Shown piece after piece: positions 1 to 64,000 of a stretch of DNA of 64,000 bases. Under the pieces are notes generated by a model, which was given only the letters and a program-made list of their open reading frames with translations, was not told the origin of the DNA and made no database searches. Each line of letters begins with the position of its first letter. Position 1 is the first letter of the stretch. Source of the DNA: Podarcis cretensis. Taxonomy: Eukaryota. The stretch covers positions 37,820,001-37,884,000 of the forward strand of contig OX638159.1 in the NCBI GenBank assembly GCA_951804945.1, written 5' to 3'. The translations under genes were made by a program, and so were the position numbers.

Positions 1-1074
1 AGATAGGCAAGGGTACACAGCCCAGCTCACTAGTGGGACCAGGTGGAGATCATGGGGCTCATTAGGTCTAGGAGGAGGTTTTTGGTCATTCAGCTGGGTA
101 GTTGAGGATCACATGTTTTGTTAAGTGGAGAGGCTCCACTGGAGCAAACTCAGGTGAAGCGATCAAGATTGGGAAGGATAAAAGGGAAGCAAGGCAGAGA
201 CTCCATGTCTGCTCAAGTTTCTCTGTTAATGGACCACAGCTTGGCTGCTTCAGGAACTCCAGTGGACTGTGACTTTGGGACCGACCTCAGGTGTTCCAAC
301 CCTGGATCTTCTGCAGAGGCAGAAACCTGACCTTGCAGACTGATTTTGCTTGCTCTGATTGCTCTTGATAGAAAGGTAGTGTTTTGTTTGGTTTTTGAAA
401 AATGTTACGTAGCATATGTATTTCTTGCTATCTCATGAATGTAAAATAAATGATGAGTTATTGGGGGGCGATGGTGAACCACCCTGTAATCTATGGATGA
501 AAGGCAGTATACAAGTTTAATAAATAATAAATAAAAATGTATTGGAAGCAAGAGTAATTTAACAATGGAACTATTTACCTAGGGGCAGTGCTGGGTTCAT
601 CCTTGCTGGAAATATTAAGCAAAGGCTAGTCAGCCATTTGTTAGAGATGCTCAGGATTTCCTACATCAAGCAGGGGATTGAGCTGAATGACACACCCTGT
701 AATTCAATGGAATGAAAACACTTGATGCGAAATAAATAGCAAGGCTTGCTCGGAATTTTTCTTTCAAATGGCTTCCCCAGGGAAATCGGACCTTCCCCTT
801 CCACATGCACAGCAGCTATGTCATTGCCACTGGTGTGGAAAGAACATACAGAAGAAGTGTCATGTCCAAAACAGCGGAAAGTCAATTGCAATTCCATGAT
901 TTTATGGGGGCTATGAGTCACCCATTTTGAAGGAGCTCTGAAGATAGTTTTCAGGATAGAAAATCATAATGCCAGACACTTATTTTTTGAAAAGTGAAAA
1001 ATAGGTTCAAAAGTAATCATTTGGGTATGATTAAATTTCCAACAACTTATTACGGGGTGGCATACGTAATAATA

Positions 1075-1439
1075 GGGACGCAGGTGGCTCTGTGGGTAAA
1101 AGCCTCAGCGCCTAGGGCTTACCGATCGAAAGGTCAGCGGTTCGAATCCCTGCGGCGGGGTGCGCTCCCGTCATTCGGTCCCAGCGCCTGCCAACCTAGC
1201 AGTTCGAAAGCACCCCCGGGTGCAAGTAGATAAATAGGGACCGCTTACTAGCGGGAAGGTAAACGGCATTTCCGTGTGCTACGCTGGTGCTGGCTCGCCA
1301 GAGCAGCTTCGTCACGCTGGCCACGTGACCCGGAAGTGTCTCCGGACAGCGCTGGCCCCCGGCCTCTTGAGTGAGATGGGCGCACAACCCCAGAGTCTGT
1401 CAAGACTGGCCCGTACGGGCAGGGGTACCTTTACCTTTT
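1075..1439 (+). mobile_element. Sauria SINE, full length
   Basis: Starts GGGACGCAGGTGGC; B-box GGTTCGAATCC; ends GGGGTACCTTTACCTTT; 12-bp TSD ATACGTAATAAT at 1062-1073 and 1440-1451. Confidence 0.92.
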
Positions 1440-3707
1440 ATACGTAATAATTCCCAATGTTTCAACACCTTCTCCAGTATAAATGCAACTGCGGACCTTT
1501 GGAGGATGTCCTCTTGGGTTTCATTATACAAGGGCAACGGAAAGCAGAGTGCAGTCAGACATGCACTCTGGAAGGCACCCAAAATGTTCAAGAGATCATT
1601 AGCACAACTCCCTTCTTTGTGTGCCTCCTCCACAAGAGGGCTGGAGGGTGACAACATGAGAGCAGGCCTTTTCTGCAATGGCTCCCTGCTTGTAGAATGT
1701 TCTCCCCAGAGAGGCCTGCCAATGGCCCCTTTGTTACATATCTTTGGGCACCAGGCCAAAACATTCCTCTCCCCCCAAGACCTTTGACTAATTAAACCAG
1801 CTATGGCCTTTTGACCTGGGCAGGGGTATTGCTTTTGTTTGTTTCTATGCTATTTTTAAAAATGTTTTTGTATTGTGACCCTCAGATGAAGGGCAGTATA
1901 CACATTTAATAAATAATATGTTTGAGTTGCACCTAGGCTATAATCAAATCTCAGTCTATTAAAACTTTTAAAAAAACAACAATGGTAATGCTTCATTTAC
2001 TAACACCCCGTTTCAGAAGCCAGTGCAATACAAGACATTTCAAGGTAAACAAATACAAAGAATGGATAGCAAGTGCAAGGATAGCAAAAAAAAAGCAAGC
2101 ATCAAGTGTTGCAATGTTTTGCAGAGTCTTAAGAGGGCGACTGATAATTGTATAAAACAAATAGAAATTAAAAAGTAAGGGGCTTTTATGTTTTAAGACA
2201 GAATGCTTTCATACAGTGAGAAGACCTGAATATAAATGCAGCTGGTGTTCCTTGTGTTGAGGGAGGAGTTATTGTACTTTGTCTTGATTTGCTATGGGAA
2301 GCAGCAGGCTTCCAGCTGTACAAATGGCACTCTGGCTGCTCTCGACATAAACATTTCCACCTGGCCTCAAATGGAGTGAGGAGGGGGTGGGAAATGATGT
2401 AATTTCCAAAGCACTAGCAGAGTCAAAGCCAGGCAACCCATCAATCAGACCTCTGCAAGCCCATACACAAGACCTCTCAAATTACCACTTCACACCAAGA
2501 ACCTGCTGAAAACCGTCCCCTTTTAACATCTGCTAATCAGATTGCGTCTTAGGAGCCTGGGACAATTAAACCTGTTATTGCAGGGAGCAATGTGGAAAGA
2601 AGGGGGATGTCACATGTCTACAGCTGGGCATTTGGAAAAACAGATGGACTGTATCTGAAGCAATGACTCTCTTTGAAATCCAATTATTAAACAGTGAGAA
2701 TGAGGCCTTAATGGAGCTGGCTGAAAAGTATGAGCCTGGTGCTACTCATCAGCAGCTCCTGTGGCACAGTCACCTGGAACAAGCGTAAAGACTTGAAACT
2801 CTGGCCAGTGCCGTTAACAGCTGAGAGAAAATCAATGGTGGCAGCAGCAACAGAGTATTTTCTGCTCAGTATGGTGGGTCAGTCTCATAAAATCAAAAAC
2901 TGACACTCGCATTGCTGAAAATTCCACTGGCCAGCTCACAAGAATCTGAGCATTTTCTAAGAAACCCAGTCCGTACATATTATAGAAGCCTCCAGGAAGG
3001 CTGACTTTTGCATGAGCCATCTAGTAGCAGAAAGGACCCCATCCACACCCTGTAATGTGCTCTCATTTGCAGTTGTGTGACACCAGACATCGGCACTTAA
3101 ATTACGAAGATCTATTGGTAGAGGGGGTGGAATCCAAAATTTATACATGCCTTTCAACAGGCTACATTTACAATGATGTAGAACTGTATATAAAACTAGG
3201 GATGGAGCAAAGTATTGATCTATGTTTTTTAAACAAACTGACCTAATTCACACTTCCCAAATTAATGCACAGATTGGAATATAATCATCCTTCAAATCCC
3301 ACACTTTTCCAAGTTTTACAATAAAGTTGTCAGCTCAAAAGAAGTACCCAAATGCATAAGCATTGTTGGTTGTTTTTAGGATAGAGTACTTTAGAAATCC
3401 ATGCAGTGATATAAAATTTTAATATTATTTATTTATAAAATGCTTAAGCATCAAGGTAACTTATTTAAATTTTTAATATCATGCAATTCCCCCCATAAAT
3501 TGCAATAAATGGTGAAATGGGATAGAACAGACTTCTGAATAAACATGCAAAACTGACACAGACCAGAAATAGACTGGTCTGTCCATCCTTAAGTAAAACA
3601 TCCATGCATGAGAACAATATAGAAACTGTGCAGCTTCTAGGCAATAAGGCAATGTGTGCCTATGAGTCTGCACAGAATTTTTTGGGTGCAGAATTCTGGC
3701 CTATTTT

Positions 3708-3840
3708 CATAGAAGAGAAGAGTTGGAAGGGACCATGAGGGCCGTCTAGTCCAGCCTTCTGCAATGCAGGAATCTTTGGCCCAAAGTGGGGCTCGAACCC
3801 AAGACCTTGAGATAAAGAGACTGATGCTCTACTCACTGAG
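3708..3840 (-). mobile_element. Degenerate tRNA-derived SINE with CR1-like 3' tail
   Basis: Reverse complement resembles the element at 57275-57425: tRNA head with GGGTTCGAGCCCCAC and tail GGTCCCTTCCAACTC. Confidence 0.65.
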
Positions 3841-4124
3841 TGTATCTGTACAGAATTTGTTTGGTTTCAGCATAAATGAGACAACCAGAGTATTAGTGAA
3901 CTCCAGCAATTAGAGGCCGATTAAAGTGTCAAGGAGCCTGGAGGCATGCAGATTATGTTCTCCCTCTTTCTTTTCCAAGATCTATGCAACAGATCCTATT
4001 CTGACTAAGCTTTTTAATTGTGATTTTTCTATTTATATGTTCATGAGACCCTTCAGACCACAACATTCTTCTTGGTAAATACTGCTGCCAAGCATGCAAA
4101 ATGAGATGCCTATGTGTGTATTTC

Positions 4125-4174
<50 letters not shown>
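4125..4174. repeat. (AAT)n microsatellite
   Basis: Perfect AAT run seen directly. Confidence 0.95.
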
Positions 4175-4176
4175 GG

Positions 4177-4525
4177 TGTTGTGTATTGAGTCAAAGGATT
4201 TAATATCTGTATTATTATTGTCTGTATTTGCATTAGGGTAAAGTAACTGCCTTTTGGTTCCAGAGGGTACAGCTACTATTGGTTCATTTAAGCTGCTGTA
4301 TTTGGATCCTCTGTCTTATTGGTTTCCTCCAAAAGGCAGGAGTGTGATTGCCTGATATTGTTCCCTCCAAAATTTATCCTTTCTAGCTAGTTCCCTGCCC
4401 CTATAAATGTAGCTCTCCCCTCCTCAGGTCTCAGTCTTGTTGCTTTAATAAAGAAGTGTTACTAGAGAACTGTCTCCAGCATATTATGTCAAGAGAGCTG
4501 AAATCACAAACCCCACGTCACAACA
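4177..4525 (+). mobile_element. Solo LTR (about 349 bp)
   Basis: 7-bp inverted termini TGTTGTG...CACAACA; TATAAA at 4402; AATAAA at 4447. No clean TSD because the right end abuts an L2 tail. Confidence 0.65.
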
Positions 4526-4527
4526 AC

Positions 4528-5784
4528 AATAATAATAATTTATTATTTGTACCCTGCCCATCTGGCTGGGTTTCCCCAGCCACTCTGGGCGGCTTCCATA
4601 AAAATCAAAAATACACTAAAATATCACAGATTAAAAACTTCCCTGAACAGGGCTGCCTTAAGATGTCTTCTGAATGTCAGGTAGTTATTTATCGCTTTGA
4701 CATCTGATGGGAGGGCGTTCCACAGGGCAGGCGCCACTACCGAGAAGGCCCTCTGCCTGGTTCCCTGTAGCTTTGCTTCTTGCAATGAGGGAACCGCCAG
4801 AAGGCCCTCGGAGCTGGACCTCAGCGTCCGGGCAGAACGATGGGGGTGGAGACGCTCCTTCAGGTATACTGGGCCGAGGCCGTTTAGGGCTTTAAAGGTC
4901 AACACCAGCACTTTGAATTGTGCTCGGAAACGTACTGGGAGCCAATGTAGGTCTTTCAAGACCGGTGTTATGTGGTCTCGGCGGCCGCCCCCAGTCACCA
5001 GTCTAGCTGCCACATTCTGGATTAGTTGTAGTTTCCGAGTCACCTTCAAAGGTAGCCCCACGTAGAGCGCATTGCAGTAGTCCAAGCGGGAGATAACTAG
5101 AGCATGCACCACTTTGGCTAGACAGTCCGCGGGCAGGTAGAGTCTCAGCCTGCGTACCAGGTGGAGCTGGTAGACAGCTGCCCTGGATACAGAATTGACC
5201 TGCACCTCCATGGACAGCTGTGAGTCCAAAATGACTCCCAGGCTGAGCACCTGGTCCTTCAGGGGCACAGTTACCCTATTCAGGACCAGGGAGTCCTCCA
5301 CACCAGCCCGCCCCCTGTCCCCCCAAAACAGTACTTCTGTCTTGTCAGGATTCAACCTCAATCCATTAGTCGCCATCCATCCTCTAACCGCCTCCAGGGA
5401 CTCACACAGGACCTTCACCGCCTTCACTGGTTCTGATTTGAAAGAGAGGTAGAGCTGGGTATCATCTGCATATTGATGGACACCCAGTCCAAACCCCCTG
5501 ATGATCTCTCCCAGCGACTTCATATAGATGTTAAAAAGCATGGGGGAGAGGACAGAACCCTGAGGCACCCCACAAGTGAGGGCCCAGGGGTCTGAACACT
5601 CATCCCCCACCACCACTTTCTGAACACGGCCCAGGAGAAAGGAGAGAAACCACTGTATAACAGTGCCCCCAGCTACCAGCCCCTCTAGACGGTCCAGAAG
5701 GATGTTATGGTCGATTGTATCAAAGGCCGCTGAGAGATCCAGCAGAACTAGGAAACAACTCTCACCTTTGTCCCTAGCTCGCCG
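4528..5784 (-). mobile_element. L2-clade LINE, 5'-truncated, young (C-terminal half of RT plus 3' tail)
   Basis: ORF 4624-5616 has RT motifs GVPQGSVLSP and YADDTQLYLSF and the L2-type C-terminus LHWLPVRFRAQFK...WNALP. Short 3'UTR and AAT tail. Highly similar to 28681-29943. Confidence 0.93.
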
Positions 5785-5961
5785 GTTTCATTATAACACA
5801 ATGAGTGGCACCCAGTGCTGTTGTTCCACTTGTGGAATGGCTTTTAATCCAGTGGGGAAATCTGCTAACATAGGAGGAGGTGAGGCTACATCCTCTTATT
5901 TCCCCTTTCTACTACAGCCCCATTTCAGAGAGTTGGGAGATGCTCCAGAACAGCTTGGAAG

Positions 5962-6577
5962 TGTGCAGGGCCCAGAGGTAACCCGTGAAACGCGGTCCAG
6001 AATCCGAAGGTTCCGCTAGGAGTCAGTCCAACAGGGCCAAGGCAGGACACAAGGCAGGAAACCAGGCAAGGACAGGTACAGGATCTCAGGCAGGATCTAG
6101 CATACAGCAATGTTGCTCCCGCAACCTGGGGCGGGGTCCAACAGCCTTTTATCTTTGTCGGGGTAGCGTCCAGTCCTGATCCCCCCGGTGACTCACCTCC
6201 CTGTTTCGCCCGAAGGCGAGCACTCCTCCTGCGAGTACTCAGGTCTCTCCTTCTCTCAGACCTTAGTCTCTGCAGCTCGGGAGACGTCGGTGGGTTACTA
6301 GACCCAGGGGCCGCCTCAGCCTCCCCTGACCAAACCGGTAGTGGAGCAGCTGTAAGCAATGGCCCAGCTGAAGGCAATGAGGTAAACCCCATATCTGGAG
6401 CCAGGGCAGGCTCAGGCCCCTGACTCAGCCCAGCTGGTGTTTGTTGCAGGGGAACCTGTGCAGACTGGGACTCTTCAGGATCCGGCCCCAGACTTGGTTC
6501 AGGTGATGCCTGAGGCAAAGGATCCGGTGCAGACTGAGTCTCCTCTGGTTCCAAGCCCAAGTCCCAGGCCAGTGGCA
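5962..6577 (-). mobile_element. GC-rich interspersed repeat, probably LTR-like
   Basis: Sharp compositional island with TG...CA-like ends, internal short repeats (CAAGGCAGG) and a minus-strand ATAAAA near 6147-6152. TSD ambiguous (GGAAGT near both ends). Confidence 0.45.
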
Positions 6578-7774
6578 GGGGAAGTTGTAGTACAAAGAAA
6601 GAATCAGAGAAAGGGGAATCACCCTCCCTCCCTCTGCTAGATCAAAAGCTATGACACAAGCATTGGATTTCCTCCTATGAAAACACTATCTTTAATAAGT
6701 TGAACTTCATTAGTAATGTGCCATGATCAAAATGTCTAGAACTTCAACCATACAGCTCCAAGTTCTGCTTAACAAGGGGAAAGCTCATTCCTGTCCTCCT
6801 GTTGAGGCAGTGACTCCTCCTCCTTCAGTGCTTATATGTCACAGAATGGCACAGAAATGAGGCTGCCCATGGGCCCCTTGTGCAGCATCCTAAGGGCCAA
6901 CAAAGGTTCCCTGTATACCTGGCTGTGTGCCTGCACCAGGAAAACCTGTTTAAAAAGGGTTGCCCCAGCACTGAAGCAAAATGATTGACAGCTTAATTAA
7001 ATAAGGGGGATTAAAATGTGGCAATTCACAGGAAGGAAAACCAAAGGCCAGTCACCAGAGGATAGACATTTTAAAAATGTTAAATTCTGAATGGCTGTGT
7101 AAAAAAAAAATTGCCTAAGCATATGTGTCCCCCTTCTCAAGAACCGTTTACATTTATAATGAATCTGACAGCTCCAGGAAGTGACCTGATGTGCATCCAA
7201 TCTCCAGGAAGAAAAATGCTTAGTTTGATCTTGAAAACCAGTTTGATTTCAATAGTTGTTTTCAACCTCCCAAGTATTGAATTTCCTTTTGTTCTTCACA
7301 GCACTGACTTTTCCCAATAAACAAACAAAATAACATTAACTGTGGGAAAGAATGTGCTCTTGTTTAGTGAAAGTTTTAGGCCTTTTAAAAGTTCTTAAAC
7401 TTTCATGTTCAAATGCATTATTTTCTGTGTGCACAATCACCCTTTTCCTAAGTCACAGATTTTAAGGAGTGCATACAAAAACTATACTTAACTGCAGAAT
7501 TCTTAACAAACATAAAAACCCACATCTTTAAAAGCCTCAGTAAGTAAGGAGGACTTTACCTCACACCAAAAAGGCATCAGGTTTAAGCACCAGTGAAGCC
7601 TCCTTGGTGAGATGAATGGTTAAATTAAGGGGAGAAGTTGTCTTGAGTTATCTTGTATGAACTGTCCCATAACATTTTCCCATCCACAGAATTCTTTGCA
7701 ACATGCAGAGGTTCCTTGACAGATAAGCAACTGCCCAGAAAAGTCTCTGTTATGAGACAGCATGCCAGTGTCAG

Positions 7775-7824
7775 GAGTGAGTGAGTGAGTGAATGAATGA
7801 ATGAATGAATGAATGAATGAATGA
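7775..7824. repeat. (GAGT)n(GAAT)n microsatellite
   Basis: Seen directly. Confidence 0.9.
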
Positions 7825-8118
7825 AGTTAATGAGGAATGAAAATCACTAGTAAGTACAATCAGAACCTAATGAGTATTATTTATGGAGACTATACTACCT
7901 TCAGCATGAGAGGCAGCATGTTTCTGACTATGAGGACAATGATCAGGAGAGGTATATTCCATTCATGTCCTGCTTCAAGGTTACCCATAGACATCTGTTT
8001 GGTCACTGTGGGAAACAACATGGTGTAATCCAACAGGGCTCTTCTTAACTTCTTAATGAATTTTCAATATTCCTGGAAAACTTCATCAACTTCATCAAGC
8101 TACTTAATGCAGAAGTGA

Positions 8119-8195
8119 TAGTACTAGATGGCAGTACTAGTACTAGATGGGAGTACTAGTACTAGATGGAAGGTACTAGTACTAGATCTAGTACT
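8119..8195. repeat. Tandem 19-bp repeat built from palindromes
   Basis: About 3.5 copies of TAGTACTAGATGGNAGTAC, ending in the perfect 18-bp palindrome AGTACTAGATCTAGTACT (8178-8195). Confidence 0.9.
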
Positions 8196-10685
8196 TGGTT
8201 CCCTCTGAGGAAAAAAATCACTTACCAAACGCAGACTCTTAGGGGTTGGGGAGTGCAAACAAGCAAGGCTCATTTTTTTGAAATGTGATAGCTATTTATC
8301 TCTCACATGAACAACAAACTAATAAATAACAGACTTCCATAATCTCAACTATCATTTTAGAACAACACTCTTGCCTATCTAGTGGCTATACATCATACCA
8401 TACTTTTAAAAACCAAACAAACAAAACAAACTAGTTAGGATTATTGCACCTTTGTTTTCTTGAATATTATTTCTAAATGTGTTTGACTTTTATATTTGTC
8501 ACATCACAATTAAATATAGACTTTTTAATTTTAAAATGTGAGCATTTTTTTAAAAAAACACCTTCCACCCCCCCAAAAGATAGTATTTGTCCATTTATTA
8601 TCACTCAAGTAATATTCGTGGTTCTGGCTACATAGTGAACTTTAATTTTGTTTTGTTTTTTAAAGAAAGCTACACTGATTTATTGCTGGTAATTAAGCAG
8701 TAATTTTCTGCTGGATGCAAGATGCTGATCTCATCTCACACAACACAGCTTGAAATATACTTGGGAGAGACTAGGGTGCTTAAAATATTAGAGTTATAGC
8801 CTACAAAAATTGGATAAAGTCCAGTAATGAGATCACCCCTGTTCTGCATTGCTTAGGTCACTCCTTTCCAAATATTGAAATGTTTGTTCTTGAAACATGA
8901 GATACGTGGGTTTTTAAAAATATATGTTTTCAAAGAACAGTAAGAATAAGAAACAAGAAATCAACAAACTCCTCTACTGAAATAATAATAAAATGCACAT
9001 CAGAGGAGGGGAAACAAATAAAGTTACAAAAGCCATTATTATGCTTTTCCTTCAAAAGAAGAATGTGACTCTAAGCACACCCACTTTGAAGTACCGTAAT
9101 TGGCATTGAAATTAATGTAGTTTACTTCCAAGTAAACATGCGTGGGATCCAAGTGTTAATGTTTTACATTTCTCACTTCCATTTTCAAACAACAATATTG
9201 CCAAGAACCCTTCAAACTTTCTAATAATGTTATAAAGACATTGTAATATTAAACGGTCACTTGCTTTCAGGTAATTGTCACTGTGTTCTTTTAGCATTTC
9301 ATTTCCCTCAGAAAGCATTCCTCCCACCACCACCAAATGCTGAGCAATTTAGGATTACATTTCACCAGATGAAGTAGGCTGTGGTGCATAAAACCTTATG
9401 TCATAATAAATTTTTAGGTCACTTCCAGACTTTCAGTGTTTTGTGAGAGAGACTCAATCACTTCCTGGCAAATTTAAGTTGTGCAATTGAAGTGGATTTG
9501 GGACTCACTTCCGCCCCAAAAAGAATCTGACATTTTAGAGGTAGGAAAGAGACAGGAAAATGCACTGGAAAGTGTAGAATAACAGTTGTTTAACACAATG
9601 TTGTACAGCCTCACCACAAACCAATTCAGATGGATGCTCAAGTAAACAGATTGCTTGGAAGAGACGTTAGTATAAAGGCATTGCAAGACTCTTTGTTTGA
9701 AATGGGACAAATTGAAGCAATAAAGTGCTGAAATTGAACCGTTTTTCTTAAACACAGCTAATAAAATGTCTACTGATTTGTCAGAATAATAAAAGAGGGA
9801 AAGGGGAGATAACTTAAAATGGAATAATGGCATATGTGTTTCCAGCGCCAGTATGGTGCGTAAGTCAAGGAGTATCAGAATACAACTGGGAAGACCCAGC
9901 TTCAAATAACCATTCAGACTTGAAGGTCATTGGATGATCTTGAACCAGCCAATATCTCATAGTCTGAACCTAATTCAAAGGTTGTTGTGAGGATAAAATG
10001 GGAGATGGGGAGAACCTAAAATGTTGCCCTGAATGCTCTTGGAGGAAAAACAGAATAAAAATGTAATTAAAAACAAAAACAAAACAATCAATGAGATAGC
10101 CAGGCAAAACAAGCAACCTATCTAGGTAAATACCTTTTCAAGTAGAGATGAACACCACCTGGCAAATTCATCATTAAAAGTATAGTAAAAGAGAAGGGTT
10201 AGGACAATTGTCAAGAGGAAGAACAACCTCTGCGAAGACCATCCTCAATCTTTTCTGCTGTGTAGAAAACTTCTGAAAGCTTGCCTGGTCAAGCAACTTC
10301 AAACTTCACATTTGGATACAAAGTGTTTCAATTAGAATTTTTAAAAATGAACCTAAAACAGAAGATCAGAAGAAGAGCCTGCTGGATCAGACCAACAGCC
10401 CATCTCATCCAGCATCTTGTTCCCTCAATGGCTGAACAAGTTGCATGTGTCAAGCACAAGAACTCCACCCCACCCCATGGCTACCAGCCCCTGGTAATGG
10501 AATGTAGTGGGCAGCCTTCAGTAAAGAAATGTTACGTTCACCATAAGACTTCTATAATGCAAATGTTATCAGTCTAATTTCTACTGCTATCACATAATCT
10601 GATGGACTGTTCCTCATTACATCATCCCCCAAGTTGCATGCAGAGCTACTCAGCACATGAAAAAAGTACCCTCCAGTTTACTCAC

Positions 10686-10741
10686 CTGTTTTGTATTTCT
10701 TTTGTTGAAACTTTGCATCCCTTCATAAATGCAGGATATAC
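10686..10741 (-). other. Candidate 56-nt internal exon of the minus-strand host gene
   Basis: Minus strand reads CTAAATTATTTTCCCAG|G ... AACAG|GTGAGT: strong acceptor and perfect donor, in unique sequence. Contains two ATGs (MKGCKVSTKEIQN.. or MQSFNKRNTKQ). Gene not recognised. Confidence 0.55.
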
Positions 10742-13700
10742 CTGGGAAAATAATTTAGATGCAATGTAAAAATATAGGTATAGCAGTTAAGAAATCACTC
10801 AGCATTTCACAGTGCATGCTCCAAATTTTAAAACATTTCATTAGCAGAACCTGTTTACTTCACTGAAAAATTAACATTCTGGATGTTTCACAGCATATAT
10901 GATAACACATGAAGTGCTAAACTTTAGTTCTTCCTTTTGAAGTATTTGATTTCAGTAATGAGATTTTCCAGATGGCTTACATACAGTTAAGATTTAACAG
11001 CCAACTCCTGAGCACAAGATCAATCTTAAGAATCCAAGTTGTGCTGTAAGATCACAATGGTTGATTGTACCCATAGTCATGGGGTGTAAAGGAAGGAGCA
11101 GCACCAGCTGACACACAGTGGTGTTGGCCCAGAACTATATTTTCTCTGTTAATTCATGTACCGCAAATACTATTGGGCAGTATTCTTTTAAATAATTGCA
11201 TGAAGGGAATGACTTGTGCAACAGGACTTTCCACCTATCCTCTTCTCTCTATCCACAGATCTAATCTGGAGATTTGGGAGAACTTCTGTGACAGATGTTG
11301 GCATGCACCTGGAAGAAGAGTGTGGTGCCAAAGTGGAAGTAGCTTTACTTACACAAGGAATTACTTAGCACTATGCTGAAGGCAACTGATGTATTTCTTC
11401 TAATAATGATGGCTACTGAAGGCTATTTTAATATCAATATACACATATGAAAGGAAAATACAAACTGTTCTTTGGTTAGACTGAAAATGCTTAGGACTGT
11501 GGGTTTAGACTATCAGCAATGTAGAGCTATCTTCTTCTTCTTCTATTATTATTATTTTAAAAAATGAAAGTAAGCAAGTGATACAGAACGGAAAGGTAGA
11601 CACCTTTGTCTGTCTCCTTAACAAATGCCTCCTTTGCCTTCACACTGTTTGTTTTGCTTCCTACCTCTTACAAAATAAATGAGTTCTGTTGTTATAACAC
11701 TGCAATCCACATTACAAAACAAGCAAGGAAATCCCACACACCAGACAAAAGTTTACATTAAATAAGCAGCCGTTTGCATGGGCAAATCATTTCACAACTA
11801 AGCATATGCCCCATATTGTATTCAGGGGAACAAAAGCAACCCTCAGCTTCCATGTTTATAGGAAACATCTGTCTGAAATTTTTACCTATGTACCTCAGAC
11901 TAAACATATTCTTTTCAACTACCAGGAGATATGGCAAGGCAACTGGTGTACTTACTTAACAAACAAGGAAATAGCACTGAACTTTCTGTAACCTTTGCAG
12001 AACAAAGCAACAATGAAAAATATTATAAAAGGCAATGTAGCAAACACTGACTTTAAAGAGGCTAATTTGAAAACGCAGTATGAAAGTATTTCATATACAG
12101 CATGAGATTGACAGAGAAGTGCAGCAAAAGCTAGAGGCAGCTAAATACTATGTCAATACTATGTCAATCACCACTTAAGCTCTCCGTTAAGTCACCAGGA
12201 GATTCAAACCAGGGACCAGTGCCAGTGGAACAGCTTTCTGGCAGAGAAAGCTATTGGTCTGGTCTTTCCTGCTCTACAGCCCAGCACAAATAATGGTAAT
12301 TATACTGCAGTTCATCAGTGTAGCTGGAACAGCTGGGGAGCTAAGAAGGGTATAGATGTCCTTAGAGAGTTGCTTCCTTCAGCTTTGTTCCTTAGTCTAA
12401 GGAACCTGTCACGTAGCAGACGCTTAGCAGATTCCTCTGCATCCCTTTTCCTGAACCTTTTGGACCCCATGAGGCTGCCAGAAGACATAACCCAACCTAG
12501 TTCTGGGCAGATCCACAGAATGCAGTTAAAGCATATTCAACGCACACTTTAAAGCACATGGTTCCTTCCAAAGAATTATGGGAACTGTCTCCCCTTATAC
12601 TTCTGAAAATTGCATTAGGCAAGACCATTGGCTAGACTGTCAACATTCCATAAGATCATCTCTTCTTTTATTGGGATATTTGAAGCTTGGGTTTTAGATC
12701 ACTAAGTAAAAGTTGGAGGTATAAAGTCTCACACTGGCCAACTGTCTCAAGTTACAGATATACACCTTCATATCCATGAGAGAACAGAAAAATGGCTAAC
12801 CTTTAACCACACCAATGTGGCAGTTTTAAATTACATTCAGCTTCTATCATAGCTGCAGTATAGCTGCATATACAACGGGTTGGTTTTTTTAAAGAATCAA
12901 TGTTTAAATATATTGGGTACATATTTTAAGAAAAGCCAGGCTTGTTTAGACATTGAGATGCATGGGACTTAACACTGGGTGTGTGCTAATTTATTTTTTC
13001 CTCTAACTGACCAAGAACTATTATACTTCAAGATTCAACTCAGATCTCAAGAACAAAAGAAAAATTGAGTTATTGTGAAAACCTGAAGGCCTTTCATTCG
13101 TCTCAATTCCATGATGTTATGACTAGATTTAACAAACTAAAGCAGCTTACTCTGTTTTACCCCTTTGGCATTTCTGCCTCTAGAGAACCGCCCTTGATTT
13201 TCATCGCCCTCTGAACAGGGAGATCCACTGCTCACCCAAACACTTTTTCAAAACAAAACTTGCAAAAATGGTTGCTCTCCAATGCCATGAAGAGAAATTG
13301 GAGATGGTTTTTGCCACTGTTTTGAAGGAGTTAACATTGCACTCATTTTTGTAGATGGAGAAATATCCAACCGCAAGGAAAGTGGGAATGTTAACTGTGG
13401 TTTAGAGTTCACCACAAAGAACCTTTTCTTTGCTTTTTTAATGTGTTTTTTGTCATTCTAGGATCACACTAGAGCAGAGTGTTTAAATGTTGCTACAGCC
13501 TATTCAGTATTTTCATAAAAAATTACAGTCTGTCTTCTTGTAATAAAACAAACAGAATCTTTATAGTTTCATTGGCTCTTTGTCATCAGCTTTAGAAAGG
13601 TGGTGAAGATAAATGCCCTTATTCAATAGCTGAGGCAGAGCACTCTGCCAAGCTAAATCTTATTCTCTGAAATGGATTTGTTTGGCCATTTTATCTAGTT

Positions 13701-13974
13701 AAGACGATGCTGTATAAATGACTAACAGGCTACAGTACTCCAGATGAGGACATGCTATTTTCCTCAGTTTTATTCTTCTCCTATTATTCTATTCTATTGT
13801 TCCAGAAAGACTGATAGTTTATAAAAGAACAGTCATCACATATGCACACAATACGAATGCATATACATGACAAAGGAGGAGAAAAACAGCCTGTTTTTGC
13901 ATTTTGTATTATCTTGGCAAGTTTGTCTTCAAAAGCAAGATTTACTAGGTACCTGTAATCTTACTAGGTACTAG

Positions 13975-14178
13975 GCGAACCAGAGCAGCGCACCGAAACG
14001 CCGTTCACCTTCCCACCGGAGCGGCACCTATTTATCTACTTGCACTTCGTGCTTTCGAACTGCTAGGTTGGCAGGAGCTGGGACCAAACAACGGCCCGTC
14101 ACGGGGATTCGAGCCGCCAACCTTCTGATCGGCAAGCCCTAGGCTCTGTGGTTTAACCCACAGCGCCACCTGCGTCCC
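13975..14178 (-). mobile_element. Sauria SINE, 5' part only
   Basis: Reverse complement starts GGGACGCAGGTGGCGCTGTGGG; contains the core AAGTAGATAAATAGG; lacks the 3' tail. Confidence 0.85.
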
Positions 14179-14295
14179 ATAAAGTATGTGGGTGCTATTC
14201 AACTAAGTTTACTCAGAGTAGACCTACTGGAAATTAATGAACATGACTATGTTTGGGCCACTCCTTGATTTTGCTTCCTTCCCAACTGGCAAGTA

Positions 14296-14299
<4 letters not shown>

Positions 14300-14331
<32 letters not shown>
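14300..14331. repeat. (GT)n microsatellite
   Basis: Seen directly. Confidence 0.95.
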
Positions 14332-14334
<3 letters not shown>

Positions 14335-16479
14335 AATAAATATATATCCTGAAGCCAAATACCCATTTAGATAGAATTGATACTATGAACAATAAACTAC
14401 TATTTTACATGGCTTTGATTGTTGCATACTGGATTATTTAACCAAGAAACAAGCCTGCTACAAAAGACTGCAGACTTAATTTGGAAATCTGCACTTGAAA
14501 CGCAGACTGACAGATTGGCTATTCATCCCCTGAGATTTTGTTAATTAAACAAGTGCCCTTCTAACATTGATTTTTTTTTGGGGGGGGGTACACTCTTAAG
14601 TACGGCCAGTAGTTGGTTAATAAAACTGTAAGTAAAGATATTGGTGTAAGTAACTGAGTTAACCATCTTAGTTCAAAAACGAAAAATGGACCTATGCATC
14701 GTTGTGGCCAGCAAACATTTAAAATATGGCATTCATGTGTTTGTATAAGACTAGCAGAATGTTCAGTAAAAGGACATGCATGCATGTGTGAGACTGATTT
14801 ATTTTATTTTATTTTTATTTGGCCACTTTCTACAACAGTTGGATCCCTTTTGGTCTTTCCTGCCTCCATCAACTTTCCCAGTTTCCCTTACTTTCTCAAT
14901 TTCTTTTGATCCTCTGTCTCTTATCTTCAGACTTATCACTTAACTGCCCAGAGGACTCAGATCTCAGGGCACACCAGCTGCAACAATAACTTCAAAAGGC
15001 ATGTTAAAGCAGCTTGTGAAAAGTACTCGTTTGTGCACAGACCTCTCTGTATGCTATTCTGTTTTTTATTTTCTCTGAACAGAGCTAATACAGATTAAGG
15101 AAAGATATATAGAACTAATCCGGACCAGTTTTCCTTTATGAACTGACTTAATTCAGTTGCCTTGTAATGGATGGCTCTTTGTAACCTAGTCTTCCAGTTA
15201 GTTTCAGGTGTGTTGGAATGAAGGCTGCCAAATTCAGGTTTACCCCAGATCAGATAACTCATGGATAACCATCATGAAATGCCTGTAAAATGTCAGTTTG
15301 GGGAAGGACATAGTTGAATGAATCCACCTTTATTCAGTTCATGGTTTCTTTAAGGAGTTCTCATATTCTGCCTTGAAAACTAATGTCTGTGAATCATTTT
15401 ATGAAAATGTTGGATTGAGTTTCAGACTTCTGGTTCCCGGTGGTGCATTAAATCCTTCCTTCTATTGGCAAGGAAGAAAGGGGGATCCTTTGTTTAGCCA
15501 GACAAATTCAAAAATTGTCAACTCCAGATGTTCTGAGAGAGACTCCAGGCAGGTCTTGCTACAGAATAGAGAATGGCCCTTGGGACTCTACTGTAGATGC
15601 TGAGTTTCATTTAGTATTTTAGCATCATAGTAGCAGTTGAAAGGAAAGGTGAAAATAAAGCAGTTGAATACTGTATACTATTAATGATGAGGGGTTGCCA
15701 ATTATATATAAAAATTTCTATCTTTCCTTTCTCCCAGTGCAAAAGCCAAAGTGGTTCTGCACTATAAATATTTTTTAAAGTACGGTAAGTAGCCATATTA
15801 AAACAGCACTAGAAAACTATTTAAAGTGCACATACACACAAAAGTACAACACCCACTCTCAGAAAATCCTAGCATCAGTTACTGGCCAAAGGCCTGGTGG
15901 AACAAAAAAAAAAAGTATTTGTCTGCTAGTGGATGGAAAGCAGAGAGAAAGCCAGCCTAGCCTCTTGTGGGAGGGGAGCTTCACAATCTGAGAACAGAGG
16001 ACAGCTACCCAAAAGGTCCTCTCTTGTGTCCATGACTGTGAAGGTGGCAGGACTGAGAGAAAATCTACCCTCTCAGAAGATAGCAGGCTCATACAGAGAG
16101 ATAATGGTCCTTCAGATAGTATGAACCCAGGCTATGTTTAGATATATACTAGTTCTGATTGGAGGCCCCACTGTTCTGAATGTCTGTTTCCTTATTAATT
16201 GGACATGAACAACCAGCAGTCTTATTTTCAGCATGGGGGTGGTGGTTTAATCTGAAACCTCTTAAACTGAGAGAATGTATATCTCCATCTATGTCTGTCT
16301 GTCTGTCTCCCCCCCCCCAAAAAAGCTAGATTTTAAAGACTGATAGAATAAGCATGTTTTAGAACAGTACTGGAAGTATGTTTTGTAGAGTATATTACTT
16401 CTCTGTTGTGCATTATTTCTTTTTAGTATATTGTTACCAAGCGACCCTCTTTCCCCAACTTTTTCCATGGAGTTCCAGA

Positions 16480-16650
16480 AGGTGGTACTGGCACTGTTGC
16501 TCTCCATGGAAATTACCTTGTGGGGTTCCACAAGGTTCAGTTTTGTCTTCTGTACTATTTAACATCTGCAGGAATTTTTCTGGGTGAAATCATCTGGAGT
16601 CATTGGGTTTGATGCTTACATTATGGTGTTGACACCTAGCTGTTTTCCTT
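16480..16650 (+). mobile_element. Ancient L2-type RT fragment
   Basis: Translates CGVPQGSVLSSVLFNI, then a decayed YADDTQL-like segment. Confidence 0.6.
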
Positions 16651-18459
16651 TTTCTCGTCCAATCTACATGTGGTAGAATCTTCCTTCACCAGGAATCTGG
16701 GACCAGTGTTAGACTAGTTCAGCACTGGTTGCTAGTGTGTTTCTAGACCCATTTCAGGACTCTGGCTCTCTAGCTCATTGTTGGCCTATAAGTCCCATCA
16801 GCGCCCACCCCAGTTTGGCCAATGGTCAAAGATGACCAGTGTAGCCCAGCAATATTTGGAGGGCCACAGGTTAGTCATTACTGCCCACCACTGTCCAAAA
16901 TAGGTCAAAGGAATTTTTCCTCTCATTGTGTTCCATCCCTGTTCCTAGAATCAAGATCTGCTAATGAAAATCTGCGTTTTTGGGTTTAGGTTAGTACAGT
17001 CTTCCCTAACCTGATCCTTCTCCAGATGTTTTGGACTAGAACTCCTGTCAGCCCCAGACAGCATGGCCAATGTTCAAGAATGATGGGGGTTGTAGTCTTA
17101 ACAATGTATGGATGGTGCCAGGTGAGGGAAGGCTGGGTTAATATTTAATAGGAGTGAAACTACTAAAGTTGAAGCCTCAACATTTTGGAATGCTGTTCTC
17201 TGGGAATGCTGTTCACTGGGAGATCTGTCTACCTGTCATCTTCTCTTGCTATTTTTCAAAGGCAGCTGAAAGCATTTTCATTCTATCGGGCCTTGGAAGC
17301 TTGGCTTTTAGATTGCTTCTCACTGTTTTCAATTTTTCTCTTTGGGCTTTATAGATTTATTTTGTTGCATTTTGAAATGGGTTGGATCCAGAGTACTCAG
17401 AGCTTGACTCATTTTTTTCCTTTTTGTCTCCAAAAGCTGCTTCAGGGGTTGGGGGCCATCTAGAAGAGTTGGGTAGATAATGCTTGGGGGCAGCTGGCCA
17501 GAAGGGGGAATTGGCTGCCAAAAAAGAAACCCTTTGTTCTCAGAAACCTCTGCAGATAACAAAAGGTCTGTAGAGAGCAATAGGTCCCAGGTTCAGTCTT
17601 TGGTATCTCCAGCTGTCAGGAGTCAGAGTCAGGAGTAGGTCAGCCATTAAAAAAAACCCTGGTGTCAGTGAAGTTAACTCTTTATTCAAAAAATAAAGAG
17701 GCAGGCCTAGTGAACCCAGCAACGCTTCCCAGAATGTCTTGCCCCAAGGAGGCAGTTGCTAGGGCTGCCTTCCCACTTCTCTCTAAGATTTCCCCCATGG
17801 GTGTAGTCAGGGTTTTTGTTGGGGGGGGGGCAGGCTATTAGAGGGGGCAGAAGCTCAGATTTGTATTGATTTGTATTGATGGGGGGCAGCTGTCCCCTCC
17901 CCCCTTGGCTATGCCAATGGCTTCTTCCCCAGTTACTTCCTTAGCAGCCTAAGGCTCTGGCATCTTGCCTCTCTTTGTTCCACCTTCTTCATTTCTCTGC
18001 ATATTTTGGGAGACCATGGGGGGGGGGGAGAGCTGGTCACAGCAAGAGGGGAAAATTCCCTGACTTCTTCAACTGCCTGTCTCCACACCCTTGACCCTTC
18101 CTCCTGCTTCCGCACTCTGCCACAGCCTTCTCCTGCTCACCAAACCCTGTTACCTCTTCAGTTTCTGACACTTTCTCTTCCCAGTCTGCCCCCTCTTCTC
18201 CCTTTGACCACTCACTGTTGTCCCAGCACCAGTCTCTTGGCTCTGAGCCTTCTTTCCTTGGGGGTTCTCAAGCTGGTGCCTTCCACCAACTCTCTGTGCC
18301 CAACCAGAAAGGAACAGGAATGACTTCTGTCTGAAATTCAGGTGGGCTGCTGTCAGTCAGGCCACCTCACTCAGTTATTGTACATCCTGATTGACAGACT
18401 AGAAGCTTCTTAATTTTTTTAGTTGGATTCAACAGTCTGTATTTAATTCTCATATTCAC

Positions 18460-18462
<3 letters not shown>

Positions 18463-18534
<72 letters not shown>
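18463..18534. repeat. Compound (CT)n(GT)n microsatellite
   Basis: Seen directly. Confidence 0.95.
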
Positions 18535-18535
<1 letters not shown>

Positions 18536-19194
18536 TTAGCTCTGGGTTATGCTAGGCCTGTGGAGACCTAGGTTTGATCCTTGATTGGCTTTAAGTAAAG
18601 CACTTTTGGTAATCCTGGGCTGTTTATGCTGTTTAAAACCAACTGGTCATATATGGTTGTTGGGAGAATAACATAGAACATTGCTAAGGCAGGGATTTAA
18701 ATATAAAAAATAAATGAAGTATGCATATAAATAGTTGAACAGTTATAACAGACTTTTTAATATCCACTTGCCTTTTCATCTGGGGTGGTCAGATGAAATC
18801 AGTGAAGAATACAGTATATAGGGCAGACTGCAGGTTTGGAATTAGTGTTTGAATGTTGTTTTGCTTTGCCTACATGGAGAAGATAGCAGAATGAGGCTCA
18901 GGCTAGTAAAATTGTTCCTTCCTAAAGTGCTGCAGGTTACTTGCAGGGAGAGTTTTTACAAGGGTGTAAATTCTAAAATGCCACCTCACACATGCCTGCA
19001 GCCTTAACCCTCAAATTCAATGCAGCCATTCAGTCAGGTGCTTGATAAATCCACATATTTAGTGGCCCAAGCAGGTAGCAAATATGGAAAGTTTATCCAG
19101 AGACCCTGGGTACATTCAGCTCTGACTATTGCTAGTAGTGCAGGCCTGCTTTAAGTGAAGGGCGGGTAATTAATTCAAAAGCAACATTATTGTA

Positions 19195-19287
19195 CGCCGG
19201 CTCCCTTGGCCAGTAAAGCAAGATGAGCGCCGCAACCCCAGAGTCGTCCATGACTGGACCTAATGGTCAGGGGTCCCTTTACCTTTT
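19195..19287 (+). mobile_element. Sauria SINE, 3' fragment
   Basis: GATGAGCGCCGCAACCCCAGAGTC...GGGGTCCCTTTACCTTT tail. Confidence 0.75.
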
Positions 19288-20888
19288 AGTTACACTTGCT
19301 TGGGGGGAGGGGGAACCTATAATACTATAAATGGTAATAAATTTATTTAAATGTAACATGCGTTACAACTTTGTTGTGAAAAACATCTGAAGAGATAGTA
19401 CTTTGAAAAATAATATTAAGCAAATTTTTACTGACTTGAATAAGTAACCCACAAGAAAAAGTTCAAAATCACAGAAACCAATGAAGGAATGGAAAAATAC
19501 CTTTAACCGCCTCCAGTTTATACTACTTAGCACTTTTATTAGATAAATTACCACCATTTAACTACCGCAGAAAACTCCCTAGAGGGAGACTAATCAAATA
19601 TATCACACAGTGAAAACACACTTCCTTTGCTTAAGTATAAACAGCTTTTAAACTTCAGACACAAACCCCAATTTTGCAAAACAAACACATTACAGTATTC
19701 AAAACAAAGGATATATGCAATTTTCCTTGTTCAGCACAATGTTAATGGGATTTCCATTTCTTTCCTGTTTTAATTTTAAGAATGGGCTTTCTGATAAACC
19801 TTCCTTCTGCTGTTTCTATTCCTGTTCATGCTAAGAAAGGTCAAGGATTTGTTCTTGCTAAACAGTGGATGACAAAATGTTGTTCATAGTTTGAACATTG
19901 AACACAGGAGTTCCTGCACTGGGGTTATAGATATAAATTATCCAGCTAAAGGCAAGGTTATTTAAGCAGTGATCTTGTGCATAATTACATCCACATACGC
20001 AGAAAATCAATGGGACATGTGTGTGTTGACGGAGTGCAGGACTGAAGGCCTAATGAGTAATGGTGTTTTAATACATCCTGGCTTTAAATGACTAGCCTTG
20101 GAGAATTTGGCTTCATCCACCAAAAACATCACAAGATGGCAGGATATGTCTTAGAACCTTTTAAGCTGTAGGGAAATTACTTTTTAAACTTTTGCACCTG
20201 TAGGCTTCTGCATACCAACCATTAAAATTGCTATTATACAAAATCAGTATCAACAACACAAAAGTTTATCTACATTTAGCTACCTATTTGGACAGGTTCA
20301 CATGTTATGTTATAATTGTGCATACTCCATCTTCCTCTGCCCAGGTCCCCCTATATTGTGGCCACTTATGCACTAGCATAAAATAGAATAAAGGAGGGCA
20401 CATGTACAAATGCAAATTTATAAATAATTACTATAATTTAAATAGAAATACAAGACATCTCATCATAACCGGGGTGGGGGGGTGGGGGGTGGATAATGAG
20501 CAAACGGCCTGTGTGTCTACTGTATGGTTCTTTGTTTTTAAACCAGATAGCCCTGTAACAAATTACTTGTTCAAACAGAGCGGGGGAAGGCAAACCTTTT
20601 CTGGCAGGCAGGCCAGATCCTTATCTTCCCCATCTCTGAATGGCCAAGCTTGGGACAACTTAGTGATGTCAGGTGATGCTGTGGGACTTCAAAGCACAGA
20701 ATGGGGTGTTTGAAACCCCTTTTGCAAACAGCCTTGCCAAAGGGCTCTTAAAAAGCCTACACTGCTTTTTGAGTCTCAGGTTTTTGTACTGTAAACCTTC
20801 AGGGAGAGTAATTTGTTTTATTGTTCTATATCCATTGCTTACACCTACTCCTTTAAATGTAAACAATTGTCTGTCTACCTATTATCAT

Positions 20889-20949
20889 GTTGTTGTTTAG
20901 TCGTGTCCGACTCTTCGTGACCCCATGGACCAGAGCATGCCAGGCACAT
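20889..20949 (-). mobile_element. Extreme 3' end of an RTE/Bov-B LINE (61 bp)
   Basis: GTTGTTGTTTAGTCGTGTCCGACTCTTCGTGACCCCATGGAC is the Bov-B-type 3' terminus on the minus strand. 10-bp TSD CTATTATCAT at 20879-20888 and 20950-20959. Confidence 0.85.
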
Positions 20950-20958
20950 CTATTATCA

Positions 20959-21111
20959 TAGGGCTGCCATATTCCAAACAGTGCTTTTTTTGGCAAAATT
21001 GTTGAGTTTTTGTGAATTTTCCCAAACAGTTAGCCGATTTTCGCTCAGACACTGCTGTCGACTGCAGTATTCCAGATATGTCCGGGATATTCCAGACGTA
21101 TGGCAGCCCTA
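20959..21111. mobile_element. MITE (hAT-like)
   Basis: 13-bp TIR TAGGGCTGCCATA / TATGGCAGCCCTA; TSD not evident. Confidence 0.65.
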
Positions 21112-21239
21112 TCAACATCTGTTACACAAAGCATTTAAATTGAACTATTTGGGAAATACAAGTTTTACAATAATTTAAGCAAAGTTCACAGTATCACATA
21201 ATGGTCTGATGATGATGACGATGACGATAATGATTATTA

Positions 21240-21463
21240 TTAATAATTTTATTATTTATACCCCACCCATCTGGCTGGGTTTCCCCAGCCACTCTGGGTG
21301 GCTTACATATCTAAAAACATCAAGCATTAAAAACCTCCCGATACAAGGCTGCCTTAAGATGTCTTCTAAAAGTTGTATAGTTCTTTATCTCCTTGACATC
21401 TGAAGGGAGGGTGTTCCATAGGGTGGGCGCCACTATCGAGAAGGCCCTCTGCCTAGTTCCCTG
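21240..21463 (-). mobile_element. L2 LINE, short 3' fragment
   Basis: Same 3'UTR as the larger L2 copies (ATACCCCACCCATCTGGCTGGG...CAGCCACTCTGGG) plus the last ORF2 codons. Confidence 0.85.
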
Positions 21464-24400
21464 ATTGTTAGAAATAGCTATTATGGATCAGCTACAATAG
21501 TTTTTTGTTGCTTATCAATGAAAGGAAAGCTTGCTTATCATATAATAATCATGTGAATGAATCATAATGTGTCAACAAGTTTATAAGGTCAGTTACAAAA
21601 ATATTTTAAGATGAAGCCTCAAGTATAGATAATCAACAAAGCCTAAAAGCCTAGTAGCTCAGGCTATTATAAATTCCTTAACTTTGATCTCAAGCATCTG
21701 TGTTGCAGTTATGATCTACAAAAACTGCAAACTGAAGAGAACATTTTATACATTTTTACACACAAATATACATAATACACAAAGAGTCCCATTCTATAGA
21801 CAGCTTTACTTTTACCATTGTCAACTGAAGTTTCTTTAGGCTTCAATTCAATGCTTACTTACCTGGGAGTAAGTCCCACTGAATTCAAGGGAACTTACTT
21901 CTGAATTAGCATGTATAGAATTGTATTTATCGTTCTTCCTTTTAAGATAAAATTAACATATTTTAGATTCCCTATATTTAGGGTAGTTCAATGGCAAATA
22001 CAATATGGCTACAAACTGCCCTTATGGTGCTAATCATCAGGCATTTAAAATGTAAATTTCTTAAACAAAGCTCCCTGCCCCCAAGCAACATGGTTTTGGC
22101 CATAAATGCTTCTCCAGATGTTTCATTCTATTCAAATTGTTTCTGCCTTCGGCCCCAGAAATCTCCTCTAGTATTGTTTATGCAATTATTATTATTCTTA
22201 CTACGTAATTACATTATGTATGAGCAAATGCCAGTTGTTTCAAAGTAGACTATAAAAAAATACTTGTTATGTAACCAAGTATCTTTTCTTAACTATTCTA
22301 CTGTACTTTTTCTACTGTTTTTCAATGAGAAAGAGAGGAGTAACTTATTTGCAGGCTAGGTTATATGTTCTCTTGGGGGTGGGAGGGAGGGAGAATAGGG
22401 AGCAAAAATGGAATTCTGTTTGTTTGGAAAATACAATGTGCTCACTTTTGGCACACACACACACTACTAGACTTATAAAAATCAAAATAAAAGCTTAATG
22501 AAAAGTTTGAACTGTTTCATTTATTGTAGTTTGCCTTTTCAAAAGAGTTCAGTACTACTCTGCACTCTGCCCCCGCCCCCCCTGCTTTCTGGTGAGTAGC
22601 ATTGAAAACTCCTTTCAGGATATGCAGATGTTTGGTGCCTTGAGTATCTTTAGCAATCTGCATTTTTCTTTTAGCTTCGTTTGCATGATGGCAGTTAAGA
22701 TGAGTGCTCTATTTTTGCTGCAGATAAAAATAATAATTTAAAAACTTAGTTCCTGATCCTTTTTTTCCTCCAAATCTGCCTTTAAGGCTTCAATAAACAG
22801 TAAATCCATTGTTCTACTTGTTTTATTCTACATGGCACTCAACTCCAAAGCATAAAACTGTACTGCATTGTCAGAGAACTCTGCTTTCCCCTCAGCCTGA
22901 CTTACACACACACACTTTTCCTCTCTCCTAACCACAACAGTACAATCATTTCATAGACCTACTGCCTATTAGAGGTTTTAGTATAAGGTGAAGCACATAA
23001 AATGGGTAGGCGGATAAAAATATTGTCCTATTAAACACTTCTTCAGCCCCCTCCTAAAGATGTATTTCTTATATATTTCTCTATCAGTTCTAGCTTTTTC
23101 TTAGATTTTTTTTTAATCTTACATAAAAAAAATGGTTTGGTGTGCACACAAATACGGTACTTTTTTCTCATTTGAATTTTTTTCTCATTTTATTTATTTA
23201 AAATATTTAGAACCTGCTTTTCATCATATCCATTCCATGGTGGTGTGAAATAAAAGATCAATTTTAAAACAACAGTTCCAGCATAACAGTTAAGAGAGTA
23301 GAGAAAACTGCAGATTCAACCAGCCATCAATAAACTACAAAGAAACTACCTGCATCAACCTGAATTGGCAACTAATATCCTGCAAATGCAGAAGAAAATA
23401 GCCACGTAGGTGCCGAAATTAAGTGATTCTTTGTCAATCATACCTCAGGGAATTCCACAAGTGGGGTGACACCTCAAAGAAGGCATTTTCTCATGTGCCT
23501 ACATAAGGTAAAAACGACTGCCAAACATAAAGTGTTGTCTTCCAAGACAAATGTATGTACAGGTGTTGAGTCTTGTATGTAGTTATCCACATGACACCAA
23601 TACAGACTTGGAAAATCTTTTGCATTACAGAGTAAGTTCACATCCACAGGCCATTCTTCAGTTTAAAGTGTGGGGCTTTGCACAAGTAAGTCTTTAGGGA
23701 CACCATTGTCGCTATTAAACCATATGCCTTAGTGTTAGGCATATGAAATGAATACCTGTACTGTGCCGAAAAGTCCCACCCAAATATTGCTGTTTGACTG
23801 CGCCTTGCAGGAGAGCCTCCAGCCTCTCAGTCCACTGCTTATTGATTCAAATGTTTATGTGTCATGCAATGACAGGAAAGGATAACCTACCAAGAAAAAT
23901 TGAGTCAAATAAGGAATGCTTAACAGAACAAAGGACATTTACTCAGATTACAACTGAGAATTATGTTTATTCCTCTTGCTAGCCAGTCCAAGAAATAAGA
24001 AATGTCAAACATTGTGTTATTCACACTTTTAAAAAACCTTTTTTCCTTTTCCCCAACAAAGCCCACTGTGTTTCATCAGCTTTTCAGGATGCAAGTTTTA
24101 TGCACTGTTAATAAGGAAATGAATTACTAGAGTGCTTAATGGCTGTTTAAAAAGAAGCTATTGTCTGAAGAAGAGAAAAAAAGAAGCTGTTTATGAAGTT
24201 GCAGGTCTCATGCTTTATAAACAAAAGTTTTAATGGACCAGTCAGTGTTCTGGGTGACTTCAACGTGGTTGTCACAGCCCACCCTCAGCTGCCTGTAACA
24301 CTCATGAGACTAAACTAAAAAAAGAAAAAAAATGTATTCATTGAGTTGGTGCTCTTGGATGTGATACATGCATGTGAGGCCCAGGGGTCAAATGTGTCCC

Positions 24401-24566
24401 TCTAGGCATTTCTATGCAGGCCACAGGGCTCTCCTGAGGCAATACTTTCTCCCCCCAGGCCACACAATTCAACTAGTCCTCCTCTGCAACCTTCTCAAGT
24501 GCTTCTGTCCAAGTGGAATGTGACACTGAACTATGATAATTCCTCTTGCTTGCATGTATTTTGTTT

Positions 24567-24626
24567 GTGTGTGTGCGTGTGTGTGTGTGTGCGTGCGCGC
24601 GCGCGCACGCACGCACGCACACACAC
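24567..24626. repeat. Alternating purine-pyrimidine tract (GT)n(GC)n(AC)n, quasi-palindromic
   Basis: GTGTGTGCGTGCGCGCGCGCGCACGCACGCACGCACACACAC seen directly. Confidence 0.9.
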
Positions 24627-25336
24627 TTTTGCATAGCTGGAATGTAGCCTACTGACTGTGGTTGCACCTACTTTTTGCCTCTGGCTCCAACCCACCACTA
24701 GCATGCAGCTCCCAAAAGGAACATACAAGAAAACTCAACTACTCTACAAATACCCTGCAAATTATCCTAAGGCTGCAGAATCAAGAGTCATTACTGTATA
24801 ACCTTTAGGACTATAGTCTAGGAAAGCAGTTGTGCAAATAAATTCAATTTCAGTTGTACAGAGCAAAAGCATGCCTGTATCCTCGACAAAAGGTCTTACA
24901 ACTAGTGTATTGCAAGGTATCTGTGCTGCTAGTACTGTTTTGCTTTTCTTAAATGTTAAAAGTGTTGCTTTTGTGAGTCATAGGAAGAACTAATGGCAAG
25001 GAAAGGCAGCATGCATAACTTACAGATACCTACAGGGACAGGAATGTATTCTGGCAGCCCCTCTCAGAAGCACCTAGGCTGTGTACACACAAGGGAGGTG
25101 GTGGAATTCAATGTCATGCTATTACAAATGTTCCATCTGTGCAAGCATATTGACTTGCCAGACAGAACAATCTCCCCTCCTGGCCACTTTTCTGGAAGTT
25201 TTCCCACTCCACCCCTGAGCCCATGTTGGTGGGGGTGGGGGAGAACACTGGGATGTCCCACTGCACAAGAGGAAGCCCTTGCACAGGGCGTCTGCTGATG
25301 GGGTTCATTAGGTGAATCCCACCATATACCTTTAAT

Positions 25337-25518
25337 CAGTGCTTTTTTCCTAAAAAAAATGTTTAGGGCTACTCTCATTTTGACTCAAGAAAACCACCAC
25401 TTTATAGTTCAAATCATGGAAAATAAATAAGGTAAATGGACCAAAGTACAAAGATTCACAAAATATTTAGTGGTATGTGTACCCCTGCGTATCCCACCCC
25501 ACCCTGGAAAAAGCACTG
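25337..25518. mobile_element. hAT-type MITE
   Basis: TIR beginning CAGTGCTTTTT / AAAAAGCACTG; perfect 8-bp TSD CCTTTAAT at 25329-25336 and 25519-25526. Confidence 0.88.
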
Positions 25519-26229
25519 CCTTTAATGCACAATATTTTCCTCAAAGAATTCAGGGCACTGAAGTTTGTTAAGGGTTGCTGGGAACTGTAGCTATGTGGGA
25601 GGTACCAACTAGAGTACCAAAAATTCTTTTGAAGGAAAGGATGTGCTTTAAAGGCATATACACATGAAGTAGCACATGAAGTACACTGCTTGAAGTAGCA
25701 GCGTGCCAGCCACCATAAGTGGTTCTTTTACAGCCTCAGCTGTTCTCTGAAGAACTACAGGGTGCCATACCCACTAAGCAGTACATTGCAGACCCAGCAC
25801 TTTACAATTAAGAGGCTGAAAGTAGACAGAGGAAGAGAAGGCACAACAGGCAAGAAAGAAAAAGGGGGCCAGAGGGGAAGTCATGGTATCAACAGTGGAA
25901 TGCAACAAGGTCATGTTCATAGCATACATTTAAAGCACTCTTGCACCACTTTAACAGTCATGGAGAATTCTGGGAACTGTAGTTTATTAAGAGTGTTAGA
26001 AATTGCAGGGCTGTGGGGTCAGCACCCTTAACAAACTTCAATTTCCGGTATCTTTGGGGGAAGCCATGACTGCTAAGGAGTGCTTTAAATGTGTGGATGT
26101 TACCCATGCATATATATGTTGCATTCATGAGTGTGAGACGGAAGGAATAATTGGCAGATGCAATGTGCCATTAGCGGAAATGAAGTAGTAGTGATGAGGT
26201 AATAGCAAGAGAGGAGATACTATACTGTC

Positions 26230-26493
26230 TGTTATGTACTGAAGTTCTCACCCTGGGCCAGCAGGGGGATACTGTAGATAGTTTTAACTCAGGTCCACAT
26301 ATGCAAATAAGGAATTGAAAGTGACGTTCAGTGATTGGCTAGTTACAGAAAGTTGTTACTGTTGCCTTGTAGTTGAGCTCTATATAAGCAGGTTGGCTGA
26401 ACCCTTCAGTTCAGTTCTGTTCTGGCCTGTGAATAAACAAGAGCTGTTTGAAGAATCACTATGTCATCTGATATGTTCACCCACAACTTAACA
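26230..26493 (+). mobile_element. Solo LTR (264 bp)
   Basis: TGTTA...TAACA termini; 5-bp TSD CTGTC at 26225-26229 and 26494-26498; TATATAA at 26381; AATAAA at 26432. Confidence 0.88.
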
Positions 26494-26640
26494 CTGTCCT
26501 TTTTACAGTAAGAGGTTTTGTTTGTATGCTGCTACTGACTAATAAAGCCACTTTTGGAAAACTCAAATACACATGTTCACTGTATTTCTGGGCTACAGCT
26601 AACTGTTCATCAGAATAATTTAAAATGGACTAACATTCCA

Positions 26641-27001
26641 GGGACGCGGGTGGCGCTGTGGGTAAAACCTCAGCGCCTAGGACTTGCCGATCGCATGGGC
26701 AGCGGTTCGAATCCCCGCAGCGGGGTGCGCTCCCGTCGTTCGGTCCCAGCGCCTGCCAACCTAGCAGTTCGAAAGCACCCCCAGGTGCAAGTAGATAAAT
26801 AGGGACCGCTTACCAGCGGGAAGGTAGACGGTGTTCCGTGTGCTGCGCTGGCTCGCCAGATGCAGCTTGTCACGCTGGCCATGTGACCCGGAAGTGTCTG
26901 CGGACAGCACTGGCTCCTGGCCTATAGAGTGAGATGAGCGCACAACCCTAGAGTCTGGCAAGACTGGCCCGAACGGGCAGGGGTACCTTTACCTTTACCT
27001 T
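26641..27001 (+). mobile_element. Sauria SINE, full length
   Basis: GGGACGCGGGTGGCGC head; (ACCTTT)3 tail; 10-bp TSD TAACATTCCA at 26631-26640 and 27002-27011. Confidence 0.93.
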
Positions 27002-27052
27002 TAACATTCCATCATGATTATATCTGTTGCTTTAAGACTGCCCTTACAGTAC

Positions 27053-27393
27053 AAAGGTAAAGGTAAAGGTACCCCTGCCCATACGGGCCAGTCTTGACAG
27101 ACTCTGGGGTTGTGCGCCCATCTCACTCAAGAGGCCAGGGGCCAGCGCTGTCCGGAGACACTTCCGGGTCACGTGGCCAGCGTGACATCGCTGCTCTGGC
27201 GCCGTTTACCTTCCCGCTGGTAAGCGGTCCCTATTTATCTACTTGCACCCGGAGGTGCTTTCGGACTGCTAGGTTGGCAGGCGCTGGGACCGAACGGCGG
27301 AAGCGCACCCCACCGCAGGGATTCGAACCGCCGACCTTTCGATCGGCAAGTCCTAGGCGCTGAGGCTTTAACCCACAGCGCCACCTGCGTCCC
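27053..27393 (-). mobile_element. Sauria SINE, near full length with small internal deletion
   Basis: (AAAGGT)n at the left end, ...CCTGCGTCCC at the right end; TSD ACAGTAC at 27046-27052 and 27395-27401. Confidence 0.92.
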
Positions 27394-28397
27394 AACAGTA
27401 CAAAAGCCCATACTAAGTAAGAGACATAAAACTGTTATCCAAAGATGGTATTTTGGAAGGAATGTAGTTGTCTTCCACTGCAGCCAGTGTTTGGGTTCAA
27501 CAGTAGGATCAAACTCTGGTTTACTATCCTGGTTTGCAGGCCAACACAAAACATGGTTTTACCACTTCAGATGACAAAGTATAGTTTGCCCAAAATCAAT
27601 AATTACTTATTAATTACTCTGAGTATGCAAGAGGAGAGTGCATGAACCAGAGGCTCCTTCTATACAACTGACTAACCATGGCTATTTCCTTGAAGACTGC
27701 ATTAAGTGTCACATAACAAGAGTAAACAAGAAGAACAGAAATGTGGAACCCAAAGGAGGAAAGAGTGTAATTAGCCAGCCTCAGAACAAACTGATACCAT
27801 ATTCTCCAAGCCGTTTATGTCCACAGAAAATAAACTGGCATAATATACAGCATTATTCCTGGCGATCCAGGGCAAAACAAATTCTCTCCCTAAAATGCCT
27901 TTCCCAAGTGAACCTTCTATGACATTACCCTTGGAATTTTGCTTAAGCAACCTCTGCAAATTGCAGATCACAGGTTTCAGTTCATATGCAAGAGTGTGAG
28001 GCATATGTTAAGTTTTTATGAAAAGGTATTGGTCAGCATTCATCAACCTGGTGCCCTCCGGCCTTATAGGAAGCTGCTGCAGGAGAAGGACTGCAAGCAA
28101 CATCATGGGAAGGATGTTTCTAGGACTAAGGTAAAACTGTGAAGTCCCCTTGTTATTTTTGCTACTGGATCCTGCATGCCATTTAACTAATCTTGTTATA
28201 TTTATAGTACTGAAATGTGGTTTGTGAATGTTGTTATGTTTTTGTTTTGCCAGGTTATTATGATATTGTAGTTTTTGCTTGAAATGCACTCCTATTTCTT
28301 TGTTGTAATCCACTTCAAGCACGACTTTTTTGTGGAACAGCAGCATACAAATAAATGGAATGGATGAATGAATATTTTGGGATGCTACTTCTATTAG

Positions 28398-28460
28398 GTA
28401 AAGGTAAAGGACCCCTGGATGGTTAAGTCCGGTCAAAGGCGACTGTGGGGTTGTGGACAC
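28398..28460 (-). mobile_element. Sauria SINE / Bov-B-related 3' tail fragment
   Basis: GGTAAAGGTAAAGGACCCCTG...GACTGTGGGGTTG. Confidence 0.6.
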
Positions 28461-28679
28461 TCAACCTGGAGGGCATCAAGTTGGCAAATGCTGGTTTTGA
28501 ATAATCCTCCAACTTCATTCACTTCCAATATATATCTTTATCTTACCATTCTGGAAATGACACATAGTTTCCCCAAAAAAATTTAAAGAATGAAACAGTT
28601 ATTCTGCAATTTTAGTCTTACAAGTCTTCTGAGAAGACATCACTATGAATGTTTTCATAATTCAGCTGACTCCCAACAG

Positions 28680-30148
28680 TAATAATAATAATAATAATTT
28701 ATTATTTATACCCCGCCCATCTGGCTGGGCCTCCCCAGCCACTCTGGGCGGCTTCCATAGAAAGCAAAAATACAATAAAATATCACACGTTAAAAACTTC
28801 CCTGAACAGGGCTGCCTTAAGATGTCTTCTGAATGTCAGGTAGTTGTTAATCGCTTTGACATCTGCTGGAAGGGCGTTCCACAGGGCGGGCGCCACTACC
28901 GAGAAGGCCCTCTGCCTGGTTCCCTGTAGCTTTACTTCTCGCAGTGAGGGAACCGCCAGAAGGCCCTCGGCGCTAGACCTCAGCGTCCGGGCAGAATGAT
29001 GGGGGTGGAGACGCTCCTTCAGGTATACTGGACCGAGGCCGTTTAGGGCTTTAAAGGTCAGCACCAACACTTTGAATTGTGCTCGGAAACGTACTGGGAG
29101 CCAATGTAGGTCTTTCAAGACCGGTGTTATATGGTCTCGGCGGCCGCTCCCAGTCACCAGTCTAGCTGCCGCATTCTGGATTAGTTGTAGTTTCCGAGTC
29201 ACCTTCAAAGGTAGCCCCACGTAGAGTGCATTGCAGTAGTCCAAGCGGGAGATAACCAGAGCATGCACCACTCTGGCGAGACAGTCCACAGGCAGATAGG
29301 GTCTCAGCCTACGTACCAGATGGAGCTGGTAAACAGCTGCCCTGGACACAGATTTGATCTGTGCCTCCATGGACAGCTGTGAGTCCAAAATGACTCCCAG
29401 GCTGCGCACCTGGTCCTTCAGGGGCACAGTTACCCCATTCAGGACCAGGGAATTCTCCACACCTGCCCGCCTCCTGTCCCCCAAAAACAGCACTTCTGTC
29501 TTGTCAGGATTCAACCTCAATCTGTTAGCCGCCATCCATCCTCCAACCGCCTCCAGACACTCACACAGGACCTCCACCGCCTTCACTGGTTCTGATTTAA
29601 AGGAGAGGTAGAGCTGGGTATCATCCGCATACTGATGAACACCCAGCCCAAACCTCCTGATGATCTCTCCCAGCGGCTGCATGTAAATGTTGAAAAGCAT
29701 GGGGGAGAGGACAGAACCCTGAGGCACCCCACAAGTGAGAGCCCAGGGGTCTGAACACTCATCCCCCACCACCACTTTCTGAACACGGCCCAGGAGGAAG
29801 GAGCGGAACCACTGTATGACAGTGCCCCTAGCTCCCAGCCCCTCAAGACAGTCCAGAAGGATGTTATGGTCGATGGTATCAAACGCCGCTGAGAGATCCA
29901 GCAGAACTAGGAAACAGCTCTCACCTTTGTCCCTAGCCCGCCGAAGATCATCAACCAGTGCGACCAAGGCAGTTTCAGTCCCATGATGAGGCCTGAATCC
30001 CGACTGGAAGGGATCCAAATGGTCCGCTTCTTCCAGGCGTGCCTGGAGTTGTTCGGCCACCGCTCGCTAAATCACCTTGCCCAAGAATGGAAGATTTGAA
30101 ACTGGGCGATAGTTGGCCATCGTGGCCGCATCTAAAGATGGTTTTTTA
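28680..30148 (-). mobile_element. L2-clade LINE, 5'-truncated, fused at its 5' end to a PMS2 retrocopy
   Basis: Reads KKPSLDAATMANYRPVSNLPFLGKVI*RAVAEQLQ..QSGFRPHHGTETAL..LLDLSAAFDTIDH..GVPQGSVLSP..YADD..REVFNV*. One nonsense codon (TAG 30069-30067). AATAAA at 28703-28698, followed by the (ATT)n tail. Confidence 0.95.
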
Positions 30149-32122
30149 TTCTCCTGGGCTAATTTTTGCCCTGAATTTTCTGAATTTTAGTGCTGCTTCT
30201 TTCTTCTCCTCTTCCTGGCTTAGCTTCTTTACCCTGTCCATCAGTGCGCTCAGAGAAAACTCCAACGGTACAGTTTTCTTCTCCAGTTCCACAGGTATGT
30301 CGTACTGTGATAGGACTGAAGAACCCCGGTCATTCTCAGTCTTTGACGGAGTGGCCACCTGAGAAAGAGGCTGGCTCATCTTAAAACGTTTCATTTTGGG
30401 GGGTGAACTGTCTGCCTGCTGGGATAATTGGCTCTCTTTACTTTGGTTCAATTTGCATTCAGCTCCCCAGAAATCTCCCCTCGTCTCAAGACTGCCACTT
30501 TGAACTTCTCTGAAAACAGAGAAATCTTCAAGAGGTGAGCCAATTGTGTTTTCACAGCTGGAACAGCCACCATTTTCTGGCGTGCTTAAACCCACTTCCG
30601 ATTCTGCTGAGGTGCTCCCACAACCAGAATCTCTATCTTCTGCCGATTTCTTGAGTTTTTTGCCCGAAAGCATGAATGTACTTGGATCCTCCTCTCTTCC
30701 ACACTTCGCCTCTTTGCTGGAGCCAGTCTTCTTATTCGGAGAATCCAAAATGCTAAAAAATGCCGGAAGTTCTTTCTGCCCAGAGGAACTTTGTTGACGT
30801 TTGGCATTTTCAACACCATGAAAACGGGCCTTTTTCACTTGGTGGAGAGAAAATGATTCCCTAAGTTTGGCAACAGTGATTGCTGTTTTTTCTTTTGCGC
30901 TCAGATTCTGAGAGGAGGAGCCACGTGAAGTTTCCAAGGCAGGGCTTTCTGCCTCTTCTCGAAGCACTGTGAAATTTCCTTTAATATCTGGCAATGTATG
31001 GTTGACGATGAGTTTGTTAACATCACTGCCAAACATTCCCAACATTGAAGTCTTTAGAGTCGCCAATAGAAGTTTCTCTTCCTGCAACATTATTTGCCTT
31101 TTGTCAGGCGTCACATTGATGTCAACACATTCGGAATTTGCACATATATTAAGAGCCACAAACGGATACTGGTGTCTGTTGTACATGTGGTACACTTCAT
31201 TCACAACTTTGGAAACCTTGCCTGCATCACAGGGCCGCTGGTTGATAAAGAAGAACTGCCTGTCTGTGGTACTTCTCCCGACACCATGATCGCAATGGGA
31301 AACAAAGCCTGTGATAATATAAAAATTGGCTGGCATATCAGAAACATTCAGGCCGTATTCTTCACAGACAGCATCACTAGGGGGTAGCTGAATGAAAGGA
31401 ACCAAGCTCTGCACCTGCTTTGGTCCAAATATTGCTCCAATGTTTTCTTTTAAGTTTGAGCTCCCACTGGTGCACACCACAGCTTGCTTCTTCCCTTGGC
31501 CAACCTGATTGGTGCAGTTAATACGAACTCCTGTTGAAATGATACAGTATGCTTGTAACACGTGGACCATTTTTGCATACTCCTTCTTAATGTTGCGCTG
31601 AAATTCCTTATGTCGTACTGGCAAGGTATAAAATAACTGCTGCACACTGACAGTCGTCCCCTGTTGTCGTGGGCAGGGGGTCCTCAGAGTGATTTTCCCA
31701 CTGTCAAATACCAAGCGTGTGCCAACCTTTGCAGATTTGTGACAAGTAATGATGGAAACTTCACTCAATGCACACAGGGAACTCAGAGCTTCACCTCGAA
31801 AGCCAAATGTTTCAACACGTGTAAGGTCAGAAAAGTCTTGTATCTTAGAAGTATAGTGTTTCAGAGTCAAGCCTGCGAAGTTCTCTTCTTCTACACCACA
31901 ACCGTTATCAGAAACTTCAATAAGGTCTGCTCCATAATCTTTAAGTTTCACTTCAACACTGGTAGCACCGGCATCTATGCTATTTTCCACCAGTTCTTTC
32001 ACCGCAGTACACAGATTCAGCACCACCTGTCCTGAACAAATCCGATGGACAGATTTCTGGTCTATTGGTTTGATAGCTTTAGAAGGCTGGTCCCTAGGAA
32101 GAGCAAGCTCCAGATTTTGCAT
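30146..32122 (-). pseudogene. PMS2: PMS2 retrocopy (exons 2-11 joined, no introns) with an open 658-codon frame from ATG 32122; C-terminal MutL domain absent; possible retrogene
   Basis: [93 protein letters not shown] and FRAKISPGE match vertebrate PMS2. No introns, stops or frameshifts over about 1.95 kb. Stop TAA created at the L2 junction. Confidence 0.93.
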
Positions 32123-33019
32123 AGTCTTTTTAATTACTAGAGCTACTTCGTTTAAATCAATTCTAAAGGCACAAACTGGGCAATAGTAAACACACACCCC
32201 TTGCCCTTTCACAAGGAACTCTTATATCTGTCATTTTCACAGCAGGAGAACAAAACCAGCCACATCACAGATAAATAGTTCACACAAACCCCCTATTGCC
32301 AATGGTAATTTTGCTGTGTTAGGTCACTATTCTTTTTTGCTTAGCATAGGCAAATTTCCCATGCTGAACAAGTGGATCAAATTTTGCTTTCTTGTTACTA
32401 AACTCCTTTGAGCTACTGACAGCAGATATAATTATTTGCCTGAAATATACAAACAGAACCATGTTCTTTACAGATCTGAAGCTTCTATGGGGAATAAAAA
32501 GCTTAAACAACATTCTTCAGATTGCTTTACAATCTTTATCGTCAGGATTCTCAATGCCACTTACACTGCCCAAATCCTTCAGAGACAACAATGCATGCAA
32601 GTCATATTTTGTTTACATTTTAAAGTTGGGAATGAACAAGTAGACAAAGAGACTAGCTCAAGGTTACACAGAGTAGATCAGAATAAGAAGATAAATTTTC
32701 CTCACTAACTTAGTAAGCAAATACATATACTTCTGTACAGTTTGAATTTTATTTACTTATTCCGCTGTCAACATCCATGTCTTTATTTATATTTTTTGCA
32801 TAGACTTTATTTATGCATTTCAGTAATAAATACAAATAAACTGCCTTGCTCAAAGGAATACCCTATTCCTCCCTCCCACCTCCCCATTCATTCCAAGTGT
32901 ATATATAATTTACAAAGAAATTTAAGAAATCATGTGTAAGGACAATTGTAGGCATTGGGTGATACCATGTTCATTGTTTCAGCAGATTCCACCAGATTCC
33001 TATGTGCCATATATTAAAG

Positions 33020-36000
33020 GCAGTGTCCTCTTCCGCCAGTTATAAAAACAGTTAGAATCTGGCCAGAGGGCGCTTTCAGTCAGCTCCAGGATTGGCGCAT
33101 GTTTGAACATCAAGAGCTGCACAGATACACGCTGTACTTTCTTATATTAAAGTGTGCACCGATAATGTAACAACAGAGAGGTGCATTAGAGTCTATGGGA
33201 ACTGCAAACCCTGGATGACTGCTTAAGTAAGGTCACTCCTGAAAGCTCGGGATACTGCCTTCAAGGCAGGGAATATAGATATATACAGAGGGGCAAGAAC
33301 AAAGCTCAGGAAAGGCATTAAGGGGGCAAAACAACAATATAAGCTTAAGGTGGAGAATTGCCTAGCCTATAACAACACGAAACAAGTGTGGCAGGGACTG
33401 CAGCATCTAACTAACTACAACAGCAATACGAGGAACACTGTTAAGGCTGATGATTTGTTGGCAGAAGAGCTGAACATCTTCTTCGCCTGCTATGAGGTAA
33501 AAAGATCAGGTATCATAGCTCCTGCTTGCCAGCCCACAAATTCTCAGCCACTTATTCTATATGACCATCAAGTGAAAGTTGCATTGAGGGCGGTGAATCC
33601 CAGTAAAGCTGCAGGTCCAGATGGGGTGCTGGGGATAGTGCTGCCGATCAAGTAGCAGGGGTCCTGACAAGGATTTTTAACATCTCTCTGCAAACCACTT
33701 GTGTTCCATCATGTTTGAAAGCAGCCACCATTGTCCCAGTCCCAAAGAAAACAGCAACTAACTGCCTAAATGACTACAGACCTATTGCATTAATATCTGC
33801 AATGATGAAATGCTTCGAGAGATTGGTCCTTCAACACCTTAGGACATGTCTTCCACCGGATTTTAATAAACATCAGTTCGCCTATAGGAGAAACAGATGA
33901 TGCCATAGCTACAGCCTTTCACCTTGCAATGAGTCATCTGGAGAGACCGGGGAATTATGCTAGAATGTTGTTTATTGATTATAGCTCGGCTTTTAATACC
34001 ATCATTCTGGACATTCTTATAAAAAACCTGCCTGAACTAGACCTTTCTTCTACCGTCTGTGACTGGATTAAAGTCTTTCTAAGGGATCGGACACAAACAG
34101 TGAGGATTGGTCCTGTTACATCTACCTCCCTGAAGCTCAGCACTGGCACCCCACAGAGATGTGTGCTGAGTCTCTACCTGTACTCGTTGTATACATATGA
34201 CTGTATTTCATCTGATCCATCCACTGCAATTATTAAGTTTGCAGATGATACTACCACAATGGGTCTAAATACAGGTGGAGATGAATCAGCGTACAGTGGG
34301 GAGGTTCAAAAAGTATCTACATGGTGCCTAGAGAATAACTTGCACCTAAATATTAGCAAGACAAATGAGATGGTGTTGGACTTTCGGAGGAAGAGGGGAA
34401 CTAGCCCCGTTGTATATTGGGGGGGGAGTTGTGTGGAGACAGTCACTTCCTTTAAATTCCTGGGGAGTTTACCTTAGTGAAGACCTTACTTGGAAAAACA
34501 ATATAACTCAGGTGGTTAGGAAGGCCCAACAGAGACTCCATTTCCTCAGGGTCTTGTGAAAGAACAATGTTTTTTTCTTCTCAGAAAAGAAAAACCACCT
34601 CTGAAATAAATGCATTTTAAGCTTGTTGGGGGGGGGGGGACATTGTTGAATGCCTGCCACACAGGTGTTTTGTGCTTTTGAATTCTTTCTCCAATTCCTT
34701 GTTCTTATTTGCCAGATCCTGATATTGTTGCCAAAAGCAAATCGAGATTTGTAAAGATTGTATTTTTAGGGAAGTGAAAACCCGTGTCCGTAACGTAGGC
34801 TTGATCATCTCTTTCCTCCTTGGTTTCCTTTCTCTTTTTGCCAAGCCCTTCATCATTCTTTTCTTCCCGTGTGCCATAGACCAGTTTCTTTCCAGTGTTT
34901 AATATTTTGTGGAATTGATGTCAGCTTGGGTGTTGAGATAGCCGGCTGTCCACCTTGCTTCTTAGATCCTCGTAGCTCTCCAGGCCGCTCCCTCCTTGGG
35001 GGTCTTTGCCTAGCTGAAGATGTGCCCCTGAACTCTGTTTGTGCCTCTTTGCGCCCCTTGGCTTTCTCTCCCTTTGCCTCTTTGGTTTTCTTGGCCGCTG
35101 CAAGCGCCTTGGCCTCTGCCTGGGGGGCCCCTCGTCCTCAGCCCCCCGTCTTGCTTTCTTTAGACACAGCTTTCTGGCGGGCACCGGGTGTGTTTGCCAG
35201 GAAGGCCTTGGAAGAGCTCTGTTTCTTGAGGATTTGGGCCTCTTTCTCTCCCCCCCCCGGGGGGACTTCCTAGCCTTGGGCTTCGCTGGAGGTTTGCCTG
35301 GATGCTTGCTAGCTTTCGCCTTGGTACTCTTGCTGGAAGCCTCCTCCTCCTTCTCCCCTTCTGCGATTGCTCCCAGCCTCGGTTTCTCCACAGGAACCTT
35401 TGCCTTGGGATTCTTGGCCGCTTTCTTCAGTGTGGGCGCTGTTTTTCCATCCGAATCCGAATGCTTTTCCTGGCTCTTCTTTCCCTTGGCTTCCTCTGTG
35501 CCCAGCTTGAATCTCCCTGTGGCCCCCAGTGCGGAAGAGTTTTGTGGCCAGATGAGGCAGCCCCCTTTTCAGGCCTCTGGCCAGGGCCATCTTCGGGCAA
35601 ATGGGGTCCACCCCGGGGTAGCTGCTCAGGATGTAGCGCTTTATGGCCACGACAGAGACCCCCTTGTGCTCATCCAGGGTCTTCGCCTCCATCACCATGG
35701 TCATCATGGGCGGGTTGGGGCGGTTCAGGGAGGGCCGGGGGCTGCCCAGCGAGGCAGAGGACTTGGCTGCTGACAACGCCTCCATTACATGCAGCTGCTC
35801 AACTCTTCCTCCCCTTCCCACCTCGTGAAAGAACATTGTTAAACAACAATTGATGACTTCCTTCTACTGGTCCACATTAGAAAGTGTCCTCTCATATTGT
35901 ATCACAGTGGTGGAATGTTGGCTTGACAGCCACGGACAGAAAGTCTTTACAGAGGATGGTGAACACAGCACATGATATCATGGGCTGTCCCCTGAGCCCG

Positions 36001-36346
36001 CTAGACAACATCGCAAGGGATCGTTGCCTTAGGAGAGCGAGAAAAATTCTCAGGGACGATTCACACCCCGGCCAGCACCTCTTTAATCTTCTACCCTCGG
36101 GCAGGAGATATAGAAGTATAATCAGTCGTACCAACAGGCTAAAAACAGTTTCTATCTGTGGGCTGTTAGGCTGCTGAACGGAAAATAATATAGTGCAACT
36201 GACTTTCAGGGTTGGTGTGTTGTGCAACAAGCACACAGAATGCAATGATGTTGAGTGTATGTGGGGGGAGAGGCTCGGTTAATTTCACTGTACACAGGTT
36301 GTACATTTGACAATAAAGGTATAATTAATAATAATAATAATAATAA
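33020..36346 (+). mobile_element. Rex1/Babar-type LINE, 5'-truncated and decayed, interrupted at 34572-35824
   Basis: Fragments [111 protein letters not shown] and (AAT)n tail at 36312-36346. Several stops and frameshifts. Left end approximate. Confidence 0.88.
34572..35824 (-). pseudogene. H1-8: Processed pseudogene of oocyte-specific linker histone H1.8 (H1FOO/B4)
   Basis: From ATG 35785: PPMMTMVMEA-KTLDEHKGVSVVAIKRYILSSYPGVD...KMALARGLKRGL, then a frameshift to LIWPQNSSALGATGRFKL (H1oo-type globular domain) and a long K/A/P/E-rich tail with further frameshifts. Intronless; short A tract. 16-bp TSD GTGAAAGAACA(A/T)TGTT at 34556-34571 and 35825-35840. Confidence 0.85.
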
Positions 36347-36779
36347 TATATCCATGCATTTTCTTAACTCATATCTTTTTAAGTATTTCATCATACAATA
36401 TTTATAGTATAAACTTACACGGGTGTGTGAACACAGCATGGTTTAAATAGTTAATGGCAAAGACTAGTGTACTTATAATCATTAACTACATACATACCCA
36501 CAACTGGGGGGAGTTGATATAAAGGAAATAAGGAAAGACCTGGAACTAGATGTGGTCTCAGCCACCACTGGAAAGCAACCAGCCATGATCCCTGGCTTAG
36601 CATTATGTTAGGGACAGGAATCATGGTTTGCTTTGCTCCCAACAAACCACAATCTGCAGTCAAAGTTTCTTTTCGTCTTACTGGTTATCATTTGTTAAGA
36701 TGAAATAAACTGGAACCCCTGGCTTGGTATGTTTCATCCCAGCCACCAACTGGAAGCAAAGAAACTTCTTCAGACAATA

Positions 36780-37092
36780 TAGAATTAACTTTAGGAATTA
36801 ATTCCACAAAATATGGCGATGGCCAGAAGCTTAGATGACTTCAAAAAGCTATTAGACAAAGAATACAGGGCTATCAATTCCTATTAGTTTTGATGGCTAT
36901 ACAGCACATGAATGTTCAGATTCACTATGCCTCTTGAGTACCACTTGCTGGGTGTGAGGTTAAACAACAGGATCAGCTTGTAATCGCAACACCCTGGCTT
37001 GTGGGTTTCCTAGAAGCATCTGGCTAGCCACTGATAGAAACAAAAAAGTGGACAAGTTGTTATTCTTGGTATGATCCAGTAGAGAGCTCTTT
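36780..37092 (+). mobile_element. Old CR1-type LINE 3' fragment
   Basis: GATGGCCAGAAGCTTAGATGACTTCAAAAAGCTATTAGACAAA resembles the CR1 ORF2 end, followed by a CR1-like 3'UTR. Boundaries approximate. Confidence 0.5.
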
Positions 37093-40046
37093 CACAGTTT
37101 TTAAAGCAACTGGGATCCAGTGAATGGTCTAAGAGCATCTGGTAGTTGGAGTTTAGCTGAAACTAATCAGGTGTGAACCTGATTGATTTCATGGGAGACC
37201 ACTAAGAGCCCCATGTAACAGCACAATATTAGTGTAATAAATAATATTTTGTAAAAAGTGATTTAACAATCTAGAAAGCCTAAAATGACATTTACTGCCT
37301 TTGCACTTCAGTGTATGGGGGGAGGGGAATCTATCCTGCAGTTTTCACCTCTCCACTTTAAACAGTTGAACAGAAATATGTTGAAAATGTGCTAACCTAA
37401 GCCTTGAGACAATGCAGGAGCATGCCAGACTTAAGACCCACTGGGCAGACTTTCCTATCTTATTTGGCTAAGATTCTCCCATCCAAAACTGGACTTCCTG
37501 CCCCCATTCAATTGTACAATAAGATTTCCAGTTACAGCCCAGCCAGGTGGCCAGAAGGTCATATACTTTTGCTCAGCAGCACACCACTGCATAAGATTTC
37601 CTCTTGACCTTCGTGTACACTTCTCTAAGAATCCTGGAACTGAAAGTTGACAAATCCAGACTTGGTGGATCAAAGGAAAGGCAAATTCCACAGGACAGAC
37701 CTAGTTTCACAATCTTCCACCTTCTGCCCTGACTGCTAGCTTTTTATCTCTTCTAAAATGTTAACAAGGAGATACAGCCTCTAGTTAACTGAGAGTATTA
37801 GATGGAAGTTGAAAAGAAAGCTTGGTCTCTCAGGTAAAGGTGGATGAAAAATGCTACCACAACAATAAAAAGCAAATTATTTGGAACTTGCAACCAACAT
37901 ACTGATCAAGTCGTAAGCCATGAATATAAGGGAAGCCATATCTGTAACAAAATGTTTCATCCGATGCAACTGCCTCAAATTTCTAGGTATCCCAAGCAAC
38001 CCACCAGTTAAGAGTTTCACTGCTTGAATAGGATAGATAGCTTGAAGCTTTTCTCTCTCTCTACTGCCATCCTGCAATCCAATCAATCAATCGAGATTAA
38101 TAAAAATACATTAAAAAAGCAATCAAAGATTTTCTTGATTTACAAGGTATGTGCAATGTCTCTCTCTTGTATTTTCCCCCCATGTAACAATTTTTTTTTA
38201 CAAATCAATTTCATGAATCATCCATGTTGCATCTTCTACTTCAAACAAACCTATTCAATTATCTGTCTCTAAACTTAAAGAGAACAAATACTGGAGATAA
38301 ACTCAGGCAGAATCAGCTGAGAGTAAGGAAAGAGAATGAAATATGCAAAAGAAAAAGATGGATTCATGATATATCCTCTTAGGTTGGCAGGAATACACCA
38401 ATATATCAGAGCAAAGCATTAGAGAAGAAATTAAGGGGATGAAATCAGCAAGCATTTGCAGTTCTAACATCAGAGAACAGAAGCAGCACCCATGATCATA
38501 CAGGTATTATATGCACTCTTTACCAAATTAAAGAACAATAAAACCACATAATAATTTTAGTTTCCTGAAAACTGTACCTGACATAAAAAAGAAAGGTTTA
38601 ATCAAGATGACATTAGATAAAAAGGGGTGACAAACATAGCATCACATTGCATCTTGAGTGAAACTTCATAGGCATTTAAAATTCAAAACTTATACGAAGT
38701 ACTCCTGATGAATTTACACAGATATAAAAGAGCAAATTTTAACCAAAATTGATCTTAATTTAAGAGCAGACTATACATTTTCAAATATTCAATGATACAA
38801 TGTGCTAATAAGTACAAAGAAAAATAATTTTATCAGAATTTAGGAATAAAATCAGATGTCTTTAAGCATAGTAGGAATCAGAAAAGGTCCTGTTATTAGA
38901 ATAAAGAAATCAGGCTCTTCGCAGCATATGTAACCTACAAATGACCGCATTTTAACAGCTCCCTCTCTCATGAGGACCAGATAAAATCTCTCCATAGCTT
39001 CTTAATTGGTAAAATATTTAAACGGTCTGGAAAAAAGTCACTGGAAACTCTCTGGCATGGAGTTTAATCATTAACATTTGCAGACTCCGGCACTTAATTT
39101 TTAAACATTTTGAAGTCAGTGGTGCTTCTTCCTACTGGCAGTTTCTCTTTGAGAAATATTCTACAAAATGCACCAACTACTTCCCCACCCCCACAAAACA
39201 CACACACACAAATCTGAACTTCAATTCAACTGGGGAGGATGTAATTATCATTGAGAGACAGATTTTTGATTTTTTTAGACGTTCCTTAAGAGGTCAAATG
39301 GTGATTGAAATTGTCAACAATGAGGTATGTAGATTCTGCTGACAGTAATCAAGCAATTATCTTCAAAGGACAGGCTGCATATGAGCTTAGAACTGAACCA
39401 CCATTACCTATTTTTTCCTTTGGGTTTGTTTTAAGAGGTATGCCTGACCAAATGGTGAACTTGTGAAGTATTAAGAAAGCAGAAATAATATAACTGGTGT
39501 GAGGAAAGGTGTGGGGTGGTAGCACCAAACTGTCTCCATTTGGTCACTAAGACTCGTTGCTCCACATCTAAGGCATCCAACATATTGTGATGCCCCACCA
39601 CGAGCTGAGGCCAATTGCAGTTTGGTTCTTACTTTTCCAGAATTGACACCTTCAGTGACATTCCATTTGGTCATTATAATGATCATGCAAGAACTGGTAC
39701 TTGCATTTGCTTATTTTCCTTTTTCACCTCCTTTCAGATCTATCAGACAGTAAGCGGAGCAGAGCCTAGGTTGGGAGTAGACCTAGAGAGAACTCCACAG
39801 GGAGGGGCTCATTTGCAACACTTGGCCCCTACCTGGTCCACTTTCCCAGCCAGCAGGAGTGTTTGCCTATAGCAGTCTGATGCAAACCACTGTATTGGTG
39901 TGATTGGTGCCTGGCCACGTTAACATAAAAATCTAACTTTATATTTTTTTTACTTTCTAGAATGGGAAAACATATCCACTACCATAGACCTATACTTTTT
40001 CCACCCACAGATTATAAGATGGAATAGTACCTTCAAAAACCCAGTA

Positions 40047-40270
40047 CAGTGGTACCTCTGGTTATGAACGCTTCTGGTTATGAACGCTTCTGGTTACGAG
40101 CTCTGCTAATGCAGAAGTAGCTGCTCCTGGTTGCGAACTTTACCCCAGGATGTGAACGGAAATCGCGCGCCGGAGATCCCATTAGCAAAAGCGTGCCTCA
40201 GGATAAGAACGGTTTCAGCTTAAGAGCAGTCCTCCGGAACAAATTAAGTTCGTAACCAGAGGTACCACTG
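40047..40270. mobile_element. Tc1/mariner (Tigger-like) MITE
   Basis: TIR CAGTGGTACCTCTGGTTATGAAC / GTTCGTAACCAGAGGTACCACTG with TA on both sides. Confidence 0.9.
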
Positions 40271-42038
40271 TAATTCCAAATTTTGCTCCTTTAGAGCTAA
40301 TATTTCTTCATGATTTCCCAATGACTGGAGAAACAGTATATTTGTTTAATAGGGTAACTTGATGTTTAAAATGCCCTCTACAAAGAAAACACCTCATTTC
40401 AGAAAGATCATCATTACATACAAGCTGAGCATCAAACACAGCAGCTAATGAGCCCAATGAGATTGCTTCTAATGACTCATAATATGTTTTAACTGGTAAA
40501 CTGAAATATCACAGAGAACAGTGAGCCCACATTTCTTAAAATGGTATTTGTGAGGAAACATAGCTCAGTTTTTTTAGTGAAGATGAACAACTAAAGTTTC
40601 AAACGGTTAGGATAACAGACCTCTGAGTCAGGGAGCTGTACCAAGAGACATGCATTTCCAGGTCAAAGGATGAGTGAGGGAGCATAAATCTGACATTCGT
40701 TTTATTTTGAATTGATGACAGGTATTCATAGATGTCAGTAAACATTAGAACAGAAAAGTTAGAAGTTTCTACCCTGAAGTTACCTTGAGTAGATTCATGC
40801 TTTCAGAAAGGTATTTTTACATTAAAATGCTTGGACTTGGGAACTAAGAGAAATAAACACTGGATATTTAATTAAATCCAAGGATGAAATCAGTTAAACA
40901 AATTATTTGGAACCACAAAGATGAGCCTGTTGAAGAGAAGGCTTGTATATGTTACAGAGTCTGACATGTTCAACATTTGGTGAATGTCAACCATTATGTC
41001 AATATTTACAGTTCTAGACCAATTTTCTAAGTCTCTGAAAACTCAGGGTTATACTAAACTAGTGAATGATGACAGCCACTTGTGTATTTCTGAGAAGTGT
41101 GTCATATTCAGACAAATCCAAAATCCAAAATGAAGCAGTGAAGGGTATCTGAGAAGAAGTGCCACAGATATGTGCAGAGGTTTTGGAATGTTTATGAACC
41201 GTATTCTTCAACCACAGAATCTTCCTTTATGATCTATTATGAGGCATACTCTTTTTACAGATCTATTGATTTTAGACTTGCATATAACATATCCTACATT
41301 GCAGAGGGTTGGACTAGATGACCCTTGGGATCCCTTCCAACACTACAATTCTATGATTCTATACGGAGACGCAGAAATATTGTTTTTCAAAAACTGTCAG
41401 CATGCTTGGAAAATGCAGCATAACATTCTAAAATATTTTAAGGAATATTGGTCGATCTATGTTAAAATCTAGTTTATGAACCACAAAATCTAGTACAATA
41501 CTGTATTGTAGTTCAACAGCAATGTTTAAAGTACAGGATAGTACTCCTTTTGACATCATAGTGATTAATCACATCCAAAGGTGTCTGACAATACAATCTA
41601 CACACGTCTCCTCAGAAATAACTGCCACCAAGTTCAATGAGGCTTACTTCCAAGTAAGTGGGAACAGAATTGCAGCCTAAAGCAATTTATTCTACAGAAG
41701 CAGCTGTAACAGATTTGACAAAATCATGCTGAGGCAGTTCCCACTAACTGTATAACTCTATACTCTAAAACTACCACAGGTTAACTTGTGGGGTTTTGTG
41801 TGAGATAAAACTTTGATATTTGGATACTCAGGCAAAAGTTGAGGAAATACGAAAGATTCATTTGACAGAACAAAGTTGGTAAACAAATGATGTATCAAGA
41901 GATAGATATTTTAGGAAACAGGTAACTAATTAATAATTGTATTAAATCCAGTGGTTGCTACAGGCTTCTAAGATGGTAGTAAACACACAGCTTCTTGTAA
42001 ACTTCAATTGGTTGTTTAGTTATTACTCTTCAGTTAGA

Positions 42039-42680
42039 TGTTACAGGACTAGTTGGTAAATGCCTAGCTTATTTTGAGTTATTACTTCAGTTTCTTAAAC
42101 TTAAGTATTAAGCTGTAACACCTCAATAACTAATACTTTGGTTCTCAAACAAGGTGGTACTTTCTGGCAGTTTCCCCACCTTCTAACAGTCACACCCCTG
42201 AGGTACTTCTAGCAGTGTAACGGAATCAAGGGATCACCACACCCCCTCTTAACTGGTTTCAGATTCTTCTCTTGCTAGATCACTGGCTCCTCACAGCTCT
42301 GCTTCTCCTTGCTCAAACTCAGCCCTCCAGTTGACCCCTGTTTGAATACTCTCACAAGGCACTACACCATCTTTGCATCCAAGCTCAGAGACTCCTTTCT
42401 CTAGCTGCAGATATTTTCCTCAAAGTAGATGTTACACACAGAACCAACTCATTCAGCGCTCTGCCTCCAGCTCTCTCTCAAACCACCTTAAAACCATCTG
42501 AATACTCTCTCAGAAACTGCTTCTTTTTATTTTCCTTCTCAAAATGCTGTCTCCACCCACACCCACACCCCTTCTAGCTATCTGCCTTGGTAGCCCATCA
42601 GGGAGAGAGGCTCCAGCACATTGGTGGAATTCTGAGGCATTGCATCACTGGACTCTAGTCTAGCTCAGCTGTCCGTCACA
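42039..42680 (-). mobile_element. Probable degenerate solo LTR
   Basis: TGTTACAGGAC...GTCCGTCACA ends; strong C/T strand skew; minus-strand ATAAAAAG near 42525. No convincing TSD; left end uncertain. Confidence 0.4.
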
Positions 42681-43641
42681 CATGCCCCAACAGAATGGTT
42701 CCATTCAAATTCATCCAGCCATCATCATTAGTTTCCAAATACCTTTCCTTATCCATTGTCTCCAGTGAACACTCACTCCCCATTGGATTAATTATGCTTT
42801 ATGCCCAATTTAACAGGATCGCAGCAAACTAAAGAGCTGGTGGCAAAAGTCAAAACCCAGATTCACTATGTCACAGCAAGAATGTACTCTAGACACAGAA
42901 CATTACAGCAACTGGTGCATTTACAATGTACGTTGAGTGTGGAATGGGATGATTTTTTAACAGGTGAAAGGGAAGCAGTGGTGGCAGTGAAAGGAAAAAT
43001 TGTAATTGCCCATAAAAAATATCCACACAGGGTACATCTATATATATAAAGAAGTTGTTTATCTTTCACTTGCTTGGTAAACACTATTGCAGTGTTTTGA
43101 TGGAATCACTTGTGTGCAAATTAAATAAGTATTCTTACATGCAAATTAAATAAAAAACAAAAAAGTATAGTAGATTAAAAATACAGTAGGAGTTACCTAA
43201 ATACTTGTAAACTCGGTTATCTGAAATTATAATAAGGATTTTTAACAGCAAAAAATAAAGAAACCCAAGGGAATAATCATATTTTATATATTTCCAGTGC
43301 CAAAATCTGTGTCCAAGAACTTCTTAATAATTTAAGGGAGCTACTGCCATCTTCAGGAAATTCTATATGAAATTAACAGCAAATTATTAACTGTTTAAAA
43401 TTCTGGATGTAGAATTAGTATATGATACCATGGGGAAAGTGCAAAATGTTTAAATGTTGTTTTCATTTATTTTGTAGATATCCCAGAACATTGCTTATGA
43501 ATCATGCTTAAATAAAAGTAAGTAGTTGTCTCATCCACTTTTCATTGTCTTTCACCAGGACAAATTAATGGCTGTGATCACACCCAACCCTCAGGGCATG
43601 GTTCATTTAACCCTGTTACGGTTTTGAATATCTGAACCTTC

Positions 43642-44170
43642 TGTGGCGATCACACAGAGTCCCTGGACATTTCACTGTCTATTGATCCCTGTACCACCAC
43701 TTTATTTCTCACTGCCACCACCCAGGCCCTACCTGGTACAATATTGAGTCCAGTCAGGGTTAAATTGGAACATAAACTTCTGTTTATTTATTGCAGTTTA
43801 ACAAGCGTGTGGTTTCATAAACGGTATCAGTGAATTACATTCATGGGGGGTCTATCCAGACCTATAACTTCCGCTACCTGCTCTCACTCACTAAACCACC
43901 TCTCAGATATTTACTTGTCTTCCTAGCCCCTAACTGTTCCTGACTCAGCTTATTTCGCTACACTAACCCAACCTACCCACCAACAAACTCTATCCCAATT
44001 CACTCCCACACCAACCAACCACACAACTTCCACCAAACTCTTCAATGAACTCTCCCCTTTGCCCCTCCCAGAGCTAGTTTTATAATCCCTCTGACTCCAC
44101 CCCCCTGGGTCCTGATTGGGTAACCTGTTTAACTATTTCACCTCCAGCACTCTCATATGTTAATGTCACA
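43642..44170 (-). mobile_element. Probable solo LTR (about 529 bp)
   Basis: TGTG...CACA ends; near-TSD CCTTC/CCTGC; minus-strand TATAAA at about 44084 upstream of AATAAA at about 43788. Confidence 0.55.
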
Positions 44171-44829
44171 CCTGCTGCTGGCAACTAATCATGTTTATTT
44201 TCAGGCAACTAATCATAAATTGAAACTATGGTTTGTTGCTTGCTTACAAATCTTAGCTTGTTTTATAAGTGATACGTCATTATATCCAGTCCCAGAACTC
44301 CTGTTTAATTTTGGTTTGTATCAGCACCCCAGCCATTTTATAGCACAGAGGTATAAGACAAAAGCACCTGGAAAATGGAATCATGGCTAAACAACAATTG
44401 ATGTTTTTCTATAGATGGGAATAATTTCTTCACATTCTGACTCACAACAGAGGAAAATATGCTGTTTTCCTCTGCTTTTTAAAATGTTTTTATGTATCCT
44501 CTTTCTTTTTCTTATTTAACTTTAACTCACTAATATAAATCTCAAAATGTTAGAAAAAACAAAAAACAAGAGACTTTCCCCACCACCCAACTCTTCCATG
44601 GGAAGGCCTTCTTCTCAAGCTACCTCACTTAGTTTCACAGCTGTTTTATAGGGAGAAGACATTTAAAGGAGCCTCTCTGCTACCTTATGAAAAATTCCGC
44701 AGGGTGGAATTTTGAAAGTATAACTAACTTAACTTTCAGCTACCTACTCTGATTGTTATACTTGCTTACTGACATTTTCTACTTCATATTTAAGTTATTC
44801 TCCCTGGTTTACTGTTGGGAAATTTTAAC

Positions 44830-44971
44830 CTGTGAGTGCAAGACACCTCACTTAGCTGTGCAACAATGACTGGGAGAGCTATCCCTTTGATTCCACAAAT
44901 TCAACATTTTGGTCAGCAAATAACTTGTTTTTTCAAAAAAAAAAAAAAAAAAGGAGATTCAGGCAGGAGTC
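44830..44971 (-). other. Candidate 5' exon of the minus-strand host gene
   Basis: Strong acceptor TATTTTTTGTCTGCAG|G at 44972/44971. Donor uncertain: TAA|GTGAGG after 44852 or CAG|GTTAAA after 44830. Internal ATG at 44907. Confidence 0.35.
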
Positions 44972-46611
44972 CTGCAGACAAAAAATATTTTATTCCACTG
45001 CAGTAGAGGGAAAAGTTTAAGAATTTCTGATCTCAAGACACTGTTGGGTGTGTCTGGGCAGGAGATACAGAGGGAAACTGAAAATCTCTGAGGACAATTC
45101 CTCACACTATTTGTACAGTCTGCCAATAATAAGGGAGCTGGTAATACAGTGTGGCAATAACTGTACAGGAATGCTAGAAAAGCCTAAAAGGAAACCACAA
45201 TCAGATTACCAGTGTTCCTCTGCTCATCTGCAAAACTGTTCATAGCTTGTTCAACAAACTATGACTAAACATTAAGTGGAACATGGCAAATGTATGGTCT
45301 TATACTATATCCAGCCTATCTCTGCCCTTTTTCAAGATTCCAAAAGGAGTTTATTGTTTCATAGCTGGGCTTGCATTCACAAATGTCTAGAGTCAGCATT
45401 AAATGTAAGCCCTGCCACTTTCCAGCAGGCCCAGATTCACCAGGCATCAAATGACTTTGGGTGATAGACCTGCCCACCTGTCAACAGTTGCCTGTGGTGA
45501 GGTGGGCGGGAGTTTTGTTCTGACTAACCAGACAAATGCAGTCCTCCACCCCTGCTCTACAAAGAAGAACATGCATGCAAATAATATGCAACAGCATTCC
45601 ATTGTCTCCCTTGCCTGGAAGAGTAGGTGTGGGGCAAGCAAACCAGGACTGCTCATCTGAAAGACTGACCATGGCTTGTTCAACAAACAATGGTTAAAAG
45701 AAGCTTTGCAACCTTCTTAACTTCCCCCTTGAAACTCAGCTATGCTCTTCATGAAAAACAGAATAGTAAGAGGGGGGTCGTTTTAGGTAAGTAGTAAGCC
45801 TTCAATAAGAGAGAAAATCAAAGATGCAATCAGATCAGAATGACAATGATCATGGCTCAACACAATACTATTTTCATGATCTAATTTGGCTGTCTTTGGG
45901 ATTTCTAAAAAGAAAACATTGTAATTTTCAGCAGACATTGACTAACAGGAGCTTAAAACTACAAAGAAAACAAATTGAAGGCTTTGGGCTCAGTAAATCC
46001 GAAAATGTGTGTATATCTCTGAGTAAATCACTAGCTCTTCAGAGGCATCTTTGCAATTTCTGCAACTTAGATATACAAAAAGAAAAGGCATTTCTTCAGC
46101 ACAATGTATTGCATCAACTTGCATCGATCAAGTTGATCAAGTTAGCACTTGTTCTAACTTGGAACTCACAAAAGCTCTCAGAATTGTCTTCTGAAGAAAT
46201 TACGGTATATAAGAATTTACCTTTTCAGTAACAGAAAGTTTCTAGATCATTCCACATGATGTATCTGTATTGCGGTTTTATGAAACATAATTCAACCTAT
46301 GATGCACAACACCTGTAAAAGTGCTTGACCCAGCCCTCCAATATGAGCAAAACCACCATAACAATGTGTCTCCTATTCTCAATAACCCACAGAGCATGAC
46401 AATCAATGGTATCAAAATAATCTGAGTCTCACTCCTCTTGCCTCTCTTCATTAAAGAAGGTAAGCAATCAACAGATCCAATATTGTGTTAGTGTCAAACC
46501 CTAGCCTGGAGCCAGACTGAAATGGGTACAGACAATCAATTCTCAAGGTATTTATCCCAAAAGGTATATTTGCAACTAGGTAACGGTTGTTGCATTCTAC
46601 AGAGTCAAGTA

Positions 46612-46975
46612 CCATATTTTTCGCTCTATAACACGCACCAGACCATAACACGCACGTAGTTTTTAGAGGAGGAAAACAAGAAAAAAAATATTCTAAACAA
46701 AATAGTGGATATATGATTTTTGTGATTCATGCTGTGGCCACAGACATGTGATCTGACAGTGAGTTTGGAGTAGCCCAATGCAAAAATCCTGAGGATCCAT
46801 GTGGATCCATGCTTTGTAACCACGGAGGAGGGAAGGAAGGGGAACCATGGATCCTCTGCTCACAACTGCAGCAGACCCCCCCGCCACCCGCAGGCATTCG
46901 CTCCATAACACGCACAGACATTTCCCCTTACTTTCTAGGAGGAAAAAAGTGAGTGTTATGGTGCAAAAAATACGG
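46612..46975. mobile_element. Tc2/pogo-like MITE
   Basis: TIR CC(A/G)TATTTTT.GC.C.ATAACAC at both ends; TA TSD. Confidence 0.85.
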
Positions 46976-47316
46976 TAAGTGTTTCTTCAGGATTGGGCTC
47001 ACCGCTGCCTCCTTCAGAACGGCCTGAACCATTTTCTCTCTTAAAGAGGCATTGGTCACATCCTGGACTTACCTAATTATTTCACTTCAGCTTGACAAAA
47101 GTTGCCAAGATAGGAAAGGCTCAAGAATACTGGTGGTAAGCTGAACCTCTCCAAACACCTTATCCACATTCTCAGGCTGAAATTAATTCCATCTAGCCTA
47201 AACTGTTCCCAGCTAACCAGGCTAGATTATTCTCTCCAGAAGAGCTGTAACAATGATGGATTCATCTTCACAATGGAGCAACTAGAAGACCACTGTTTTC
47301 TGGCCAGGTATAACTT

Positions 47317-48010
47317 GTCAAATCAAATCCCTTTATTGGCATCACAGTATAAAACTTTTCAGGTCACTGGGATAATTAAAAGGACAAGAGTGAAGCTGTT
47401 GAGGATCATAAGGTCATACTGTGATCGTGTGCACTTAGATATTCTGCTTCGCCCTGTCAGTTTCCTGAAAGGATGGTTTGTTGGGAACCTTTTTGGGTAA
47501 AATTGTGGCTAATAAGGAAGCTTCTAAAGCAGTGATATCTTTGTCCCGATCTGCCAGGAGAAACCTCATTTGACTTCTCAGAGTTCTAGGCCAGAGGTCC
47601 AACATTTTGCTCAGCTTCAGTTGGTGAGGTCTACTGTGTAGAGAGCAATCTAAGAGAATGTGGTCCATTGAATCAGGTACTTCTTGGTTGCAGGCACACA
47701 GACAGGCTTGATATGAGGTATATGAGAATCTACCTTTGGTCACTGCAGAAGGGAAAGCATTTAATCTCGCGAGCATAAAGGCTCTTCAGTGGGAAGGGAG
47801 TAGTAGATATTTGGCACAGATTCTGTAGGGTGTTGTAATACCTAAGGCCTCAGGAGAACAGGATCTCAGAGTATGAGGTAACAAGCGCAGTCTTTCGTGG
47901 TTGTAGAGACACCGCTTGTAATGAACTCATGCTGGGACTTTAACAAAATTTTGGTCATTGGACCTATCTTGAAGGAATTGCATTTTCTCAGTTATGTATG
48001 AAGACTATGC
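47317..48010 (-). mobile_element. Degenerate non-LTR retrotransposon 3' end (probably RTE-X-like)
   Basis: ORF 47435-47776 LARLNAFPSAV..GRF..CLCAC...DSMDHILLDC has a Cys/His C-terminal motif. Ends in AATAAAGGGA(TTTGA)n. Clade assignment is from memory; right end approximate. Confidence 0.6.
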
Positions 48011-49044
48011 TAGTTCCTAAAAAATGGTCATTCTGAACACTGGCTGTATAACTGCAACAGTTCGCTGGTGGCTGCATCCCATGCTTCCTCTTACCTTGTT
48101 CCTTAGGCTTGGAGCTGCTTAGATCTGTTTTCTGTATAGAAACAATCTTAAGTGCCATGAAAATGAAACATGGGGAAGTACATCACATAGCTTTTTCCAA
48201 GAGCCAAACATGTAGATCAAAGCTCTAGAAGTGGATCCAGATGTCATGGATCTTCTTTCAACAATGTTATAGTGTCTAAAAATGCTTTCAGTCAGGCTGG
48301 CAGATTGCCTGTGTAACTTCCACAGAGCTCCTGGTAGCCATATCCCAAGCTTTTTATTCATGCTCCAGTCTTGGTTTTGGCTAGTAATTTTGTTCTGTAA
48401 TTGGGGAGCACAGAACCAGGGTAGAAGAACACTGTGATATGTTCAGGTGCTGCAATTTGGCATGTACGCTATCCTGGAGCCAATTGCCCTGGCTGGGTTC
48501 AGAATTTCTCACTAAATGCCACCAACAGGTCTTATGTGGATCTGACCTAGACCATATCCATACCACAAGCATTAGTTTCTTCATTCTCAAGGGCTTGAAA
48601 AACCTGGTTCCCAAGGGATACCATGGTGCAGATGCAAGCTCCCAATTTGCCAGTGAATTAGCTACTTACAGCTACATGGAGAATGTTCATGTCTTCTAGA
48701 AACAAATGAGATTCAGTTTCTTGTCACTAGGTTTTATTGGCTACCAAGAACATTAACTCTTGACTGACTGCACTTCTTATGTATATTAGATGGTTGCCTT
48801 ATCTGTGCAACAGTGCACAGGAAAGTACATTGCTATGGTATCACTTTTTAATTGTGACTTTTCAAGTTCTGGCTTTTTCTTTGCATGCCATATTTCTTTT
48901 ATTCCTGAGTCCTGTCTTGGTTTCCAATAAATCTTCACATGTGTTTCTTCAACGGATGAATCTCTTTCTAAGTTAACCACTACCTTGATCCAAACTCCAT
49001 GTCCTTTTTTGGACCTCATGTTTGCAGACATTCCTCTTCACCTG

Positions 49045-49190
49045 TTTTTATTTATTTACATTTACACTCCGCCTTTCTTCCATCATGGAAGCAAGGTGGT
49101 GTACATGTGGTTCTCCAATTGTCACCCTCTCAAGCAATGACTACACCCCAAGCTGCTTAGCTTCAGCAAGGTAGTGGCTCCATGTACCTT
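49045..49190 (-). mobile_element. Degenerate 5S rRNA-derived SINE
   Basis: Minus strand GAAGCTAAGCAG...GCTTGAGAGGGTGAC resembles the 5S internal promoter region; (TAAA)n tail. A related plus-strand remnant lies at about 37157-37217. Confidence 0.45.
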
Positions 49191-50968
49191 CAAACCACGT
49201 CCTAGGACCTGGATGTGAATGTCAGTCCCTGCCAGTGGTTTCAGCATCTGTTGTGTTCAAAATGTTCTAGAGTCTTTGACTATGAGGATCGCTACAAATC
49301 CCAATAAAGCAAGCACCAAGCAGGTTCCAGCCATTCATCACAAACACTCTATTTTGTGTAACTGTGTCAAGAAAGTAATGAGAATTTGGCACAAGAATAA
49401 AGCAGTACACCCTTCAAGCGACCCAAAAAGGATAAAAGGAAGTAAATACAGAGTCAATAATATCTCACACTTATCTCCACCTTCTGGCCATATGCAACTG
49501 GAGGAAGACACAGATAATAAAAGCATGTGTTTTACAATTCACTTCCCCATAAAACTGAGAGGCTGTTTCCCCCTGCTTGCTCTTCCAAAAGCCTCTTGGT
49601 TTGTTTCTAGATAGGTATGACATACCAAGTCTTATATGCTAGCATACCCTTTAATGAATTAACCAAAAGGAAAATTCATATGCATTCAGTGATACTGCAA
49701 GAAGTGGCACGGCTGTTAAGGAATGGGTCACCCATAGCTGTCTACTTAAGGCTGAATGAAACCAGTTCTGTTAATTTACAGAAGGCATGGCTATGATTAC
49801 ATTAAGGCATATTCACCAGATCAACATACAAAGTAACCATCTCAGCTACATTTCAGGCTAGAAAAAGGTTTTCACTACACCTGTCCTAATTATGGCCACA
49901 ATGAAAAACTGGGATAAACTGCAGTAAACTTCCGAATGGGCCATTTATGTGAAGATGTTACAATATAATTGCTGTTGAAAGTCAAAATTAAAGTTAAAAT
50001 GAACTATACTTATTTGAGGCTCATCAATGTTAAAGGTGTAACTTACACCTGTAATTCATTCCTGGGACATTTTGTGTTGTGAAATGAAAAGATGCAATGA
50101 GTAAATATGAAAGGAGTGTTCAATAAATAAACATCTTCCTCTGTATACATATTGCCTCCTGTGTTGTAGCTGGAATTTCACACATCAATGAATATTAATA
50201 ATGCTATGAATGTTAATAATTAATGTTTGTAATGCTACACACAGTCGCCCTTCAACTGAACTTTGATAAAGTTTTCCTGTTTTTCTGGATTTATCTCCAA
50301 CAGTGACAAAGGATTACTAGAAATCACGGCACTTCCTACCAAACAAAGATTATATCCTCATGGGAAGCTATCCTGCTCTTGAAGCATTTTTGTGCCTAGT
50401 GAAAATTGTGACATTATACCTTGAAGGCAGGCAAAGATGAAATATGCAGGGGAAACAAATGCCCTAATTGTGACTTGGGTCATTGCATTAAGTTGGTTCA
50501 TAATCCTCATGGATGTGTGTATGTCACAGTTCCTACTAGCAGGGCTTTTTTTCAGCCAGAACTTACCCAAACTCAGTTACAGCACCTATCAGGTGGGCGC
50601 CATTACCATTATATGAGAACAAGGGAGGTGTTCATGGTGGGTTGCAGCATCTCTTTTTCTCGAAAAATAGCACTATTTACTAATACAGAATAGGGAGTGC
50701 CCCATCCACTTTTCACTGAGGTCCCATCCAAGGCTGGCCAAAGGCATTTTGTTGCCTGAAGCAAATGGTGAGAAGTCACCTCCTTCCAGTCCCACCTGTC
50801 CCTGTCCCCTACGAGTTTGAAGCCCCACCTCCACCAATATTACTCCTAAGAAAATGGAAGAAAATGAAAATGATTATCCCTACTTTAACTCATGCTACTA
50901 TAAAAACATGAATGAAAAGTGTGCAGGCAAATGCCTATTGAAATCTCAGAAGCCAGAAAGGGTGACTT

Positions 50969-51249
50969 CAGGGGTGGAAGAAGGGGGTGTGGTGGGTGTG
51001 GACCACCCCGGGTGTCACCACTGAGGGGGGCGACAAAATGCCGGGCGGCACTCAATGCAGCGCACCTGAGCCACTCATCTCTCCTGGGAGAGACGCGGTG
51101 GTTTGGGTGTGTGCAGCCTCTGCGCTGTCCAAACAGTCCACCCGCTGCCTCCCCTCCAGCTGTAGGGCGGCTGAGGAGGAGGCAGGCAGACTCCGGAGGC
51201 CCCACGGTGCACCCCGCTCTCACCCCTGTGGGCGGCTCCTCCGCCGCTG
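50969..51249. mobile_element. hAT-type MITE, GC-rich
   Basis: Imperfect TIR CAG(G/C)GG(T/C)GGA; perfect 8-bp TSD GGTGACTT at 50961-50968 and 51250-51257. Confidence 0.85.
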
Positions 51250-51413
51250 GGTGACTTAAACAGTAATTGTGAATATCACTTTAGAGCGCTACATTGACCA
51301 CCCACATTGAGCAAAATCAAAACAAATTGTGCAAAATGGCAAATGCTGGAGAATTATGCAAAATAAGAAAAATGTGTACATTTCCCCAATGTTTATTATT
51401 TAAAAGGACACAT

Positions 51414-51445
51414 TAGGTAGGTAGGTAGGTAGGTAGGTAGGTAGA
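51414..51445. repeat. (TAGG)n microsatellite
   Basis: Seen directly. Confidence 0.9.
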
Positions 51446-54400
51446 TGAATACTTTGGCATCAGTGCACAACATTTATGCCTTACTGTGCAGACTCACAAG
51501 GTGCTAGCAGAAGAGAAGCTCAAAGCATGTGTGCCTTGTGAGGATCAGGTGTTTTTTCATGCATATTGAAAAGAGGAACTGCACAGGTAGAAAGAGCAGC
51601 CAAGAATGCTACCACTTCCCATAGTCTGGTACAAACCACAGAATTCCATTCCAAAATAAAAATAAGGCAAAAAGCAGGATGGCTTCTCTGTTGGCCCTTT
51701 TTTTAATCACAGGAGCACATAGCCATAAGGGAACCAGAACAAAACCTGTGTTTTCATTATAGCAAAGGAAATTTCATCAAACTTTTAACATCTCTGCAAA
51801 ACAAGCTACACCTACCAAATCCCCTCTTATGGACATATGCTATACTGGAGCTCTGTCCTCCTTTGCGTGTATTCAACCTGTGGAACTCTTCAGTCCAGAA
51901 GACAGCTTCAACATTTGTAAAAGGGGATTTCCCCACTAGTGTGTGCATGTAAATGAGAGGTAGCAAACATGGTGCCCTCCAGATGTTGATGGACTACAAC
52001 CAGGGTCAGCCAAAGACATTCTGACACCTGAGGTGGACTGCAAAATGTGTCAAGGAAGAAGGGATGAGGAAAGATCTATGTCAGGAACAAGGAGATGGGG
52101 CAGAGTGTTTGTACCGGGAACTGTTATCCTGGTAGATCCTGCCATCTGAGGCAGTTGCCTCACCTTGACTCATGGGTGGGCCGGCCCTGACTACAATGCT
52201 CATCAGCCACAGCCAACATGGTCAGGGGTAATGGGAGCTGTAGTCTAGCAACATCTGGAGAACACTACAGTGGCTATCCCTGATGCATATGTCCATTCTA
52301 CACACAAATGTAGAATTTGTGTAGAACAGTCCATTCTACACACAAATACAAAGATATGGAGTAAATTTGCTTACTCCTCCTCCTGACCCAATCAGCAAGT
52401 AACACAAACATTAGTTGAAAAGTGTCTTGAGAAGTTGCCAACTCCCTGGCAACTTTCCTAAGTAGGTTTAAGAGCTATGACATTAGATCAATGTTGATGC
52501 TTGTAAGAGAACACATTAATGCCAATGTTTTACTTGATATTAGTCCAATTTCCTCCACTGGGGATTAAAATGTATGCTATGTCAAACAGCTCTTCCTAAA
52601 ATTTCTCTGTACAACAATGTTATTTATTCTACCCTTTTCCTTCCCAACACTACTAGCCTGTTAAAAAAGTCTACAAAACAAAAACAGCCACAGTAATAGT
52701 AAGCAATAAAAAGTTACTAATAAGCATCGTCCATCACTACATTTCTTGAAGTGATTAGATTTCATGTTTGTTTATTTGTTTTTAACTCCACATAACAACA
52801 GACCACTGTACAACTTTAATAAAATCCCCAATAAACCAGGTCTACTCCATTCAATGCATGTTGCTTTGGTACACAAAAGCTAAATGCAGAGCCAATGAGC
52901 AGGTGAAGGACTGCATCCCACACTTAAGCCTGCAACTCAATGCTCTTACTCCCAAGTAAGAGTGCACTGCATTGCTTACTTAGTGTGCATTAGACTGCAT
53001 CCTTCAGTCTTAATTTGACAGGACTTATTTTGAGTAAGCAGGCACTGACTCAGAATTCAAAAGAAAAATAAAACTGCAGAAGATGGAACAGATAAAAGTA
53101 TTGCTCGTTTTGCAGTTCTCTGATTTGTCTTGTGTACTACACTGCTTTCCTAAAACCAGGTTTCTAAGCCAACACTCTTCCTGAAATAATTACACATTTT
53201 ATTACGCTTCTATGCAAATAGTTACTGCACTTTCCTTACACTAGTAATAACTATACCACAAAACAGGAGATTGATGGGAAGCAACTAATCCAAATGTTAA
53301 CAATGTAATTCAAGAGGCTCCATACCTTTATGCAAGCAAGTTAAATTAGTGGAACCACCATCTGACCTGTGTTTGTTTTGCACGTCGCCATCATAACAGT
53401 TCCCATAAAAATGCAACAGGAACAAGAGAATCAGTTTGGAGAAGCACAGCTACTTGTAAAAATCCCCCTCCCATTATGATGTATGCAGGCAAGAGAGCCG
53501 AAAAGAATGCAAGAGTTCTCTGGCACACACATAGGGTGATCAGTATTGCAGAAAGCGCTTCACTCCCAACAAGGGGTGCATGTGAGAAAAGCTAACGGCT
53601 CCCTCCCAGCGACCCAACCATTAAGGGTCTCTGGAACGAACAATGCATTCACTCCGGCTTTCATTTTCCACACTGGAAAGCCACAGCAGGCGGCAGAGCA
53701 ATAAAACGACTGGCAGATTTATCTGCCTGCTTGGTCGGCTGCGGAGACAGATGGGAGGGAAAGGGGCTTAGGCGGCAGCAGCAGCAACAAACCCGGAGTG
53801 TTCCAGTGCAGTCAGGGCGCAGTCTCGAGGTTTGCTCCAGGCTCCGCAGCTCAGCTACAAGGCCGTAGATGTAGCATCTGCAAAGTTTTGTGCTCTCTGG
53901 GTTCTTCTCCCCCAGTAGTGATCTGACCAGTTCCAGTGCTAGAGGCTAAAGTGGATTTGGCGCTGTGTGTGTTTAGACGCGCACGTTCCCCTCGTGGTAG
54001 GACAGAAACCCTTTTGATCGCCCGCTGCTAAACCTGTTTGTGGGATCCCAGCTTTTCTCTGCAGCTGTTTCCAGGACGCTCCTCCACAGCAGATCCTCAC
54101 TGCCTTTTTTTCTCCCACACCCACACGGTCAGACACCGAAATAACCCGGAAGGCTGCTGGGATTTGGAACGAAGAAGCTGGAAGTTTGAAGACTGCCAGC
54201 CGAAGCGTACTTACTTTAAAGCAAAACCCACCGAAATCACTGGAATGGGCTCCCCCAGTTTTGTTTCGCTAAAGAGGAGAGGGTCGTTCTCGCCTGAGCC
54301 CCTGGCCAGCAAGGCGCGCGCGAACACGCCAAGGCACACACTTTTCCACACTCAGTTTTCAGGCACGTAGGAAGAGCGGAGCTCCCCCCCCCCCCATGGC

Positions 54401-54607
54401 GAGACACGGTCGTCGTGACCCCCCCCCCCCGGTCACTTTATTTTCCTCACATCCAAAGTTGATAAGCACATGGAGGGAAGTTTGCTCCGCAAAAGCCGCC
54501 ACCATTCCCAGCGCCTCCCTGGCCGGCCAGCCTCTCTCCCTCTCTCTCCCCGCGCAAATCCAATGAATGGAAAGGAAATCCCCTCACGGTCTTCCCCTCG
54601 GACTTAC

Positions 54608-54960
54608 CCGACGTCCAAGGGTGCAACTTCGCCGCAGCCGCCTCGCGGGTTTCCCCCGGCTGGTAAATCCCCGGTGCCCGGCAAGAAGCGGCCGTGAGCG
54701 CGCTCGCGCTTGGCGTCTCCGCCACCTCAGCCTCTCTCCGGCCACCTCAGCGCGGGCGTCCCCCTCCGTCCTCCCTCCCCTCCGCAGGCCTCAGCGCGGC
54801 CAGTCCAGGAGGAGCGGAGGGACCTCGCCTGCTCGGCAGCTTCCCGCGGGAGGGAAGAAGGAGCGGTGTGGAGCGAGGCTGCCTCCTCGCTCGGTCCTGC
54901 CCTGGACCAGCCCACTCGACACGGCCGTCCCCCACCAACGTCTGCCTTCCTCTTCTCTCT
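54608..54960 (-). other. Likely non-coding first exon of an unidentified minus-strand gene
   Basis: Consensus donor CGG|GTAAGT (54607-54602) at the edge of the CpG-densest block. No ATG-initiated ORF runs to the donor. Transcription start approximate. Confidence 0.6.
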
Positions 54961-55484
54961 CCTCCCAAGCCGATGGATTAAAAGGGGGGACGAGGCCGGC
55001 GGCGGAGGAGGAAGGGAGAGTGTTGGAGAGCGATTGGGGCGCCCTGAGGAGAAGCCGCCAGCGATTGCGAGACGAGGACTGTCCCTCACGAAAGGGGAAA
55101 GGAGGGAGGGAAGGGCGGGATGCGGGGCCCAAGGCAACGTACGAGGAGGGGGGTATGGGGTCGAGGGACAAAAAGGAGGAGCACACGGGGAACAAGTGTC
55201 AAGGTAGTTTTCCTCTGTTGGATGGGAATATTATATTCATGTACACACATTCACACACTTTGGCGCACAGCAAGAGAGCCGGCAAGAATTGCGAAGCTCG
55301 AAGAAGACCCGAGGGGACAGCGGTGGGGGCGCCCCATGACTTCTTGTCGTGGGGTCAGGGAGCTAGGTTCCTGAGGTAAAATGTGAGACTTCGTGAGAGG
55401 GGGAAAGTGGGCGCAAGTTTGAAATCTGATGGGTGATACGCGCAGCTTCGCTTCTCCCCGAGACATGGAAGTGTTCCTTTCATC

Positions 55485-55620
55485 CAGTGGCGTAGCGTGG
55501 GGGGTGCAGGGGGGGCCGGCCGCACCAGGCGCAACATCTGGGGTTAGGGCAAATCCACGGGTTAGGGGGCGCAAATTACTTGCCTTGCCCCGGGTGCTGA
55601 CAACCCACGCTACGCCACTG
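55485..55620. mobile_element. hAT-type MITE (136 bp), young
   Basis: Perfect 17-bp TIR CAGTGGCGTAGCGTGGG / CCCACGCTACGCCACTG; perfect 8-bp TSD CTTTCATC at 55477-55484 and 55621-55628. Confidence 0.93.
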
Positions 55621-57021
55621 CTTTCATCTGTTTGTCACGACGTTGTAAAAAAGGAAAACGAGGATGGAAAACCTTTCAAGGGAAAAATATACACATGCCT
55701 GCTGTCTGTACAGATGTTTGTGTGTGGTGTACAGAAAGAGGCAAAAACGATAGGAGTGCGTGAGGTAACGGGGAAGGTATCTTTCTGAGGGAGATTTCGT
55801 CAGGTGGTGTAAAAAGATCAGGGGGCAGGATGAGGGCAGATGTAAGGCATCGAGGTCCCTGCGGGAATATACGTGTGAAATGCCTTCCCACGTGAAAGCG
55901 GAACAGCCCATCCGAGGAGAGACCGCGCCAGGCTCCTGACTCGGAGCGGCGAAGCGCAGGGTTTGGTCAGCAGCGAGGCTGCTGCGAGCCAAGGCAGAGC
56001 GTCCCAAGAGGCGGGGGACGAGGTCAGCGGCTGTGTGTGTTGATAGGAGGGAGGCCCCACGGCTCCCAGCAGCGGGCGGGGCGGAGTGAGCGTGGCAGAC
56101 ACAATAAAGGGTTCATGCATGGAGCAAGGCTGGGGCGGGCGGGAGGAAGAAAGGCCCGCGTGCCGCGGGGGATACGGAACTCCCCGTCTCTGCTGCTCAT
56201 TACGAGGGAGGGACGGAGAGGGGACAGCAAGGCCGACGAAGCAAACGGTCGCGGCGAAGCTGGCCTCGGGGGAAACCCAGCACTGGGCAGGAGAAGAGGC
56301 GAGGGAGTTCCCGCCAAGCCCAGCTACTTTTTGGCGCGCGCGCTCTCTCGCTCGCTCGCTCTCCCTCCCTGCTTGATGTGTGTGAGTGAGTGAGAGAGAG
56401 AGAGAGACTTTAATGGTACTACTAGCTTGGTGCCTCCCTGCCGAAGACGCTGCCAAAAGCACCAAACGGAAACCGAGTGCAGTGCTGAGCAGCAGTCGTG
56501 TCCCTGGGATAGAAAGGGAATTATTGGACACCCTCCTCGCCTGTCTCAGAGGGAAAGAGGGAAAGGAAGACAGCAAACAAAGCAGGAGATTGCGCTTCAA
56601 AGGAAGAGGAAAAAATATAACACAGCACTGTGTTCAGCACTGTGTATACATTGTGCGCTATGATCCTGTTGGTGGTTTGCTGTTGTGCCCTGATAAGTCT
56701 CAGTATTTTATGGATTATTAAGAAAAAGACACCTGTTGAGCAAATAAATTGAAACTTGGCATACCCAATGAGGCCTACAAATGTGGCAGAACTGGTCCTA
56801 TATTTTATTTATGTAAGAATTTACATACTGCTTGATTGTAAAACACACAAACACAAAATTCTAAGCAGTTTACGATTATTCTAAGTGGTTTAAAACAATA
56901 AACATCGCCTGTAACAGTGCCACATAAGAAGTGCTGGAAATGGACACATTTACTTTTTTCAGTTTTGAAAAGGAGTATCATATACCAGTATTTCTTTCCA
57001 ATTTTGGTGGAAAATGATGTA

Positions 57022-57263
57022 CAGTGGTACCTTGGTTTACAGACAGTTCAGGTCACAGACGCTTCAGGTTACAGACTCCACTAACCCAGAAATAGTACCT
57101 CAGGTTCAGATATTTACCTCAGGATGAGAACAGAAATCATGCTGTGGCGGCGCGGCGGCAGTGGGAGGCCCCATTAGCTAAAGTGGTGCTTCAGGTTAAG
57201 AACAGTTTCAGGTTAAGAACGGACCTCCAGAACAAATTAAGTTCTTAACCCGAGGTACCACTG
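57022..57263. mobile_element. Tc1/mariner (Tigger-like) MITE
   Basis: TIR CAGTGGTACCT..G / CGAGGTACCACTG; TA TSD; same family as 40047-40270. Confidence 0.88.
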
Positions 57264-57274
57264 TAGCAGCCATA

Positions 57275-57425
57275 GGATTGGATAGCTCAGTTGGTAGAGC
57301 ATGAGACTTTTAATCTTGGGGTTGTGGGTTCAAGCCCCACATTGGGCAAAAAAGTCCTGCATTGCTGGGGGTTAGACTAAATTTACCCTCATGGTCCCTT
57401 CCAGCTCTACATTCCTATGATTCTA
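57275..57425 (+). mobile_element. tRNA(Lys)-derived SINE with CR1-like tail
   Basis: GGATAGCTCAGTTGGTAGAGCATGAGACTTTTAATCT..GGGTTCAAGCCCCAC head, followed by GGTCCCTTCCAGCTCTAC..TATGATTCTA. Confidence 0.8.
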
Positions 57426-58518
57426 CGGTTGCTCGATCCATGCATTTTATTACGCTGCTTCAAAATAATTGTGCATTGTGTTATTCATCACAACTGGACC
57501 AATAAGAGTTAAAAGAAACCCTTGGAAATGAGGTTAGTGTAAACAACCAGATAATATATCATGCTGAACATTTTACTGCGACTAGCTTCAGTTTTTCTGT
57601 TGTAGACATTGATGCTGCAATGGGATACACCGTAACACTGCCAAATGCTTCCCAGTATTATTAAATTTAACTTCACCACTCATCTACAGAGAATTATTAA
57701 GTTTCAAATAGAAACTAATTATTCTGGTCTGTCTCAGGGCCGATTCTGACATAATGTCTTTCCCCCCACCCACCCTCAACAGCTGAATATAGCAGAATAC
57801 TCTCAGAGGAACAAATGTGAAGGGGGTGAATACTATGTTAGATTGAAAAATCCACATGTATTTTGCTGAAAAAGATCTGCGAGCAGGAAATTAAATTCCT
57901 AACCGCTCTAGCAGTATTATGCAAAATAATAAAACAGCAAGGAGTTTGTAAATACCCCATAGTAATAACTTAAGTGTCCGCAATATATCTGCTGATTTCA
58001 TGCCATAATCCAAACAAGTGTGTTCAACTATTTTGTGCTATTATGTTGTACTTCTCTATAAGAATTAGAACAACTGCGTTCAGACAAATGCATTGGAAGG
58101 GTCAGCACACGACTAGATTGAGGCTTCTCTTTCCTCCTCCCCCTCTTTTCCACTGGCATTTGGTTGTTCTCATACTGTGTAAGGGTTTAGCACCTACGGC
58201 GATAGCATTCGTGTCAGTACCTCCTATGGCACCCTCGTGAAAGAGGTCAGCAAATATTGCCTCAAAAATCTACAGTGCATGAGAAACTACATTTTTTCCA
58301 CTCACTGGCACAGGTGTACCCTCTCTTACGTTGAACAGCTGCTCAAACAGGCCCACATTTAATTGGGAAGCTGGGATTGGAAATGTATTCTCTCTTCCAT
58401 TCTGCACAGAGAACTGCAAAGGCTCTTTTCTGTGGTAGCCAGTGTAGGTGCCTTTTTCTTCATTGCCGAGTGGACTGATGCAGGGGCAAGTCAGTCAGTC
58501 CATTTTGTGATGCTTTAT

Positions 58519-58929
58519 ATTATTATTATTATTATTTATTTTATACCCCGCCCATCTGGCTGGGTTTTCCCAGCCAATCTGGGCGGCTTCCAACCGAATA
58601 TTGAAAACAATACAGTATCAGACATTAAAAACTTCCCTAAACAGGGCCACCTTCAGTTGTCTTTTAAAAGTAAAATAGTTGTTTATTGCCTTGACATCTG
58701 CTGGGAGGGCGTTCCACAGGGCAGGCGCCACTACCGAGAAGGCCCTCTGCCTGGTTCCCTGTAACTTGGCTTCTCACGGTGAGGGAACCACCAGAAGGCC
58801 CTCGGCACTGGACCTCAGTGTTCGACCTGGATGATGGAGGTGGAGACGCTCCTTCAGGTATACAGGACCAAGGGCGTTTAGGGCTTTAAAGGTGAATACC
58901 AACACTTTGAATTGTGCTCAGAAATGTAC
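58519..58929 (-). mobile_element. L2 LINE 3' fragment
   Basis: Same 3'UTR and ORF2 end as the other L2 copies; more diverged. Confidence 0.88.
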
Positions 58930-59524
58930 TTTATCTCTTTCTGCGCATTTAGATGTGGCAGTCAATTCCTGATGTGCAGCCACATAGCAGTTGTTTTGTG
59001 GCTGGTGCCCATGACAATTTCTAAAAGTTTCAAAAATGCCCATTGACCCCAACCTATAAATGCTTCCTGCAAATAACACATTATTTCTGTCCACGGATTG
59101 AACAAATAATAGCAATTTAGTTGATAATTGACACAAATTGTCTTTTGTCTATAGCTACATGTTTCAGGTGCATGGAAGTGACTTCCATGTGCAAAGAAAT
59201 TATCTGTTTTGTATTTGATGTTGATGTTAACCTGCTGGTACCTAGATAAAAATTGTCTACAAAATAATGTTTTTACGTGCATCTTGTTCTAAAATGCACT
59301 TATAGTTAAATAAACTGAGTATAACACATGACAGCCTGCCTAGATAGTTCCCACTTTTTATTTCTATAATAAAAACAAGTCCCTGGATGGGTAATTGGAC
59401 AATGCACCATGACTCTCAGCTAAAGACCTGACACATCATGTACATGTGCATTTCCCCAACATGTATAGAAAAGGACATGCAGTAGCAACATTTTTTGGTT
59501 ATATCTATATTGAACTATTGTTAC

Positions 59525-59790
59525 ATGCTCTAGGTGGGTCTATCTTTAAAGACTGAAAACTACAGCTGCTTCAGAATGCTGCTGCCAGGTTGTTGACAGG
59601 GATCCATTGTTCAAAGCATGTGATTCTGCAGCTATTTAATCTGCAGTGACTCCTGGTATGTTTATGAGTTCAATTCAAAGTGGTTGCTGTCACCATTGTG
59701 GTTTGTTTCCGGGGTATTTGAAGGACTACCTGTTCGCACTTGATTCTGCCTGCCGGTTAAGGTTTGAGGAAGATCTGCTCTGTATTTTCA
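59525..59790 (+). mobile_element. Ancient L2 fragment
   Basis: Decayed KLQLLQNAAARLLTG...LQ*LLV...VQFKV. Confidence 0.6.
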
Positions 59791-60412
59791 CCACTATCTA
59801 AATTGTGATTAGTGAATACACATGTTTTATGTTGTGGCTTTGATGATGTCAGTCACATCCAGATAATTTAGTGAAGATGATTAAAGAACAGAACTTTAAA
59901 GCTTTCCAGAGCCATTTGAGAAATAAGCTTGCATTCAAGAATTAGAAAGAAGAAAGAGATTCAGAAACCAGGAGAGAGAGAGAATTGTATATAGTATGAA
60001 ATTGCCATAAAAATGCAAGGTAGCAATAGGTAATACATCAAATAATGTAAAAGTAAATGTATTTACTTAAGAATTATAAAATACAGAACTATTTAAGGTT
60101 AACCAGTTCACCTTTTTAAAAAGAACGAAAGTACTTTTTCTGAAGAAAAATACAGAATTTCTGAAGTTATTTTGAAGACTCTGAGAACTTATTGTAAAAT
60201 GCTAGAATGCTAGAAACACCACTAGAGGTGTTTTTGGAGTTTATCTGGGGGAGGGAGAAAGAAAGTTGAGTCAAGTTCAAAGAAAAAACTCCAGCTGTAA
60301 TGTCCTGCTACTGTCTATGTTGCACCTTTATGCAATAAATTGTGGCTTAGAATAAGGCTGCATACACACGAGAATTTACTCAATGAAGATTGAGTACATT
60401 TTTTTCTAGGTA

Positions 60413-60783
60413 AAGGTAAAGGTAAAGGTACCCCTGCCCGTACGGGCCAGTCTTGACAGACTCTGGGGTTGTGCGCCCATCTCACTTAAGAGGCCAGGGG
60501 CCAGCGCTGTCCGGAGACACTTCCGGGTCACGTGGCCAGCGTGACATCGCTGCTCTGGCCAGAGCCAGAGCCAGAGCCGCACACGGAAACGCCGTTTACC
60601 TTCCCGCTGGTAAGCGGTCCCTATTTATCTACTTGCACCCGGAGGTGCTTTCGAACTGCTAGGTTGGCAGGCGCTGGGACCGAGCAGCGGGAGCGCACCC
60701 CACCGCAGGGATTCGAACCGCTGACCTTTCGATCGGCAAGCCCTAGGCGCTGAGGCTTTAACCCACAGCGCCACCTGCGTCCC
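60413..60783 (-). mobile_element. Sauria SINE, full length, young
   Basis: (AAAGGT)n tail; head ...CCTGCGTCCC; TSD TTTTTTCTAGGTA at 60400-60412 and 60784-60796. Confidence 0.93.
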
Positions 60784-62513
60784 TTTTTTCTAGGTAGTCC
60801 ATACACAATCTAGATCCATTGTATATTTTTTGCCCCTGAAAAGTGCTTCTTGAGAAACTGGTTTCATTCCAAGAATAAAAGCGCATTGTGGATTGATTCT
60901 GCATTACCTCACAGTGTGTTCATTTGGAAAGAGAGATCTAAGTAGTCCTAGCAGTGTCTCCACATCTGCCCAATGACATTGTGGGTGGGCATATACCAAT
61001 GTAATCGTTCATCCGGGGCATGTGCAGGGAGGAAAAATGTGCAGATAACCTAATTAAGGAGGGTTTTCAAATATGTATCAAGTAACTACACCCATCCTTG
61101 TGGACAGCAGGATCTATAATCCATCTAGATTGAAAGCAGGATGTTGAAGACAAGCACAAGGGATCCTGGAGTGAGAAAAACAACATTTTTGTGCTATTAA
61201 CAGGTTTATGTGTACACAGCCTGAACACTCTAAGGCAGAATCTGTTACTGACTTTGCCAGCCATTTAGGATGCAAAAGGCTGACACTTCCACACAGCTGC
61301 TTTGAGCTGTTTATACACTGTGAAAATGGGCTCTGTAACAACTGCTAGTGTGCAACCTCTGGCCTTCAAACAACAGACTTTTATCCACATAGATGGGCAA
61401 TGATGTAATTTGAGACAATTCACAAAACCCTAAGCTACTCTGTGGGACAATGGGAGCTTTTCATTCCTGTTCTTCATTTAGCGTGTATGAGCCATTCTGG
61501 TCAATTTGCAGTTGTGGACTATGTCAATCTTTATTTCTACCAAGCAGTATTCCAAAGGCTTGTTAAACTGATTTTTACCCCAGACAAGTATAAACTTGTT
61601 TCTTTGGAAATATATCCTATTGATATAAATGGAACACGCTCCCCCTAAACAGTTCATCATAATAGTCATCAACTCAGTCCTAAATATATAAACTGGTCAA
61701 ATCCCACAAGAGATATTTTCATGCAGAATGAAGCCTCTTCATGCACAGCTGATCAGAATGGAGACACATGTCCACATTGCAGTGTTCAGTTGGGGCCCAA
61801 TGAATTGCATGGATGGTGCTTTGAATATGCAGTGAAGATACAGCTATAAAGCAAGAGAAAGGTTTTCCTGACATATAGTTGCATATTTCTGTGTGTGCAA
61901 CTAGACCACCAGCTAAAGTGGACAGTGCTTAGATATTATAAGTGTGTGTGAAGTATGCATCATGTCACCTTTTAACTGCTTTGGCAAATTGCTGCCTGCC
62001 AGGACTGGCCCACACATTAGGCAAGGTGAGGTGAGGCAGCTGCCTCAGGCAGCAGAATCCACAGCAGCAAAAGATCTGGCCTCTAAGGAATGCATTACCT
62101 GCTGGTGGGGGTGCTGCTGCTGCAGAAACGATGACTGTGGCTCGCTCCTGGGAGGCCAGATTTGCCCCACTGCTGCCTCTGCAGCCTAAAACAGACAGTC
62201 CATCTTGTGTTCTGGTTCCTCCTCTCAAGCTTGCAAACCATTTCCCCCCTGTTCACTTACAACAGGCAAACTCCAATCCAAAACTACTAGTCTTCTGTCT
62301 TACTAACTAACACCCCCCCCCCCCATTTGCAGCTGCCACAGTCTTTGCTTTGCTGGTGGCCAATCTCGACGGGTCATGACTTTGTCTATATTTCTTAATG
62401 GCTTATCTCTAAGTGATTCCCTGGTCAGGAAAAAAAGTTTAGCCTGTGTTTCTACACCGCTAAATCAAACACCTGGCACCTTCTCTTAATACTTCAAGTA
62501 TCGGTTAAACCCT

Positions 62514-62887
62514 AAAGGTAAAAAGGTAAAGGTACCCCTGCCCGTACGGGCCAGTCTTGACAGACTCTGGGGTTGTGCGCCCATCTCACTTAAGAGGCCA
62601 GGGGCCAGCGCTGTCCGGAGACACTTCCGGGTCACGTGGCCAGCGTGACATCGCTGCTCTGGCCAGAGCCAGAGCCAGAGCCGCACACGGAAACGCCGTT
62701 TACCTTCCCGCTGGTAAGCGGTCCCTATTTATCTACTTGCACCCGGAGGTGCTTTCGAACTGCTAGGTTGGCAGGCGCTGGGACCGAACAGCGGGAGCGC
62801 ACCCCGCCGCAGGGATTCGAACCGCCGACCTTTCGATCGGCAAGTCCTAGGCGCTGAGGCTTTAACCCACAGCGCCACCTGCGTCCC
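62514..62887 (-). mobile_element. Sauria SINE, full length, young
   Basis: Nearly identical to 60413-60783, including the (AGAGCC)3 expansion. Confidence 0.93.
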
Positions 62888-64000
62888 TAACATTTACTAA
62901 ACCTAGGAAACATGGGTGTCTTGCACCTACAAACTCTGGCACCCAAACCTATAACAATACTTAAGCCTCAGGTGCAAGGGTTGAATATGACTCTGCAGGC
63001 CCCCTATCTGACCCTTGGAACTCTTTCCCAGCCATACATATCATACCCTAAGTGTTTTTGTCTGGCTGGAACGTGTCCTTGAACTCTGAGCATGATTCTT
63101 GCTTGCCAGCCCCTTCTGCCCCTTGCCAGAGGACAGAAGAGTGTGTGCAGAAATTAGCCTACAGTACAGATGTAAAATTAACACTTGTTGCTTTTACCAT
63201 CGGCATGTGGCTGTCAGTTGCTCAGAAGGGAATGTGACATTGGGACTGAAAGACATTCCCCACCTCTGACCTAAGTAGTCATTAAAGGCCTCCAAATTCA
63301 AAGTTCTATTAACAGTGTAAAACGGACCCTTTGTTTCCTGCAGTACCCTGTGGGCTTCTGAATGACCACCTTGTGATTATGAATCAGTTGAGCAGTTTTG
63401 GAGTCTTTCACCAGAAAGAGACAGGTGGCACATGCTTATTTTAATGAATGGTACCAAAAAACTTCCTCTAATGTTTACTATCTGTATCTAAACTTTTGTG
63501 CAGAATTAATAATTCAAAGTTGTTTTTCTCCCACGCACATTTGAGCATCGTCTCCATTGTCATTACAACATCCTCAAGCAATGAAGCAATGAAGATCTCA
63601 GCAATGCTGAATTATGCATGACTGATTGATCCGCAGGCTGCAGTAAGCAGCTGTAACGCAAATAATGTCTGGTGTCAAAACAGTTAAAGTGATGCTATTG
63701 ATCTGAGTGCGATACTGGACATTCCTGCAGTTCTGATAGATTCCTCCAATGGGTTGCCACTTGCTTAGGGGGAAGTGGAGGCTAGATATGGACATAGTGC
63801 ATTGATCAGAAAACATTTGTAACACATTGATTAAGAAAGAACACTATAGGAAATAAATGGTGCTTGGGGAAAATTAGTTTGTGCACTGCAGCTTCATAGG
63901 AATTCCGGGGAGGATGTTTGGATGCAGAGGTAACTCTGGCCCCATGGCTTAATTGGGGCTGTAACTGTTCTTTTGCATACAGAGAAACTGAATATTTAGG

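What the first reader, a model, noticed from the sequence alone, without database searches (positions are those of the whole stretch)
28680..32093. PMS2 mRNA-L2 LINE chimera: cellular mRNA apparently captured by an L2 reverse transcriptase
Seen: spliced PMS2 cDNA (equivalent to human exons 2-11) runs directly into L2 ORF2 in the same orientation with no spacer or poly(A). The minus-strand junction is AGC CCA GGA GAA|T AAA AAA CCA TCT TTA GAT (PMS2 ..ISPGE joined to L2 KKPSLD..). The insertion ends in the L2 3'UTR and (ATT)n tail. No PMS2 exon 12-15 sequence is visible beyond the tail. Established: human exon 11 continues about 13 codons past PGE (NQAAEDELRKEIS), so the junction is inside an exon and is not a splice product. 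L2-clade LINEs such as eel UnaL2 and zebrafish ZfL2 require their own 3' tail and should not copy ordinary mRNAs. 5'-cellular-RNA/3'-LINE chimeras are best known for mammalian L1 with U6. Inference: L2 began TPRT on its own RNA, copied about 1.47 kb, then switched to PMS2 RNA at an A-rich microhomology. That would be a route by which a stringent LINE duplicates host genes. Alternatives: mobilisation of a transcript from a PMS2 allele carrying an exonic L2, or L2 insertion with deletion into an older retrocopy.
Basis: partly seen in the sequence, partly recalled or inferred. Interest (0 to 1): 0.88.

Follow-up and report, generated by a model that had tools for sequence, protein, structure and literature searches.

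The report
Fresh PMS2 mRNA–L2 LINE chimeric retrocopy
A lizard genome carries a very recent insertion, missing from the same site in two related species, in which an intron-free copy of most of the DNA-repair gene PMS2 is welded to the tail half of an L2 jumping gene; this shows that a LINE thought to copy only its own RNA can still duplicate a host gene.

Summary
On the minus strand, an intron-free PMS2 copy (32112-30149) runs without spacer or poly(A) into a 5'-truncated L2 (30148-28680). The L2 part is the ORF2 reverse-transcriptase half, a 3'UTR hairpin and an (ATT)6 tail. It ends at residue 656, inside exon 11.

New evidence comes from public assemblies. Two related species each have one contig joining the two flanks with only 7 letters between, so the site is empty there. 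The whole 3.4-kb chimera sits between CTG repeats (letters inferred). In the holder species, the PMS2 exon contigs show no difference from the window, and there are at most 5 variable places in 4.2 kb. Both halves are therefore very young.

Just 3' of the breakpoint, the L2 sequence kept and the PMS2 sequence replaced agree at 6 of 8 positions in register. Random pairings reach that 0.5% of the time. Neither side of the joint has a splice signal.

Best reading: one L2-driven insertion event, most likely by template switching from L2 RNA to PMS2 mRNA. A pre-formed fusion RNA is not excluded. This is a new variant of a known kind of chimera.

The parts
32111..32113 (-). 5' copy of the putative 3-bp target-site duplication (CTG). 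Its TG is also the TG of the PMS2 start codon, a 2-nt overlap between target and cDNA.
   Evidence: Empty-site contigs of organisms B and E align down to 32111. The mRNA contig of organism F aligns up to 32112. Sequence.
30149..32112 (-). PMS2-derived cDNA, 1964 nt, from the TG of codon 1 to codon 656 (..KISPGE). It is intron-free, lacks the 5'UTR, and is 3'-truncated inside exon 11.
   Evidence: Parental exons are separate in B and E contigs. The 62 nt 5' of the match in organism F's mRNA contig (taken as its 5'UTR) do not align.
32094..32112 (-). Exon 1 coding remnant (19 nt), spliced to exon 2.
   Evidence: The protein alignment starts at residue 1. The exon 2 piece of B and E ends at about 32095.
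30149..30980 (-). Exon 11 part of the copy. The parental exon 11 contig of the holder species matches it with only 2 other letters. Both are placed (by inference) within 30141-30148.
   Evidence: X1 record 3 (30141-30980, 2 other letters, then 418 nt unlike the window).
30146..32122 (-). Open frame of 658 codons. It starts at a flank-supplied ATG (MQNL replaces M) and ends at a TAA created at the PMS2|L2 joint. It would encode PMS2 without its C-terminal dimerisation/endonuclease domain. No evidence of expression.
30141..30149 (-). Breakpoint. The last PMS2 base is 30149 and the first L2 base is 30148. L2 TAAAAAAC is kept where the parent has AAYAAAAC (6/8 in register).
   Evidence: L2 copies' loose ends start behind 30148 and give ..CCGCTTCT|T. 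Parent residues are NKT. tblastn runs on to 30140. Chance rate is 0.47%.
28783..30148 (-). 5'-truncated L2 ORF2 (KKPSLD.. to the stop codon) with the RT domain. One in-frame TAG at 30067-30069.
28699..28782 (-). L2 3'UTR with a hairpin of about 15 bp (28713-28751) and an AATAAA.
   Evidence: the same hairpin is predicted in three copies in the window, with no covariation.
28680..28698 (-). (ATT)6 microsatellite tail of the L2.
28677..28679 (-). 3' copy of the putative CTG target-site duplication.
   Evidence: Inferred. The empty-site contigs have 7 letters between 28669 and 32111, which equals 28670-28676. The letters themselves were not shown.

Best explanation
One L2-type target-primed reverse transcription event, in the lineage of the holder species only, inserted a ready-made chimera of 1964 nt of spliced PMS2 mRNA followed by 1469 nt of L2 3' end.

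The most likely course is as follows. The L2 reverse transcriptase started on the (ATT)n tail of an L2 RNA at a nick in the target and copied 1.47 kb. In the A-rich stretch TAAAAAACC of ORF2, the nascent cDNA end re-annealed to the similar stretch AAYAAAAC of a PMS2 mRNA. Synthesis then went on along that mRNA to the start codon. There the cDNA was joined to the upstream target end at a TG/CTG overlap.

Shown: the chimera, its spliced state, the empty site in relatives, the youth of both halves, the absence of splice signals, and the in-register similarity. Inferred: the switch itself, the CTG duplication, and the two wobble bases of the parent.
For: - Empty site: X5 record 25 and X11 record 10 each lie on 28427-28669 and on 32111-32500, with 7 record letters between.
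- Outer 5' junction: bridged in the holder species by X1 record 8, running from the flank to 31954 across the exon 1/2 joint.
- Youth of the PMS2 part: exon-sized X1 contigs have 0 other letters. Parental exon 11 has 2, placed at 30141-30148. Only 5 variable places in 4.2 kb appear for X1. The His codon missing at 31702 is missing from all X1 contigs but present in B, E and F.
- Youth of the L2 part: the same limit of at most 5 variable places applies, although hundreds of thousands of L2 words are laid there.
- Breakpoint: L2 copies continue ..AAACCGCTTCT before 30148, matching ..KPLL|KKPSLD of full ORF2. The parent continues NKT. In register, 6 of 8 bases agree, against 0.47% of random PMS2-L2 pairings.
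- No GT follows the donor side and no AG precedes the acceptor side.
- The tail is (ATT)n, not poly(A), so an L1-type poly(A) route is not indicated.
Against: - Template switching and retrotransposition of a pre-formed fusion RNA give the same product. Nothing here separates them.
- There is no exact microhomology at the joint. The terminal cDNA base would be mismatched on PMS2 RNA.
- The L2 part has an in-frame TAG, so the template RNA may have been a defective copy served in trans.
- The inner joint was not shown to be bridged by an independent contig.
- The letters of the empty site were not displayed, so the CTG duplication is inferred from a letter count.
- X1 may be the very sample the window was assembled from.
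Confidence: 0.6

Rival explanations
1. Pre-formed fusion RNA. A 5'-truncated L2 first landed in exon 11 of one PMS2 allele, or the two RNAs were ligated. The spliced PMS2-L2 transcript was then recognised through its L2 3' end and retrotransposed as one RNA.
For: The product would be identical: single insertion, short duplication, empty site in relatives, both halves young. L2-type enzymes initiate on their own 3' tail, which the chimera carries. Similarity at a LINE 5' junction is also expected from microhomology-mediated joining at the DNA level.
Against: It needs two rare germline events plus loss or rarity of a null allele of a mismatch-repair gene. The exon 11 contig of the holder species is intact and runs on into unlike sequence, not L2 (X1 record 3). 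Plain RNA ligation would not predict 6/8 in-register similarity. Unchecked notes of RPS28-L2, ubiquitin-L2 and filamin A-CR1 chimeras in the same genome would, if real, each need their own exonic insertion.
Confidence: 0.2
2. Filler capture. An ordinary 5'-truncated L2 insertion whose 5' end was joined to the target by end-joining, which captured a free PMS2 cDNA fragment as filler.
For: Same outer structure. There is no exact microhomology at the inner joint.
Against: It needs a separate 2-kb PMS2 cDNA primed inside exon 11 by an unknown primer. The same-sense orientation and the in-register similarity are then unexplained.
Confidence: 0.08
3. Two separate insertions in the holder lineage: a PMS2 retrocopy first, then an L2 that landed in it and deleted its 3' part.
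For: LINE insertions can delete target DNA. The two species that were laid say nothing about the order of events within the holder lineage.
Against: The flanks are contiguous in the empty site, with room only for a 3-bp repeat. The deletion would therefore have to remove exactly the rest of the retrocopy, its tail and its duplication, and nothing else. No poly(A) or second duplication is present. The PMS2 part shows 0 differences from its parent, leaving almost no time for a second event.
Confidence: 0.07
4. Assembly artefact: a mis-join of a PMS2 retrocopy and an unrelated L2.
For: The inner joint was not seen bridged in the rows shown.
Against: The two outer ends (PMS2 start, L2 tail) abut flanks that are adjacent in two other species. 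A PMS2-head, L2-tail insert is therefore required whatever lies in between. Runs of organism A from three samples hold 0.86-0.92 of the sampled words.
Confidence: 0.03

Closest known systems
U6/L1 and mRNA/L1 chimeric retrocopies of mammals (template-switch chimeras; reviewed in PMC2104539, PMC4476161, bioRxiv 10.1101/2025.02.02.635956)
   Same: Both have a 5' cellular RNA copy fused in sense to a 5'-truncated LINE 3' part, inside one target-site duplication, with no poly(A) at the inner joint.
   Different: The LINE here is not L1. It ends in (ATT)n with a 3'UTR hairpin, not poly(A). The cellular partner is a 2-kb spliced coding mRNA, not a small RNA. The 2025 L1 survey does not mention LINE-2, CR1, reptiles or lizards.
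MGL LINE chimeras of Magnaporthe grisea (PMC2104539)
   Same: They show that template-jump chimeras occur with non-L1 LINEs.
   Different: That case is a fungal element with non-coding RNA partners. This one is a vertebrate L2-type element with a host protein-coding mRNA and an empty site in sister species.
LTR-mediated retrocopies formed by microsimilarity-dependent template switches (Tan et al. 2016, PMC5131818)
   Same: Both are partial mRNA copies joined to retroelement sequence at short similar stretches, a route to retrocopies in animals without L1 dominance.
   Different: Those are flanked by LTR sequence on both sides and are made in virus-like particles by two switches. Here there is one switch, a LINE 3' end only, and integration by target-primed reverse transcription.
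SINEs with LINE-derived 3' tails and the 'stringent' LINE model (eel UnaL2; reviewed in PMC3747384)
   Same: A foreign RNA head sits on a LINE 3' tail that the LINE enzyme recognises. Such a tail should keep the chimera mobilisable.
   Different: The head is an mRNA, not a tRNA or 5S promoter, so it has no internal promoter. This is a single copy, not a family.

Membership tests
Processed (retro)copy of PMS2 | Colinear with the mRNA and intron-free where the parental gene has introns | tested here: met
   One ORF aligns to residues 1-656. The same stretches are separate, intron-flanked pieces in contigs of B and E.
Processed (retro)copy of PMS2 | Lies at a site other than the parental locus, with an empty orthologous site | tested here: met
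   The flanks are joined in B and E. No exons 12-15 are in the window. A separate parental exon 11 contig exists in the holder species.
Processed (retro)copy of PMS2 | Poly(A) tail (the L1-type hallmark) | tested here: not met
   The mRNA part stops inside exon 11 and is followed by L2, not poly(A).
LINE template-switch chimera | 5' cellular RNA and 3' LINE part in the same orientation, joined without spacer | tested here: met
LINE template-switch chimera | Both parts lie inside one target-site duplication and are present or absent together | tested here: met
   Empty site in two species. The CTG repeat itself is inferred from a count of 7 letters, not read.
LINE template-switch chimera | The joint is not a splice product | tested here: met
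   The donor side is followed by AA (Asn codon) and the acceptor side is preceded by CT.
LINE template-switch chimera | The switch happened during reverse transcription, not by prior fusion of the RNAs | not testable with these tools
   This needs population screening for an L2-disrupted PMS2 allele, or a retrotransposition assay.
L2 clade, 'stringent' LINE | RT-bearing ORF2 and a non-poly(A) microsatellite tail after a 3'UTR hairpin | tested here: met
   RVT_1, (ATT)6 tail, and a hairpin predicted in 3 copies without covariation.
L2 clade, 'stringent' LINE | Placement in the L2 clade rather than CR1 or another clade | not tested
No LINE reference library was on hand. Database names of the relatives are generic.
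L2 clade, 'stringent' LINE | 3' element like the eel UnaL2 stem-loop | tested here: not met
   An Rfam scan of 28600-28900 at E up to 10 gave only chance matches and no LINE 3' element.
L2 clade, 'stringent' LINE | The enzyme requires its own 3' tail | not testable with these tools
   This needs a retrotransposition assay.

The most novel reading that the evidence does not exclude
Template switching by L2/CR1-type LINEs may be a regular, overlooked route of gene retroposition in squamates, with this locus its freshest example. Because the chimera keeps an intact L2 3' hairpin and tail, it could itself be re-mobilised by L2. Its 658-codon open frame has a flank-supplied ATG, contains the PMS2 ATPase domain and lacks the MLH1-binding/endonuclease domain. 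If transcribed, it could act as a truncated mismatch-repair protein.
Probability: 0.2. Interest if true: 0.8.

Novelty: new variant of a known kind. Interest (0 to 1): 0.62.

Why it matters
[quoted passage not shown] This locus shows a way round that rule in nature: start on the LINE's own tail, then continue on a host mRNA.

It is a clean example. The copy is so young that it still shows no difference from the parental exon contigs laid on it. The site is empty in two sister species, and the breakpoint is defined to the base. It also mirrors the event assumed to create SINEs with LINE tails.

If the other unchecked notes of mRNA-L2 and mRNA-CR1 chimeras in this genome hold, a genome-wide count would measure how much this route adds to gene duplication and exon shuffling in squamates.

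Tried and rejected
The parental bases at the breakpoint are therefore inferred from protein and from contig mismatch counts.
- Long target-site duplication: searches found no direct repeat of 10 nt or more, with at most 1 mismatch, between the two flanks. Only the 3-bp CTG fits the empty site.
- The 'CTG is a mutated ATG' idea was rejected. The C at 32113 is part of the flank as aligned in the empty-site contigs.
- The 'retrocopy starts at an intact intron 1 acceptor' idea (note s1-842415) was rejected. That sequence is exon 1 coding sequence.
- Cryptic splicing from exon 11 into an intronic L2 was rejected. There is no GT or AG, and no L2 in the first ~380 nt of intron 11 of the holder species.
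- Selection test on the open frame: dropped. The copy is species-specific and shows no difference from the parental contigs, so there are no substitutions to test.
- Expression: no RNA run of the holder species was listed. The RNA contigs of organism F are only its own parental PMS2 mRNA (23 differences in 525 nt of exon 11, no flank coverage).
- The second L2 copy in the window (4522-5784) is truncated before the breakpoint position, so it gave no L2 sequence 5' of the joint. That sequence came from loose ends.
- Rfam gave no LINE 3' element.
- The literature searches found no report of an L2-mRNA chimera. The library is partial, so this is not proof of absence.
- Read laying failed once as busy and worked on the second try.
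Full report
**What is there**

Read on the minus strand, the window has one open frame from 32212 to 30146. It carries the Pfam domains of a MutL/PMS2 N-terminal half, HATPase_c_3 and DNA_mis_repair. Its best relatives are lacertid PMS2 proteins. It aligns without interruption to residues 1-656 of the 862-residue protein. Identity is 96.5% to Podarcis muralis and P. raffonei, 95.9% to P. lilfordi, 94.1% to Zootoca and 92.7% to Lacerta agilis.

The parental protein continues NKTAEDELRKEI after ..KISPGE. In the window, a TAA follows GAA. One base later the frame of an L2-type ORF2 begins with KKPSLDAATMANYRPVSNLPFLGKVI. This fragment has an RVT_1 domain and is 96% identical to P. muralis RT proteins. 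Longer relatives read ..VIKPLLKKPSLDAATMANYRP, so the L2 is truncated inside ORF2 between LL and KK. It has one in-frame TAG at 30067-30069.

After its stop codon (28783-28785) comes a 3'UTR with a hairpin of about 15 bp. The same hairpin is predicted in the two other copies of this family in the window. The element ends in an (ATT)6 tail at 28680-28698. There is no poly(A) anywhere. A tblastn search with full-length PMS2 finds nothing for residues 660-862 in the 64 kb.

**Correction at the 5' end**

Lacertid PMS2 begins [18 protein letters not shown], and the window reads ..CTG GAG CTT GCT CTT CCT AGG GAC CAG... The copy therefore holds exon 1 from the TG of the start codon (32112), not only exons 2-11.

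**Reads and contigs of other genomes**

The runs are coded. Organism A holds 0.86-0.92 of the sampled words in three samples. Organisms B to E hold 0.59-0.72. RNA-sized runs of organisms F and G hold 0.40-0.42. I laid one run each of A, B, E and F on 28300-32500.

1. Empty site. In B (X5 record 25) and in E (X11 record 10), a single contig lies on 28427-28669 and on 32111-32500 with only 7 of its own letters between. The tool masked 28670-28710, so the left piece stops at 28669 for that reason. Seven letters is exactly 28670-28676. The simplest reading is that the empty site carries one CTG where the filled site has CTG at 32113-32111 and again at 28679-28677, a 3-bp target-site duplication. 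The letters were not printed, so this is inferred from the count. Both parts of the chimera are absent together and the flanks are otherwise intact.

2. Parental gene. In B and E the stretches 30141-30980, 30978-31132, 31413-31584, 31582-31765 and 31954-32095 are pieces of longer contigs flanked by unlike sequence. Two of them sit 864 nt apart in one contig of B. These are exons of the parental gene, so the window's copy is spliced.

3. Holder species. X1 record 8 (1113 nt) runs from beyond 32500 across 32110 to 31954. It bridges the 5' junction and the exon 1/2 joint. The X1 contigs on the PMS2 part are short with 0 other letters, at word depth 19-27 against 13-14.5 for the flanks. This is what collapsed parent-plus-copy sequence would give. 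X1 record 3 lies on 30141-30980 with 2 other letters and then runs 418 nt into sequence unlike the window. That is the parental exon 11 and intron 11 of the same species. The parent must encode Asn-Lys-Thr where the window has TAAAAAAC, so both mismatches fit inside 30141-30148, and the remaining 832 nt are then identical.

   X1 shows only 5 variable places in the whole 4.2 kb at the 10% threshold. The one that was displayed (30058) lies in the L2. The His codon that B, E, F and all database lacertid PMS2 have at 31702 is absent from every X1 contig. The copy therefore carries its own species' allele. Both halves are very young and no age difference is visible.

4. The mRNA contig of F matches from its letter 63 at 32112. 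The 62-nt leader is not in the copy.

5. L2 copies that extend further 5' leave the window's sequence exactly behind 30148. Their consensus (agreement 0.95 in B) reads, in L2 sense..AAACCGCTTCT before TAAAAAACC. This translates to KPLL|KK as.

**The breakpoint**

- Chimera: CCAGGAGAA|TAAAAAACCATC
- Parent: CCAGGAGAA then AAYAAAAC
- L2: ..CCGCTTCT then TAAAAAACC

The joint is unambiguous, with 0 shared bases across it. The eight bases just 3' of it, kept in L2 form, agree with the replaced PMS2 bases at 6 of 8 positions in register, including AAAAC. This is why tblastn and the parental contigs run on to 30140/30141. Among all 2.8 million pairings of positions in the PMS2 and L2 parts, 0.47% reach 6 of 8.

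This pattern fits a nascent cDNA end, just copied from L2 RNA, re-annealing to a similar stretch of another RNA. The joint is not a splice. The donor side would begin with AA and the acceptor side would end with CT.

**How it most likely arose**

The outer structure is an L2 tail at one end and a cDNA 5' end joined at a TG/CTG overlap at the other, with a 3-bp repeat and an empty site in relatives. That is the signature of one target-primed reverse transcription event by an L2-type enzyme. I put the odds of a single event near 0.85-0.9.

Within that, template switching from L2 RNA to PMS2 mRNA is the most economical route (0.6). A pre-formed fusion RNA is the main rival (0.2). It would be a transcript of a PMS2 allele with this L2 in exon 11, or ligated RNAs. 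It would give the same product, and I could not test it. Filler capture by end-joining (0.08), two successive insertions with an exactly fitting deletion (0.07) and a mis-assembly (0.03) are unlikely, for the reasons given under rivals.

**Leads not tested**

First-stage notes on other windows of this genome describe three similar cases:
- an RPS28 retrocopy fused to an L2 3' end inside a 13-bp duplication (s1-839986);
- a ubiquitin mRNA end fused to an L2 tail (s1-832965);
- a filamin A fragment fused to a CR1 3' end (s1-839426).

These are unchecked AI notes. If real, they would favour a recurrent switching mechanism.

**Comparison with what is known**

Chimeras with a 5' cellular RNA and a 3' LINE part are established for mammalian L1 and for the fungal MGL element (PMC2104539, PMC4476161, bioRxiv 10.1101/2025.02.02.635956). 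Microsimilarity-guided switches also make LTR-flanked retrocopies in many animals (PMC5131818). Reviews state that LINEs recognising their own 3' end, such as CR1, rarely copy cellular mRNAs (PMC5470649, PMC3747384).

I found no report of an mRNA chimera with an L2-type LINE in the library searched. That library is partial. From my own knowledge, the birth of SINEs with LINE tails is usually explained by the same kind of switch, so specialists would expect the chemistry. I therefore rate this a new variant of a known kind.

I confirmed an RT-bearing, non-poly(A), hairpin-and-microsatellite-tailed LINE. I could not place its clade, and Rfam has no match for its 3' end.

**Limits**

- The inner joint and the empty-site letters rest on inference.
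- X1 may be the sample the window was assembled from.
- No RNA run of the holder species was listed, so nothing can be said about expression of the 658-codon frame.

Noticed in passing
window 4522-5784 (minus strand): A second copy of the same L2 family, 93% identical. It is 5'-truncated at about 5784 and has an (ATT)n(GTT)n tail. It is an ordinary truncated insertion and a useful local comparison.
   Followed up: partly
window 58519-58930 and 21235-21463: Older fragments of the same L2 family (85% and 79% identity to the 3' end).
   Followed up: no
window 33929-34474 (plus strand): Another reverse-transcriptase ORF fragment (RVT_1, E 6e-15), about 1.8 kb from the chimera on the opposite strand. 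It belongs to a different LINE copy.
   Followed up: no
window 31702 (PMS2 codon after FD in ..RLVFD-SGK..): The holder species lacks a His codon in all of its contigs (parental gene and copy alike). Organisms B, E and F and all database lacertid PMS2 proteins have it. This is a species-specific in-frame deletion in the ATPase domain of PMS2.
   Followed up: partly
window 28613: The flank has a 13-nt indel. B and E carry 13 extra letters that the holder species lacks.
   Followed up: no
window 54000-56600: A G+C-rich block (0.59) with long ORFs on both strands and no Pfam match. It may be a CpG island or a GC-rich repeat.
   Followed up: partly
proteins P0135, P0136, P0158, P0161, P0164, P0167: Database gene models of Podarcis muralis and Varanus komodoensis combine this kind of LINE RT with host domains (MHC class I, harmonin, nucleotide-sugar transporter, CUB, ERI1 exonuclease). 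Most are probably annotation run-ons through intronic LINEs. A few could be further mRNA-LINE chimeras.
   Followed up: no
window 5925-6560 (minus strand): A 211-codon ORF in a G+C-rich stretch just 5' of the truncated L2 copy, with no Pfam match. Nature unknown.
   Followed up: partly
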